A stretch of DNA of 61,037 nt from an uncultured Halanaerobiales bacterium (GTDB lineage Bacteria; Bacillota; Halanaerobiia; Halanaerobiales; M55B127): assembly GCA_964526845.1 (NCBI GenBank), contig CAZGMM010000003.1, positions 1 to 61,037 on the forward strand. Direction: 5' to 3'. This document shows positions 1 to 61,037 of this stretch, in pieces. Position 1 is the stretch's first letter. The number at the start of each line of letters is the position of its first letter. The position numbers and the translations under genes are program-made. Below the pieces are notes generated by a model. The model was not told the origin of the DNA, searched no databases, and worked only from the letters and a program-made list of their open reading frames with translations.

Positions 1-51
1 AGCACAGGTAGGACTTACACCTACTATTAATGTAATTTACGAAGCACACGT

Positions 52-82
52 AAAAAAACCTCATATCAGATTGATATGAGGT
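52..82 (-). terminator. Intrinsic terminator after the LysM/M23 gene
   Basis: Minus strand ACCTCATATCA-ATC-TGATATGAGGT (11 bp stem) followed by a T run. Confidence 0.85.
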
Positions 83-105
83 GATTTACAATTTATATTT
101 TTTCA

Positions 106-1146
106 TTATGGTAAATATTTCATCGGATTAATCGCTTTATCATTGACCATTACACCAAAATGTAAATGTGATCCGGTAGATTTACCGGTACTACCGGCTC
201 TACCAATAATCTGACCTGTATTAACCTGCTGTCCTACTCTAACATGGTTCTGAGAATTGTGGGCATAAATTGTTTCAACACCTTCACCGTGGTCGATAAC
301 GATAGTCTTTCCAAAACCACTCATCCAGCCGCTTTTTACAACTTTGCCACTAGCTGCAGCTCTAATTTGCGTTCCCAGGGGAACTGCAATATCTAAACCT
401 TTATGAAATTCACTACCACCGGTAACCGGATCATTCCTCCAGCCGAAATAGGAAGATATTCTTCCCTGGAGAGGCCAGATAAAAGCGCCTTTACCCAGTG
501 TAAATTTACCACCTTTGACTCTTTCTTCAAAGGGAATAACTAAATTTTCACCGGCTCTTATCATATTAGAATTCAGGTTATTGGCCTGTTTGATAGTCTG
601 TACATCAACACCATACTTTTTAGCTATCGAAAGTAGGGCATCTCCGGGTTGAACCTCGTGGATAATGTTAGCATATATGCGGTTTTCATCTCCGCCGCCA
701 CGCCCGGTTTTAGGTATATAAAGAGTATCTCCGGGGTGAATCATGGTACCTCTTAAATTATTGCTTGCTCTAATACTCTCTACTGTTGTATCGAATCTTT
801 TAGCAATATCATATAGGGTATCACCTTTTTTAACTACATATTTAATATCTTCAGCCATCTTTTTTAACTTACTATATGTATTATCTCCAACTATCCCATC
901 AACTTTTAAATTATTATTTAGTTGGAAATCCTTAACTATTTCTTTTGTATTATGACCGAAGATACCATCGGTACTGATATCATAACCGACCTTTTTTAAG
1001 AGAGTTTGAACTTCTCTTACTTTATCTCCTCTATCATTTAATTCTAAACCAATTGCTAAAGCGTTTGTTGTAATTACTGAAACTAATAGTAGAGAAATTA
1101 TTATTGTGATACTTAATTTTAAATATCTCTTCATGCTTGACTCCAT
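106..1146 (-). CDS. Secreted M23 peptidase with peptidoglycan-binding domain and two LysM domains
   Basis: Signal peptide; PG_binding_1-like DGIFG/DGIVG repeats; two LysM repeats (YVVKKGDTLYDIAK, HEVQPGDALLSIAK); M23 motifs HKGLD and HLH. Confidence 0.9.
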   Translation of the reverse strand: MESSMKRYLKLSITIIISLLLVSVITTNALAIGLELNDRGDKVREVQTLLKKVGYDISTDGIFGHNTKEIVKDFQLNNNLKVDGIVGDNTYSKLKKMAEDIKYVVKKGDTLYDIAKRFDTTVESIRASNNLRGTMIHPGDTLYIPKTGRGGGDENRIYANIIHEVQPGDALLSIAKKYGVDVQTIKQANNLNSNMIRAGENLVIPFEERVKGGKFTLGKGAFIWPLQGRISSYFGWRNDPVTGGSEFHKGLDIAVPLGTQIRAAASGKVVKSGWMSGFGKTIVIDHGEGVETIYAHNSQNHVRVGQQVNTGQIIGRAGSTGKSTGSHLHFGVMVNDKAINPMKYLP

Positions 1147-1237
1147 ATCCTCAATCCTCCTAGTTTAGAATCTTTTTACCCCTAGTGTATTTAATTCTGG
1201 CTATTTTAAAATATTCCTTTAAGAAAACTGTAAAAAT

Positions 1238-1726
1238 TTAATAGTATTTTGAAAACTTTGCCTTCTCTTTAAAATTAGGGAAATTATTCTGTCTTAATGC
1301 TTCATAAAGTATAATCGAAACCGAATTTGATAAATTAAGTGAACGTGCCCCTTCAACCATAGGAATCCTGACCGTATTTTCCAATTCTTTTTTTAAAAAA
1401 GCTTCGGGTAATCCAGCCGTCTCTTTACCAAAGACCAGATAATCTCCCTGCTTATAATCTGCTTGATCATAACTGATAGGAGATTTAGTTGAAGCAAAAA
1501 ACATCCGGCAGTCCTTTTTTTCTTCTAAAAAGGCCTCAAAATCTTTATAATAATGTATGTCCAACATGTGCCAATAATCCAAACCAGCCCTTTTTAAGTA
1601 CTTATCATCGGTAGAAAAACCTAAGGGCCGAACAAGGTGTAAACTACTATCTGTTACCGCACAGGTCCGTGCAATATTACCTGTATTTTGGGGAATCTCT
1701 GGTTCCACTAATACTATGTTCATCAA
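1238..1726 (-). CDS. trmL: tRNA (cytidine/uridine-34 2'-O)-methyltransferase, SPOUT family
   Basis: EPEIPQNTGNIARTC, RAGLDYW, FGKET, RSLNLSNS motifs. Confidence 0.95.
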   Translation of the reverse strand: MMNIVLVEPEIPQNTGNIARTCAVTDSSLHLVRPLGFSTDDKYLKRAGLDYWHMLDIHYYKDFEAFLEEKKDCRMFFASTKSPISYDQADYKQGDYLVFGKETAGLPEAFLKKELENTVRIPMVEGARSLNLSNSVSIILYEALRQNNFPNFKEKAKFSKYY

Positions 1727-1737
1727 TTTATCATCCT

Positions 1738-2496
1738 TTAAACTTTAAGCTTTAAACCATCATAGGCAAGCTGAATTCCTTCAGGTAGTTTGTCATTTAC
1801 TTCATTGTGTTCAATTTCATGTGAAATATGGGTTAAATAAGCCTTTTTTACTCCCAGATCTTTGATTACTTCTACTGCTTCCTCAATATTAAAATGCTTG
1901 GGGTGGCTCTTATAACGAAGTGCATCTAATATTAGTAGATCGACATCTTCAATTAATTTATAACTTTCTTCAGGAATATAGCTGCAATCTGTTATATAAG
2001 CCATGTTATTTACCTTATAGCCGAGGACAGTATCATTGTTATGTTTTACCGGGAGGGGCGTGATCTTTAAGTTATTAAACTCAAGTACACCTTCAATTTC
2101 AATTAACTTGACACCGGGAACTGCAAACTTACAGTGATGGTCTTTGAAAATATAAGCAAACTTTCTTTTAAGTGCATCTAGGGTCTCTTTATTGCCATAA
2201 CAGGGGATATCAGCTTTATTTAAACGATTGATTGCCCTTAAATCATCAAAACCCATTATATGATCTGCATGGGCATGTGTAAATAAAACTATATCAATAT
2301 TAGTAATATCATTATTAAGTAGCTGTAACCTCAAATCCGGAGTAGTATCTATTAATATATTCTTATCTGAATTTTTAATATATATTGAAGATCTAAAACG
2401 ATTATTTTTAGGATCATTAGAAGTACAAGTTTTACAATTACAACCAACAATGGGAACTCCGTGTGAAGTCCCTGTGCCTAAGAATGTTATTTCCAA
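1738..2496 (-). CDS. MBL-fold metallohydrolase (PhnP-like phosphodiesterase)
   Basis: LGTGTSHGVP, THAHADH, YITD and LTHISH motifs; start moved to the TTG at 2496 behind a GGAGG. Confidence 0.85.
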   Translation of the reverse strand: MEITFLGTGTSHGVPIVGCNCKTCTSNDPKNNRFRSSIYIKNSDKNILIDTTPDLRLQLLNNDITNIDIVLFTHAHADHIMGFDDLRAINRLNKADIPCYGNKETLDALKRKFAYIFKDHHCKFAVPGVKLIEIEGVLEFNNLKITPLPVKHNNDTVLGYKVNNMAYITDCSYIPEESYKLIEDVDLLILDALRYKSHPKHFNIEEAVEVIKDLGVKKAYLTHISHEIEHNEVNDKLPEGIQLAYDGLKLKV

Positions 2497-2525
2497 TAAA
2501 ATTACCTCCAATACACTTATATAAA

Positions 2526-2554
2526 ATTGTATATTAGTCAAGCTAAATTGTCAA
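2526..2554 (-). promoter_or_regulatory. Sigma-A promoter of the MBL hydrolase/trmL genes
   Basis: TTGACA-N17-TACAAT on the minus strand. Confidence 0.7.
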
Positions 2555-2605
2555 ATAATTGACCCAACAAATGCTATTATCACAAGCTTTTTGCAGACTT
2601 AACTA

Positions 2606-2646
2606 AAAGAAAAATCCCTTCACAGAAAAAAATCCATAAAGGGATT
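2606..2646 (-). terminator. Intrinsic terminator after the S-component gene
   Basis: AATCCCTTTATGGA...TGTGAAGGGATT hairpin with G-U pairs, then a T-rich tract. Confidence 0.65.
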
Positions 2647-2671
2647 AAAAACTATATTTATTTTTTAATAA

Positions 2672-3256
2672 TTATTTTTCATCGACACAAACATAATCTT
2701 TACTTTCTTCACACTCTAAAGAGGTTAATAATCCTTTGCTTCTTAAGAAGTCAGCTATCTTCTTATAGACAAGTACCGTTAATAGAGAGTTAATTATCGC
2801 CTTTGTTAAGTTAAAGGGAATAATCCCCGGTAATAACATATTAATAGTACGTTCATAAGGAATACCATAAAAGATTGGGTTTAATAATACATTGGCAACA
2901 GCCATTACACCCGTCATTGCAACTGAGCCGGCTGCTAAGCCCAATAAAGCACCCCTTTTAGTATGGTACTTTTTATAGACATAGCCTGCTACTCCGACTA
3001 AAACACCGGTTGCTAAAAAGTGCATAAAGGCTCCAAAAGGACCGCCTAAACCGGTTAAGGCCGCCATTAAAACGGAAAGTACGAAAGTTGCCCCCAATGC
3101 TGACATCGGACCATATAAAAATGCAATAATTAAGATCGGAATATCACCTGGTTCATAAATTAAAAAAGGTAGGAAAAGAGGAAATCTAATGGTAAGCATT
3201 AAAATTAATGATAACCCGATTAAAACTCCTATGTTAGTAATTTTCTTGACATCCAT
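2672..3256 (-). CDS. ribU: ECF transporter S component, riboflavin (RibU/FmnP type)
   Basis: Hydrophobic S-component pattern (YEPGDIP, PFNLTK); FMN riboswitch directly upstream. Confidence 0.85.
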   Translation of the reverse strand: MDVKKITNIGVLIGLSLILMLTIRFPLFLPFLIYEPGDIPILIIAFLYGPMSALGATFVLSVLMAALTGLGGPFGAFMHFLATGVLVGVAGYVYKKYHTKRGALLGLAAGSVAMTGVMAVANVLLNPIFYGIPYERTINMLLPGIIPFNLTKAIINSLLTVLVYKKIADFLRSKGLLTSLECEESKDYVCVDEK

Positions 3257-3295
3257 ATATTTTTTATTCCTCCTAAAATAATATTTAGAACAAAT

Positions 3296-3323
3296 AAAAA
3301 ATTGCCCTGCAGAAGACAGGGCA
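3296..3323 (-). terminator. Terminator of the FMN riboswitch expression platform
   Basis: TGCCCTG-TCTTCTG-CAGGGCA then ATTTTTT. Confidence 0.85.
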
Positions 3324-3347
3324 TTAGTTTCTTTATAATTATTAACG

Positions 3348-3456
3348 CGCCTTCTCTCATCCGGACTGTTTACCGTCGGTACTGGAAATTAACCAGTTCA
3401 GCGTTAGCTCGTGGACTTTACCACCGGTCTGGAATTACACCATGCCCTGAAGACAA
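3348..3456 (-). ncRNA. FMN riboswitch (RFN element)
   Basis: Minus strand CTTCAGGGCATGGTGTAATTCCAGACCGGTGGTAAAGTCCACGAG...CCGACGGTAAACAGTCCGGATGAGAGAAG matches the RFN consensus. Confidence 0.97.
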
Positions 3457-3478
3457 TTTTTATTCAATTCTTGAAGAT

Positions 3479-3507
3479 ATTATAATATAAATTGTTAATC
3501 ATTTCAA
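3479..3507 (-). promoter_or_regulatory. Sigma-A promoter of the FMN riboswitch leader
   Basis: TTGAAA-N17-TATAAT about 20 nt upstream of the aptamer. Confidence 0.8.
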
Positions 3508-3511
3508 GAAA

Positions 3512-5683
3512 TTATTCCAACTTTGTGATTTTTGTATCAGGGTAAAAATAGTCAATTATCTCATTATAACCCTTACCATCCGCTGCCATACCAGCCGCGG
3601 CTGATTGGTCCATACCTACCGCATGACCCCAGCCGGCCCCAAAGATGATAATACTTTTTAGCTGATCCTGTTCAAATATATTTTTTACTATAAACTTATT
3701 GCTTTTCAAACCGGTCAATGCCCTTCGGATGGCTGAATTGTTTTTGGTAACCGTTTTATTTACACCTTCAATTTTTATCTCTTTTACAGTACCGGTAGTT
3801 GTTCTATCTGTAATATAGACTCTTTTAATGGCTTCTAAATCATGCCTCTCTTTTAATCTGACCAGGTCTATCCTTTTAACCCAGCGATAGCTGCTCTGGG
3901 TTGTATATTTATTATTAGAATAGGAAGCAGGCTTTTCAACAAACCAGTTTTCAACCTGATAGGGTGCAAGCGGAAAATTATAGTTATCATTTTTAGCCGT
4001 ATTGACTGCTTTGAGATAGTCAAGACTATTTATCCAGACATTTTCACTTGCTTCTGTATAACCCCCACTATTACTGCTAAACACGGCATCTATTACATTG
4101 CCATTATGGGTAATGATCTCATTTCTGGTGGCAATAATAGCTTCAGTAGTACTTTGATGTTCATTTTTGGCCCCAGAATAAACTATACAGTGAACACTTG
4201 CACAAAGATCATAACCTTCATCTTGATGTCTGTTAATATTTCTAATTATATAAGACCTGGCTACCACACTCTGGGCTTTCAGGGCCTCCAAGGGCCAACT
4301 GGCGGGCATTTCAGATGGTACAACAGAAAGCAGGTAGGAAGAAAGGTCTACATAGTTTAATAGGTCCACATAGTGATTTGAAACAGGGTTTAAGTAAATA
4401 TCACCCCTATACTGCCTATCTTCTGTACCTCCCCAAAAATAGTTTTGGGCAAACTTAATATCATAAAGGGCAAACAGGTTGTTTTGATCATTTGAATGTA
4501 TTTTTAACTTTCGATTGGTTGTTACCCTCTCTAATATTTTATTATCTTTTAAAATATAGAAAGTATGGTTATTGTAATTAATCTGATACTGGGTATTGCT
4601 TTCTCCCCGGAAAATTACGTTATTTGCCTGGCTAATAGTGAATTCGTTTTTTGATTGAAACCTTATCCGGTCTATATCTTCCTGTAAGCCTATCCTTATT
4701 TCCCCATAATCCTGGTTAGGTTCAATTTTTTCTATCGCAAACCAATCAATATCTGTTACAGGTTCGTCTTCATCTCGTTTATCAAAATGTTCCGGATATT
4801 TTTTTCTAATATCTTTTATTCTTTCCCTTGCTTTAGCGGTCTCAATCCCACTGTTCACACAGCGATCCCAATATTGGTAAGCCTTTAATAGTTCCCCTTC
4901 TTTTTCAAATAAGAGGGCTAGTTCGTAATATAGGCTGCTTAAACTGTGGTCCTGGCTTAAAGCGGCCTGATACATCTCAATGGCAGTTTCGTAATTATCC
5001 TGGTTATTATATATCTCAGCCGCTGCCAGGTAATTTAAGACCATCTCTTTATTATTTTTAATACCGGCCTGATAAAAATCTAAAGCAGCCTCTTGCTCAT
5101 CTTGTTCATTATATATATTACCTAGGTAGTAATACATTAAAGAAATTTTTCGTTTAGATAAACTACTTTCTTTTTCATCTAACAAGACGATTAAATGATT
5201 GAAAACGTCTTTAGCTTCTTCTACCTTACCCTTTTGATAAAGATAAAGTCCATAATAGTAATTAAAATCTAAAGAATCATTATATTCCTGTTTTGTATTT
5301 GCTAAAATATTATCAATCTGATCAGCCCGGTTATCACTATAATCACTTATGGACACAATGTTTTTGATTACTGAAAGCTTGTCATAACCTTTCTTATAAA
5401 GCTTTATATAAGTATCAATGCTTTGGTCATAATTTCCCTCATAAAATTGATCTTCCGCCTCAGCTAAAAACTTATCATAATCAACTTCTTTTTTTGGAGA
5501 TTCCTCTTTTGGTTGATCACTTTCTATTGGTTTCTGTGAAGTACCATTTTCTATTTTAGTAGTCCCATTACCGTTAACATACTTTTCAAGTAATGGTCCA
5601 TAATTGTTATATATATATGGAATAGAAAATCCTATAAAAAAACATATTATTAATACAATTACTACTGTTAAAAATTTTTTCAT
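3512..5683 (-). CDS. Membrane-anchored TPR + SpoIID/LytB-domain protein
   Basis: N-terminal TM helix, TPR-like repeats, C-terminal SpoIID motifs VVPSEMPASWPLEALKAQ, VFSSNSGG, GWGHAVGMDQ. Confidence 0.85.
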   Translation of the reverse strand: MKKFLTVVIVLIICFFIGFSIPYIYNNYGPLLEKYVNGNGTTKIENGTSQKPIESDQPKEESPKKEVDYDKFLAEAEDQFYEGNYDQSIDTYIKLYKKGYDKLSVIKNIVSISDYSDNRADQIDNILANTKQEYNDSLDFNYYYGLYLYQKGKVEEAKDVFNHLIVLLDEKESSLSKRKISLMYYYLGNIYNEQDEQEAALDFYQAGIKNNKEMVLNYLAAAEIYNNQDNYETAIEMYQAALSQDHSLSSLYYELALLFEKEGELLKAYQYWDRCVNSGIETAKARERIKDIRKKYPEHFDKRDEDEPVTDIDWFAIEKIEPNQDYGEIRIGLQEDIDRIRFQSKNEFTISQANNVIFRGESNTQYQINYNNHTFYILKDNKILERVTTNRKLKIHSNDQNNLFALYDIKFAQNYFWGGTEDRQYRGDIYLNPVSNHYVDLLNYVDLSSYLLSVVPSEMPASWPLEALKAQSVVARSYIIRNINRHQDEGYDLCASVHCIVYSGAKNEHQSTTEAIIATRNEIITHNGNVIDAVFSSNSGGYTEASENVWINSLDYLKAVNTAKNDNYNFPLAPYQVENWFVEKPASYSNNKYTTQSSYRWVKRIDLVRLKERHDLEAIKRVYITDRTTTGTVKEIKIEGVNKTVTKNNSAIRRALTGLKSNKFIVKNIFEQDQLKSIIIFGAGWGHAVGMDQSAAAGMAADGKGYNEIIDYFYPDTKITKLE

Positions 5684-5754
5684 TATTCAACCACCTTATT
5701 TAACTGCTATATAATAATTTCGATAAGAAAGTTTCTATCCCTGCTAAAAAAAGA

Positions 5755-5778
5755 AAAAGTGCGGTATAAAAACCGCAC
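5755..5778 (-). terminator. Intrinsic terminator after the NhaC-family gene
   Basis: GTGCGGT-N6-ACCGCAC then TTTTTCTTTTTT. Confidence 0.8.
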
Positions 5779-5811
5779 CATAATTAGGGGTAAGTTAAAA
5801 TGTTATTTTAT

Positions 5812-7377
5812 CTAATGTTCCATTTCTACTTCTTCTAATTTTGCTTCTTTAACACTTTTACCAAATACGTTGACTATTGTATAAAGTACTATAATACCAA
5901 CCGGTAAACTAATTAGAGGGGATATACCTAAACCGGCCGGTAAAAATCCGAATATAGCCGCCACAGCTGCAACTGTTAAGGCATAGGGCAGCTGAGTGGA
6001 AACATGGTCGATATGGTCTACCGCAGAAGCCGTAGAGGACATAATGGTTGTATCAGAAATTGGAGAACAATGATCTCCCATAACCGCTGCTGTTAAGACT
6101 GCCCCAATTGCCGGCAGCATTGGTGAGCCAATGTTATGGGCTAAAGGAATAGCTAAAGGCATCACTATGGCAACCGTTCCCCAGGAACTCCCTATTGTAA
6201 ATGCTATAAAAGCGGAAATTATAAATAGGAGGACCGGGATTAAAAAGGCAGGTAAATTACCTTCTAGGATACCAACTAGAAAATTAGCTGTACCCAAGTC
6301 ATCAGTGATACTTCCGATTGACCAGGCTAAAATCAAGATCATTGTCGCAATAAACATCGATTTTGCCCCATCAATCCAGCTTTCCACTACATCTGATATA
6401 TCTAAAATACCTTTAATCAGTGCATTTATACCAGCTACAAAACCACCCGCAAAGGAGGCCCACAGCAATACTACACTGGCATCTGCATCACCAAAGGCGG
6501 TTTGAATACTAACGTCGGGAGAAGCTCCTCCCCCGTTATACCAGAGACCGAATAAGGTTACTATAATAACAACAAAAATAGGTGAAAAGGCATCTAAAAT
6601 ACTAAAAGAAGCTCCGGCCGGTTTTTCGATCTCTTCTAGTTCCTTGGAAACCATAGGTGTTGAGCCCGGTCTTAGGGACTGTCCGGTAGTCCTTGCCCTA
6701 TGTTCGGCTGTATACATCGGGCCAAAGTCTTTCATTAAGTAAATTACGATAAGGGCAAAAAGTAAAGCAAAAATTGAATAATATCTATAAGGTATGGTCT
6801 TTACAAAAGTCGTATAGGCACTTGCTTCAATACCTAATTTGTCAAAACCGTCTTTAATAACTCCCACCTCAAAGGCAATCCAGGTAGAAATAGGTACGAT
6901 ACTGGATACAGCTGCCGCTGTGAGGTCAACAACAAAGGAAAGTTTCTCTCTTGAAACATTCATTTTATCAGTTATGGGCCGCATTGTATTACCTACAATT
7001 AAAGTATTAGCATAATCATCAAAAAAGATTAATACTCCCATCGACCAGGTAGCCAGTAATGTATTTTTAATTGATTTAGCTCTTTTTGCTACATATTCAC
7101 CAATTGCTACAACTCCCCCAGCTTTATTTATAATCCCTATCATACCACCCATTGACAGTAAGAATATAATAATACCGGCATTCCAGGAATCAGCCAGTGA
7201 GCCTAACATATATTTATCCAAAGTTGATGCAAAAGCAGCAATTGGATTATAACTCGATAATATTAAAGCACCTGAAAACACTCCTATAAATAATGAAATA
7301 ATTACCTCTTTACTCCACCAAGCCAAAATAATAGCTAAAAGTGGTGGAATAAGAGATATAATACCATAGTTTTCCAT
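5812..7377 (-). CDS. NhaC-family transporter, probable lysine importer (LysW-like)
   Basis: FFDDYAN, GSSWGT and GDHCSPISDTT motifs; lysine riboswitch upstream. Confidence 0.85.
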   Translation of the reverse strand: MENYGIISLIPPLLAIILAWWSKEVIISLFIGVFSGALILSSYNPIAAFASTLDKYMLGSLADSWNAGIIIFLLSMGGMIGIINKAGGVVAIGEYVAKRAKSIKNTLLATWSMGVLIFFDDYANTLIVGNTMRPITDKMNVSREKLSFVVDLTAAAVSSIVPISTWIAFEVGVIKDGFDKLGIEASAYTTFVKTIPYRYYSIFALLFALIVIYLMKDFGPMYTAEHRARTTGQSLRPGSTPMVSKELEEIEKPAGASFSILDAFSPIFVVIIVTLFGLWYNGGGASPDVSIQTAFGDADASVVLLWASFAGGFVAGINALIKGILDISDVVESWIDGAKSMFIATMILILAWSIGSITDDLGTANFLVGILEGNLPAFLIPVLLFIISAFIAFTIGSSWGTVAIVMPLAIPLAHNIGSPMLPAIGAVLTAAVMGDHCSPISDTTIMSSTASAVDHIDHVSTQLPYALTVAAVAAIFGFLPAGLGISPLISLPVGIIVLYTIVNVFGKSVKEAKLEEVEMEH

Positions 7378-7421
7378 ATTGATTATACCTCCATTTTATT
7401 TTATTTCTTAGTTTTTATATG

Positions 7422-7487
7422 CTAATTTTTTTCTATAAAATAACAAAACCCAGCGGGATTTCCGCTGGGTATGAATTCAAATTGCAC
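7422..7487 (-). CDS. Candidate 21-aa uORF (MQFEFIPSGNPAGFCYFIEKN) crossing the riboswitch terminator
   Basis: GTG start 10 nt after AGGAGGTG, TAG at 7422-7424; translation is unproven. Confidence 0.3.
   Translation of the reverse strand: MQFEFIPSGNPAGFCYFIEKN
7442..7470 (-). terminator. Terminator of the lysine riboswitch expression platform
   Basis: ACCCAGCGG-N5-CCGCTGGGT then TTTGTTATTTT. Confidence 0.85.
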
Positions 7488-7516
7488 CAGTAGAAACCAC
7501 CTCCTCTTTCCCTTTT

Positions 7517-7707
7517 GATGAGATAGCTCAACACTGAAATACGGGTTCATATTTCAATGACAGTCCTGCATATCTTATATACAGACCCAGCCTTTAATTT
7601 TTCGAACCAGAAAAATCAAAAGCTTCGGCAGAACTCCCTTTCACTTTTTACCAGTAGGTTCTTTATAAGTAAAAAGCTAATCTTAAGTTCTGCGCCTCTA
7701 CCTCATC
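7517..7707 (-). ncRNA. Lysine riboswitch (L-box)
   Basis: P1 GATGAGGTAG/CTATCTCATC; conserved AGAGGCGC, GAAAGG, GCCGAA, CTGGG, ACTGTC and GAGCTA blocks in the expected order. Confidence 0.95.
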
Positions 7708-7748
7708 CGGTCAAAGATGAGGTAATTTCAACTATTTAATTTTCTATA

Positions 7749-7777
7749 ATTGTATATGATATTATTTTTGCTGTCAA
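7749..7777 (-). promoter_or_regulatory. Sigma-A promoter of the lysine riboswitch leader
   Basis: TTGACA-N17-TACAAT. Confidence 0.85.
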
Positions 7778-7820
7778 GTAATATGACAAAATTAGTCAAA
7801 ATTACAGCTTATTGCTTATA

Positions 7821-9134
7821 TTAAAGGAGTTCACTGGCGATTTTTGCGATTTCTGATCTTTCACCTTTTTGCAGCATAATATGTCCGGTGATCTGTTCTT
7901 TATAGAAATGATTAGCTACTTGAGAAAGACCATTATTGACCTTATTCAAATAAGGGTTATCAATCTGGAAGGGGTCACCTGTTAATACTATCTTAGAGTC
8001 CTTACCAGCCCTTGTTAAAATGGTTTTAACCTCATGTTTGGAGAGGTTTTGAGCTTCATCAATGATAATATACTGATTCGGTATAGATCTACCTCTGATA
8101 TAGGTTAAAGCCTCAATTTGGATAAAGTTATTTTCTATCAATTGATCTATTGATAGATAGGACCCCTTATTACTATGAATAATTAAATTTAAATTATCTA
8201 AGATCGGCTGCATCCAGGGTTCCAATTTTTCCTCAACTGAACCCGGTAAAAAGCCGATATCTTTACCCAGCGGAATCACAGGCCGGGCGATCAAAACTCT
8301 ATTATAATATTTATCATTAATTACCTTCTGTAGTCCGGCCGCTAAAGCAAGTAATGTTTTACCTGTACCGGCTTTACCCGACATCGTAACAATACGAATA
8401 TCATCATTTAATAATAACTCATAGGCAAATTTTTGTTCCCTATTTAGGGGAGTAATACCCATCGGTGCTTTTTTATCAAAGATTAAAGGAACTATCTTCT
8501 TACCATCAAACCGGGCTAAAGCACTCTTGCTTCTCTCATCTTGAGTTGACAATTGAATCATCTGATGGGGATAAAGGTTTTCAAAATCACCATTCAATTG
8601 TTCAGGGTCTAATTCTTGATTTTCATAAAAGTCATCAATAAGACTGGCCTTAGTTTTGATTTCAATAAAACCATCGTATAACTCTTCACCGTCAATACCA
8701 TTACCCCTATGATCCTCTGCTTTTAGGTCAAAGGCATTTGCGATTAGTCTTAGATTAATATCGTTAGATACCATTATTACTTCTTTTTCAGGATTAGATT
8801 CCTGTAGATCAATAGCTGTAGTTAAGATCCGATTATCATACTTACTAGCACTTAAGTGAGGGGGGAGTTTTAGTTCTTTTTTATCTATTACAATTTTTAA
8901 AATACTACCATTTTCTAACTTAATCCCCTCATTTAACTTTCCTTGATGTCTTAATTCATCTAAAATACGGGAAGTTTCTCTGGCATTAAAACCAATATCA
9001 GAAGTTTTATGCTTTTGGTTATCTAACTCTTCTAATACAGCTAAAGGTATAATAACCTCGTGCTCTTCATAATCAAAAATTGCTGTAGGGTCATCAAGTA
9101 AAACATTGGTATCTAAAACATATATATTATTCAT
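7821..9134 (-). CDS. PIN-PhoH family ATPase (PhoH2/YlaK type)
   Basis: N-terminal PIN VLDTNVLL...EELD; Walker A GKAGTGKT; RGRS and DEAQN PhoH motifs. Confidence 0.92.
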   Translation of the reverse strand: MNNIYVLDTNVLLDDPTAIFDYEEHEVIIPLAVLEELDNQKHKTSDIGFNARETSRILDELRHQGKLNEGIKLENGSILKIVIDKKELKLPPHLSASKYDNRILTTAIDLQESNPEKEVIMVSNDINLRLIANAFDLKAEDHRGNGIDGEELYDGFIEIKTKASLIDDFYENQELDPEQLNGDFENLYPHQMIQLSTQDERSKSALARFDGKKIVPLIFDKKAPMGITPLNREQKFAYELLLNDDIRIVTMSGKAGTGKTLLALAAGLQKVINDKYYNRVLIARPVIPLGKDIGFLPGSVEEKLEPWMQPILDNLNLIIHSNKGSYLSIDQLIENNFIQIEALTYIRGRSIPNQYIIIDEAQNLSKHEVKTILTRAGKDSKIVLTGDPFQIDNPYLNKVNNGLSQVANHFYKEQITGHIMLQKGERSEIAKIASELL

Positions 9135-9152
9135 TTTAGGCTCCTTTCCTGA

Positions 9153-9572
9153 TTACCAGAGGGTCAGTTGGGTCTTTTCATCATACTTTCTTTCTAATTT
9201 TTCTCCTTGCAAAGGTTGAATAAAAAATTCGCTGGCAAAAACGGTGGTACCTTCGGCTAAATGGCCGCCATAGCAACTTCCATCTTCATCAGCTAAAGTT
9301 ATATGGGCATGGATAAATGGTTCACCATCCAGAATAGATATATTACCTATACAACTTACAATCTCCATCTCCCTATCGATCTTTTTATACTGGTATTCAA
9401 AGGTTTCTTGATTGTAAAAGCCGATTTTGGCATTCTGTACAGCCCCGATTACCTTTATGAAACCGGTGGTAATCTCTTTTTCTTTTATGATCTCGGTTAG
9501 GCTATTTAAAAGATCTTCATCTTTTTCTAACCTACCCATAAATGCTTGTTCTGTTTTATATTCTTTTAGCAT
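9153..9572 (-). CDS. PPC/DUF296 domain protein
   Basis: EIVSCIGNI, HAHITL and GGHL motifs. Confidence 0.88.
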   Translation of the reverse strand: MLKEYKTEQAFMGRLEKDEDLLNSLTEIIKEKEITTGFIKVIGAVQNAKIGFYNQETFEYQYKKIDREMEIVSCIGNISILDGEPFIHAHITLADEDGSCYGGHLAEGTTVFASEFFIQPLQGEKLERKYDEKTQLTLW

Positions 9573-9573
9573 G

Positions 9574-10314
9574 CTATTCCTCCTCAGGCATTTTATCTTT
9601 TACTCTTTCTAAATTAACCTCAGCTTTCTTATAATTAGGATCTATTTGCAAAGCCTGCTGGTAATAATCGGCAGCCTCTTCATACTGCTGTAAGTTTTCA
9701 TAAATTATACCGGCATTATTATATACATAAGGAACAGTGGGATCTAAATCTAAGGCTTTATTAATATTCTTTCTGGCCTCACTGAAATTACCCAGATGGA
9801 TATAACATAAACTTAAGTTATTATATACATAAAAGTTTTCTTTTTCTTCTTCAATCGCCATTTCGAACTTTTCTATAGCTTGACTGTACTCTCTTTTATC
9901 CATATGAATTAAGCCTAATAAATTATATACCTGTTCATCAACCGGTGTATAGCCCTCTGCTTTGATTAAAACATCATAGGCTTCATCCTTTTGGTTATTA
10001 TTATAATATGCCCGTCCTAAATTTACTAAGAGATTATATGAGTCCCCCTTAACTTTCCGTGCGTAATTAAAAGAATCAATGGCCAAATCAAATTGGTCGA
10101 GTTTGGTATAGCTTAAACCTAAATAAAAATTTGGTAGGTAACTGTCTTCATTTTCAGCTGCATAACTTGTCAGATGGTCTATCGCTTTTTTATAATTACC
10201 GCTGTTGTATTCATTGATCCCCATCTGTAAAAGGTTCTGTGCCTGTATTGAAAGAGAAAATAATAAAATGAATGTAAGTGTTAATAAAGCTATCTTTTTT
10301 GTCTTAAACACCAT
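9574..10314 (-). CDS. Exported TPR-repeat protein
   Basis: Signal peptide ending SIQA; several TPR repeats (YNLLG, YNNL, YNNAG). Confidence 0.85.
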   Translation of the reverse strand: MVFKTKKIALLTLTFILLFSLSIQAQNLLQMGINEYNSGNYKKAIDHLTSYAAENEDSYLPNFYLGLSYTKLDQFDLAIDSFNYARKVKGDSYNLLVNLGRAYYNNNQKDEAYDVLIKAEGYTPVDEQVYNLLGLIHMDKREYSQAIEKFEMAIEEEKENFYVYNNLSLCYIHLGNFSEARKNINKALDLDPTVPYVYNNAGIIYENLQQYEEAADYYQQALQIDPNYKKAEVNLERVKDKMPEEE

Positions 10315-10315
10315 T

Positions 10316-10954
10316 TTAACCTCCTTTTATTTGGTTTTGATAATAATCACAGTAACTTTTTATTTCACATTTATCACAGAGTGGATTTCTCGCCTTACAA
10401 ATTTCTCGTCCGTGAAAGATCAACCAGTGATGAAACTTCGTCCAATAGTTTTCAGGGACAACCTCCATGAGATCCTGTTCAACCTGATCTCTTTTATCAG
10501 TATCGACTAGTCCCAAACGATTAGCGACTCTAAATACATGTGTATCAACCGCAATCGTTTCGCGGTCAAAGGCATTTGCTAAAACTACATTGGCCGTTTT
10601 TCTTCCTACCCCCGGTAATTTTACTAAGTCTTTTCTATTAGTGGGTACTTTGCCCTCAAAATCCTCTACAATCATCCTACTGCTATCGATGATATATTTA
10701 CTTTTATTCTTATATAGACCGATCGATTGAATTTCTTTTTGCAGATCTCTGACCTCTAATTCGGCAAAATCATTGGGGGTTTTATACTTACTAAATAGAT
10801 CTTTAGTAACTTTATTTACCTGTACGTCTGTGGTCTGGGCTGACATGATAGTTGCAATAAGAAGTTGAAAAGGAGTTTCATAATTTAAAGCCGTTTCCGG
10901 GTCCGGGTACTTTTTTTCAAAATAATCTATCATTTTTTCAACATTGTTTTCCAA
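10316..10954 (-). CDS. nth: Endonuclease III
   Basis: SAQTTD, LPGVGRKTANVVL helix-hairpin-helix, VDTHV, CKARNPLCDKCEIKSYC Fe-S motif; start moved to TTG 10954 behind AGGAGAGG. Confidence 0.96.
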   Translation of the reverse strand: MENNVEKMIDYFEKKYPDPETALNYETPFQLLIATIMSAQTTDVQVNKVTKDLFSKYKTPNDFAELEVRDLQKEIQSIGLYKNKSKYIIDSSRMIVEDFEGKVPTNRKDLVKLPGVGRKTANVVLANAFDRETIAVDTHVFRVANRLGLVDTDKRDQVEQDLMEVVPENYWTKFHHWLIFHGREICKARNPLCDKCEIKSYCDYYQNQIKGG

Positions 10955-11064
10955 ATTACCTCTCCTTTCTGGAAATCTTACCAAATTAATGTTAAAATAA
11001 TTTTTAGTATCTAAAAAAATTATATCATAATATAACCATATATTGAAATTTAGGAGGCATAATT

Positions 11065-11652
11065 ATGAATATTGGAATAGATATTGATGGGGTTATCACA
11101 CACGAAAAAAAGGGTAAAGAAAATGTCTGGTTAAGGGCTTTAAATAACTATTTTGAAGACCAGATCACCCGTAAAAAAGACGTCTATAATTTTACAGAAG
11201 CATATGATATTCCCCTAGAAGATCTCAAGGAATTTCTAAGAAATAAACTACACGAAATATATTCTGGGGTTGAAATTGCTCCGGGGGCAAAAGAAATAAT
11301 TGATAAAATAAAATCGGCCGGACATACCATTTATCTGATTACAGCCCGCCATCAAAAGTTTAGACCCTTGACCATAAAATGGTTAGAACAACACCATGTT
11401 AATTATGATTATTTATACCATGAAGACAATAAAGCAAAACTGGCTGTTGAAAAAAATATCAAACTATTTATAGAAGACAACCAGTCCAATACAATCAACC
11501 TCTTAAAGGAGGGTATACCAGTCATCCTGGTCGATAAATATCACAATAAGGAAGTACCCGACCGTGATATACTCTACCGGGTTGATGACTGGAATCAAAT
11601 TAAAGATATATTAAAAGAATATGACTTTCTTTCTGAAGAAAATTTAAGTTAA
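11065..11652 (+). CDS. HAD 5'(3')-nucleotidase, NT5C/YqfW type
   Basis: IGIDIDGV, LITAR and FIEDN HAD motifs. Confidence 0.8.
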   Translation: MNIGIDIDGVITHEKKGKENVWLRALNNYFEDQITRKKDVYNFTEAYDIPLEDLKEFLRNKLHEIYSGVEIAPGAKEIIDKIKSAGHTIYLITARHQKFRPLTIKWLEQHHVNYDYLYHEDNKAKLAVEKNIKLFIEDNQSNTINLLKEGIPVILVDKYHNKEVPDRDILYRVDDWNQIKDILKEYDFLSEENLS

Positions 11653-11660
11653 TCCATAAA

Positions 11661-13310
11661 TTATTTCCTGTATACACTCCCCCCGATAAATTCCCTCAAA
11701 ATGGATGTTTTAGGGATATCATCAGAAGGCATATTTTTAAAACAGTCCAGTACTTCTAATAACCGCCTTGCTTCATAGTGATAAGGATTATCCTCTTTAA
11801 TCTCTTCAAGTAAGGGAACAGCACAATTTTTTAATACTGCTAACTCATAAATTAAAGCAGAGTTGAACATCACATCTGCATTTTCTTGATAGGGGAATAT
11901 ATTTTCTTCTTCCCCTTTTCTCACCCTTCCCCACATCTCTAGGGTATTAAGGGCAGAATGTCCCCTGAATAAATTATCTCTCACAATTCTTCTAACCAAA
12001 CGGGTATCAGAAGTGGGTATCCTGTTTTGCTTATCAATATTTAACTGGGTTAAGGCACTTACAAAAATCTTGTATTTATGGTCTTCCGGAATAAATTCAG
12101 TTAGCTTATTATTCAAACTATGGATACCTTCAATTAAGATCGGCTGATCAGAGCTCAACTTTAAAACCGTGTCACTATCTTCTCTCACACCTTTTTTGAA
12201 GTTGAATTTGGGCAGTCTGACTTCTTCCCCCCGCATCAACCTGACCAGATGATCATTGAACAGTTTTAAATTAATCGCATGTAAAGATTCAAAATCAAAG
12301 TTACCGTCTTCATCTAAAGGTGTTTTATCCCGATTTACAAAGTAATCATCAGTTGAAATGGTTACCGGTCGCAAGCCATTTATACGAAGTTGGGTAGATA
12401 ATCTTTTGGTAAAAGTAGTTTTACCGGAAGAAGAAGGACCGGCAATTAAGATAATCCTCTTTAATTCTTTATGAGAGGCAATTTCATCTGCTATTTGGGC
12501 AATATTTTTTTCATGTAAACCTTCCGAAATACGGATTAATTCCCCGTAATTATTCTCTTCAATATGATCATTTAAATCCGGTACAAAACCCACTTCTAGA
12601 ATATCTCCTAATTTTTCATAATCATAAAAAATATCAGCCAGCTTTGGTTGGGGAATAAATTCTTCAATCTTATCCGGCTGTTTAATAGGTGGATATAGTA
12701 AGACAAAACCCGGAAAATGGTAATGTAATTTGAATTTTTTTAAATAGCCTGTACTCGGTACTAAAGGGTAATAATAATAATTATAGTAACCATCCAGTTC
12801 ATATAACTTAATTTCATCTAACTTTCTCTGTTCGATTATCCTGCTCTTTTCTTCATTACCCTGGCCTCTTAAAATTTCGAGCCCTTTTTCACTTTCCATC
12901 ATATGTTTATTGATCGTGTAGTCTTTTTTAACGATTTCCTGCATCTTATTAGATATATCTTCTAATTCGGCTTTGCTTAAAACATTATTATCACTTAATT
13001 CACAGTAAATGCCATTACTTAAGGAATGTTCGATATTTAATATTTCATCTCCATATATTTCATAAACTGCCTTAGCCATTAACATAAACAAACTTCTTTT
13101 ATAGAACCTATTGCCGGCCGGAGTATCATTTCTGACAAATTCGAGCTGACAGTCCTGATCAATTACATAGTTTAAATCTAATAGTTTGTTATTAACCTTT
13201 ACTCCAATAATTGACTCTTTATCCTCTATATCAATTTCTGATAACAATTCTAAAACCTTCATGTTATGAGAAATATTATATTCAGTATCATTATATACAA
13301 CGGTAGACAT
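11661..13310 (-). CDS. Nucleoside (uridine) kinase with N-terminal TGS/ThrRS-like domains
   Basis: P-loop IAGPSSSGKTT, STDDYF, EGIH, RRIVRD; TGS-like N-terminus. Confidence 0.85.
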   Translation of the reverse strand: MSTVVYNDTEYNISHNMKVLELLSEIDIEDKESIIGVKVNNKLLDLNYVIDQDCQLEFVRNDTPAGNRFYKRSLFMLMAKAVYEIYGDEILNIEHSLSNGIYCELSDNNVLSKAELEDISNKMQEIVKKDYTINKHMMESEKGLEILRGQGNEEKSRIIEQRKLDEIKLYELDGYYNYYYYPLVPSTGYLKKFKLHYHFPGFVLLYPPIKQPDKIEEFIPQPKLADIFYDYEKLGDILEVGFVPDLNDHIEENNYGELIRISEGLHEKNIAQIADEIASHKELKRIILIAGPSSSGKTTFTKRLSTQLRINGLRPVTISTDDYFVNRDKTPLDEDGNFDFESLHAINLKLFNDHLVRLMRGEEVRLPKFNFKKGVREDSDTVLKLSSDQPILIEGIHSLNNKLTEFIPEDHKYKIFVSALTQLNIDKQNRIPTSDTRLVRRIVRDNLFRGHSALNTLEMWGRVRKGEEENIFPYQENADVMFNSALIYELAVLKNCAVPLLEEIKEDNPYHYEARRLLEVLDCFKNMPSDDIPKTSILREFIGGSVYRK

Positions 13311-13314
13311 TACA

Positions 13315-14397
13315 TCACTTCCTCTTAATTATATTATGAATATCAACTTCTCTTTCTTCTTTAATCTGCTTTTCAATTAAATCTAAATCAAAATCTAAAT
13401 TTATATATGCTTTATAAGCATAATAGCGAATAATCGGGGAAGGATCTTCAATTTTTTTAATTAAAACTTCTTTATATTGTTCATTTTTTATTCCTAAATT
13501 ATTAATAGCTAGCAAGGCATTTCTTTGAATTATCTTCATTCCCCGCCAACTTAACGCCTTATTTAACCATTTTTTGGGGAAGTTCTTTTTATTAAACTTC
13601 AATATTTTAACTATATCTCCTTTAATTTTTGGTTGAAACTCTTCATGAAGCCCCCGCGGAATATTTTCATTATAAGGACAGGCAGTTTGGCAATCATCGC
13701 AACCCCAAATACAGTTACCAATCAGGTTTTCCTCTTTCTCTTCCAAATAGCCCTTCTGTTGAGTTAAATTACTCCGACAGGTCCTGTAATTTAAATAATA
13801 GGGGGTACTTAGGGAATTAGTAGGACAGTTTTCAAGACAGGCTGTACAGTCCCCACATTTATTACCCGCCTTTTCATCCAAAGTAAGTTTTTTATTAATA
13901 AATATTTCTCCCAAAAAAATATATGTACCGAACTTTTCATTAACCAACAGGGTGTTTTTACCTATCCAGCCTAAACCGGCCTGTTGGGCCAAAGCTTTTT
14001 CTAAGACCGGACCGTTATCTACATAGTAAGTACTTTCTAAATCATCAAATAAGTTGTTTAGATATCTTATACCGTTCTTAAGCTTGTTTTCCATTACTAA
14101 ATGATAATCAGTACCTCTTGTATAGCGGGATATGAAACCATCGGCTTCAGATTCCTCATTCTGGGCATAAGATAGCCCCACTACAATCACAGTTTTGGAC
14201 CAGGGATTTAATTGGTTCGGATTTAAAATACTTTCCACATCATTATGGACAAAAGGGGGTAGATCATCATCTCTATATCTCTTTTTAAAATTATTAACTA
14301 AGTCTAGGTCTAAAACTGGTTTTGTAAAACCAATCAGGTCAAAACCCAATTCTTTAAATTTCCTTTTTATTTCATTACCTATCTTCATATATACCAC
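13315..14397 (-). CDS. queG: Epoxyqueuosine reductase
   Basis: YTRGTDYH, VDNGPVLEK, GWIGKN, CGDCTACLENCP and GCDDCQTACP; real start may be 14388. Confidence 0.93.
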   Translation of the reverse strand: MVYMKIGNEIKRKFKELGFDLIGFTKPVLDLDLVNNFKKRYRDDDLPPFVHNDVESILNPNQLNPWSKTVIVVGLSYAQNEESEADGFISRYTRGTDYHLVMENKLKNGIRYLNNLFDDLESTYYVDNGPVLEKALAQQAGLGWIGKNTLLVNEKFGTYIFLGEIFINKKLTLDEKAGNKCGDCTACLENCPTNSLSTPYYLNYRTCRSNLTQQKGYLEEKEENLIGNCIWGCDDCQTACPYNENIPRGLHEEFQPKIKGDIVKILKFNKKNFPKKWLNKALSWRGMKIIQRNALLAINNLGIKNEQYKEVLIKKIEDPSPIIRYYAYKAYINLDFDLDLIEKQIKEEREVDIHNIIKRK

Positions 14398-14414
14398 TCA
14401 TTTTCTATTAACTT

Positions 14415-14443
14415 AAAAAAGGGGCCGAAAACTCGGCCCCTTT
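14415..14443 (-). terminator. Intrinsic terminator after the NSS-MetS genes
   Basis: AAAGGGGCCGA-GTTT-TCGGCCCCTTTTTT. Confidence 0.9.
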
Positions 14444-14454
14444 ATGTTTATTAA

Positions 14455-14562
14455 TTAGTCTTCTTTTTTACGGGACTTTAGTGCCTTCCTCAAGGTAACA
14501 AAAAGTCCTCCATACAAAACTACACATGCAAATATCAACATTACAACTGCTGATCCACTCAT
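14455..14562 (-). CDS. MetS-family NSS transporter small subunit, 35 aa (absent from the ORF track)
   Basis: MSGSAVVMLIFACVVLYGGLFVTLRKALKSRKKED; SD GAAGGGAG; single TM with GGL and a basic tail; immediately after the NSS gene. Confidence 0.85.
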   Translation of the reverse strand: MSGSAVVMLIFACVVLYGGLFVTLRKALKSRKKED

Positions 14563-14591
14563 AAAATTACTCCCTTCTAAATACTTATTTT

Positions 14592-16079
14592 TTAGATTTC
14601 TGCGTCATCTAAACCTCTTTGACGTGATAGGATAAATGAAGCAACAAGTAATAGTCCAATTACTCCAGCCCAGCCGCCGTAAATGAGATATCTAAGTTCA
14701 TATCCACCGTAAGGTGTACCAATATCAGTAATTAATTCATTGATTAATAGTACAACTAACATAATCGGTGTTACATATTTGATCATCACATTCCACCAGC
14801 TGCCGAACTGATATTCAGAGACTGAGTTAAAATAACCCCTTAATTCATCGGGTTCATAGAACCAACCAATAATTAATGATTCAGCTAAACCAGCCACAAC
14901 GAGGCCATAAGTATTTACATAGTGATCTACAATATCTAGCCAGTAAAGTCCACCTTTAGTAGCAAATAATAGTCCTACTATGAATAGGAATATACTATAA
15001 AATAGTGTAACCTTCCTTTTGGTTCCGCCCCATTTATCTTTAAGTGCTGCTACACCGGCTTCTACAATGGAGAAGGCCGAGTCTATACCTAAGGAAAGCA
15101 GCATTGCGAAGAAGACGAAACCAAAGAATCCGACCACGAATGAACCACCTGGCAACAGTGATATCGCATTTGGATAAACCACGAAAGCTAATCCGACACC
15201 AGCAGTAGCAACTTCGGAAATCGGTACTCCCTGAGTTTGAGCCATATATCCTAGGGTACCAAATACAGCAATACCTGCTAGAAAACTAATACCAGAGTTT
15301 GCAAATACGGTTATAAGAGCATTATTAATAATATCAGAATCTTCAGGCATATAACTAGCATAGGCGATCATAATACCAAAGCCTAAACTAAGTGTAAAGA
15401 ATACCTGAGAATAAGCATCGATCCAAACACTTAAATTCGTCAACATCGAGAAATTAGGTTCAAGGAAGTAATTAATTCCTTCCATAGCACCTGGTAAAGT
15501 TATTGCTCTAAGCATTAATATAATCATTAAAAGAACAGGTAAAGGAACTGTTATTAGAACTACTTTACCAACACTTTCAGCACCTTTTCTAAGTATGAGA
15601 TAAATTACGATCCAGGTAATGACTAAACCAATCAGAACGGGAACTGAAAAACCTCCTAAGACACCGGGTCCAGATGTTATTTGTAGTACTTCATTATAAA
15701 AATAGTCACTCGCATTCTCTGCCCAGCCTAGTGTAAAGGAACCAGCTAAATAATCCCAGGCCCAGGCCATAACTCCAGCATAATAACTAGTAATAATAGT
15801 ACCGGATAAAACGGCCCACCAGCCAAAGCCTTCAAACTTTCTACCAACTTTAGCCAAGGCACCTGGAGCTCCTCTTTGGGTCTTTTGCCCCATGGAAAAT
15901 TCTAATACGATAAGGGGTACCCCTGCTGTTAATAATGCTACAAAGTAAGGGATTAAGAAAGCTCCACCCCCATTAGAATAAGCCATGTAAGGAAAACGCC
16001 AAGCATTACCTAAACCAGCTGCAGAACCTATAGCTGCGAGTACAAAAGCTGCACGATTACTCCATCGGTCTCTTTGCAT
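14592..16079 (-). CDS. Sodium-dependent NSS/SNF-family amino acid transporter
   Basis: GSAAGLGNAWRFPY, GGGAFLIPY and QVFFTLSLGFG motifs. Confidence 0.95.
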   Translation of the reverse strand: MQRDRWSNRAAFVLAAIGSAAGLGNAWRFPYMAYSNGGGAFLIPYFVALLTAGVPLIVLEFSMGQKTQRGAPGALAKVGRKFEGFGWWAVLSGTIITSYYAGVMAWAWDYLAGSFTLGWAENASDYFYNEVLQITSGPGVLGGFSVPVLIGLVITWIVIYLILRKGAESVGKVVLITVPLPVLLMIILMLRAITLPGAMEGINYFLEPNFSMLTNLSVWIDAYSQVFFTLSLGFGIMIAYASYMPEDSDIINNALITVFANSGISFLAGIAVFGTLGYMAQTQGVPISEVATAGVGLAFVVYPNAISLLPGGSFVVGFFGFVFFAMLLSLGIDSAFSIVEAGVAALKDKWGGTKRKVTLFYSIFLFIVGLLFATKGGLYWLDIVDHYVNTYGLVVAGLAESLIIGWFYEPDELRGYFNSVSEYQFGSWWNVMIKYVTPIMLVVLLINELITDIGTPYGGYELRYLIYGGWAGVIGLLLVASFILSRQRGLDDAEI

Positions 16080-16225
16080 ATCTACTATCTACTCCTTTCT
16101 TCTCTTAACTTTTTGATACTCACTCTTTAAACAATATCCTCTTTAAAAATAATAATAATGAAAATAAAAGTTGCTCGACTACTATCTCCTTAATTATCAC
16201 CCCTTCCCATTATTATTTTCTTGTG

Positions 16226-16254
16226 ATTATAACACCAAAAACTAAAGTTTTCAA
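16226..16254 (-). promoter_or_regulatory. Sigma-A promoter of the NSS transporter
   Basis: TTGAAA-N17-TATAAT with extended TGn. Confidence 0.75.
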
Positions 16255-16266
16255 GCATTATTTTAT

Positions 16267-17550
16267 TTATTGCTTATGAACTTTTCTAATGATTATTTTC
16301 ACATGCTCCTTTTCCTCTAGTAATTTTTTATACTGATCTCTTACTTCTTTAAGACTTATATCCTTGATCATTTGGATTATATCCAGATAATTTTGGTCAA
16401 GATTAAGATACTTCATAATTTGAGAAGAAAGTGTTTCAAAAGAATTTAAGGAACGGAAATATCTTCCAATATATTTATGTTTAACTACTTCAAAATCTTC
16501 GCTATTTATTTCGCGTTCCCAATTATTGATGATATCGGTTATACCAGAAATTGTCTTATCAACGGAGTTGGTTTCCGCATATATCTTGGCAAACCCCGTA
16601 TTTTTCTCCCTCATATAGTTAAAAGAAAAGTTCTCATCAATTAAATCTTGATTATATAAATCATGGTAATGATCACTGCTTTTACCAAAAATCATTTCTA
16701 AGATCATATTTGTCATGAGATCCTGTTTAATAATCTTATCCTTTTTTTGAAAACAGCGGTTTTCTTTATAACCTAAACTAATTATCGGGCGGGAGATACT
16801 CATTGCAATATCTTTTTCCTCTAGACGGATACCATAGGGCTCTTTAGGATAAATTTTCTCCAATACAAATTTTTTATTTCCATGCTCAGTAATATTTTTT
16901 CCCAGCCAATCAAATAACTTATCAGATTGAACTGCCCCGATAACAATTAAGGTCATATTATTTAAATTATATAATTTTTCAAAAAAATCGATTAAGGTCT
17001 TTTTATTAATTTTCTCTATACTCTTTTGAGTTCCTGCAATATTATATTTAATTGGATATTCATAAAATAGTGACTGTAGTAATTGATAAAAGGACTGCCA
17101 GCTGGGGCTATCCTGATACATATTAATTTCCTGGTTTATCACGCTTTTTTCATGATTTATCCGTTCATCATCAAAATGAGGATTTAAAACAAAACCAAAT
17201 AAGTATTTTAAAGACTTGAAAAAATTACTGGTGGTATTAAAATAATAATTTGTATTATTAAAGCCAGTATAGGCATTAACACTACTTCCGATCTGTGAAA
17301 ACTTATCTATTATACTACCTTCTCTATTTTCAAAAAGTATATGTTCCATAAAATGGGCAATACCTTTGGGATATTCATAGATATTTTCCTCATTATCCTT
17401 TATCTTTAAATCTACAGAACCTACATCTACCGATAAAATCGCATGTTTTTTATTAAACTTCTCCCGCGGTATTAAAACCACATTTAAGCCGGAATCTAAC
17501 TTCTTTTCATAGTATTCTTCACCAATATTACTAAAATTTTTATATATCAT
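16267..17550 (-). CDS. M16 zinc peptidase, active subunit (YmfH-like)
   Basis: GIAHFMEHILFE inverted zincin motif, SVNAYT. Confidence 0.9.
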   Translation of the reverse strand: MIYKNFSNIGEEYYEKKLDSGLNVVLIPREKFNKKHAILSVDVGSVDLKIKDNEENIYEYPKGIAHFMEHILFENREGSIIDKFSQIGSSVNAYTGFNNTNYYFNTTSNFFKSLKYLFGFVLNPHFDDERINHEKSVINQEINMYQDSPSWQSFYQLLQSLFYEYPIKYNIAGTQKSIEKINKKTLIDFFEKLYNLNNMTLIVIGAVQSDKLFDWLGKNITEHGNKKFVLEKIYPKEPYGIRLEEKDIAMSISRPIISLGYKENRCFQKKDKIIKQDLMTNMILEMIFGKSSDHYHDLYNQDLIDENFSFNYMREKNTGFAKIYAETNSVDKTISGITDIINNWEREINSEDFEVVKHKYIGRYFRSLNSFETLSSQIMKYLNLDQNYLDIIQMIKDISLKEVRDQYKKLLEEKEHVKIIIRKVHKQ

Positions 17551-17552
17551 TC

Positions 17553-18842
17553 TTAAGCACTTCCTGGTCTAAGTACATAATATGTTGTAAGATTAACCTG
17601 ATTAGCGACTTTAATTATATCTTCTCTTTTTACCTGTTTAATAGAATTAATAACATAATTTAATGAATCTTTTTTACCATTAATTAAACCTAATAGGAAA
17701 GCATCCACAATACTGTGGTTATTATCACTTAATGTTTTATACCTATTAATTAATTTCTTTTTAGACCACTCAATATTTTCCTCTTCAAATTCACCATTTT
17801 GCATCTCTTCTATCTTTTCTTCTATTATCCCTTTTACGATCGGGTAATCCACCACATCAATGCCTGCATTTATTAAGATAAGGCCCTTTGTAGATTCTAA
17901 GCGAGTGTTGATGTAGTAAGCTAAGCCCCTCTCTTCTCTTACCGTTGTAAATAGTTTAGAGTGGCTAAAACCACCCAACATCCCATTATACACAATAAGA
18001 GCAAAATAGAGGGGATGACTTCTGGTAATGGGTATTCTAATACCAGCACAAAATCTAGATTGAGTAATTTCATCCTCTTCTTCCAGCTCTTTTATCTTAA
18101 AATGTTTAGTTTTAATAAAAGTGTTATTTAAAGGCAATTTTTTATCTCTGTGATCTGTAAATTTTTGATTAATATATTTATACAGTCCGTCAGAATCACC
18201 AATATCACCGATGACAAATAATTCAATTGGACTTTCTATTAATATATCTTTCCAATATTGATACAAATTATCTTGTCTGCTTTGTTCTAAGCCATTAATT
18301 GTACCAAGGGTGTAGAGGGAAAAATCCTCCCCTCTACACATCTCCTGGTAACATCTTTCAATAACATAACTACCTTTATCATTCTTTAAAGATAGTATTT
18401 TTTCCTTCAAAAAAGACTGCCCTTTGTTAATATATTCTTGCTTGAAGTCCCCCTTTTCTATTAAGGGTCTAAATATTAATTCATAAAGGAAATCAATTGC
18501 CTTTTTTATTAAGCTTCCTTTTGCTTCAACATACTTGTCATTTATTACTTCTACAGAAAATCTTAATAGTTGGTTCTCACCGCGGCGGGCCACAGAAACG
18601 TTTAAATCTGCCCCATATAAATCATCCAATCTATGTGATATAGATTGATTGGTGGGATACTTTCGGGACCCGCGGTAAAGAATATAAGGGATAAGGGCAT
18701 TTTTGGAAACCTCTTTTTCATTTGAAAGAGGTCGTATTATATCTATATGAATATAATTAGTTTTAAATTTATCAGTATTATTGATATATATGTCTATGTC
18801 ATTTTCTGTTTTATATTCATCGAATTTGCTTGTTTTAAGCAT
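17553..18842 (-). CDS. M16 peptidase-like inactive subunit (YmfF-like)
   Basis: NTDKFKT, LGGFSHSKLFTTVREERGLAYY; no HxxEH; paired with the YmfH-like gene. Confidence 0.88.
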   Translation of the reverse strand: MLKTSKFDEYKTENDIDIYINNTDKFKTNYIHIDIIRPLSNEKEVSKNALIPYILYRGSRKYPTNQSISHRLDDLYGADLNVSVARRGENQLLRFSVEVINDKYVEAKGSLIKKAIDFLYELIFRPLIEKGDFKQEYINKGQSFLKEKILSLKNDKGSYVIERCYQEMCRGEDFSLYTLGTINGLEQSRQDNLYQYWKDILIESPIELFVIGDIGDSDGLYKYINQKFTDHRDKKLPLNNTFIKTKHFKIKELEEEDEITQSRFCAGIRIPITRSHPLYFALIVYNGMLGGFSHSKLFTTVREERGLAYYINTRLESTKGLILINAGIDVVDYPIVKGIIEEKIEEMQNGEFEEENIEWSKKKLINRYKTLSDNNHSIVDAFLLGLINGKKDSLNYVINSIKQVKREDIIKVANQVNLTTYYVLRPGSA

Positions 18843-18859
18843 ACATTATCCTTTCCTAT

Positions 18860-21625
18860 CTACTCTGCTGTTTGTTGACTCATATCGTTTAATTGATTTA
18901 ATACATTATTTAATTCTTCTAATAAATTACCATATTCTGACCAGTTACCCTCTTGTTGAGCCTGTTGAGCTTGTTGGAATAGTTCATAAGCTCTTTGAGC
19001 TAAGCCCTGCATGTCTTCCGGTAAAGCTGGTTGCTCTTCTCTTTGTGGTACTTCTTCTGAAATTTCTTCTTCAGTTTCTGCACTACCAAATATTTTTGCC
19101 AAAGCACCATCTAAAGTTTCATCCATTACAATTTGTCCACCATAACTTACTACAACTCTTTTGAGTTCAGGTATTTCGCTTGCTTCAGCCTGCAAGTAAA
19201 TAGGTTCAACATAAAGTATGGAGCGTTCAATTGGATAAACTATCAGATTTCCTCTAATAACCCTAGATCCTCTTTGACTCCAAAGAGTTAATCTTTGAGA
19301 GATTTCAGAATCCTGATCAATTCTTGATTCAATTTGACTTGGACCAAACACAAGAGTGTCTTTTGGGAATTGATATTCTAAAAGTTCCCCGTAATTTTCA
19401 CCATCAGATCTACCTGCTATCCAGGAAATCATATTATTTCTATTTGCAGGAGTGAAAGGAAGCATTAAAATAAATTCCAAATTATTATTACCGGGTAATT
19501 TACTAGTAATATAATAGGGCTCCATCTGAATACTGCTTCCTGCATAATTTTCATTTGGAATATTCCAAACATCTTCCTTATTATAAAAGACAACCGGATC
19601 CTGCATATGGTAAGTCGCATAAACCTGGGTTTGAATACTGAAGAGATCTTTTGGATATCTGATATGAGCTCTTATATCTTCGGGCATCTCTTCCCCATCT
19701 AAAAATACATCAGGGAATATCTTCTGATAGGTTTTTGCGATCGGATCCTCATCATCCACTACATAATATTTCATAGTTCCATTATAGGCATCAATAACAA
19801 CTTTAACTGAATTTCTAATATAATTACCTACCCCTCTCACAGGTTGGGAATAAGGATACCTATCTGTAGTTGTGTAAGCATCTTGAATCCAGAAAAGTCT
19901 ACCATCAGAAACTACGAGGTAAGGGTCACTATCAAATTTTAAGAAAGGAGCAACTCTCCTAACTCTTTCTTTAATATTTCTATGATACATAATTCTACTG
20001 TCGGGGTTAATATCATCATTTAAGAGAAATTTTAAATTGTTAAATCTAAGAGCATACACGGCTTTCTTAATAAAATTGCCCATTAATACTCCACCGGTTC
20101 CATCATAATTTATATATACATTCTCATCCCCCTGTGGATAATGAAACTCAGTAGAGTCAGTATTAGCGATTACATATTCATCTGTCTTTTCTCCATAATA
20201 GATTGCAGCATTATCAAGAGGGATATTAACATTTACTTTGGTTGGAATATCTTTCATAAAAAATTCAGGTAAACCTTCTTCTGTAACCATATTAACTGGA
20301 CTCATTGTAACTCCATAACCATGAGTATATTTTAATTTTTTATTAATCCAGGTTTGAGCTTGACCGGATAATAGGGCTTGATTCATCTCTCTAGCACCTA
20401 GCATTACCTGACGATAATCCCCGTCAATATTATATCTATCAACATCTATATTTTGAAAATCATAGTACTGCCTTAAAGTCTGGATCTGATTATAGGTAGT
20501 TAGTAATGGTCTGTGGTCCCATAACCTAATATTTTTAATAATCTCATCATTTTCTTGTAAATCTTCGTAGGTCAAACCATCTTCAACCTTAAAATCTGTG
20601 TTTTTAATCTCATTTAAATCATAAGCTTCTAAGGTCATTTGTATATTGTGATTTATATAAGGACGTTCTCTGTTAATTTCATTAGGTTCTACCTGAAATC
20701 TCTGGACAAATCCAGGATAAATACCGCCGAATATTAAAGAAGTTACAATCCAGATACCCAGTCCCCAAGCTAATAATTTGTAATTTTTCCTAAACAAACT
20801 AACTAACAGACCAATAGCAACAGCTATTGCAATTACGAATAGGATTCTCAGGCCCAATAAATTAGCATTAATATCCGTATAACTCGCTCCAAAGGCTACA
20901 CCCCGTGACGAGTATAACAGCTCATACATCGCTAATCTATAGTCCCAGGCCTTTAAAAGTAAGAAAATTGAAAGTAGGATAGTTATATGACCTTTAGCTC
21001 GATTTGATAATTTAACTTTAACTTCCGAAAAGGAACTTATACCGGAAGCTATAAAGTAAATTACACCTACTACAATTATTGTCAGGACGATTAATACCAT
21101 ACCCATTTCTTTAATGAAACTGTAAAATGGGAGGCTGAATACATAAAAAGCAATATCCCTATTAAAGATTGGATCTGTGGTTCCAAACGGGGTCTGATTG
21201 AAATACTTAAGAACTATCTTCCAGAGCTCTGAACTAACCGAACTGAAGAGAAATCCTAAGACTAAACTGATAATTATATATAACCAGTTTAACTTCCTTT
21301 TATCTAACCAGTTTAAAAAACCCTGCCCTTCTTCTTTAAATAGGGTTTCTACATTTTCACTGTCCACCTTTTCTTTTTTAAAATACTTATAAAATAACTT
21401 TTTAGTAAAGGAAAGGTTAATATAAACAAAAACAGCAAAAATTACACCTATCAATACTCTTAAACCAAAATTAGAGAAAAACATCAATAAGAACGCTTTT
21501 AGATAACCAAGTTGATTAAACCAGGCCCATTCTGTAAAAAAGTTAGCACCGGCAAATATGGCTATTAATAAAGCAATAAAAATAACAAATATTATTGAGA
21601 ATAAATATCTAAAACCTTTTTTCAT
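18860..21625 (-). CDS. UPF0182 family membrane protein
   Basis: DPIFNRDIAFYVF, NIRLWD, YTHGYG, NYIRNSVKVVIDAYNG, PELKRV motifs. Confidence 0.93.
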   Translation of the reverse strand: MKKGFRYLFSIIFVIFIALLIAIFAGANFFTEWAWFNQLGYLKAFLLMFFSNFGLRVLIGVIFAVFVYINLSFTKKLFYKYFKKEKVDSENVETLFKEEGQGFLNWLDKRKLNWLYIIISLVLGFLFSSVSSELWKIVLKYFNQTPFGTTDPIFNRDIAFYVFSLPFYSFIKEMGMVLIVLTIIVVGVIYFIASGISSFSEVKVKLSNRAKGHITILLSIFLLLKAWDYRLAMYELLYSSRGVAFGASYTDINANLLGLRILFVIAIAVAIGLLVSLFRKNYKLLAWGLGIWIVTSLIFGGIYPGFVQRFQVEPNEINRERPYINHNIQMTLEAYDLNEIKNTDFKVEDGLTYEDLQENDEIIKNIRLWDHRPLLTTYNQIQTLRQYYDFQNIDVDRYNIDGDYRQVMLGAREMNQALLSGQAQTWINKKLKYTHGYGVTMSPVNMVTEEGLPEFFMKDIPTKVNVNIPLDNAAIYYGEKTDEYVIANTDSTEFHYPQGDENVYINYDGTGGVLMGNFIKKAVYALRFNNLKFLLNDDINPDSRIMYHRNIKERVRRVAPFLKFDSDPYLVVSDGRLFWIQDAYTTTDRYPYSQPVRGVGNYIRNSVKVVIDAYNGTMKYYVVDDEDPIAKTYQKIFPDVFLDGEEMPEDIRAHIRYPKDLFSIQTQVYATYHMQDPVVFYNKEDVWNIPNENYAGSSIQMEPYYITSKLPGNNNLEFILMLPFTPANRNNMISWIAGRSDGENYGELLEYQFPKDTLVFGPSQIESRIDQDSEISQRLTLWSQRGSRVIRGNLIVYPIERSILYVEPIYLQAEASEIPELKRVVVSYGGQIVMDETLDGALAKIFGSAETEEEISEEVPQREEQPALPEDMQGLAQRAYELFQQAQQAQQEGNWSEYGNLLEELNNVLNQLNDMSQQTAE

Positions 21626-21649
21626 TTAAAGCCACTCCCTTCTATTATA

Positions 21650-22933
21650 TTAACGAAATTTCTTCGTTAACTGTTCTACTTTTTTATAAACCTTTTCTTC
21701 GTTTATCTTGATTAATACACGGTTTTCCATAACTATCTCGCCATTTACAATAACAGTATTCACATCACATCCATTGCCAGCGTAAAATATATTGGATAGG
21801 TAATTATAGGAAGGATACTGATGGGGATTATTTTTCACATTAATTAATACTAAATCCGCTAAATAACCTTCCTTGATCTCTCCTAAGTTTGGTATTCCTA
21901 AAGTTTTAGCCCCATTAACAGTTAGCATTTTCATATTCTCTTCAATAGGTAAAACCGTTGGATCACCGGTTGCAACTTTTTGTAGATAAGAACCGAGGCG
22001 GGCTTCCTCTATTAAATCTAAATTATTATTACTGGCCGCACTATCGGTTCCATATGAAACATTTATTCCATTATCCATAACCTTTTTAATTGGAGCAATC
22101 CCACTGCTTAATTTCATATTGCTGGCCGGATTATAAGCAACTCCCACATCTTTATCAGCCAATATTTCAATATCCCTGTCACTTACATGTACACAATGGG
22201 GAGCTATAACCTTTGCCTCAAATAAATTAATTTTATCGAATAATTCCACTGTACTTAAACCATATTTATCCTGCATAAAGCCTAGCTCATCGTCTGTTTC
22301 ACTGATATGGATATGTATTAATAAATTGTTAGCAAGTGCTTTATCTCTTATCTTTTCTAAGTAATCAGCACTACAGGTATAAGGTGAGTGGGGTCCAAGG
22401 GTTGTTTTGATTCTACCATCAGCCTTATTTTGCCATTTTAAAGCAAAATCAACTGAATCGTTTAGACCCTCCATCCCATCATTATCTTCGATTAATCCTT
22501 CACTTAAAACGGCCCTGATCCCTGATTTTTTTACGACTTCTGCTACCTTATCCATTTGGAAGTACATATCTGTAAAGGTGGTAGTACCTGTTTTGATCAT
22601 CTCTACCACTGCCAGCATAGCACCCCAATAGATATCTTCTCTTGTCAGTTTTGCTTCGGCCGGCCAGATATTATCACTAAGCCACTTGTCCAACTTAAAA
22701 TCGTCAGCATAACCTCTCAAAAGGGACATCGAACTATGGGTATGGGTATTTATTAAGCCGGGTAAAACAACCATATCACTACAGTCTATTACACGGTCAT
22801 GATCATTATTGACAATATCATCATCTTTGGTAACTCTTTTAATTTCCTTACCCTCTATTTCTATATGCTTATACTCACTGAGATCTTGAGAAGGACTATA
22901 GATCTCTTTAATATTTTTTAATAATATATTCAT
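21650..22933 (-). CDS. mtaD: 5-methylthioadenosine/S-adenosylhomocysteine deaminase-like amidohydrolase
   Basis: GLINTHTH, GPHSPYTC, HIHISET, HCVH, GTDSAASNN. Confidence 0.8.
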   Translation of the reverse strand: MNILLKNIKEIYSPSQDLSEYKHIEIEGKEIKRVTKDDDIVNNDHDRVIDCSDMVVLPGLINTHTHSSMSLLRGYADDFKLDKWLSDNIWPAEAKLTREDIYWGAMLAVVEMIKTGTTTFTDMYFQMDKVAEVVKKSGIRAVLSEGLIEDNDGMEGLNDSVDFALKWQNKADGRIKTTLGPHSPYTCSADYLEKIRDKALANNLLIHIHISETDDELGFMQDKYGLSTVELFDKINLFEAKVIAPHCVHVSDRDIEILADKDVGVAYNPASNMKLSSGIAPIKKVMDNGINVSYGTDSAASNNNLDLIEEARLGSYLQKVATGDPTVLPIEENMKMLTVNGAKTLGIPNLGEIKEGYLADLVLINVKNNPHQYPSYNYLSNIFYAGNGCDVNTVIVNGEIVMENRVLIKINEEKVYKKVEQLTKKFR

Positions 22934-22949
22934 ATTAATCTCCTTATAA

Positions 22950-23459
22950 TTACATTTTTTGGTAAGCGTTGCGAATATAATCTAAAGCAGAGATAATATT
23001 AATAGGTATTACGACATAAAATAAGAGCATATCAAAAAATTTAATATCTAATAAACTAGCTGCAATAGCTACATATAATAAGAATATAGATATTTTTCCC
23101 AAGCGGGTCGGTTCGATTAAATCCTTACCCATAAGATACATGATACCAGAACCAAACAAAACAAAAACTTCTCTGGTCAGTAAAGTGATTGTAATAACCC
23201 TGGGTAATAAGTCCATGTAAATTAAAACCGCTAATATACTAATCAGGGTGAGCTTGTCAGCCAAAGGGTCAAGTAATCGACCTAAATCTGTTTCCATATT
23301 GTATTTTCTAGCCAGATAACCATCTAGAAAGTCTGTTACACCAGAAAGCGAAAAAAATACTCCGCTTAATATATATTCTCCCTGTAAAAAGAAATATAAA
23401 TAAACAGGAATTAATAGTAATCTGACTACGGTTAATGTATTCGGATAATTTAATAGCAT
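22950..23459 (-). CDS. CDP-alcohol phosphatidyltransferase (PgsA-like)
   Basis: PNTLT and TDFLDGYLARKY...GRLLDPLADK; start at 23459 behind GGAGG. Confidence 0.9.
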   Translation of the reverse strand: MLLNYPNTLTVVRLLLIPVYLYFFLQGEYILSGVFFSLSGVTDFLDGYLARKYNMETDLGRLLDPLADKLTLISILAVLIYMDLLPRVITITLLTREVFVLFGSGIMYLMGKDLIEPTRLGKISIFLLYVAIAASLLDIKFFDMLLFYVVIPINIISALDYIRNAYQKM

Positions 23460-23474
23460 AGAAACCTCCAAAAA

Positions 23475-23783
23475 CTATTGATCTTCTAAAAACTCTTCTT
23501 CAGTTATAAACTCACCATTTTCAATACTCTGATTAATTATATTATAATTTTTATCAAATATAACATCTATAACTACATTATTATAACATTTATCACAGAC
23601 TATGACTTTATTAATTTTATGCTTGCCATCAACCTCATCATTGTAAATCCTCTGGATATCATAACCCTTCCTTAATACCACTCGCATCTTATTACCGCAT
23701 TTTTTATCTTTTACATAAAGTTTAACGAGTTTTGAATCAGAGGATGGAGTAAAAAAATCTTTGATTTTATCAAATAAGCCCAT
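23475..23783 (-). CDS. Small hypothetical protein with DxxC and CxxC motifs
   Basis: SD GGAGGT before MGLFDKIKDFF; DKKCG and CDKC. Confidence 0.75.
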   Translation of the reverse strand: MGLFDKIKDFFTPSSDSKLVKLYVKDKKCGNKMRVVLRKGYDIQRIYNDEVDGKHKINKVIVCDKCYNNVVIDVIFDKNYNIINQSIENGEFITEEEFLEDQ

Positions 23784-23820
23784 CTTAAATACCTCCAGAT
23801 AATAGGGATTTAATTTATAC

Positions 23821-23862
23821 AAAAATATGCCATGAGTTCCTCAATTGAAACTCATGACATAT
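23821..23862 (-). terminator. Intrinsic terminator after ferritin
   Basis: ATATGTCATGAGTT...AACTCATGGCATAT then TTTT. Confidence 0.8.
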
Positions 23863-23881
23863 ACTAAATTTTATTATCTCT

Positions 23882-24403
23882 TTATTCACTTTCCTCTGCA
23901 TATTCAGCTGTATCTAAAGTTCTACTGCCTAATTCTCTATCAAGCATGAATATTCCTTGGCCGGATTCGCCAATTCTTTTTAATTTATTTACTATCTCGT
24001 CAGCTGAAGCTTCTTCTTCTACCTGTTCATCGATAAACCAGTTGAGGAAAGAAGCAGTTGCGTGATCTTTTTCTTTTACCGCAAGGTCATATAATTTATT
24101 AATTCTATCAGTAACTTTTGTTTCATGTTCATAAGCATCTTTAAATGCTTCCAGAGGAGAGTCCCAATCTGCTTTAGGTTTTTCAATTGCATCTAATCTT
24201 ACACGTCCACCTCTTTCATTAATGAAATTAAAGAATTTTTGGGCGTGTAGTAACTCTTCTTGTGCCTGTATATGCATCCAGTTTGCAAAACCAGTTAAAT
24301 CTTCATCTTCAAAGTATGCTTCCATTGCATAATAGAGGTAACCAGAGTAGATCTCAGCATTTATTTGTTCATTAAGCTGCTCTTCCATCTTTTCACTTAA
24401 CAT
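23882..24403 (-). CDS. ftnA: Non-heme ferritin
   Basis: QINAEIYSGYLY, QEELLHA, HET and WFIDEQVEEE ferroxidase motifs. Confidence 0.95.
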   Translation of the reverse strand: MLSEKMEEQLNEQINAEIYSGYLYYAMEAYFEDEDLTGFANWMHIQAQEELLHAQKFFNFINERGGRVRLDAIEKPKADWDSPLEAFKDAYEHETKVTDRINKLYDLAVKEKDHATASFLNWFIDEQVEEEASADEIVNKLKRIGESGQGIFMLDRELGSRTLDTAEYAEESE

Positions 24404-24441
24404 TAATATCCCTCCTGCTATATTTAATTATTCATACTTAA

Positions 24442-24470
24442 ATTATAACTTAATTTGTTATTTATTGCAA
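24442..24470 (-). promoter_or_regulatory. Sigma-A promoter of ferritin
   Basis: TTGCAA-N17-TATAAT. Confidence 0.75.
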
Positions 24471-24473
24471 GAT

Positions 24474-24950
24474 TTACAAATTGTGTTGATTGAGGTCAAA
24501 ACGCTTTTTTAAGACCTGTATTAAAGGGTAACCTAAAAGCAGTACAACCACTGCTTCACTGATTGAAATTTGTACCACAGTAACCCAATAAGGTATTTCA
24601 AATAAAAGGTGTAAATAGATACTGATTAAAAATCCATTTAAAACAATTGGGCTTAAGTAGGCTAAAAAAGTACCCCGGAAATAATAGGTACCATAGGCAG
24701 CTAATAAAGTTACTAAACTCCCGCCGATAATATCTATCATACCTAAACCACCGATAATATTGGAAAGTAATACCCCCAGGAATAAAGCAGGGATTGCTTC
24801 CGGAAATAAGATGGGAAGAACAGTTAAGGCCTCAGCGGCTCTGAACTGTAAGGGACCAAAGCTAACAGGTGATAAAATATAGGTAATTATAACATACAGG
24901 CCTGCTATTAAGGCTCCCCTAGTTAAATACTTAGTATTCATCAAAATCAC
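24474..24950 (-). CDS. queT: QueT-family transporter (ECF S-type)
   Basis: ALIAGLYV, SFGPLQFRAAEALTVLP and DIIGGSL motifs. Confidence 0.88.
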   Translation of the reverse strand: MILMNTKYLTRGALIAGLYVIITYILSPVSFGPLQFRAAEALTVLPILFPEAIPALFLGVLLSNIIGGLGMIDIIGGSLVTLLAAYGTYYFRGTFLAYLSPIVLNGFLISIYLHLLFEIPYWVTVVQISISEAVVVLLLGYPLIQVLKKRFDLNQHNL

Positions 24951-25741
24951 TCACTTTTATTTTTGTCGACTACTTTATAGGAAAATCTATGGTAAGGACA
25001 GGGCCCAGATTCTTTAATTACATCAATATGTTCTTTAGTACCATATCCTTTATTACTTAAAAAATTATACATTGGATAACTATTATGTAGTTCATCCATA
25101 ATCCGATCTCTGGTTACTTTGGCAATAATAGAAGCTGCACTGATCGAATTTACTTTTAAATCTCCACTTACAATTGCTTTTTGCTGAATATTTATATCCG
25201 GTATTGTATAACTGCCGTCTATCAATAAATACTCCGGCTCTTTTTCTAAATCCAAAACAGCCCTTCTCATTGCCAGGAATGTAGCCTGATGAATATTCAA
25301 ACGATCAATAATAGTATTACTTACAATCCCTAACCCGACTGCCACCGCTTTGTCTAATATGATATCAAATAGTCGTTCTCTTTCTTTAAAACTTAATTTC
25401 TTAGAATCTGTTAAACCTAAAATAGGTTCTTTTGAATCTAAAATGACAGCTGAAGAAACCACGGGACCGGCTAACGGGCCGCGCCCGGCTTCATCAATAC
25501 CAGCCACTAGTTGATAACCTTCCTTTTTTAGGTTATATAAATGATTGTTCTGCTGGTGCCACTGAATTATTTTTTCCTGTTTTTTTTCTTTTTGTTTTTC
25601 TATCTTGGCGGCAATCTTATTGACACCCTTGCGATTATCGCTATTTAACTTTTCAATGATACTATCATCGATCTTTTCAATATTCTCATACTCATTAATA
25701 AACTTCTTGATCTCTTTTATCGTCATCCCTTCAAAATTCAA
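24947..25741 (-). CDS. rnhB: Ribonuclease HII
   Basis: GIDEAGRGPLAGPV, DSKKL, LIDG, ISAASIIAKVTRD; likely TTG start at 25741 or ATG at 25726. Confidence 0.96.
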   Translation of the reverse strand: MNFEGMTIKEIKKFINEYENIEKIDDSIIEKLNSDNRKGVNKIAAKIEKQKEKKQEKIIQWHQQNNHLYNLKKEGYQLVAGIDEAGRGPLAGPVVSSAVILDSKEPILGLTDSKKLSFKERERLFDIILDKAVAVGLGIVSNTIIDRLNIHQATFLAMRRAVLDLEKEPEYLLIDGSYTIPDINIQQKAIVSGDLKVNSISAASIIAKVTRDRIMDELHNSYPMYNFLSNKGYGTKEHIDVIKESGPCPYHRFSYKVVDKNKSE

Positions 25742-26591
25742 AATTATCACTTCCCGGTTTTTCAAGTGAAACTCTTCCTAATTTACCATTCTGATAGTCA
25801 TTGACCAAAAGCTTGGCAGCCCTATTTCTATCAACCTTACCACCACTCATCAAACAGCCCCTAACCCTCCCGATCTTGGGAAGGACATCATAGGGATGTT
25901 CCCCCTGATATATTTCTATATCATAAGTTTTCTCAACTACACTTAACCGCTCTAACTGACGCAGGTACTTTAATAGTTTGTAAGCGGCCAATTCTGTATC
26001 CACTTTCTTTAAAGCTATAGCTCCGGTTAAGACCAGCTTATAGGCTACATCTTCATCCTCTGCTTTGGGAAATAAAATGCCGGGCATATCTAAAAGCTCA
26101 ATTTTATCGGTCACTTTTATCCATTGTTTACCCCTGGTTACACCGGGTGTATTACCAGTTTTAGCAGATGACTTGCCCCCGATAGCATTGATCAAGGCCG
26201 ACTTACCCACATTGGGAATCCCAATAATGATGGCTCTCACCGGTCTTTCCTTGATACCTTTTTGCCTTCTTTTTTGATTTATTTCAGTCTGTTTTTCTTC
26301 CATTAAATTAATTAATTTTTTAATACTAGAATTTTTTACAGCATTTACCTTTACACAATTGACAGTTTTTTCAATTGTATTTTGCCATTCATCTGTATAT
26401 TTTTGCTCAGCCAAGTCCTTTTTATTTAATACAATAATTTTTTCCTTATTTTCAATAATTCCTTTTAGCTGCTTATTATGACTGGCATAGGGAATACGCG
26501 CATCTAAAACTTCCACCACAAGGTCTACATTCTTCAAATTTTCTTTTAATACCCTTTTAGCCTTGGCCATATGGCCGGGATAGATATTCAT
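25731..26591 (-). CDS. rbgA: Ribosome biogenesis GTPase RbgA/YlqF
   Basis: PGHM, DARIP, LNKKD, GIPNVGKS, PGVT and DMPG circularly permuted GTPase motifs. Confidence 0.96.
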   Translation of the reverse strand: MNIYPGHMAKAKRVLKENLKNVDLVVEVLDARIPYASHNKQLKGIIENKEKIIVLNKKDLAEQKYTDEWQNTIEKTVNCVKVNAVKNSSIKKLINLMEEKQTEINQKRRQKGIKERPVRAIIIGIPNVGKSALINAIGGKSSAKTGNTPGVTRGKQWIKVTDKIELLDMPGILFPKAEDEDVAYKLVLTGAIALKKVDTELAAYKLLKYLRQLERLSVVEKTYDIEIYQGEHPYDVLPKIGRVRGCLMSGGKVDRNRAAKLLVNDYQNGKLGRVSLEKPGSDNFEF

Positions 26592-26610
26592 CTTTGCTTG
26601 CCTCCAATAA

Positions 26611-26646
26611 TAAATAAAGGGTGCTGGATAAAATCCCTCACCCTTT
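26611..26646 (-). terminator. Terminator-like hairpin after rplS
   Basis: AAAGGGTG...CACCCTTT then ATTTATT. Confidence 0.65.
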
Positions 26647-26654
26647 TAAAGTCA

Positions 26655-27029
26655 TTATATCTCTCTTTCTTCGCTTTGCTCTCTTTTTGCTTTCTTTTCT
26701 TTAATGCGAGCTTTTTTACCTTTTCTTTCTCTTAAGTAATATAATTTAGCTCTTCTTACATCACCTTTTCTGACTACTTCAAAATTTTGAATCCTAGGTG
26801 AATGGACCGGAAAAGTTCTTTCAACACCTACCCCGTGGGAAAACTTTCTAACTGTAAAGGTTTCAGTAATCCCACTGCCTTTACGGGAAATAACTACACC
26901 TTCGAATTGCTGTAATCTTTCTTTACCGCCTTCAACTACTTTGACCTGTAAACGGACGTTATCTCCAGCAATGAATTCTGGGATATCGTCTCTCATGTTC
27001 TCCTTATTTATATTATCAATAATATTCAT
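26655..27029 (-). CDS. rplS: 50S ribosomal protein L19
   Basis: [42 protein letters not shown]; start at 27029 behind AAAGGAGG. Confidence 0.98.
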
Positions 27030-27070
27030 TTGTCTACCTCCTTTCAGTAACATATATTGGAATATTTTTT

Positions 27071-27628
27071 TTAGGACAGAAGCCTATCCATAATTATAGA
27101 AGCAGCACTTCTGACCGAAAGATGATTATAATCTGTATTACCTGTAACCGGTTCTAAAAGGTAATCAGATTTTTCAATAATTTCTTTTGTTAGTCCCCAA
27201 CCGGTACCAAATATTATCAGATACGGCTGGTCTGTATTATGCATCTTCTCTTTTAAATCTGTAAAAGATATAGTTTCTTTACTCTTTTTAGCACTGGTTG
27301 TAATGAGGGTTGGTTTTTCACCTGTGTGCTTTTTTATGTCTTCAATAGTGTCTTCTAAGGTATCGGCTATTTCCATTACCTTAAAGGCTTCATGTCTTGT
27401 ACCATTGTAATCAGCCCCAAAACCGCTAGTCCAGTAATCCCTCATCCTTTTTACTAAAGACTGCTGGGACTTTAACTGATTAACTACATAATATTTATTT
27501 ATACCATAGGTCCTGGCTGCTCTGGAAATATCATGTAAATCATAGTTTGTAACTGTTGTGGTTATTACTTCCCCATCTTTATTATAGACAGGATGATGTA
27601 GTAGTGCAATAAAAACATTTTTATTCAT
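27071..27628 (-). CDS. Tm1570-like SPOUT RNA methyltransferase
   Basis: [45 protein letters not shown]; ATG at 27628 overlaps the trmD stop. Confidence 0.88.
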
Positions 27629-28376
27629 TATTTGAATCTCCCTCAATATCTTGTTTGATCTCACGCAGCAGTTCCTTTTGGTCTTGTGTTAACTCAGTAT
27701 TTTCAATTAAGTCAGGTCTCATTAAATAGGTTCTTTTTAAGGCCTCTTTTTTTCTCCACCTATCAACTAATTGATGGTTACCGCTTAACAGTATTTCGGG
27801 CACTTCCATTCCTTTAAACTCTTGCGGCCTCGTATAATGAGGATAGTCCAGGATTCCATTATAAAAAGAATCATTCTTTTTAGATTGATCATGGCCTAAA
27901 ACTCCGGGCAGCAGCCTGGCAACCGCATCTACTAAAACCATGGCCGGAATTTCTCCCCCGGTCAGGACATAATCACCTATGGAAACTTCCTGGTCCACAA
28001 AGTTATTACGGATACGTTCATCAATGCCTTCATAGTGTCCACAGATTAAGACCAAGCGGTCTTTTTCACTTAAATCTTTTACCATGGACTGGTCTAACTT
28101 TTGGCCGCGTGGGGTTAATAGTATGTTAGTGGTTGATTGACTGAAATCTTCTGTGATATCGGCTAGTGCATAATAGATCGGTTCTACTTTCAGAACCATA
28201 CCGGCCCCACCACCATAAGGATAATCATCGGCAGTATTATGCTTATCAGTAGTATAATCTCGAATATCAATTAAATTAATATCTATAATACCGTTTTCAC
28301 GGGCCTTCTTGATCATACTATCTGAAAAGGGGCCATTAAACATTTCAGGAAACAATGTTAAAATATCAAATCTCAT
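27621..28376 (-). CDS. trmD: tRNA (guanine-37-N1)-methyltransferase
   Basis: [36 protein letters not shown]. Confidence 0.98.
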
Positions 28377-28393
28377 TTATTACACCCCAAAGC

Positions 28394-28909
28394 CTATAAA
28401 TTTAGGATCCCATTAACTGGATCGATAAATATCCTTTTCGCTTTAATATCTATCTTTTTTATATATTCTTGACTCATTGGAATCATGTATTCTTTTGTAT
28501 CACCTTTTATAATTAGGATATCTGTACCACCGGTATCAATTACATCTAAAACCTTACCAAGAACTTTTTCATCCGGTAAGATAACTGAGGAATCGATCAA
28601 ATCATCCACATAAAACTCATCTTCAGCCAGAGGTAAAAGTTCATCTTCTGCAATCTTTACCTCATAATTTCTATACTCTAAAGCTTCGCCAATATCATCT
28701 ATACCTTTTAGCTTAAGAATAACAAAATTTTTATGAAGCCAGATATCTTGAACAGTCTTGGTTATCTTTTCAGATTGATCAGGGCTTACCAGTATTACCT
28801 CTGCCAGGAACTCGAATCTCCTTAGATCATCAGTATAAGGGGCTACTCTTACTTCACCTTTGTTACCCTGATTTTTTGTTATTTTACCCAGTGATATTAA
28901 CTTTTCCAT
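28394..28909 (-). CDS. rimM: Ribosome maturation factor RimM
   Basis: GKITKNQGNKGEV, DEFYVDDL, PRC-barrel C-terminus; conserved position. Confidence 0.95.
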   Translation of the reverse strand: MEKLISLGKITKNQGNKGEVRVAPYTDDLRRFEFLAEVILVSPDQSEKITKTVQDIWLHKNFVILKLKGIDDIGEALEYRNYEVKIAEDELLPLAEDEFYVDDLIDSSVILPDEKVLGKVLDVIDTGGTDILIIKGDTKEYMIPMSQEYIKKIDIKAKRIFIDPVNGILNL

Positions 28910-28925
28910 TTTTATACCACCATTA

Positions 28926-29153
28926 CTATTTTATTTTGACCTCAACTTTTTTACCTTCTTTTGTAGCAGAAGCCTTGACAACCTTACGGATTGCTCGGGC
29001 AATTCTACCCTGTTTACCGATCACTTTACCCATATCGTCATCAGCTACAGATAGTTCTACTACAGTTGTATTGCCGTCTTCAATCTTGTTGGTTGTTACT
29101 TTTTCGGGTTGATCTACAATATTTCTTGCAATAACTTCAACTAATTCTTCCAC
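28926..29153 (-). CDS. khpA: KH-domain RNA-binding protein
   Basis: DMGKVIGKQGRIARAIR; located between rpsP and rimM. Confidence 0.93.
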   Translation of the reverse strand: MEELVEVIARNIVDQPEKVTTNKIEDGNTTVVELSVADDDMGKVIGKQGRIARAIRKVVKASATKEGKKVEVKIK

Positions 29154-29168
29154 AGGAGCAACCTCCTT

Positions 29169-29441
29169 TTACTTTTCCTGATTTAAAAATTTCTCATAAA
29201 TACCTGATTTCTTTAATAAACTCTTAACTGTATTGGATGGCTTCGCACCATTGTTTAACCATTTAAGAGCTTTTTCCTCATCAATTTTATAAGTTTCGGG
29301 TTCAGTGGTAGGATCATAATATCCTAATTCCTCCAGAAATTTTCCGATCGGAGCATTACGGGAATCAGAAACCACTAATCTATATGATGCACTCCTTTTT
29401 TTACCCATTCTCTTTAGTCTAATCTTTACTGCCATTGACAT
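29169..29441 (-). CDS. rpsP: 30S ribosomal protein S16
   Basis: [25 protein letters not shown]. Confidence 0.98.
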
Positions 29442-29487
29442 TCACCTCCTTGAAATATTTACAGTGTATACTTTTATAATTTAAAGG

Positions 29488-30834
29488 TTAAAAGGGTAGG
29501 TTCATATTACCCATTTTACCCATTAAACCTTTACCTTTACCGCTATTGAACTTCTTGATCATCTTTTTAGTTTCTCTGTACTGTTTTAATAATCTGTTTA
29601 CTTCCTGAATACTGGTACCGCTTCCCTTGGCGATTCTTTTGCGGCGGCTGCCGTTGATAATGTTAGGCTCAACCTTCTCTTCTTGAGTCATCGAATTAAT
29701 TATCGCTTCTATATGGTCTAATTGTTTTTCATCTACCTGTAAATTTTTAAGCTGCTTAGCCCCACTCATCCCGGGAATCATGCCCATAATTTGATCAAGT
29801 GGACCCATATCTCTCAGCTGTTCTAGTTGATCTAAGAAGTCTTCAAAGGTAAACTGATTATTTTTTAATCTTTCCTCTAATTTCTTGGCTTTTTCCTGGT
29901 CGATGGCTTCTTCTGCCTTCTCGATAAGGCTTAGCACATCGCCCATTCCTAATATCCTATTAGACATCCTGTCGGGATGGAAGGGTTCAAAGTCTTCTAA
30001 CTTTTCACCGGTACCGATAAATTTAATCGGTTTACCGGTTACTGCTTTAACAGATAAAGCGGCCCCACCCCGGGCATCACCATCTAACTTGGTTAATACA
30101 ACGCCATCGATGCCGAGTTTTTCATCAAAGTTCTCGGATACATTAACAGCATCCTGACCGGTCATAGAATCCACGACTAAAAGAATTTCTTCGGGGTCAG
30201 TATGAGTTTTAATATCCTGTAGTTCATCCATCATCTCTTCATCAATGTGTAAACGACCGGCTGTATCCATGATAACAATATCATTACCGGCAGATTCGGC
30301 CTTACTTAAACCTGCCTTAATGATATCAACCGGATCTTGTTTATCACCCATTGAAAAGACGGGAATCTCCAGTCTATCCCCTAAAACCTGCAGCTGTCTA
30401 ATCGCTGCGGGGCGGTAGATATCTCCCGCCACGAGAAGGGGATTTTTCCCTTCTTTTTTAAACATCTTGGCCAGTTTACCTGCCGTGGTTGTTTTACCAG
30501 AACCCTGTAAACCTACCAGCATAATTAAAGTGGGGGGTTCAGATGAAATTTCAATTTCACTCTGTTCACCACCCATTAGTTTGGTAAGTTCTTCATTGAC
30601 GATTTTTACTACCTGCTGGCCGGGTGTTAAACTATCCATTACTTCCTGGCCGATAGCTCTCTCTTTTATATTGTTTATTAAGTTTTTAACAACTTTGTAG
30701 TTAACATCTGCTTCGAGAAGAGCTAACTTAACCTCTCTTAAAGCAGAGTCAACATCCTTTTCAGTTAATTTTCCTTTACCGCTTAACTTTTTTAATGTAT
30801 CCTGCAGTTTTTCAGCTAAACCTGAAAATATCAT
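29488..30834 (-). CDS. ffh: Signal recognition particle protein
   Basis: GLQGSGKTT, DTAGR, TKLDGDARGG and a Met-rich M domain. Confidence 0.98.
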   Translation of the reverse strand: MIFSGLAEKLQDTLKKLSGKGKLTEKDVDSALREVKLALLEADVNYKVVKNLINNIKERAIGQEVMDSLTPGQQVVKIVNEELTKLMGGEQSEIEISSEPPTLIMLVGLQGSGKTTTAGKLAKMFKKEGKNPLLVAGDIYRPAAIRQLQVLGDRLEIPVFSMGDKQDPVDIIKAGLSKAESAGNDIVIMDTAGRLHIDEEMMDELQDIKTHTDPEEILLVVDSMTGQDAVNVSENFDEKLGIDGVVLTKLDGDARGGAALSVKAVTGKPIKFIGTGEKLEDFEPFHPDRMSNRILGMGDVLSLIEKAEEAIDQEKAKKLEERLKNNQFTFEDFLDQLEQLRDMGPLDQIMGMIPGMSGAKQLKNLQVDEKQLDHIEAIINSMTQEEKVEPNIINGSRRKRIAKGSGTSIQEVNRLLKQYRETKKMIKKFNSGKGKGLMGKMGNMNLPF

Positions 30835-30853
30835 TTAAAACTGTACCTCCAGC

Positions 30854-31198
30854 TTAAATATTTTTGTTCATTTCTTTTAACTTGTCCAATAAATAGTTCT
30901 TCGTTTTATTTTCAATCTCGTCATTATCTTTTATATGCCTGATTAGTTCATTTATTATCCCGATATTCTTTTTGTTTCTTTTAACCAACTGCAACTTATC
31001 TTCATATGACTTGAGTGTGTTTTCTGCCCGATTTAAATGGTCATAAACACCCTGTCTGCTGATATCTAGATTTTCTGCAATTTCGCCGAGTGATAAATCC
31101 TGGTAATAATAGAGATCAATAATTTTCCGTTGTTTGTCGGTCAACAACTTTCCGTAGTAGTCAAATAACATGCTAATTTCTATCGTTTTATCCAGCAT
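30854..31198 (-). CDS. ylxM: YlxM SRP-associated regulator
   Basis: LFDYYGKLLTDKQ, DLSLGEIAE, SRQGVYD; upstream of ffh. Confidence 0.93.
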   Translation of the reverse strand: MLDKTIEISMLFDYYGKLLTDKQRKIIDLYYYQDLSLGEIAENLDISRQGVYDHLNRAENTLKSYEDKLQLVKRNKKNIGIINELIRHIKDNDEIENKTKNYLLDKLKEMNKNI

Positions 31199-31251
31199 TT
31201 TAATCACCAAGCTTGTTAAGTATTATTACTTTACACCAATTCACAGAGCAT

Positions 31252-31280
31252 ATTATAACTTATAAAAAGTAGGTTGTCAA
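31252..31280 (-). promoter_or_regulatory. Consensus sigma-A promoter of ylxM-ffh
   Basis: TTGACA-N17-TATAAT. Confidence 0.88.
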
Positions 31281-31290
31281 GGGTTAGTTT

Positions 31291-32241
31291 TCAAGAAAAT
31301 AGGGCATCAACAAACTTATCAGGTTTAAAGACCTGTAAGTCATCTTCCTTTTCTCCCACACCTATTAATTTAATCGGGATTCCCAGTTCGTCTTTAACAG
31401 CAATTACTACCCCACCTTTAGCTGTACCATCCAGCTTGGTGAGGGCAATCCCATCTATATTGACAGCTTCATGGAATAATTTGGCCTGAGAGATGGCATT
31501 CTGTCCATTGGTTGCATCTAAAACCAAAAGGATCTGTTTATGCGCCTCCTCTGCCTCTTTATAGATAACTCTCTTAACCTTTTTTAACTCTTCCATCAAG
31601 TTCTTTTGGGTATGAAGGCGGCCGGCTGTATCCACAATTAGTACATCGGCATCTTTAGATCTGGCTGATTGAACGGCGTCATAAGCCACTGCAGCGGCGT
31701 CTGAGCCTTCTTTTTGTGCAATAAGCCTAACACCTAGCCTATTTGTCCAAACTTCTAATTGGTCTATTGCAGCCGCTCTAAAGGTATCACAGGCTGCAAT
31801 CATGACATCTTTACCCTGTTTTTTAAACTTACTGGCAATCTTGGCAATCGTAGTGGTTTTACCGGAACCGTTAACCCCGACTACCATTATTATATTCAAG
31901 CCGTCTTCTAATTTTATACCACCTTCTTCATCCTGTAAAAAATCACTTAACTCTTCTTTGAAGACCCCGTAAAACTCGGTTGTATCTTCTATATCTTCTT
32001 TTTCAACCTTTGTCTTTAGGTCATCGATCATTTTCATTGTAGTGTGGACACCGATATCCGCCTGGATTAGAACTTCTTCTAATTCGGTGAAGAATTCATC
32101 ATCAAGTTCTTTTCCCCCTGTAAATAGGTCATTTAATTTGCCGAAGATTCCTTTTTTCGTTTTATTTAAACCATCCTTTAATTTTTTAAAGAGTCCTTTA
32201 TCTTCCTCTTCATTATTTTCTACATTTTTAAATATAGACAT
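31291..32241 (-). CDS. ftsY: SRP receptor FtsY
   Basis: GVNGSGKTTT, DTFRAAA, DTAGR, TKLDGTAKGG. Confidence 0.98.
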   Translation of the reverse strand: MSIFKNVENNEEEDKGLFKKLKDGLNKTKKGIFGKLNDLFTGGKELDDEFFTELEEVLIQADIGVHTTMKMIDDLKTKVEKEDIEDTTEFYGVFKEELSDFLQDEEGGIKLEDGLNIIMVVGVNGSGKTTTIAKIASKFKKQGKDVMIAACDTFRAAAIDQLEVWTNRLGVRLIAQKEGSDAAAVAYDAVQSARSKDADVLIVDTAGRLHTQKNLMEELKKVKRVIYKEAEEAHKQILLVLDATNGQNAISQAKLFHEAVNIDGIALTKLDGTAKGGVVIAVKDELGIPIKLIGVGEKEDDLQVFKPDKFVDALFS

Positions 32242-32266
32242 CGTTAATTATACTCCTCCCTATTCC

Positions 32267-35200
32267 TTATTGAATTTGTTCTTTTAAGTTTAAGGATACT
32301 AATTCAGTTACTCCTTTATCGGTCATCGTTAAACCATAAATATTATCAACCGCTGTCATCATGTGTTTGCGGTGGGTTACTACAATAAATTGGGCAAAAT
32401 CAGTATACTCTTTTAAGAAATCAGAAAACCGCACTACATTGACATCATCTAAGGGGGCATCAATTTCATCTAGGATATAAAATGGGCTGGGATTTACGCG
32501 CAGTAATGCAAAGACTAAGGCGATCGCAGTCAGGGCCCTTTCTCCCCCTGATAACAGAGTTAATTTTTTCAATTTTTTACCGGGTGGTTGGGCGATTATT
32601 TCTACCCCGGTATCAAGTAAGGCTTCTTCATCTACTAAATTAAGTTCGGCCCTACCCCCGTTAAATAACTCCACAAAAACCTCTTCAAATTCTTCTTTAA
32701 TCTGATAAAAAGTCGTTTTAAATTTATCCATCATCGTTTCATCAATACGTTCGATTATATTTATAATAGACTCTTTGGCTTCTTCTAAATCGGACTGTTG
32801 TTCGTGTAGATAGTCCAATCTTTCTTTTAATTCCTCATATTCCTCAATTGCTCCGAGGTTGACACTTCCCAACTTAGAAATTTGCTCTCTTAACTCATTT
32901 ACTCTCTGTTCTACCTGTTCCCTGTTCTCTACTTTTTCTCTTTCTTCATATTGATCCTGATTAATATCAAAATTATATTCGTTAATCAACCTTTCTTCAA
33001 TACTTTCGGACTTATCCTTTTTCCTGGTATAGTCAATATTAATCTCATGCAGTTTATCTTTCTTTTCATTTAACTCATCATTGAGCTCCTCTACTTCGCT
33101 TTCTAATTTTTCATGTTCAGCCCTCATCTGTTTTAAATTCTGTTCCATCTCTTCTAATTTCTGAGCGGCTTCTTCAACCTCATTTTCGAACTCTTCTTTC
33201 TGGTCTAAGAGTTTAACTTTGCGTTCAGCTAGATCATTAACCTCTTTTCCAATTTCATCTATTCTTGTTTCTTTATTTTCCTGATTATTTTTATTCTGTT
33301 CAATAGAATTCTCTAAATTATTGATATCTTTACTTAAACTTTTTAGTTTTTCCTGCTGGGTTGCAAAGTTTACCCTGACATCTGTTAATTTTTCTCTTAA
33401 GCTTTCAATATCATCATTTAGTTTATCGATCTTCTGCTGTTTTTGATTTATAATATCCTTTTCTTCATCATAATTTTGGCTGTTTTTTTCAAAAAGTCCG
33501 CTTAAATTGGACTTCTTCTCTTTGAGTGTGGTAAGTTCATTTACACCCTCTTCAATTTTATCTTGAATCGTGTTAACTTCATCTTTTATTTCAGATAACT
33601 GTTCTTTTAATTCTTTTTCATTCTCTTTTAGATTTTCTAATTTTAACTTTAACTTTTGGGACTTATCCTTCAATTCATCTCTATTATCTTCTAGTTTTTC
33701 TATCTTATCTTTTATATCTAAACCTTCTTTAACTATCTCATCAATCTGTTCATTTAATTCCGTGATTTCATCCTCTAATTCATTAACTTCCCTTTCACGG
33801 CCCAATAGGTTGTTTTTCTTAGACTGCCTGCTGCCGCCTGAAACAGAACCTCCGGGGTAAATTACATCCCCCTCTAGAGTAACCAATTTATATTTTTTAT
33901 TAATTATATTTGAAATCTCAATAGCAGAATCGAGGTCTTTAGAAATTATGGTACTGGCTAAAAGGTACTCCATAACTTTTTGAAATTTGTCTTTAAAACT
34001 AACAAAATCAAGTGCCAAACCTAAATACCCTACCTTTTGCTCAAACTGATTGGTATTAATCCGGCCGTAAGTTTTTAAAGATTGAATAGGTAAAAATGTG
34101 GCCCGACCGCTTTTGTTTTCTTTTAGATATTCTATACATTGTTGGGCCGTCTTATCGTTTTCTACTACAACATTCTGCAGTTTACTACCGAGGGTAGTCT
34201 CAATCGCGGTCTCATACTTTTTACTTACATTTATTAGTTCAGCCACCGCCCCATGCATCTTAGGGAAACGGTCTTTTTCTTTAAGGATATTTTTAACACC
34301 CTTATAGAAACCGGAGTATTCCTTTTTGAGGTCTTCAATAAATTCCCGGCGGGATTTCTTTTGATAGAGTTCATCCTGGATTTCTTCATATTTGCTTTCT
34401 AATCTGTCATATCTGGTTTGGTATTCTTCTAATTGAGATTGAACATCCTCTAAACTATCAGCTGTCTTTTCTAATCGATCAGCTGCTTTAGCTTGTAACT
34501 CTTTATTATTTTCTAATTTATTTTCAAGCTGAGCCTTATTTTTTAAAACCTGTTCTCTATGGTCCCTCTGGTCAGATAGGACTTGTTCTTTATACTTTAT
34601 CTTTTCTTCTAACTTATCAAAGTCTCTCCTTAATTGATTGATATCTACGTTCTCTTCAATCAAGTTTTCGCGGTATTTATTCAATTCGGTCCGTAGTTTT
34701 TTAAGGTGTTCGGACCTTATTTCATAATCCTTTTCTACCCCATCTTTCTTTTCAGCCCAGAGGTCAAGTTTGGTTTCTTCTTTTTGATATTTTTCCTTTA
34801 ACTCACTTAATTTATTTTCTTTTTCATCTAATTCTTCCCTTAACCCTTTAAGATCTTCTTTTAAATCACTTTTTTCTCTCTTTAAGTTGTTTTTACGTTC
34901 CTCAATTATATTGATCCTGTTTTTAACTTCATCACTTTTGGTCTTTAACTGGTAGTATTCATCTTTTTTATCATCATAAGAAACTTCCAGTGACCTTAAC
35001 TTCTCTTTCTTTTTATGTAATTTATCTTTTTTGCGAGAAACGGTTGCTTCCTTTTTATCTATAATCTCTTCTAACTTATCCTTCTTAACTTTTAAGTTAG
35101 CCAAACTGGCCGAAAACTCTTCGTGCTGGTCAAGCAAGAGGTTTATCTCGATCTCTTCTAATTCACTTTTTAACTTTTTATATTCACGCGCTTTTTCAGC

Positions 35201-35824
35201 GTCCTTTTTTACCTTCTCAAACTGTTTTTCTAACTCCCAGACCAAGTCCTTAATTCTCTGCAGATTAGAATTGGTATTCTCTAACCTTCTTTCCGCATCA
35301 TTTTTCCGGGATTTGTGTTTGCTGATTCCAGCGGCCTCTTCAAAGAGATCCCTTAAATTTTCCGGTTTGGAGTTAATAATCTGAGTAATTTTACCCTGAC
35401 TGACAATGGAATAGGAGTTATTACCGAGACCGGTATCCATGAGCAGTTCATTGACATCTTTTAACCGGCATTTGCTGTCATTGATTAAGTAATCACTGGA
35501 ACCATCTTTGGTTACCTCGCGTGAAATCTTAACCTCATCGGTCTCAATATCTAAGATACGCTCTGAATTATCTAAAAAGAGGGAAACCTCTGCTGAGGAA
35601 GAGGGTGGTAGTTTTTCACTGCCGGCAAATATTACATCTGCCATTTCAGATCCGCGTAAATTTTTAGCGCTCTGTTCACCCAGGACCCAGCGGACAGCAT
35701 CCACGATATTACTTTTACCACTGCCATTCGGTCCCACAATGGCTGTAATTGGGATATCGAATTTTAAATTAATTGTATTTGCAAAGGATTTGAATCCTTT
35801 AATCTTGATCTTTTTTAAAAACAA
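32267..35824 (-). CDS. smc: Chromosome segregation protein SMC
   Basis: GPNGSGKSN Walker A, long coiled coils, hinge GRATFLP, LSGGE signature, LDEID Walker B. Confidence 0.98.
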   Translation of the reverse strand: MFLKKIKIKGFKSFANTINLKFDIPITAIVGPNGSGKSNIVDAVRWVLGEQSAKNLRGSEMADVIFAGSEKLPPSSSAEVSLFLDNSERILDIETDEVKISREVTKDGSSDYLINDSKCRLKDVNELLMDTGLGNNSYSIVSQGKITQIINSKPENLRDLFEEAAGISKHKSRKNDAERRLENTNSNLQRIKDLVWELEKQFEKVKKDAEKAREYKKLKSELEEIEINLLLDQHEEFSASLANLKVKKDKLEEIIDKKEATVSRKKDKLHKKKEKLRSLEVSYDDKKDEYYQLKTKSDEVKNRINIIEERKNNLKREKSDLKEDLKGLREELDEKENKLSELKEKYQKEETKLDLWAEKKDGVEKDYEIRSEHLKKLRTELNKYRENLIEENVDINQLRRDFDKLEEKIKYKEQVLSDQRDHREQVLKNKAQLENKLENNKELQAKAADRLEKTADSLEDVQSQLEEYQTRYDRLESKYEEIQDELYQKKSRREFIEDLKKEYSGFYKGVKNILKEKDRFPKMHGAVAELINVSKKYETAIETTLGSKLQNVVVENDKTAQQCIEYLKENKSGRATFLPIQSLKTYGRINTNQFEQKVGYLGLALDFVSFKDKFQKVMEYLLASTIISKDLDSAIEISNIINKKYKLVTLEGDVIYPGGSVSGGSRQSKKNNLLGREREVNELEDEITELNEQIDEIVKEGLDIKDKIEKLEDNRDELKDKSQKLKLKLENLKENEKELKEQLSEIKDEVNTIQDKIEEGVNELTTLKEKKSNLSGLFEKNSQNYDEEKDIINQKQQKIDKLNDDIESLREKLTDVRVNFATQQEKLKSLSKDINNLENSIEQNKNNQENKETRIDEIGKEVNDLAERKVKLLDQKEEFENEVEEAAQKLEEMEQNLKQMRAEHEKLESEVEELNDELNEKKDKLHEINIDYTRKKDKSESIEERLINEYNFDINQDQYEEREKVENREQVEQRVNELREQISKLGSVNLGAIEEYEELKERLDYLHEQQSDLEEAKESIINIIERIDETMMDKFKTTFYQIKEEFEEVFVELFNGGRAELNLVDEEALLDTGVEIIAQPPGKKLKKLTLLSGGERALTAIALVFALLRVNPSPFYILDEIDAPLDDVNVVRFSDFLKEYTDFAQFIVVTHRKHMMTAVDNIYGLTMTDKGVTELVSLNLKEQIQ

Positions 35825-35859
35825 CTTTCTTCACCTCAAAGTTTGCTTTATTTACAAGG

Positions 35860-35887
35860 AAAAAACCTATCCCATACTAAGGATAGG
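35860..35887 (-). terminator. Terminator-like hairpin between spoVS and smc
   Basis: CCTATCC-N8-GGATAGG then TTTTT. Confidence 0.7.
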
Positions 35888-35919
35888 CCCAGAGTCGATA
35901 TTAAAAAGTATATATTTTT

Positions 35920-36186
35920 TTATGATCTTCTGGGTGAAACTGTAAACTTAATCGCAGTTCTAACCTCATCATCCACATCTATTTCAATAAATTCAGGTAT
36001 CATAATTAAGTCGATTCCTAAAGGTGCAACATAACCTCTAGAAATTGCGATAGCCTTAACTGTCTGATTGATTGCTCCAGCCCCTATTGCCTGCAACTCT
36101 ACTTTGCCTTCATCGCGCACTACTGCAGCAATCGCACCTGCTACAGATTTTGGATCAGATGAACCTGAAACTTTTAAAGTTTCCAT
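35920..36186 (-). CDS. spoVS: Stage V sporulation protein S
   Basis: LKVSGSSDPKSVAGAIA, QAIGAGAINQTVKAIAI. Confidence 0.96.
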   Translation of the reverse strand: METLKVSGSSDPKSVAGAIAAVVRDEGKVELQAIGAGAINQTVKAIAISRGYVAPLGIDLIMIPEFIEIDVDDEVRTAIKFTVSPRRS

Positions 36187-36219
36187 GTGATTACTCCCCC
36201 TTATTTTTTACTACATAGG

Positions 36220-36933
36220 TTATTTTAATAACCTTAATAGATCTTGTAGCTCTTTACTACTCAATTTTCGATACTCGCCTGGTTTTAAACTGCCCAATGA
36301 AATATTGCCAATTCTGACTCTAATTAAACTAACAACTTCGTATCCTAATCGATCAAACATCCTCCTGATCTGTCTGTTCATACCTTCATGGATAATTACT
36401 TCATAAGTAGTGTTTTTTGGATCCTGGTTGACCATTTCAATTTTGGCTGGTGAAGTTTCACCTTCCTCCAATTGTATGCCGTTTTTAAATCTTTTTAATT
36501 CATCTTGACTTAACTCACCATTTACCACTACCATATATTCTTTATCCAATTCGTGGGAGGGATGTGTGATCTTATGTGTTAAATCACCATCATTGGTTAA
36601 AAGCAACAAACCACTGCTGTCTAAGTCCAATCTACCAACTGGATAAATTCGTTTGTCAATACCATGTATTAAGTCCATAACCGTTTGTCTGCCTTGGGGG
36701 TCGTTCACAGTTGTCACATAACCTCTAGGTTTATATAATTTTAAGTATGTTTTTGTCTCTTTTTCAATTTCTTCCCCGTCCACTTCTATTGTGTCCTGGG
36801 CTGGGTCAACTTTAGTACCCATCTCAGTTACCACGACACCATTTACCTTCACACGGCCCTCTGCAATAATTTCTTCTGACTTGCGGCGGGAAGCGACTCC
36901 TGCATGAGCCATTACCTTTTGAAGGCGTTCCAT
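36220..36933 (-). CDS. rluB: rRNA pseudouridine synthase, RsuA/RluB family
   Basis: S4 domain ERLQKVMAHAGVASRR, VGRLDLDSSGLLLLTNDG, EGMNRQIRRM; follows scpB. Confidence 0.9.
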   Translation of the reverse strand: MERLQKVMAHAGVASRRKSEEIIAEGRVKVNGVVVTEMGTKVDPAQDTIEVDGEEIEKETKTYLKLYKPRGYVTTVNDPQGRQTVMDLIHGIDKRIYPVGRLDLDSSGLLLLTNDGDLTHKITHPSHELDKEYMVVVNGELSQDELKRFKNGIQLEEGETSPAKIEMVNQDPKNTTYEVIIHEGMNRQIRRMFDRLGYEVVSLIRVRIGNISLGSLKPGEYRKLSSKELQDLLRLLK

Positions 36934-37062
36934 ATTTACATCCTTTCTTAGCATATTATATTATTCTTTAAAAATTATAATATTCCTTTTTTATAGAATA
37001 AAAGTTTGTATGGTTTTTATATGATTATTTGCCTCTTTTTAATACATTTATATAATAACTTA

Positions 37063-37548
37063 TTAAGAAGTACCCAGATGTCCAAAAGATAGCTTATATA
37101 GGAGATAATCAAAGGTATTTCCCATTAAGTTACCAAAGTTAATCGTACGAATAGCCAGGTTAATAACTTCTGCCTTTTGGGGGCCATAGGTTTTATTGAT
37201 CTTTTCTTTAAACTCCTGGTCGGGCTTACCGGCCTGGTCTGCCCAGTGCTGGGCATATAATAGGGCCAGCTTTTCTTCTGAGGGCGAACTTTCTACAGAA
37301 CCATTTAAGAGGGTATCAAGTTCTTGATTAGTTACTCCACTCTCTAAGGCCAGTTTTGTATGGTAGTATGTGCAGTAGCGGCAGCCGTTGACGGCGGTGA
37401 CCGCCAACATTAGACGTTCCTGCATCTTTTTACTGATTAATTTACCCCTATTTAGATCTTTAATCTGTCCGTGGTTTTTGATCAGGAATTTAATATCGCC
37501 TATAACTTCCCTAAAACTGCTGTAGGTTCTCTTGTTAAACTTCTCCAT
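37063..37548 (-). CDS. Carboxymuconolactone decarboxylase/AhpD-like protein
   Basis: ERLMLAVTAVNGCRYCTYYH motif. Confidence 0.85.
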   Translation of the reverse strand: MEKFNKRTYSSFREVIGDIKFLIKNHGQIKDLNRGKLISKKMQERLMLAVTAVNGCRYCTYYHTKLALESGVTNQELDTLLNGSVESSPSEEKLALLYAQHWADQAGKPDQEFKEKINKTYGPQKAEVINLAIRTINFGNLMGNTFDYLLYKLSFGHLGTS

Positions 37549-37574
37549 AATTTATTCCTCATTTATAATTATTT

Positions 37575-38111
37575 CTATTCATCTTCAAATACTTTCTGAT
37601 AATCGATATCCTCAATTTTAGGTAGATCTGAAATATCATCGAGCCCGAACTTCTGCAAAAAGATAGTGGTGGTCCCGTAAATAATCGGATTGCCGATCGT
37701 TTCTTTCCGACCTTTTTCTTCTACTAAATCATATTTTTCCAGGGTTGAAAGGGTCCTTTCCACATTAACTCCCCGTATCGATTCGATCTCTCGCCTGGTA
37801 ATGGGCTGTTCATAGGCAACAATGGCTAAGGTCTCTAAAGCAGCAGAACTTAGCTTTTTGTGTTTAGAAATATTCAAATAATTTAAGATAAGGTCGCTGT
37901 ATCTCTTTTTGGTTTCAAATACATAATTATCATCGTAGCTATTTAGTTCAAAACCGTGTCTTTCTTTAGAGTATTCATCTTTTAGTTTATCCAGTAATGG
38001 TCTCAAATTAGAGATCTTCATCTCCATTACCCGTGATAGTTTATCTATACCGACCGGTTTGTCTGCTACAAATATTATTGTTTCCAGTTTTGCCAAATTC
38101 TCTACTTCCAT
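37575..38111 (-). CDS. scpB: Condensin subunit ScpB
   Basis: LETIIF, LSSAALETLAIVAYEQPITR, IRGV, YGTT. Confidence 0.96.
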   Translation of the reverse strand: MEVENLAKLETIIFVADKPVGIDKLSRVMEMKISNLRPLLDKLKDEYSKERHGFELNSYDDNYVFETKKRYSDLILNYLNISKHKKLSSAALETLAIVAYEQPITRREIESIRGVNVERTLSTLEKYDLVEEKGRKETIGNPIIYGTTTIFLQKFGLDDISDLPKIEDIDYQKVFEDE

Positions 38112-38124
38112 TATATCACCTGCT

Positions 38125-38847
38125 TTAAGCTAATGAAACCTCTATCGGTGAAAAAAGTTGATCCTGTAGTACTTTCACCTTATTTAATTTCATTAACTCT
38201 AATATACTTAAAAATGTTACCACAACCTCCATAATATTACTGTGGTCTTCTATTAATTTATAGAACTCTACTTTATTATACTTATCTAAAATATCAAGGA
38301 CGTCGTTGATCTTTTTTTCTACCTTTATTTTTTCAATAATTATATGCTCAACTTCCTCGATATCATCATCTTCCAGATCATTATCGGAATAAAGGGCCTT
38401 GAGATACATCTCCTTAATTTCCTTTAAGTTAACCTCGATAACTACCTCTTCCTCATAGTTGCGGTATCTATCCAAAGAACTATTATTTTCAAATACATCG
38501 CGCCGTTCTTCAAAGTTATCTGCTAAAACAAAAGATAGTTCCTTGTATAGCTGGTATTTCTTTAACCTTTCAACAAGACTCTCTTCATCCTCTTCTTTTT
38601 CTTCTTCATCTGTTTTTGGTAATAGATACTTAGCCTTTATTTCAATCAGTTCGGCTGCAATTACCAAAAATTCACTGGTATATTCTAAATCCATGATATG
38701 TTGGTCAATATAATCTAGGTATTCACCGGTTATCTTGGCCAGCGAGATCTTGCTGATTTCTATTTTGTTTTTCTTGACCAGCTGGTATAAGAGCTCCAGC
38801 GGTCCCTGGAAAGCATCCAGTTGAACTTCATAATCCATATTTTCCAC
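38125..38847 (-). CDS. scpA: Condensin kleisin ScpA
   Basis: FQGPLELLYQLV, EFLVIAAELIEIKAKYLLP, VVTFLSILEL. Confidence 0.96.
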   Translation of the reverse strand: MENMDYEVQLDAFQGPLELLYQLVKKNKIEISKISLAKITGEYLDYIDQHIMDLEYTSEFLVIAAELIEIKAKYLLPKTDEEEKEEDEESLVERLKKYQLYKELSFVLADNFEERRDVFENNSSLDRYRNYEEEVVIEVNLKEIKEMYLKALYSDNDLEDDDIEEVEHIIIEKIKVEKKINDVLDILDKYNKVEFYKLIEDHSNIMEVVVTFLSILELMKLNKVKVLQDQLFSPIEVSLA

Positions 38848-38859
38848 CTATCTGTTTAA

Positions 38860-39501
38860 TTATATTAATATTCCTAAAAAGAAGTTAACAAAGGGACTGA
38901 TCATACCCCACAGGATCCCGGTATAGGCTAAAACCAAGAGTAAAATCATCCCAATCGGACCCTGTAATTTATTTAAATACTTATCCAAGTCCCTGGGGAT
39001 AAGTCCCCTTAATATATTGGACCCATCTAAGGGTGGGATCGGCAGTAGGTTAAAAAATCCTAAACTCAAGTTTACGATGACTGCCAGGATTAAAAACCTT
39101 AAAACCACATATTGAAGGTTGCTGATCTGGGTGCCCATCGCACCGACTGAATTAATACTGGCAAAGGCCATCACGGTCCGAAAGATCAGGGCAAAGATTA
39201 TTGCCAAAATCAAATTAGAGCCCGGGCCCGCTATACCGACCAACATCAACCCTTTGCGCGGGTTTTTATAGTATCTAGGGTCAATCGGAACTGGTTTAGC
39301 CCAGCCGATCCTCCTAGTAATTAACAACACTAAACTTCCTACTAAATCAAGGTGGGCAATCGGATTTAAGGTTAAGCGTCCGTTTGCTTTAGGAGTGGGA
39401 TCTCCCAATAAATATGAAACATAACCGTGTGAATACTCGTGTATCGATAAAGATAATAGGAGTACCGGTATTACCAAAATTAGTTCCATTATATTTGACA
39501 T
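38860..39501 (-). CDS. Site-2 protease, M50 family
   Basis: HEYSH and NLLPIPPLDG motifs. Confidence 0.93.
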   Translation of the reverse strand: MSNIMELILVIPVLLLSLSIHEYSHGYVSYLLGDPTPKANGRLTLNPIAHLDLVGSLVLLITRRIGWAKPVPIDPRYYKNPRKGLMLVGIAGPGSNLILAIIFALIFRTVMAFASINSVGAMGTQISNLQYVVLRFLILAVIVNLSLGFFNLLPIPPLDGSNILRGLIPRDLDKYLNKLQGPIGMILLLVLAYTGILWGMISPFVNFFLGILI

Positions 39502-39507
39502 CTTTTA

Positions 39508-42114
39508 TTACTTCCTCTCCAATTTTTTCTTTAACTTTTTCGCATACTTTAACTGTTTGTCTCTACTTTTTAATTTGCCTTTTAAAACCTGTCTTTTGAT
39601 TAAACGCAGAGCCTTACTAATTATCGGTCCTTCCTGATAACCAAGTTCGATTAAATCATTTCCATCAATCGCGATATTTATATCTGAGATATTCTCTAAA
39701 TAGTAAAATATTTTTTCTTGTAACTGTTCATTATCATGTTCTGACAACAGTAAAACCAGTTCTTCATTGGTGAACTGCTTTAAGTTGTTATATAATTCAA
39801 CCCGGCCGGCACTGTCTGTTATTTTATCTATTTCATATTCTTCCGGTTTAAATAATATAATATTTTTGGCCTTTAAATTAAGTGACCAGCGCTCAATAAT
39901 AGAACGCGGGATATCTTTTAAAATCAAAGAAAAATAGACCGGCCACTTTTTTACATTATAATTATTATTTTCGAAATATGCAAGGTATCTATCAGCCCGC
40001 TGCCATTTCTCTTCGATCTTAACGGGGATTTTGTAATCATCGTAAAGCAGCCTTAAGAAGGGCACTTCCCTTAAAAGTTCAATAAATTTCAAGCCCGGGT
40101 TGGCTGCAAACAGAAATCTTAACTCCTTATAGATACGGGGAAAGGTTACATCGGAAAAACGGCTTAATCTAATCGCCTCCTGCATCAAGGCCTTGGTCTC
40201 TTCTTCAATATCTAAATCAAGCTGGAGCACAAGCCTGATCCCCCTTATGATCCGGGTTGGGTCATCTAAAAAGCTGAATCTGTGCAGGACTTTCAATATC
40301 CTATTTTCCACATCTTCGCGCGCTTTGAAGAAGTCATATAAATAACCGTACTCAGCCGGATGGAGGGCGATCGCTAAAGCATTAATTGTGAAGTCCCGAC
40401 GGAATAGGTCATCAAAAATATCTGCCTTCTGTACTTTCGGTAATGCACCGGGGTGGGTATATAGTTCATTGCGGGAAACCGCAAAGTCTAAATCATACTG
40501 GTTATCTATAACCATACTCCCGGTCTGAAAGTTTTCATTGTACTTATATTTAACATCGTACTTAACAGCAATTTCTCTGATTAAACCTTCAATATTCCCA
40601 TCTACTACAAAGTCAAAATCCTTATTTTCTTGATCCAATAAGAGGTCGCGCACCATGCCCCCCACTAAAAAGATGCGGGAGTCCTTATCCTGGGCTATCT
40701 TACCGATATTTTTAAAAAGTTTTCTGATCTCATCTGGTAGCTGGTCAAGTTTATCGGCAATTTTTAATTTCTCCGGTGTGATTGAAACCAGGGAACTTAC
40801 ATATCTATTTTGATTTTGATTTTCGGTTTCTTCTTCATAATACTGATTTAAGATATCCCTTCTGGTGATGATCCCGACTACATCTCCCTTCTCATCTTTA
40901 ACCGGGAGGCGGCCGATATCCTTTTTAACCATCTTCTCCTGGGCCTTATGAATCGTATCATCGGGCTGGATAAATAAGAGTTTCTTTGTCATGTATCCCT
41001 TGACCGGAACTCGGTAAAGTTCATCTTCATCATTTAAGCGGCGTAAGTCGCGGGTGGTAAATATACCCTTAACCTTATCTTCATCGTTAGTAACCAAGAC
41101 ACCGGTTATATTGTGTTTTTTCATTTTCTTTTTAACATCGATCAATTTAGTGCTTTCATGTACTTTGTTCGGTTCTTGCATCACTTCTTTTACCTTAACA
41201 GCTACTTTTATTTTATCTCTAATAGCGGTTTCTAACTTGTTGCGGGCAATTTCTAAATCGGTCTTTATTGACACTGAACCGGCCCCGGAATGTCCACCCC
41301 CACCTAGCTCAGAGAATATTTCTTCCAGATTCACATTTTCATCACTACTGCGGCCGATAATTATCACTTTGCCTTCCATCTCTACTAAGACAAAGACCAC
41401 GGAAAGCTGATAAAGCAGCTTTATTTTTTCCACTACATTATTTAGGCCGGTCACATAGCGGGGATACTTTAGGGTAAATAAGGTGATATTTTTATCCTTT
41501 ATTTTAATATCTTTTCTATGTTTAATTAATAGTTCAAAAACCCTTTTTTGGTTTTTATCAAGTGTTTCTAAAAGGTACTCATTAATCGCCTTCTTATTAG
41601 CACCCATATCTAATAGATAGGCAAAGGCAATTAGATCTTCTGATTCTGTATTTAAATGCATGAAGTTACCTGTATCGGCCGAAATGCCGAGGGCAAATAG
41701 GGTAGCCTCAGATCTATTTAACTTAATATTTTCCCTTTTTAGTCGGTTTACAATTATCGAGGTAGCAGAACCGACATTTTCTGATAAATCTATATCTATC
41801 CAGTCCAGTTTCTGATGGGGGTGATGGTCATAGACGATCACCTCTACCTGGTCCCAGCTAATGAGCTCGGTCAGCTTACCCAATCTATCGTATTCATGGG
41901 TATCGATCACAATCACGCGGTCAATACCTTCATAATCTATATCATCATAACGGAAAATCTCAAACTCGTCTTTATACAGGGCCAGAAAGCGCTGGGCTAA
42001 AGTGGTCATATTTTCAGAGACAACCACTTTTGCCTCGGTATAAAGTTTAGAGGCAGCAATCATACCTGCTAGACCGTCTATATCTGTATTTTCATGTGAG
42101 ATGATTAAATCCAT
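39508..42114 (-). CDS. DHH-DHHA1-CBS tRNA nucleotidyltransferase (probable A-adding enzyme)
   Basis: HENTDIDG/YDHH DHH domain, GGGGH DHHA1, two CBS domains, GGMVRD, DFDF, RRDFTINA, DDPTR. Confidence 0.88.
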   Translation of the reverse strand: MDLIISHENTDIDGLAGMIAASKLYTEAKVVVSENMTTLAQRFLALYKDEFEIFRYDDIDYEGIDRVIVIDTHEYDRLGKLTELISWDQVEVIVYDHHPHQKLDWIDIDLSENVGSATSIIVNRLKRENIKLNRSEATLFALGISADTGNFMHLNTESEDLIAFAYLLDMGANKKAINEYLLETLDKNQKRVFELLIKHRKDIKIKDKNITLFTLKYPRYVTGLNNVVEKIKLLYQLSVVFVLVEMEGKVIIIGRSSDENVNLEEIFSELGGGGHSGAGSVSIKTDLEIARNKLETAIRDKIKVAVKVKEVMQEPNKVHESTKLIDVKKKMKKHNITGVLVTNDEDKVKGIFTTRDLRRLNDEDELYRVPVKGYMTKKLLFIQPDDTIHKAQEKMVKKDIGRLPVKDEKGDVVGIITRRDILNQYYEEETENQNQNRYVSSLVSITPEKLKIADKLDQLPDEIRKLFKNIGKIAQDKDSRIFLVGGMVRDLLLDQENKDFDFVVDGNIEGLIREIAVKYDVKYKYNENFQTGSMVIDNQYDLDFAVSRNELYTHPGALPKVQKADIFDDLFRRDFTINALAIALHPAEYGYLYDFFKAREDVENRILKVLHRFSFLDDPTRIIRGIRLVLQLDLDIEEETKALMQEAIRLSRFSDVTFPRIYKELRFLFAANPGLKFIELLREVPFLRLLYDDYKIPVKIEEKWQRADRYLAYFENNNYNVKKWPVYFSLILKDIPRSIIERWSLNLKAKNIILFKPEEYEIDKITDSAGRVELYNNLKQFTNEELVLLLSEHDNEQLQEKIFYYLENISDINIAIDGNDLIELGYQEGPIISKALRLIKRQVLKGKLKSRDKQLKYAKKLKKKLERK

Positions 42115-42137
42115 ATAATCAACCCCAAACCTACTTA

Positions 42138-43457
42138 TTAATATTCATTCACCAGTTCCATGCATTCATTATCACAGGCCCGGCGTCCAACTTTCGCCAT
42201 ATCGATCCATTCACCATCTTTTTTAACCCGGACCACATCGGCTGTGAAGTCATTTTTAGTACCTTCAACTGAACTGTTCGATAAAAGCCAGCTGCCTACC
42301 CCGTAGATATCTACCGGTACCTGGGATTCTTCAAATTCTTTTATTTTTTTAGGTTTAAAGCCACCGGTGGCAATAATTTTTACCTCTTGACAGAACTGCT
42401 TGGCCTCTTCCACCCTGTTTTCTTTTAAGACCCAGTCTTTATAGGCGCGGTCGATCTCTTTTCTCAACTTAAAGACCAATCTGGCATTAACCCCATTATC
42501 CAGCTTTTTATCTCCTAATGGTTCAATACTTTTATCTCGTAGACTGGAAGAGTTGTCAGGTCTAACCCCAAACAACTTATATTTAGAGGCCTCTTCTTCT
42601 TTACCGGCTTCTTTCAGTTCAATATATTTATCAAACATGGCCTTAAGGACCTTTAAAGTTGTATTTACACAGTCGTTATCAAAATCAACCAAAGCAATCC
42701 GGTTGACATCCTTGGGCATCAGTCTTGAAAACTGAAGCATCGCTTCCGTTGTATCACCTAAAAAGGTGGCGATATAGGAATGGCTGATCGTTCCACCACC
42801 TTTACCGCCCCACCAGGCACCCTGTTCATCGGTCGATACATAGCGGGTCATGTTCTGCCCATAGTCTTCATTATAGGCATTGACACCTAACGAATAGGCG
42901 TAACCATGTAAGGCCTGTAGTTTATAATGGGCAAAACGGGCCGGGAAAAACAATATGTCTTTGCCGCGGGCGGCTTCCATTACCTGATAGACATTGGTAG
43001 CAATCCGGGAGGCCTCGGTTAAAGATCCAATTATGGGAGTCTCCAGGTGGGCAAAGTCTCGATACCTGCCCCTGATTTTCATTACGGGATCTACCCGGGC
43101 CGGGTTACCCTTATAATAGCCTTTTTCACCATCATGACAGGCCAGTACTTCTAACTCATTAAAAGTTTGCACAAACTCTCCATCTTCTTTTTCATACCCG
43201 GTGGATTTTTTTAAAATAGAAAGGGCTTCGTCAATACCACCTAAAATACAGAAGGGCTTCCGCCTCGGAAAAATCTGCATTTCAACTTCTAAATTTCCAA
43301 TATCTTCATCTTTAAATCTATATCCTTCTTCTGAAAGCTTAGTTAATATCCTGCTTACATTTCTAAAGTATACATCGGAATACCAACCCTGTCTCATCCT
43401 TTCTTGGTCTATTTGAAAGATATCTACCGGGAGTCTTTCCCCATCAAATTTACTCAT
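42138..43457 (-). CDS. Nicotinate phosphoribosyltransferase-like protein
   Basis: YSDVYF, GTISH, LVDFDNDC, VRPD, TGGF, VDIYGVGS, DFTADVV; the canonical EFGxRR is replaced by FFPARF. Confidence 0.75.
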   Translation of the reverse strand: MSKFDGERLPVDIFQIDQERMRQGWYSDVYFRNVSRILTKLSEEGYRFKDEDIGNLEVEMQIFPRRKPFCILGGIDEALSILKKSTGYEKEDGEFVQTFNELEVLACHDGEKGYYKGNPARVDPVMKIRGRYRDFAHLETPIIGSLTEASRIATNVYQVMEAARGKDILFFPARFAHYKLQALHGYAYSLGVNAYNEDYGQNMTRYVSTDEQGAWWGGKGGGTISHSYIATFLGDTTEAMLQFSRLMPKDVNRIALVDFDNDCVNTTLKVLKAMFDKYIELKEAGKEEEASKYKLFGVRPDNSSSLRDKSIEPLGDKKLDNGVNARLVFKLRKEIDRAYKDWVLKENRVEEAKQFCQEVKIIATGGFKPKKIKEFEESQVPVDIYGVGSWLLSNSSVEGTKNDFTADVVRVKKDGEWIDMAKVGRRACDNECMELVNEY

Positions 43458-43487
43458 TATTTTCACTCCTTGTTCATTATAGACAGA

Positions 43488-44795
43488 TTAATCAACTATT
43501 TCAAAGATTAAGTCTCTTGGCTTAGGTGCTTCTTCTTTTATCACAAATGAATTTTTTAATTTCTCTTTTGCTTCAATTAAGTTATCATCATCTTTATTAT
43601 AATGCAGGCTTGCAATTATTTCACCCTTATTTACATATTCTCCATATTTTTTATGCAAGATAACGCCTACTTCATTTAAAATTTCGTCTCCCTTTTTCTC
43701 GCGGCCGGCTCCAACTAACATGGCAGCCAGACCGATATCAAAGGCTTTAAGCTGGTTTAAATAGCCCGTACTTTTGGCTTTTACTTCAAATACATGTTCT
43801 GCTTTTTTAAACTTATCAGGGTTCTCAATATAACTGACATCCCCACCCTGATTTTTCACTAACTTTTTAAACTGATCAAAGGCTTCACCATCGGCTAATT
43901 TCTCTTCTAAAATTTCATACCCCTTTTCAAAACTATCTACTTTACCGGCCAGTTTTAGCATATTTGCACCAAGTGTTAAACAAAGTTCGCTTAAGTCACT
44001 CGGGCCCTCACCTTTTAAAGTATTTATAGCCTCTATAACCTCAAGATTATTGCCAACCGCATAACCTAAGGGTTGTTCCATATCGGTAAGGACGGCAATA
44101 GTATTACGCCCTAGATGTTGACCTATATTTACCATGATCTCTGCTAAATCTTTAGCATTGGCTAGGGTTTTCATGAAGGCACCCGAGCCAACTTTGACAT
44201 CGAGAACTATTCCATCTGCCCCACCGGCAATCTTTTTGCTCATGATACTGCTGGCAATCATCGGGATAGATTCTATGGTAGCTGTGACATCCCGTAAGGC
44301 ATAAAGCTGTTTATCAGCCGGGGTTAAATTACCGGTCTGACCGGCGATGGCGGCTTTAATATTATTGACGTTGTTAATAAATTTATCCATACTTAAATCG
44401 GTCTTAAAACCGGGAATCGACTCTAATTTATCGATGGTACCACCGGTATGTCCTAACCCCCGTCCCGACATCTTGGCGACCGGGATACCGGCGGCTGAAA
44501 CTAAGGGTACTAATACCAGGGAGGTGGTGTCACCTACCCCACCGGTACTGTGTTTATCTACTTTGGTTCCCTCTATCTTTGCTAAATCTATTTGATCACC
44601 CGATTCAACCATAGCCATCGTTAGATCAGCTGTTTCACGGTCGGTCATTCCGTTGAAATAGACCGCCATTGCAAAAGCTGACATCTGATAATCGGGAATA
44701 TTACCATTTGTAAAACCCTTAATTAAATAGTCTATTTCTTGTTTTGTTAGTTCATGGCCTTCTCTTTTCTTTAAAATCAAGTCATATACTCTCAT
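43488..44795 (-). CDS. pdp: Pyrimidine-nucleoside phosphorylase
   Basis: DKHSTGGVGD, KMSGRGLGHTGGTIDKLESIPG, RDVTAT, SKKIA. Confidence 0.97.
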   Translation of the reverse strand: MRVYDLILKKREGHELTKQEIDYLIKGFTNGNIPDYQMSAFAMAVYFNGMTDRETADLTMAMVESGDQIDLAKIEGTKVDKHSTGGVGDTTSLVLVPLVSAAGIPVAKMSGRGLGHTGGTIDKLESIPGFKTDLSMDKFINNVNNIKAAIAGQTGNLTPADKQLYALRDVTATIESIPMIASSIMSKKIAGGADGIVLDVKVGSGAFMKTLANAKDLAEIMVNIGQHLGRNTIAVLTDMEQPLGYAVGNNLEVIEAINTLKGEGPSDLSELCLTLGANMLKLAGKVDSFEKGYEILEEKLADGEAFDQFKKLVKNQGGDVSYIENPDKFKKAEHVFEVKAKSTGYLNQLKAFDIGLAAMLVGAGREKKGDEILNEVGVILHKKYGEYVNKGEIIASLHYNKDDDNLIEAKEKLKNSFVIKEEAPKPRDLIFEIVD

Positions 44796-44812
44796 GTTAA
44801 AAACCTCCCGCT

Positions 44813-45625
44813 TTACATTTTTCTTAAAATACCTTTAATCAAAGTTGAAAACTTAGGTTTAACCTTATCCGCAATCTCAATAACTTCTTTATGGTCAAGC
44901 GGTTTCGGTAATACACCAGCTGCCATATTTGTTATACAAGAAATACCTAAGATATTCATTCCCATATGGTTTGCAGTTATGGTCTCCGGTACAGTTGACA
45001 TCCCAACTGCATCGGCACCCGTTTCTCTTAAATAGCGAATTTCAGCCGGTGTTTCATAACTGGGACCTTCCAGTCCCACATAAATACCTTTAACCGTTTT
45101 TATCTTGTTTTCAACTGCCACTTTTTCAGCTAACTCTCTTAACTCTTCATTATATATTTCGGACATATCAGGAAAACGCGGCCCAAATTCTTTAAAGTTC
45201 TCTCCCTTAAGGGGATTATCCCCCATTAAGTTGATGTGGTCCTGAATGATCATAAAGTTACCGGGGTCAAAGTTTCTATTGATACCACCGGCCGCATTGG
45301 TTACGACGAGATTGTTAATACCTAATTTATACATAACTCTTATGGGTAAAGCAATCTCCTGCATGCTGTAACCCTCATAGTAATGGAAACGACCCTGCAT
45401 TGCCATTACTTTCTTATCCTCTAAAGTTCCAATTACAAACTGGCCGGCATGGCCTTCTACGGTCGAAACCGGAAAGTTCGGAATATCCTCGTATTTAATA
45501 ACTGTACTGTCTTCAATTTCTTCTGCTAATACACCTAAGCCCGAACCTAAAATCAAAGCAATATCAGGCTCTATATTAATTTCACCTTCGATATAGTTAG
45601 CAGCTTCTTCGATCTTATCAATCAT
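44813..45625 (-). CDS. punA: Purine-nucleoside phosphorylase I (trimeric)
   Basis: [34 protein letters not shown]. Confidence 0.96.
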
Positions 45626-46823
45626 TATTATCCCCCTTTATGATATTACTTAAAAAACTTTGGCCGTTCTTAAAATCATCTAAATTAAATACTTCAGCCA
45701 CAGTAGCTGCAATATCAGCAAAAGATTCTCTGACAGGTAACTGATAATCCTCTTTTATTTTATCTCCATAGACCAATAAAGGAACATATTCTCTGGTATG
45801 GTCAGTCCCTTTAAAGGTTGGGTCACAGCCGTGGTCGGCTGTTATCATCAATAGATCATCTTCTTTCATATTATCTATGATCTCAGGTAATCTGATATCA
45901 AAATCTTTTAAGGCCTTAGCATAACCTTTCGGATTACGCCTATGTCCATAAACCATATCGAACTCAACCAGGTTTGCAAAGATAAAGGACTCCTTATCTT
46001 CTTTTAAATAGTCAATTACTGCATCAACCGAGTCCATATTATCTACAGTATGGTTCGAATCTGTAATCCCTTTATTTGAAAAAATATCTTCTATCTTGCC
46101 CACCGCCATCACAGAAATTCCACTGGCTTTTAACTTATCAAGCACAGTTGCACGCGGTGGAGCCAAAGAAAAGTCTTTTCTACGGTCTGTTCTGGTAAAG
46201 CTGCCCAGTTCTCCCACAAAGGGGCGGGCAATTACCCTCGCTACTCCGTGTTCACCCTGTAGGATCTCACGGGCTATTTCACACATTTCATAAAGTTCTT
46301 CAACTGAAATTATATCTTCATGAGCAGCAATCTGGAAAACACTATCAGCCGAGGTATAGACAATCGGTTTACCGGTTTTTAAATGTTCTTCTCCTAATTC
46401 CTCTATTATTACAGTACCCGAAGCCGGTTTATTCCCTAAAACCTCTCTGCCTATTTTTTCTTCAAAAGTTTTTATTACCTCTTCCGGGAAACCGTTCGGA
46501 TAAACCGGGAAAGGCCGTTCAGAAACCAGACCGGCTAATTCCCAATGGCCGGTAGTTGTGTCTTTACCGACTGATTTTTCTTTCATCTTGGTATAACTAC
46601 CTTTTACCTTTATCTTGCTTTTGATCCCTTTTACAACTGCGATCTTACCTAAACCCAATCTTTCCATATTAGGTAGGTTTAATCCACCGACCGCTTCTGC
46701 GGTATGGACCAGGGTATTGGCCCCTTTATCACCATATTCTTCAGCATCCGGCAGGGCACCAATCCCGACACTATCTAAAATAATTAATATGACTCTGTTT
46801 ATATCATCAAATGATTTTGTCAT
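45618..46823 (-). CDS. deoB: Phosphopentomutase
   Basis: [35 protein letters not shown]. Confidence 0.97.
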
Positions 46824-46953
46824 AATATCAACTCCATTGATTTGTTAATATTTTACTACACTACCTTTACTTTACCTTATAATTTTATAATAGATTGGGT
46901 TAAATAGCAACATATTAAGAATACGTTTGTTTGCCCCTTATTTAAAATTAAAT

Positions 46954-46989
46954 AAAAAAACTCCATTCCCTTTTTTAAGGTGAATGGAG
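46954..46989 (-). terminator. Intrinsic terminator after the GH2 gene
   Basis: CTCCATTC...GAATGGAG then TTTTTTT. Confidence 0.82.
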
Positions 46990-47001
46990 GAGGAAATTTT
47001 A

Positions 47002-49245
47002 TTATTTTTTAATCGGTACAATTTTTTCTTTCAACTCTTCACTTTTAATCTCAATTACTTCACTTTCATAATTTGGGGACTTAGCCTTTATTTTAATAAG
47101 GCCAGGTTCACGGGGGCTCTGCAGATAAACAGCCCCCCGCCCCGCTTCTAAACTAAACGGTGTTTCCCCTATAATCACACCCGGGCCTTCCATCTTAAAA
47201 AAGACGGGGTTATGGGCCCAGATCAAGGTCTGCCCATTTTTATCAACAAGGCGGATCTCTAATCTCGTTAGATCAGCTCCATCCGCCTTTAAAACCTCAT
47301 GATCGGCTTTTAGCTTGATCTTTTCGGGTTCTGTAAAGGGATAGATGGTATGGTCACAAACCTCTTTGTTCTCAATATATCCAACTGCTTTAAGGCTTTC
47401 GATCGTACTGGCCCCCCATTCCCACCAGCGGCAGTCTTCAAACACAAAGGGTGGGTGAGGTAAGCCCGGATACTTATCGGCAGATGGTCGAGCTGTTTTT
47501 TCTAACTTATCATTAACAAATAGCTTCACTTGCTCACAGTTACTAAATACAATGATTTTATCCCCATAGTCCTCATTAAAACTGGGGGTTAAATATCTTG
47601 CTATATGAATTACTGGTTTTTGTTCGGGATCCCGCTGGCTTTGATAAACATAGGCCGCCATTTTTTTAGTCCTAAACATATCACAGACCCCGTGGTAACA
47701 AACCCGGTCCCCCGAACCAAAATCAGCATGGGTATTATAGTCAAAGGCACACCAACCGCTGGCCCCAGCAATATCCTCATTTTGATACTGCTTATCCTGA
47801 ATCTGCATATGTTTTACGGCATGTTTGATCTGTCGTTCTACACTATCATAGGCTTTTGTGGGATACATGTGTCCCATATACTCACATATCATATATGGTT
47901 TATAGTTAGGTTCTTTTATTTCACCTTCTAAATTACCTGCAAAGTCATTATAGGTAAAGACATCTTCTAAAAATTCGCTGTCCCTGAAATTACGGACTCC
48001 TCCGGTCGGACGGGTGGGATCAAGCTGGTGGGCCATCTGGTTGGTCTTTGTATAGAATTGATGGTCATCACCGGACTCATTGATCCTAACCCCCCAGATA
48101 AAGATAGAAGGGTGGTTCCTATCTCTGATAATCATCTCTTCTAAGTTTTGATAGGCAATTTCCTGCCAGTCTTCATCTCCGATATGCTGCCAACCCGGTA
48201 GTTCTTCAAATACTAAGAGCCCGATTTCATCACAGCGGTCTAAAAAGGCGGGGTCGGCCGGATAATGGGAAGAACGGACAAAGTTTAAACCAAGTTCCTC
48301 TTTTAGAAAGTCCGCATCTTTAATCTGTCCCTTATCAGGCATCGCATTACCGACATAGGGATAAAGTTGATGTCTATTTAAGCCTCTTAATTTTAATCTT
48401 TGATCGTTTATATAAAAGAGTCCATCGGCTTTGAACTCTACTTTTCTTAAACCTATTCGCTCTGTTGTTTCATCTATTATATTATCCTGACTGTCCTTTA
48501 TTTGAGTTCTAACTGTATATAGTTTAGGATTATTAGGATACCAAAGTTGGGGGTTATTTATTGGAAAATCATCTAGTGTTAGTTCGTTTTCATTTTCTTT
48601 TAAGTTAACTGTATGTTCTTTTTCTTTTATAACTTGATCATCATCTTCCAACTGTACTTTAATATCATATTTACCTTTATTTTGAGAATTAATAATATTG
48701 ATCTCTGGTTTCAAAACTGATCTTTTAGGGTTACATTCTTTAATTTTGTAATATGTCCAGTCTAGATAACTTTGCCCGGTCACAATCATCTGGACTCTCC
48801 GGTATATCCCCCCAAACAATAGGTAGTCCACCTTATTTCCTTCCGGTGGTATATTATCTTTACAGCGGGAATCAACTCTCAGGGCGATTAAGTTATTCTC
48901 ATTAATATTAACATAATCAGTAATATCTAATTTAAAGGAGGTATAACCACCTTTATGGATACCAACTAAAGTTCCATTGACAAATACTTCCGCCTTTTTC
49001 ATTACCCCATCGAACTTAACTAAGATCTTTTTATTTTCATAACTTTCATCCAGATAAAAAGGCCTTCGGTACCAGGAAATAAATTCATATTCTTTATGGT
49101 TAAAATAGTGGTGAGGAACCAATTTATTGGAATGAGGAATACTGATATCTTCTATTTTGGAATTACTGTAACTAATATCTTTCATCTTTTTATTATCTTC
49201 AGGTAAGTACTGCCAGTCTGTATTAAAATTTAAGATCTGCCTCAT
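47002..49245 (-). CDS. GH2 beta-galactosidase
   Basis: FDGV, DYLLFGGIYR, GLNRHQ, RSSHYP, WGVRINES (acid/base), ICEYMGH (nucleophile). Confidence 0.88.
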   Translation of the reverse strand: MRQILNFNTDWQYLPEDNKKMKDISYSNSKIEDISIPHSNKLVPHHYFNHKEYEFISWYRRPFYLDESYENKKILVKFDGVMKKAEVFVNGTLVGIHKGGYTSFKLDITDYVNINENNLIALRVDSRCKDNIPPEGNKVDYLLFGGIYRRVQMIVTGQSYLDWTYYKIKECNPKRSVLKPEINIINSQNKGKYDIKVQLEDDDQVIKEKEHTVNLKENENELTLDDFPINNPQLWYPNNPKLYTVRTQIKDSQDNIIDETTERIGLRKVEFKADGLFYINDQRLKLRGLNRHQLYPYVGNAMPDKGQIKDADFLKEELGLNFVRSSHYPADPAFLDRCDEIGLLVFEELPGWQHIGDEDWQEIAYQNLEEMIIRDRNHPSIFIWGVRINESGDDHQFYTKTNQMAHQLDPTRPTGGVRNFRDSEFLEDVFTYNDFAGNLEGEIKEPNYKPYMICEYMGHMYPTKAYDSVERQIKHAVKHMQIQDKQYQNEDIAGASGWCAFDYNTHADFGSGDRVCYHGVCDMFRTKKMAAYVYQSQRDPEQKPVIHIARYLTPSFNEDYGDKIIVFSNCEQVKLFVNDKLEKTARPSADKYPGLPHPPFVFEDCRWWEWGASTIESLKAVGYIENKEVCDHTIYPFTEPEKIKLKADHEVLKADGADLTRLEIRLVDKNGQTLIWAHNPVFFKMEGPGVIIGETPFSLEAGRGAVYLQSPREPGLIKIKAKSPNYESEVIEIKSEELKEKIVPIKK

Positions 49246-49267
49246 ATTAAAAACCTCCATTTGTTCG

Positions 49268-50104
49268 CTATTTACCTGTACCCATTGTTAAACCTCTAAT
49301 AAAGTACTTCTGTAAGAAGATAAAGACGATAATAGTTGGTATTGTAGCTAATAAGGAACCGGCCACTAAAACTCCCCAGGATGTTATAAAGTTACCTTTT
49401 AAAGAAGCCAAACCGGCCGTAACGGGTTTAAATTTATTGTCCCTAATTAATACTAATGCCCAGATATAGTCATTAAAGATCCAGGTGAATTCTAAAGTTC
49501 CCAAAGCGGCCAGGGCCGGTTTAGAAAGTGGTAGATAGATTCGGTAAAATATTTTAAACTCCGAACAACCGTCCATGCGGGCTGCTTCCGATAGTTCTTC
49601 CGGGATCGTCATCATAAAGTTCCTTAAAAAGAAAGTACAAAAACCTATTTGAAATACCATATGAATCATTATTAATCCCCAGTAAGTATTATAGATACCT
49701 AAAAAATTACTTAACTTAAAAACCGGGATTAAAAGGATTTGAAAAGGAATTAACATACCGCCCACAAACATTAAATAAAGGGGCATGTTCAATTTAAAAT
49801 CGTACTGGGCCAATGCATAGGCTGCCAAAGAAGATAAAAATAGAGTTCCTATCAGAGAAGGTATGGTGATTATGAAACTGTTTAAAAGATATGTATTTAA
49901 ATTACCTTCACTCCAGGCCACTTTAAAATTATTTAAGGATAACTTTTCGGGCATTGTCCAAAATCCCTTGTCCATGATTTCATCCATGGACCTAAAAGCG
50001 GTTAAAAATGCGCCAAAGACCGGTAACAGCCAGGCGATAACAAAAAGGAGGAGTGCTATAAAGATAAATGCATTAAGATATTTTCTTTTCTTTAAGTAGT
50101 TCAT
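49268..50104 (-). CDS. Carbohydrate ABC permease
   Basis: EAA loop IPEELSEAARMDG; WIFNDY. Confidence 0.95.
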   Translation of the reverse strand: MNYLKKRKYLNAFIFIALLLFVIAWLLPVFGAFLTAFRSMDEIMDKGFWTMPEKLSLNNFKVAWSEGNLNTYLLNSFIITIPSLIGTLFLSSLAAYALAQYDFKLNMPLYLMFVGGMLIPFQILLIPVFKLSNFLGIYNTYWGLIMIHMVFQIGFCTFFLRNFMMTIPEELSEAARMDGCSEFKIFYRIYLPLSKPALAALGTLEFTWIFNDYIWALVLIRDNKFKPVTAGLASLKGNFITSWGVLVAGSLLATIPTIIVFIFLQKYFIRGLTMGTGK

Positions 50105-50970
50105 ACATTTAGCTCCTCCTCTCTGATTCTTCTTAAGTAGAAGAAAATAAAGACAAACATGATGATAAATAAGATAACCGCTATGGCTGCCCCGTAGCCC
50201 ATCTCATAATTACGGAAGGCTTCCGTATACATATAGTTGGCTAAAACATTGGTCGAATTAAAGGGACCTCCACGGGTCATGATATTTACAAAGTCAAATG
50301 CTCTTAAGGATTGAATCATGGTAATTACCAACACGATAACAGTAGCCGGCTTTAAGAGAGGTAGGATGATATATCTAAATCTCTGCCAGGCAGTTGCCCC
50401 ATCGATACGGGCGGCTTCAATTAAAGTAGGTGGAATTGAAGTTAAACCCGCTAAAAATAAAAGCATCACATAGCCCGTATGCCGCCAAACGGCCGCTCCG
50501 ATTACCGCATAAAGGGCTGTCTCTGGGTTACTTAACCAGCCTCTTGTTAGAAAATCAAGGCCGACATAGGTTAAAGTATTGTTCAATAATCCGGCCTTAG
50601 GATGGTAAATCCAGGACCAGATTAAACCGATAACAACCGGGGCCAGGATCATGGGAGAATAGATTGCTGCTTTAAAGCCCTTCGCCCATCTGATTTTCTT
50701 GCTAAGTAAAATTGCTAAAAATAGGCCTAAAACTACCGGTATTAATAAAAAGATAAAAAGCCAAATAAAATTATTAACCAAAGAAGTATAAAATACAGAA
50801 TCATTAAATAAATCCAAATAATTAGTTATGCCAATAAAGTTGGGGTCAGTTAGACCGTCCCATTCTGTCAGACTAAGATAAAATGTATAGATAGTGGGAC
50901 CAATCACCCAGATCGTATAAAAAATAAGTGGAATGGCTAAAAACCGCCACTGTACTTTTCTTTTTTTCAT
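50101..50970 (-). CDS. Carbohydrate ABC permease
   Basis: LIEAARIDGA, FRYIILPLL, MTRGGP. Confidence 0.95.
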   Translation of the reverse strand: MKKRKVQWRFLAIPLIFYTIWVIGPTIYTFYLSLTEWDGLTDPNFIGITNYLDLFNDSVFYTSLVNNFIWLFIFLLIPVVLGLFLAILLSKKIRWAKGFKAAIYSPMILAPVVIGLIWSWIYHPKAGLLNNTLTYVGLDFLTRGWLSNPETALYAVIGAAVWRHTGYVMLLFLAGLTSIPPTLIEAARIDGATAWQRFRYIILPLLKPATVIVLVITMIQSLRAFDFVNIMTRGGPFNSTNVLANYMYTEAFRNYEMGYGAAIAVILFIIMFVFIFFYLRRIREEELNV

Positions 50971-51005
50971 TTTGACTGCAACCTCCACTGTAACAATTTA
51001 ATGAG

Positions 51006-51034
51006 AAAGCAGGGGAATTAACCCCTGCTTTTTT
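51006..51034 (-). terminator. Hairpin between SBP and permeases (partial terminator or mRNA stabiliser)
   Basis: AAAGCAGGGG-N6-CCCCTGCTTT. Confidence 0.7.
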
Positions 51035-51042
51035 ATATTATT

Positions 51043-52284
51043 TTATTCCATAACCTTCTGTCTTACCTGTTCCATCTCTTCCATAATTGATTCGTACTGA
51101 TCGGGATACTGCCAGAACTTCATGAGCAGATCCATGGTATCTCCTGCCATGGCAGGGTCCATGTCCCTATCATAGAACTGAGCTAGGGCATCGGTATTTT
51201 CAATCATTTCTTTACCTTTGAGAGCCGGTTCATCATATACTTCATCGGGCACATCACTATTAGGTACCATACGACCCATATCTTCAGCAAATACTCTTTG
51301 TCCTTCTACACTAGCTAAGAAAGCAATAAAGTCTTTGGCTAGTTCGGGATTAGGTGCTTTCGCAGGAATCATAAATCCATCTGTAGGTAAGTCTTCTCCT
51401 ACAGGTACATTTTTATTAATGATTGGGAATCTAAAGAAGTTCATGTCTTTTTGCACATCTTCAGAGACCGCATCATTGATAAACTGACCCATCAGATACA
51501 TAGCAGCATCGCCCTGGGTCATAAACTGTAGGCCTTCCTGCCAGGAATAGGCCGCTGCATCTTCAACAAAGAAGTCATTTTCAATTAAGTACTTCCACTT
51601 TTTAAATACCTCTGCTACTCGATCATCAGTAAAGGGAACTTCTCCATGCATTAGATCAACATGGAACTCAGGACCATTAATTCTCATATTAAGATAATCA
51701 AACCAACCAGCAGCAGTCCACTTAAACTTGGTACCGATAGCAAAGGGAGTAATTCCATTTTCTTTTAAGGTTTCTCCTACTTCAAGTAGTTGTTCCCAAG
51801 TTTGAGGTTCCTCGAGATCATACTTCTCAAAGATTGATTCTCTATAGTAGATTGCCCACCAGTAGTAACTGTGTGGTAAGAAATAGGCTTCATCTTCAAA
51901 GAAACTTATACTTTTGAAAGCCCTTGGTATCTTTTCATCAAGGTTCTCTTCCTGCCAAACATCAGTAAAGGGCATTACTAAATCTTTATCGACAAAGTAC
52001 TTAGCCCGATTACCGGCAAACCAACTGAATACATCTGGTGGATTATCAGATGATAGCCAAACTCTGATCGCTTTTTTAAAGTCCTCATGAGCAGTAATAT
52101 TGAGTTGGACATCAATATCTGGATTATTCTCTTCATAGATCTCTACTAACCTTTTCATAGCCTTTCTTGGGGCAGGATCACTTGTATATGTATTAACGGT
52201 CAGTGTCTCTGCCATCGTAACTGCACTAAATGCAAATAATAAAGTTAGGACTAATAGAACTGGTAATAGCTTCTTAATTTTCAT
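51043..52284 (-). CDS. Sugar ABC substrate-binding protein
   Basis: SPase I-type signal peptide (AVTMA), PPDVFSW, AMYLMGQF family-1 SBP features. Confidence 0.93.
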   Translation of the reverse strand: MKIKKLLPVLLVLTLLFAFSAVTMAETLTVNTYTSDPAPRKAMKRLVEIYEENNPDIDVQLNITAHEDFKKAIRVWLSSDNPPDVFSWFAGNRAKYFVDKDLVMPFTDVWQEENLDEKIPRAFKSISFFEDEAYFLPHSYYWWAIYYRESIFEKYDLEEPQTWEQLLEVGETLKENGITPFAIGTKFKWTAAGWFDYLNMRINGPEFHVDLMHGEVPFTDDRVAEVFKKWKYLIENDFFVEDAAAYSWQEGLQFMTQGDAAMYLMGQFINDAVSEDVQKDMNFFRFPIINKNVPVGEDLPTDGFMIPAKAPNPELAKDFIAFLASVEGQRVFAEDMGRMVPNSDVPDEVYDEPALKGKEMIENTDALAQFYDRDMDPAMAGDTMDLLMKFWQYPDQYESIMEEMEQVRQKVME

Positions 52285-52325
52285 TTTTTAATATTCCCCC
52301 CTAGGTTTTTTTAAAAAAATTATTT

Positions 52326-52341
52326 TTTAAAACGTTTTAAA
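52326..52341. promoter_or_regulatory. LacI-family operator, copy 2
   Basis: Perfect palindrome TTTAAAACGTTTTAAA upstream of the SBP gene. Confidence 0.75.
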
Positions 52342-52375
52342 GCTGCTCAATAAAATATACCACCTCCATGCAAAT

Positions 52376-53383
52376 TTAGTTGAGTGTTTTAGAAGATTTT
52401 CTAACTATTAACTCGGTTGGAAAGATTATAAGCTGTTCGTCTGAACTTAACCTTTCTTTTTTTATTCTTTTAAGAAGTACTTCCGCCGCCTTTTTACCCA
52501 TTTCTTTTTTGGGTATATGTAAAGTAGATAAGGAAGGATTATAGTACTCAGACATGCGGATGTTATCAATACCAATAATTGAGATATCATCTGGAACATC
52601 TATATCAGCTGAAGTTAAGGATTGAATAACCCCCATTGCCATTTCATCATTCAAACAGATCAAGGCAGTGGGGAGTTCATTTAAGGTTACAATTTTTTGA
52701 CCGACCTTATAACCACCTTCTATTGTTAAAAAGTCATAATAAATGAAATCTTGATTTATCTCAATATTATTATCTTGTAAAGCCTTTTTATAGCCTTTTA
52801 CCCTCTCTTCACTCTGGCCGACAAAACCTATCTTTTTATGGCCGTTGTTAATAAGATAAGTTGCGATATTATAGGCTCCTTCAAATAAGTCGGTTTTGAT
52901 CACTGGGATTAGATTATAATTATTAATTTCACGGTCCACAAATACAACTGGCGTGTTATTTTTAACGAGATCAATGATCATCTTATTATGTTCTTCCATC
53001 ATATCGCCCAAACAGGCAAAGATAGCTCCGTCCACCAAACCGCTTTTAAAAAGATTGATGTATCTCAGTTCTTCTTCTGACTTATATTCTGTACTACATA
53101 ATATTAAATTATATCCACTTTCTTTAATCGTATTTTTAATAGACTGGGCCATCTCAGCGAAAAATGGATTTTCAACTTCCGGGATGACAAGGCCGATGGT
53201 TTCGGTCGCCTTTTTAACGAGGGCACGGGCCCTTGCATTCGGGGTGTAATTTAATTCTTCCGCGATTTTTTTGATCTTTTCGTAGGTTTTGTGATTAACT
53301 TTTTCACTATTATTTAAAGCCAAAGAAGCAGTTGCAACTGAAACATTGGCTTTTTTAGCAATATCTTTTAAGGTTGTAGACAT
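52376..53383 (-). CDS. LacI-family transcriptional repressor
   Basis: TLKDIAKKANVSVATAS helix-turn-helix, YTPN hinge, NDEMAMG, VPDDISIIG. Confidence 0.97.
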   Translation of the reverse strand: MSTTLKDIAKKANVSVATASLALNNSEKVNHKTYEKIKKIAEELNYTPNARARALVKKATETIGLVIPEVENPFFAEMAQSIKNTIKESGYNLILCSTEYKSEEELRYINLFKSGLVDGAIFACLGDMMEEHNKMIIDLVKNNTPVVFVDREINNYNLIPVIKTDLFEGAYNIATYLINNGHKKIGFVGQSEERVKGYKKALQDNNIEINQDFIYYDFLTIEGGYKVGQKIVTLNELPTALICLNDEMAMGVIQSLTSADIDVPDDISIIGIDNIRMSEYYNPSLSTLHIPKKEMGKKAAEVLLKRIKKERLSSDEQLIIFPTELIVRKSSKTLN

Positions 53384-53410
53384 AACTGATAACCTTCTTT
53401 ATTGTGTAGT

Positions 53411-53424
53411 TTAAAACGTTTTAA
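53411..53424. promoter_or_regulatory. LacI-family operator, copy 1
   Basis: Perfect palindrome TTAAAACGTTTTAA just downstream of the lacI -10 box. Confidence 0.8.
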
Positions 53425-53433
53425 CCATTGATA

Positions 53434-53462
53434 ATTATATAATAAGAATTTTTAATTGTCAA
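53434..53462 (-). promoter_or_regulatory. Consensus sigma-A promoter of the LacI-ABC-GH2 unit
   Basis: TTGACA-N17-TATAAT. Confidence 0.88.
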
Positions 53463-53492
53463 ACAATTTCCAAAATTCTTTTTATTAAAAAC

Positions 53493-53529
53493 AAAAAATA
53501 GAGACCAAAGATTAATCTTTGATCTCTAT
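53493..53529 (-). terminator. Terminator of the gal-GH1 operon, overlapping the GH1 3' end
   Basis: ATAGAGATCAAAGAT-TA-ATCTTTGGTCTCTAT then TTTTT. Confidence 0.85.
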
Positions 53530-54870
53530 GCCATTTCTTTCAATTACTTCACTGTAAAATTTACCACTTTTTTTGATATATCTCTTTTGGTTATCCTTGT
53601 AATCCACAAAGATGATACCAAATCTTTTAGAAAAACCATAGGCCCATTCAAAGTTATCCATAATAGACCAAACATAGTATCCTTTGAGTGGTATACCATC
53701 TTCAATAGCCTGATGAGCTTTTAATAAGTGGTTTTTTAGGTAATTAACCCGCTTATCATCTTTTACCTTACCCTCTTCAGTTAATTTATCCTTAAAGGCA
53801 GCCCCATTTTCTGTGATATATAGGGGTAGATCAGAGTATTCATTATTTACTCTATTTAAGACATTGTATAAGCCCTGGGGATATACTTCCCAGCCCATTT
53901 CTGTGTATTGGCTGTCCTCTATTTTTACTTCCTTGCTCTCTAATATATTGGCTTCGTCCGCATGTTTTATAACATTACGGGAATAATAGTTGATACCTAA
54001 AAAGTCCATGGGATAACTGATAACTGACATATCTCCCTCTTTAACCTTAATTTCTCCTACATTTTCCTCAAAGAATTCAAAGAGTTCTTTCGGATACTTA
54101 GCCCTGAATAAAGGATCTAAAACGATCTTGTTTAGGAAATTATCCTGACGCCAGGCGGCAGCTAGATCTTCTTTTTTATCAGTGGCAGGTTGAAAATCAC
54201 TCAAATTTACAGTAATTCCTATATCACCACTCATCTCTTCTTCTCTAAAGGTACGTGCTACCAAACCGTGGGATAAAAGCAGGTGGTGTAGGACCTGGAG
54301 GGCACTCTGATAATCCTGTTTACCGGGGGCATGCTGTCCAAAAGCATGTCCGACAAAACTAACTACCCAGGGTTCATTATGGGTAATCCACTGGTCAATA
54401 ACCCCGTCAAACTCTTCTATAATCCGCATCGCATAATCATGAAAGTATTTAGCGGTATCTCTGTTTTCCCAACCACCTCTCTCCTGTAACGCCTGGGGTA
54501 AATCCCAATGATAGAGGGTGGGCAGTGGTTTAATACCATTTTGCAGTAATTCATCGACAAGTCTTTTATAAAAATCTAATCCTTTTTGATTTACTGAACC
54601 GGTCCCTTCCGGCAAGATGCGGGGCCATGATATAGAAAAACGGTAAGAATCAAGACCGATCTTTTTTATTAACTTAACATCTTCTTTATATCTATGGTAA
54701 TGATCACAGGCTACATCTCCTGTATCACCATTTTTAATATTTCCTTTTTGATGGGTAAATCTATCCCAGATAGATTCACCTTTGCCATCTTCGTCATAGG
54801 CGCCTTCTATCTGATAGGAAGCTGCGGCCGCTCCCCAAGTAAAGTCTTCCGGAAACTTATATTCAGTCAT
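53512..54870 (-). CDS. bglA: GH1 beta-glucosidase/beta-galactosidase
   Basis: YQIEGA, TLYHWDLP, THNEP (acid/base), ITENG (nucleophile), DNFEW. Confidence 0.93.
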   Translation of the reverse strand: MTEYKFPEDFTWGAAAASYQIEGAYDEDGKGESIWDRFTHQKGNIKNGDTGDVACDHYHRYKEDVKLIKKIGLDSYRFSISWPRILPEGTGSVNQKGLDFYKRLVDELLQNGIKPLPTLYHWDLPQALQERGGWENRDTAKYFHDYAMRIIEEFDGVIDQWITHNEPWVVSFVGHAFGQHAPGKQDYQSALQVLHHLLLSHGLVARTFREEEMSGDIGITVNLSDFQPATDKKEDLAAAWRQDNFLNKIVLDPLFRAKYPKELFEFFEENVGEIKVKEGDMSVISYPMDFLGINYYSRNVIKHADEANILESKEVKIEDSQYTEMGWEVYPQGLYNVLNRVNNEYSDLPLYITENGAAFKDKLTEEGKVKDDKRVNYLKNHLLKAHQAIEDGIPLKGYYVWSIMDNFEWAYGFSKRFGIIFVDYKDNQKRYIKKSGKFYSEVIERNGIEIKD

Positions 54871-54951
54871 ACTTATCCCTCCTCTTTTAAGTATATTAAA
54901 TATTTAATTTTAACCTCCTGCTTTTAATTCTTATTAAATTTCTAAAGTATT

Positions 54952-56124
54952 TTAATATGAACTAGCTCCTTTGGCCGGGCGGCTGGTGTAAAAGTCAGGT
55001 TCCTTATTATATTCTTTCTTATATTCAGTCTTAATGCTATTTATAATCTTACTTTTATAATCTTTTTCTATTAAATTAACGGTACAACCCCCAAACCCGG
55101 CCCCTGTCATGCGGGCTCCCAACACTCCCTTTAATTCTAAGGCAGTCTCAACTAAAAAGTCCAACTCCTCACAGCTAACTTCATATTCATTTTTTAGGCT
55201 GAGGTGGGATGCATACATTAACTGACCGGCCTTTTCATAATTGCCATCTTCTACACTATCAGCGAACTCCAACACCCTTCTGTTTTCAGTCAGGACATGG
55301 GTGGCCCTTTTGTAGTCGGTCTCATTTAATTTATCTTCATATCTAAAAAGCTCATTAATATCAATATCACGCAGGCTTTCTATATCTTCTGCAAAGTTTT
55401 CATTAAAGTATTTTACGACATTATTACACTGCTGGCGGCGTAAATTATATTCTGAGTCAACCAAACCCCTTTGTACTTTTGAATCAATTATTAAAAACTG
55501 ATACTTCTTATTTTGGATAGGCACCTTATTATAATCATAGCTTTCACAGTCTATTAAAAGGGCCTTATCCTTCTCTCCCAAACAGGAAATGTACTGGTCC
55601 ATTATACCACATTCTACGCCGACAAAGTTATTCTCAGCACTTTGAGCTATTAAAGCTTTCTTGACAGGACTGATCTCAAAGTTGTTTAATTCAGCTAATC
55701 CATACACAGTTACTACTTCAAGTGCGGCCGAAGAACTTAAACCGGCCCCCTGGGGGATATCACCTGTGAAGACCATGTTGAAACCGGTCGGGTGATAACC
55801 TTCTTTTTGTAGTTCGCTAACCACTCCTACAATATAGTTTGACCAGCTGTTTTCTTTATTGAACTTAAGTTTTTCGGTAGTTGTCGTGTAATATCTATCT
55901 AAATCAATGGAATAGATATTGATCTGCTTATCATCTCTTAATTGAAGATAAGCATAGATCCTTCTATCAATTGCCATCGGTAAGACAAAACCATTATTAT
56001 AGTCAGTATGTTCTCCAATTAAATTAACCCGTCCCGGTGCAAAGAAAAAACCATCTCTATTTTTTGTATTTTTGAAGTTATTTTTATAATGTTCTTTTAA
56101 AATACTTTTTTCCACTTTTACCAC
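54952..56124 (-). CDS. galK: Galactokinase
   Basis: APGRVNLIGEHTDY, PQGAGLSSSAA, CGIMDQ, GARMTGAGFGG. Confidence 0.97.
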   Translation of the reverse strand: MVKVEKSILKEHYKNNFKNTKNRDGFFFAPGRVNLIGEHTDYNNGFVLPMAIDRRIYAYLQLRDDKQINIYSIDLDRYYTTTTEKLKFNKENSWSNYIVGVVSELQKEGYHPTGFNMVFTGDIPQGAGLSSSAALEVVTVYGLAELNNFEISPVKKALIAQSAENNFVGVECGIMDQYISCLGEKDKALLIDCESYDYNKVPIQNKKYQFLIIDSKVQRGLVDSEYNLRRQQCNNVVKYFNENFAEDIESLRDIDINELFRYEDKLNETDYKRATHVLTENRRVLEFADSVEDGNYEKAGQLMYASHLSLKNEYEVSCEELDFLVETALELKGVLGARMTGAGFGGCTVNLIEKDYKSKIINSIKTEYKKEYNKEPDFYTSRPAKGASSY

Positions 56125-57114
56125 CTACTCTTCACATATTTCAAAAGGTTCTGTATTTCTTAATTCTTCCGCCTTCTCTTCTGGTAGAGAACCATTAATA
56201 AAGGCGCCTGCTCCCGATTCACTGCCGGCTAAATACTTTAATTTATCCTTGGTTCTATAGGGAGGATAAAATTCAATATGGAAATGGGAGTAATCTTCAG
56301 TTCCTTCTACAGCCGGTTTTTGATGGATAGCCATTATATAGGGAAATTCAAAACCAAATAGGTTATCATACTTTTTTATCACGGTTTTTAAGAGACCGGC
56401 AAGGTCCTTAATAAGTTTTTCATTAAATTCAGCAAAAGAAGTAATATGGTGATTAGCATATATATTAACTTCATAGGCATAACGGGCAAAAAATGGTATA
56501 AGGGCTGTAAATGAATCATTTTGAACGATGATTCTTTCTTCTTGTTCTATCTCCTGTTTTAGAACATCACAGTATAGACAGCTGCCCTCTTTTTCTAAAT
56601 GTTCTTTACTATTGTTTAATTCTTTTGCAATTAAAGGCGGGATATCAGGGTAAGCATAAATCTGTCCATGCGGGTGTGAAAGGGTAACCCCCACCTCTTC
56701 CCCTTTATTTTCAAATATATAAACATAATCTATATATTCTTTTGAACTTAGGTCTTCATATCTATCTTTCCAGACCTTGATTAGTTTGATAAAGCGGCTT
56801 AAGGGCTTTTCAGACATAACTCCATCATGGTCTGAGGTAAATAATACTACCTCACATACACCTTTTGAATCTGTTACTGGAGTTAACTCAGTTCCCTCAA
56901 CCACAGGTTCACGTGGTTCTCTCTCTAAAGAAGGAAATTTATTTTCAAATACAACCAGGTCATAGTCGGGCCTGGGAACTTCTGTTTCAAATCCACCCGG
57001 TTCTGTCGGACATAAGGGACAGTAATCTTCAGGTGGATTAAAGGTCCTATCCTGACGGTGGGTCGCTGTAATTAACCATTCCTTTAATATGGGATTCCAT
57101 CTCATTTCAGACAT
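56125..57114 (-). CDS. galT: Galactose-1-phosphate uridylyltransferase
   Basis: RQDRT, CPLCP, FENKG, SHPHGQ catalytic motif. Confidence 0.96.
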   Translation of the reverse strand: MSEMRWNPILKEWLITATHRQDRTFNPPEDYCPLCPTEPGGFETEVPRPDYDLVVFENKFPSLEREPREPVVEGTELTPVTDSKGVCEVVLFTSDHDGVMSEKPLSRFIKLIKVWKDRYEDLSSKEYIDYVYIFENKGEEVGVTLSHPHGQIYAYPDIPPLIAKELNNSKEHLEKEGSCLYCDVLKQEIEQEERIIVQNDSFTALIPFFARYAYEVNIYANHHITSFAEFNEKLIKDLAGLLKTVIKKYDNLFGFEFPYIMAIHQKPAVEGTEDYSHFHIEFYPPYRTKDKLKYLAGSESGAGAFINGSLPEEKAEELRNTEPFEICEE

Positions 57115-57225
57115 TTATTTGTTCTCCTCCTTATTATTAGATTTTTCTTTTTCATCTTCTTCAAATGTATAGTAATACATTAACCTACCATCATCTTTTT
57201 TGACTTCCTCTTTTTTCATCTTCAT
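57115..57225 (-). CDS. 36-aa ORF resembling the N-terminal segment of long-form GalT (absent from the ORF track)
   Basis: MKMKKEEVKKDDGRLMYYYTFEEDEKEKSNNKEENK; ATG overlaps the galE stop (TAATG) with SD AAAGGTGG; its TAA abuts the galT ATG in frame. Confidence 0.75.
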   Translation of the reverse strand: MKMKKEEVKKDDGRLMYYYTFEEDEKEKSNNKEENK

Positions 57226-58202
57226 TATTTAAAGCCACCTTTCTTATGCCAGTTCCAGGCAGTTTTTATTATTGTTTCTAACTCTGGATATTCAGCCTGC
57301 CAGTCTAATTCTTTTTGAATCTTTTCAGAACTTGCAATTAACACTGCGGGATCACCCGCTCTTCTCTCACTATTTTCGGCTGGAATAATCTCTCCCGTCA
57401 CTTCTCTGGCAGTTTCGATAACTTCTTTTACTGTATAACCCTCACCATTACCGAGGTTATAGATACTGCTCTCTTTACCTTGCATTAAGGCCTGTAGGCC
57501 TAAAGTATGGGCAGAAGACAGGTCATTGACATGAATATAGTCTCTCACACAGGTCCCGTCTCTGGTCTCATAATCAGTACCAAAGATATAGAGTTTATCC
57601 CTTTTGCCCAGGGCAGTGTCTAAGACGAGCGGGATAAGATGAGTTTCCGGGTCATGGTCTTCTCCGATCTGACCACTAGGGTCAGCCCCCGCCGCGTTGA
57701 AGTACCTTAAGGAAATATAGTTTAGATCAAATAATTGGTCATACCTTTCCATCACCTTTTCAAAAAAGTATTTACTTTCACCATAAGGGTTACCGGGATC
57801 GATAGGATGATCTTCTTTTATTGGGACTTCTTCAGGCTCACCATAGACAGCCGCAGTGGAAGAAAAAACGATATTTTTTACTCCGTTTGCAAGCATTACA
57901 TCTAAAAGTTTTATTCCATTATCTAGATTATTATGGTAATACTTGCCTGGATCTTCCATTGATTCACCAACTAAACTATCTGCTGCCAGATGAACAACTG
58001 CCTCGATTTTATTATAACTAAATACTTCTTGTAAGAATTCTGTGTCTTTAATATCTCCCACGATCAGCTTTCCGCCTAAAACAGCTTTTTTATGACCTTT
58101 TTGTAGGTTATCAACTGTAATAACATCAAAATCATTTTCAACTAAATCTTTAACTACATGACTGCCGATATAGCCTGCTCCACCAGTTACTAAAACACTC
58201 AT
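57225..58202 (-). CDS. galE: UDP-glucose 4-epimerase
   Basis: GGAGYIGSH, FSSTAAVYG, YGESK, LRYFNAAG, RDYIHV. Confidence 0.97.
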   Translation of the reverse strand: MSVLVTGGAGYIGSHVVKDLVENDFDVITVDNLQKGHKKAVLGGKLIVGDIKDTEFLQEVFSYNKIEAVVHLAADSLVGESMEDPGKYYHNNLDNGIKLLDVMLANGVKNIVFSSTAAVYGEPEEVPIKEDHPIDPGNPYGESKYFFEKVMERYDQLFDLNYISLRYFNAAGADPSGQIGEDHDPETHLIPLVLDTALGKRDKLYIFGTDYETRDGTCVRDYIHVNDLSSAHTLGLQALMQGKESSIYNLGNGEGYTVKEVIETAREVTGEIIPAENSERRAGDPAVLIASSEKIQKELDWQAEYPELETIIKTAWNWHKKGGFK

Positions 58203-59347
58203 TAGATTTCCTCCTCATTGTAAAAGTATTTTTCTAATATGGAAAATGCTGCTCCGGCTGCTCCCGCTATTTTATTAAATTCCGTAAATTCAAGGGGAGA
58301 GGATTCTTTATTCAATGAATTGTCCACCACAAAAGATGATAAATGGGGTGATAGTTTGTCTTTAATATCTAAAAAATCTCCCCCTACAATAATTCTATTG
58401 GGGTTTAATAAATTGACAATATTTACTATTGCTAACCCAAAATACTTACTGATATACTTTAAGATAATTTCTGTATCCTTCTCATTCGAATTTATTATAT
58501 TACTTAATTTACTCCAACTATTAATATTGATCCCAAAGACTTTATCAGCATACTCCAATAAATTTTTGCGGGCCACTAAAGCCTCTAAACAACCTCTATT
58601 TCCACAGCTGCAGAGTGGTCCCTCTTCTTTTACAATTATATGGCCAATTTCGCCTGCCAGAAAGTCTTTCCCGTATATTAAGCGGTTATTTAAAACAACG
58701 GCAGAACCAATTCCCCGGCCGGTATTTATATATACGAAGTTTTTCTTTTTATTCCATCTTTCCGCTCTAGCCATCATCCGGACATCATTATCAATCCTAA
58801 TGGGCATATCATATATTTTATTTAGTTTTTCTAAAATATTTTTATCCTTCCACTTAAAGTGAGGAGCAAATCTGGATACCCCTTTATTAGGATCTACAAC
58901 TCCGTGAATACCAACCCCTATACCTTTAATCTTATTTTGATCTACTTGCTCAAAAAGCTGCCTGGTAATTATCCTGGTCTTTTTTAAAAAATTTCCTAAA
59001 ATTAAATTATTTATTGTCTTTTTACCTTTTAATTCAATTTCTCCTTCTAAATTAACAAGGGCATAACTGATTGAGTTTATTCCCCAGTTAATACCAATCA
59101 CCTTAATCTCTTCCCCATTAAGCTTAAGATAAACAGGCCGCCTTCCCCCTTTTGATTTACCACGTTTGCTTTCTTTAATTAGTTGGTTTTCTATTAAATC
59201 ATTAACTATGTTAGTTACAGTAGCAGGTGAAAGACCTGTCTTATCAGCAATATCAGCCCGGGAAATCTGGTGATTTTCTTTGATAATTTTTAAAATTAGT
59301 TTTTCGTTACGATTTTTCATTATGTCAAAACTTGTCGGTTGGGACAT
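58202..59347 (-). CDS. ROK-family transcriptional repressor
   Basis: N-terminal HTH (ISRADIADKTGLSPATVT), GEIGH, CSCGNRGCLE. Confidence 0.95.
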   Translation of the reverse strand: MSQPTSFDIMKNRNEKLILKIIKENHQISRADIADKTGLSPATVTNIVNDLIENQLIKESKRGKSKGGRRPVYLKLNGEEIKVIGINWGINSISYALVNLEGEIELKGKKTINNLILGNFLKKTRIITRQLFEQVDQNKIKGIGVGIHGVVDPNKGVSRFAPHFKWKDKNILEKLNKIYDMPIRIDNDVRMMARAERWNKKKNFVYINTGRGIGSAVVLNNRLIYGKDFLAGEIGHIIVKEEGPLCSCGNRGCLEALVARKNLLEYADKVFGININSWSKLSNIINSNEKDTEIILKYISKYFGLAIVNIVNLLNPNRIIVGGDFLDIKDKLSPHLSSFVVDNSLNKESSPLEFTEFNKIAGAAGAAFSILEKYFYNEEEI

Positions 59348-59358
59348 TTTATTCACCA

Positions 59359-59383
59359 ACTTTCTTTATTTAATAAATTAACT
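59359..59383. promoter_or_regulatory. Candidate ROK operator overlapping the ROK gene ribosome-binding region
   Basis: 25-bp imperfect dyad ACTTTCTTTATTTAATAAATTAACT with a perfect core TTTATT-T-AATAAA. Confidence 0.5.
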
Positions 59384-59437
59384 AACTAAAGAATATCATA
59401 CTTTTTGTTCTTTGTAAAATTATATTGTTTAAATTCA

Positions 59438-59466
59438 TTGCATAAGTATGAATTTAGTTGTATAAT
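59438..59466 (+). promoter_or_regulatory. Sigma-A promoter facing the final SBP gene
   Basis: TTGCAT-N17-TATAAT. Confidence 0.7.
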
Positions 59467-59677
59467 TATTTTATAGATGCTTTTTATACTTCACTTTCTT
59501 GTTTATGAGGTCTCTTATATTATTCTTTACCACATTTGATAATTAGACTCTCCTCTTTCTCCTATCCTTTTTTCCCCTTTTCTAATTTATTTAAACCTCC
59601 TTTCTTTAAAATCAATTACTTGCATATTTAATAATTAAATAGTTGATTGCATTTATAGATGAGAGGGGGATCTTTAA

Positions 59678-60958
59678 ATGAAGAAAAATATAAAGTTTTT
59701 AATAACATTTCTGATTACTTTTATTTTAATCTTTTCCCTTAACAACATCCCTTTACAAGCCCGCCCTTTGCTTTTTGCACCACAAGAAAAAGTTGAAATA
59801 TACTGTGCCTGGAATGACGATTTCAACTGCCTAGCAAGAGCTAAACTATATGAACTCTTAAAAAATAAGTACCCGAATGTAGAAATTATAAATGCCCATA
59901 TTGCCTGTTATAATAAAAATGATATTAATAATCTTTTGATAAAACGTATATTAGAGGTAAATCCACCCGATATCTTTCAGGTTCACTGTGGACCTGAACT
60001 GATTAATAACCTTGTTAAAACAGGTTCTGTTTCTTCAATAACAAATTTATTAAATGATATGGATATAATGAAAAAAATCAATCCGCAAATATTAAAAATG
60101 TACAGTTATGAGGGAGAAGTTTATGCCTTACCCCTCACTATACATAGGGGAAATGTCGTATTTTACAATAAAAATTTATTAAAACAACATAATATTTCCC
60201 CTCCTCAAAACATATACTCCCTTTTAGTTTCCATGCACAAACTAAGAGAAAAGGGTATTACACCCTTGGCAGTGGGTAATCATAATAGCAATAACCTTCT
60301 CCATATTTTTGAAAATATCTTGTTAGAAACCGTTGGAATTTATTCTTATCAAGATTTTTGTTCTGGTAATATTACTCTAGATGGTCTATCGATTATGACG
60401 ACCCTTCAATTATTTAAAAAAACCACTTCTTACATGAATGATAATTATAATGAAATAAATTGGCAAAAAGCAGTTGAAATGGTTAGTAGTGGTGAAGCTG
60501 CTTATACATTTATGGGAGACTGGGCTTTAACATATTTTAAAAAACTGGGGGCCGTACCTGGTAAGGATATCGGTTGGATATTTACCGGTTCTCCCACTCA
60601 TTTTATGGTTGTTAGTGAAGGTTTTAGTCTACCTAGAGAAACTAATAATTTAGAAATGGCTGAACAATGGCTAAAAACAATTGCAACAAAAGAGGTACAA
60701 GAAAACATATGTAAAATCAAGGGATCAATTTCTACTAGGATGGATGTATTAGCCGTTATAAATGATCCATATCTAAATGACCCGGGTAATGATTTAGTAA
60801 ATAATATGCATCTATACTTTCCTTCTATGGCTTATGGATCAGCTGCCTCTGATGATCTTGTTTACTTATTAAATCAAATACTGGCAAATTATATAGTTGA
60901 CGGGAAAACAAGAAAGGCTCAAAGCGAGATGATTACAGTATTTAATGACAATTTATAA
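59678..60958 (+). CDS. Divergent sugar-binding (family-1 SBP) protein of the glucose-binding type
   Basis: PPDIFQVH, LTIHRGNVVFYN, FMGDWA scaffold motifs; SD GAGAGGGGG; no lipobox. Confidence 0.8.
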   Translation: MKKNIKFLITFLITFILIFSLNNIPLQARPLLFAPQEKVEIYCAWNDDFNCLARAKLYELLKNKYPNVEIINAHIACYNKNDINNLLIKRILEVNPPDIFQVHCGPELINNLVKTGSVSSITNLLNDMDIMKKINPQILKMYSYEGEVYALPLTIHRGNVVFYNKNLLKQHNISPPQNIYSLLVSMHKLREKGITPLAVGNHNSNNLLHIFENILLETVGIYSYQDFCSGNITLDGLSIMTTLQLFKKTTSYMNDNYNEINWQKAVEMVSSGEAAYTFMGDWALTYFKKLGAVPGKDIGWIFTGSPTHFMVVSEGFSLPRETNNLEMAEQWLKTIATKEVQENICKIKGSISTRMDVLAVINDPYLNDPGNDLVNNMHLYFPSMAYGSAASDDLVYLLNQILANYIVDGKTRKAQSEMITVFNDNL

Positions 60959-61037
60959 GATACTTTGAATATTTTTATAAATTATTATTATATTTATTGT
61001 GTAAATTACATTAATGTAGTATAATAGAGGTAGAATT

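Follow-up and report, generated by a model that had tools for sequence, protein, structure and literature searches.

Transcriptional riboswitches are usually explained, and engineered, through a direct overlap between the 3' strand of the aptamer helix P1 and the expression platform. The leader considered here lies in a 61,037-nt stretch of DNA from an uncultured Halanaerobiales bacterium, the whole of which is referred to as the window. It combines a lysine aptamer with an intrinsic terminator, and raises the question by which route the aptamer could act on that terminator. A preliminary description of this DNA had proposed that a strand upstream of the aptamer possesses two mutually exclusive partners, a proposal that is backed by comparative data, covariation and RNA-seq of a relative.

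Elements of the leader

The elements of the locus, all on the minus strand, are as follows.

7749-7777, minus: promoter with TTGACA (7777-7772), a 17-nt spacer and TACAAT (7754-7749); 11/12 sigma-70-type matches, the top candidate in the region
7713-7735, minus: leader strand (A-ext), AUAGUUGAAAUUACCUCAUCUUU; 5' strand of helix P0, with a core (7724-7715) that is the 5' arm of the leader hairpin
7699-7724, minus: leader hairpin A:B, with arm 7724-7715, loop 7714-7709 and arm 7708-7699; from RNAfold, shuffles and covariation
7516-7708, minus: lysine riboswitch aptamer, RF00168; Rfam score 107.9 bits against a gathering score of 30
7707-7698 with 7526-7517, minus: P1, pairs verified
7488-7509, minus: purine element and its extension (D+E), AAAGAGGAGGUGGUUUCUACUG; 3' strand of P0 and, from 7504, 5' strand of the antiterminator
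7452-7504, minus: predicted antiterminator, 7504-7487 (GGAGGUGGUUUCUACUGG) with 7468-7452; 17 pairs with three 1-nt interruptions
7438-7470, minus: intrinsic terminator ACCCAGCGG-AAAUC-CCGCUGGGU (7470-7448) followed by the U tract UUUGUUAUUU; -17.6 kcal/mol
7375-7392, minus: true ribosome-binding site GGAGG (7392-7388) and ATG (7377-7375)
5812-7377, minus: regulated gene, encoding a 521-aa NhaC-type Na+/H+ antiporter family protein (PF03553, 1.7e-69)

The Rfam match covers model positions 1-182 with E = 7.8e-28, which makes the aptamer an ordinary RF00168 member; it lies upstream of an NhaC/LysW-family gene, within its 5' UTR, and lysine binding is predicted. The occurrence of lysine riboswitches 5' of nhaC/lysW-type transporter genes is a documented association (PMC5584792), and the regulated gene is itself a candidate lysine transporter of the LysW type. 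The terminator stem consists of 9 bp, seven of them GC, and is the sole intrinsic terminator 3' of the aptamer; an AU-rich spacer separates it from the Shine-Dalgarno (SD) sequence GGAGG. From the promoter a transcription start site (TSS) is predicted at about 7742, in agreement with the position near 7742 suggested earlier. Near-consensus promoters occur at matching sites in most related leaders, and place the leader element at approximately +13 to +49.

Four strands would take part in switching. Two are pyrimidine-rich, namely A (7735-7713) and C (P1 3' strand, 7526-7517), and two are purine-rich, namely B (P1 5' strand, 7707-7698) and D+E (7509-7487).

Two further features of the neighbourhood were recorded. 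A full-length FMN riboswitch (RF00050, 101.3 bits) is located at 3345-3458 on the minus strand, about 2.3 kb downstream of the NhaC gene and past a SpoIID/TPR gene; the related loci L001 and L002 likewise carry FMN riboswitches about 2.3-2.8 kb downstream of the NhaC gene. A 60-aa open reading frame antisense to the lysine riboswitch (7557-7739, plus strand) is taken as spurious.

Alternative pairings of the leader strand in the window

Both pairings reported for the leader strand are exact in their coordinates and pair counts when read from the sequence. The first is a 9-bp hairpin, in which UACCUCAUC (7724-7716) matches GAUGAGGUA (7707-7699, P1 5' strand) perfectly. RNAfold adds a tenth, U-G pair, and the resulting 10-bp A:B hairpin has a 6-nt loop and an energy of -14.2 kcal/mol. 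Its second arm is the P1 5' strand plus one base, so that A:B and P1 exclude each other. None of 500 dinucleotide-preserving shuffles of the 5' flank reached the observed duplex energy with the P1 5' strand (z = -3.9).

The second pairing, of UUACCUCAUCUUU (7725-7713) with AAAGAGGAGGUGG (7509-7497), comprises 10 Watson-Crick pairs, two G-U pairs and one A.G mismatch, as claimed. The helix, here called P0, is longer than the preliminary description had it: 7735-7713 pairs with 7509-7488 over 22 positions with two mismatches, at -22.5 kcal/mol. Again, 0/500 shuffles of the same kind matched the observed duplex energy, in this case with the 3' flank (z = -4.1), and the unconstrained minimum free energy (MFE) structure of the whole leader contains P0, stacked outside P1. 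Topologically P0 is an outward extension of P1 and as such conventional; the unusual part is the hairpin that cages the 5' strand of P0 on the 5' strand of P1.

This anatomy can also be read as an ordinary long helix 1, although we regard that as unlikely. P0 would be the outer part of an extended P1 that overlaps the antiterminator, and A:B a by-product with no role of its own, arising from the likeness of A to C and of D to B, which an old duplication, for example, could have produced. Such a reading draws on the topology, in which P0 extends P1, on the accepted role of P1 as anti-antiterminator in Bacillus subtilis lysC (PMC3082890), and on the full-leader MFE, which has P0 and P1, not A:B. 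It makes the hairpin functionless, and therefore has to be weighed against the evidence for selection on A:B given below.

One further partner of the leader strand was considered and rejected. A-ext can pair with the true ribosome-binding site (7721-7734 with 7379-7392, minus strand; -13.1 kcal/mol), forming 6 bp with the SD (UACCUC:GAGGUA) plus GUUGA:UCAAU. Any CCUC pairs with GGAGG, however, and the extension is not kept in L001 or L002.

The leader hairpin among related leaders

Genomes and metagenomes were searched with the protein as guide and the hits analysed with Rfam and nhmmer, which gave 29 lysine-riboswitch leaders 5' of NhaC homologues. The upstream element is present in 20 of the 29 (16 distinct), whose NhaC proteins are 44-98% identical to that of the window and which derive from Halanaerobiales, some Clostridia-like metagenome-assembled genomes, Fusibacter and unassigned metagenome contigs. 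A CCUCA core occurs in 15 of the 16 distinct leaders; the remaining one, L010, has UCUCA with matching changes in P1. The complementarity is thus conserved in relatives: A:B forms in all 20 leaders, with energies between -9 and -16 kcal/mol, and is lacking in the nine others (Fusobacteria, Halanaerobacter and others; 0 to -4.4 kcal/mol). In these nine conventional leaders the P1 3' strand pairs directly with the terminator. A terminator is present in 28 of the 29 leaders, L047 being the exception, and the D+E segment is invariant in the group I relatives while the spacers beside it vary.

Two element-bearing leaders, L160 and L153, possess a classical antiterminator in addition, in which the P1 3' strand (CUCAUCGA) pairs with UCGAUGAG in the terminator 5' arm, and still retain the leader hairpin and a long P0. 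They are hybrids of both wiring schemes. Because they keep A:B despite their classical antiterminator, A:B may have a role that is independent of P0. Its retention in these two leaders as well as in leaders with a weak P0 marks the hairpin as a universal feature of the clade, and counts against its being a by-product of a long helix 1.

Some leaders carry additional structures. In the group II leaders (L005, L006, L008 and L084) one more conserved hairpin is located downstream of the TSS and 5' of the leader strand, e.g., GAUUAGCAGUUUGACUAAUC at 2661-2680 of L005. In Propionigenium maris (L056, 2444-2839) two tandem lysine aptamers, each with its own terminator, precede the NhaC homologue.

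Evidence for selection on A:B

Covariation was assessed in an alignment of the 16 distinct leaders (alignment A1), built with fixed offsets around conserved cores and with columns not fitted to structure. In this alignment 90.9% of the A:B cells are standard pairs, and pairing falls to 40-52% when the partner is slid by 1-3 columns. Double-sided changes occur in 5 of the 11 A:B pairs, compared with 1.9 +/- 0.9 in shuffles, and 0/500 shuffles match the observed number; the sequences are related, and shuffle counts are not to be read as probabilities. Most A:B pairs cannot covary, because the cores of A, B, C and D are nearly invariant, and for the long-helix reading this freezing renders most A:B pairs uninformative.

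The informative positions lie close to the loop. For the three loop-proximal positions of B, a pair with A is formed in 13-15 of the 16 leaders and one with C in only 3-10, so that they follow the hairpin and not P1. Covariation with A instead of C is not expected if A:B is only the shadow of a long helix 1. RNAalifold, applied to a plain MAFFT alignment of nine full leaders, likewise favours A:B (10 pairs) over most of P1. Furthermore, A:B beats even a tetraloop-capped P1 in 14 of 17 leaders, by a mean of 1.9 kcal/mol; a functionless hairpin with such an advantage over an idealised P1 would impair the switch. Taken over a set with frozen cores and related sequences, the comparison speaks for selection on the leader hairpin, and against its being an accident of similar sequences.

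The RNAalifold consensus further contains a small hairpin at 7489-7501 (minus strand), GGUGG-UUU-CUACU in the window and GGCGA-UUU-UUGCU in group II. Between the groups, two of the pairs differ in both partners, and the hairpin shares nucleotides with P0 (3' strand) as well as with the antiterminator (5' strand). It may be an analogue of the P6 stem of B. subtilis lysC, or a coincidence, since the changes represent one evolutionary event.

Antiterminator, terminator and the purine element

The preliminary description had taken the purine element for the SD of the regulated gene, a view that does not hold. The element (7509-7497) sits 120-132 nt upstream of the ATG at 7377 with the terminator (7470-7448) in between, and the true SD and start codon (7392-7375) follow 105-134 nt beyond it. 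Because the terminator separates the purine element from the ATG, and the SD is 7392-7388, the output is transcription termination and not SD masking.

When terminator pairs are forbidden, or while the terminator 3' arm is still untranscribed, the antiterminator is the best structure (-17.4 kcal/mol). Its downstream strand draws on both terminator arms, with 7 of 9 nt from the 5' arm and 4 nt from the 3' arm, and includes the loop between them. According to this folding model, the element clamped by the leader strand is the predicted 5' strand of the antiterminator.

P1 and the antiterminator show no overlap whatsoever in the window, so that the direct connection between aptamer and platform is missing there, whereas it is present in the conventional outgroup leaders. 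The P1 3' strand (7526-7517) has hardly any complementarity to the terminator region, its best duplex reaching -3.8 kcal/mol. Given this value, -17.4 kcal/mol for D+E in the antiterminator and -22.5 kcal/mol for A-ext with D+E, P1 could act on the terminator decision only through A. The aptamer motif GCUGGGU was considered as a partner of the terminator 5' arm, with which it forms 7 bp in the window by inspection; the match is not conserved in L005 or L012 and is therefore treated as chance.

A different reading, akin to that of the preliminary description, would make the purine element a real ribosome-binding element that the leader strand masks in the presence of lysine. The element could serve a leader open reading frame of 21 codons from GUG 7484, whose translation blocks termination, or a STAB-SD-like dock for 30S subunits that stabilises the read-through mRNA. 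GGAGGUG is indeed a strong SD-like sequence, and the frame from the GUG 12 nt downstream (7419-7484, minus strand, VQFEFIPSGNPAGFCYFIEKN) crosses the terminator in the window; inspection of the sequences by eye reveals similar frames in L001-L003, and L005, L008 and L007 possess a UUG that follows the element at 6-7 nt. Yet a gap of 12 nt, as seen in the window, is a poor distance, conservation of the peptides does not extend beyond that of the terminator RNA, and the element of L006 and L086 (GAUGAGC) has lost its SD character. Chance alone should yield a frame of about 20 codons in roughly one of four or five cases, and the one from GUG 7484 through the terminator is probably of this kind. 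In addition, a ribosome would have only about 40 nt in which to start translation and catch up with the polymerase, and the element is itself paired in the ON state, either in the antiterminator or with C. The leader-peptide and STAB-SD versions are thus unsupported, and we regard a ribosomal role of the element as highly improbable.

Within the antiterminator 5' strand of the metagenomic leader L082 a 10-nt tandem duplication was observed (CUACUGGUGC twice). Only one CUACUGGUGC copy is present in L001, a close relative that matches L082 exactly in leader hairpin and P1.

P0 as a proposed link between leader hairpin and antiterminator

P0 draws its 3' strand (7509-7488) from practically the same positions as those that supply the antiterminator with its 5' strand (7504-7487). 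How far this arrangement extends beyond the window was assessed with chimeric leaders, in which cognate and non-cognate flanks were compared. The cognate 3' flank is the best or near-best partner in the window, L001-L003, L007, L160 and L086. In L160 and L003 P0 is formed by another sequence in another register, where nucleotides of the hairpin loop pair just 3' of P1. The overall difference is significant (Wilcoxon p = 0.03) but is driven by group I, L007, L160 and L086. In the Halanaerobium group II leaders and in L040, L010 and L013, P0 is only a short core helix with no cognate advantage, and its overlap with the predicted antiterminator is limited to about 2-7 nt in group II. For group II the chimeric test is uninformative, because the purine-rich group I flanks pair with every leader.

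Covariation of both helices had been proposed as a check on the scheme, and the outcome differs between them. The column test covers A:B, which covaries; the D core cannot be anchored without fitting to structure, and P0 is cognate-specific only in group I, L007, L160 and L086. The coupling of the leader hairpin to the antiterminator via P0 is accordingly clearest in the window's own group.

The uneven strength of P0 bears on another explanation, in which the hairpin is a folding guard or tuner only. It would shield the purine-rich P1 5' strand during synthesis of the 190-nt aptamer, or raise the lysine threshold, and the terminator would be coupled to the aptamer by other means. In keeping with this, A:B is the most uniformly conserved feature while P0 strength varies widely, and L160 and L153 couple through the P1 3' strand. 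For the window and group I, by contrast, only A can link P1 to the antiterminator, and the almost exact coincidence of the P0 3' strand with the antiterminator 5' strand is difficult to reconcile with a mere guard. We therefore think it doubtful, more so than a long helix 1, that guarding or tuning is all the hairpin does.

Energetics along the transcript and proposed mechanism

For a window transcript reaching just past C, folding with A:B is preferred to folding with P1 by 6.8 kcal/mol. After 7509-7487 has emerged, P1 together with P0 is ahead by 8.4 kcal/mol, and the MFE of the full leader is P0+P1+terminator. The terminator state is thermodynamically favoured with or without A:B, and a lysine-free ON state would therefore have to be a kinetic trap. 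This energetic imbalance is not peculiar to the window, since the terminators of conventional leaders also outrank their antiterminators.

We lean, if only slightly, towards a transcription-attenuating lysine OFF switch for the NhaC/LysW-type transporter, whose platform is wired via the 5' leader and not via the P1 3' strand. Strands A and B would emerge first and form a stable hairpin, by which A is caged and P1 blocked. In the absence of lysine, C would fail to displace A, and D+E would pair with the terminator 5' arm and loop as the antiterminator, so that the polymerase reads through into the gene. In the presence of lysine, the folded aptamer would capture P1 (B:C) and release A, which would then zip onto D+E as P0; the antiterminator strand would be sequestered, the terminator would form and transcription would stop. 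The trap would consist of the hairpin, formed first, and subsequent local structures (P1 3' strand with the purine element; antiterminator), from which the MFE structure can be reached only by a concerted exchange of four strands. We infer the order of these events, their dependence on lysine and the kinetic trapping from the pairings and energies above.

The scheme retains much of the switch originally proposed for this leader, in which the hairpin forms first and a lysine-stabilised P1 frees the upstream strand, by a strand swap, to clamp the purine element (OFF), and dispenses with the masking of an SD. As the P0 5' strand would clamp the antiterminator strand only once freed, the leader strand would act as a movable anti-antiterminator, and the hairpin as a fourth layer above it.

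For the broader proposal of a four-strand relay shared by the whole clade, we see about even chances. The P1 5' strand would cage the leader strand during transcription and give it up only once lysine allows the P1 3' strand to take its place. P1 would thereby be freed from matching the terminator, the default ON state would be a kinetic trap set before the aptamer is transcribed, and the hierarchy of anti-antiterminator, antiterminator and terminator would gain its fourth layer.

RNA from related leaders

The sequence of the window itself had matches only in DNA metagenomes. A metatranscriptome contig of a 92%-identical relative spans 7301-7660 and represents read-through RNA without ends, and among the RNA runs searched for L008 none was found to contain it. 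The leader L005 (sequence of Halanaerobium congolense DSM 11287) is present in four RNA-seq runs. In three of these, word-depth along the L005 contig is about 20,000-180,000 across the leader vs about 200-300 in the gene and 550-1,600 upstream. The leader RNA is thus several hundred-fold deeper than the gene (about 60- to 1,000-fold, depending on run and position).

At the 5' side, depth climbs over 2652-2658, and both end positions of this interval carry adapter junctions; the rise precedes the leader strand (2688-2696) and lies just before the extra group II hairpin. As the abundant RNA starts at about 2652-2658, the leader strand is transcribed in L005. A TSS downstream of the leader strand would be at odds with the proposed switch; in this relative RNA begins upstream of A.

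At the 3' side, adapter junctions at 2908 fall within a more than 100-fold drop in depth (2905 to 2911), which places the RNA end at 2907-2909. The purine core, GAUGAGG (2901-2907), stops 1 nt short of this protected end, and the U tract of the terminator follows about 37 nt beyond the end. An end at the purine element is as expected if the element is held in a stable helix, for which P0 is by far the strongest candidate. Possible origins are processing back to P0, or termination at the AUUUUU that follows P0 in group II, which the contigs cannot separate. A C:D hairpin, or termination at the run of U that follows D, could likewise account for the protected end.

The L005 leader accumulates as a short RNA of about 250 nt (2652-2909). 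In run X24 only the aptamer core (about 2741-2895) is abundant.

Comparison with known riboswitches

The leader resembles the L-box of B. subtilis lysC in its aptamer family, in the alternatives of antiterminator and intrinsic terminator, and in being OFF by transcription attenuation (PMC3082890). In lysC the lysine-stabilised P1 is the anti-antiterminator (PMC3082890), and the conventional NhaC-linked leaders (for example L027, L056b and L025) work in the same way. The two systems differ in that the P1 3' strand of lysC is itself the antiterminator strand, with no leader hairpin described, whereas P1 of the window misses the antiterminator and a separate outer helix, its 5' strand pre-caged on the P1 5' strand, would provide the link.

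Several of the individual components have parallels elsewhere. In the yxjA purine riboswitch of B. subtilis, the overlap of aptamer and platform is incomplete and competing strand displacement in nascent intermediates, with co-transcriptional exchange via a central helix, has been proposed (PMC9756952); its competitor lies downstream of the aptamer, while that of the window lies upstream and is transcribed first. In Escherichia coli ribB and thiC the ligand-free state holds both P1 strands in alternative helices, the anti-P1 stems (PMC11571811). Their partners appear downstream in the platform, although the paper is explicit only for the anti*-P1 stem (PMC11571811), in contrast to the upstream leader that pairs with the P1 5' strand of the window. 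Moreover, ribB and thiC control translation or Rho termination, and the output of the window is an intrinsic terminator.

Effects of 5'-flanking nucleotides are likewise known. The leader helix (P0) of the glycine riboswitch is formed by 5'-flank nucleotides, long omitted from the aptamer, that alter folding or ligand response (PMC4201829). That P0 is a kink-turn with the inter-aptamer linker and not a switching strand, unlike the leader strand of the window. In the apoB conformer of the Vibrio vulnificus add riboswitch, too, 5'-flanking nucleotides change folding or ligand response; it is an equilibrium pre-fold of a translational switch and involves no terminator relay. The trp (1:2/2:3/3:4) and pyr attenuators offer a hierarchy of mutually exclusive hairpins that is read out co-transcriptionally at an intrinsic terminator. 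They are driven by the ribosome or by PyrR, whereas a metabolite aptamer would drive the four layers of the window (A:B, P1+P0, antiterminator, terminator).

The aptamer family and the terminator/antiterminator output are therefore already known, and the leader-hairpin wiring is apparently new, as we found no description of it. Full-text literature searches returned neither an L-box leader hairpin that sequesters the P1 5' strand nor a leader strand that shuttles between P1 and an antiterminator, an absence from the searchable literature that is no proof of novelty. A preprint on a 'tug-of-war' riboswitch was considered as a precedent and set aside, because its mechanism differs (steric).

Since gene, ligand and output are all conventional, the wider biological effect is modest. 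The interest lies in the wiring: aptamer and antiterminator of the window have no sequence in common and would communicate via a leader strand made before the aptamer. If true, this would constitute a natural modular route for coupling an aptamer to any terminator, and a clean natural system for co-transcriptional strand displacement and kinetic trapping. It would also be a reminder that aptamer-only annotations, such as those of Rfam, miss functional 5' flanks.
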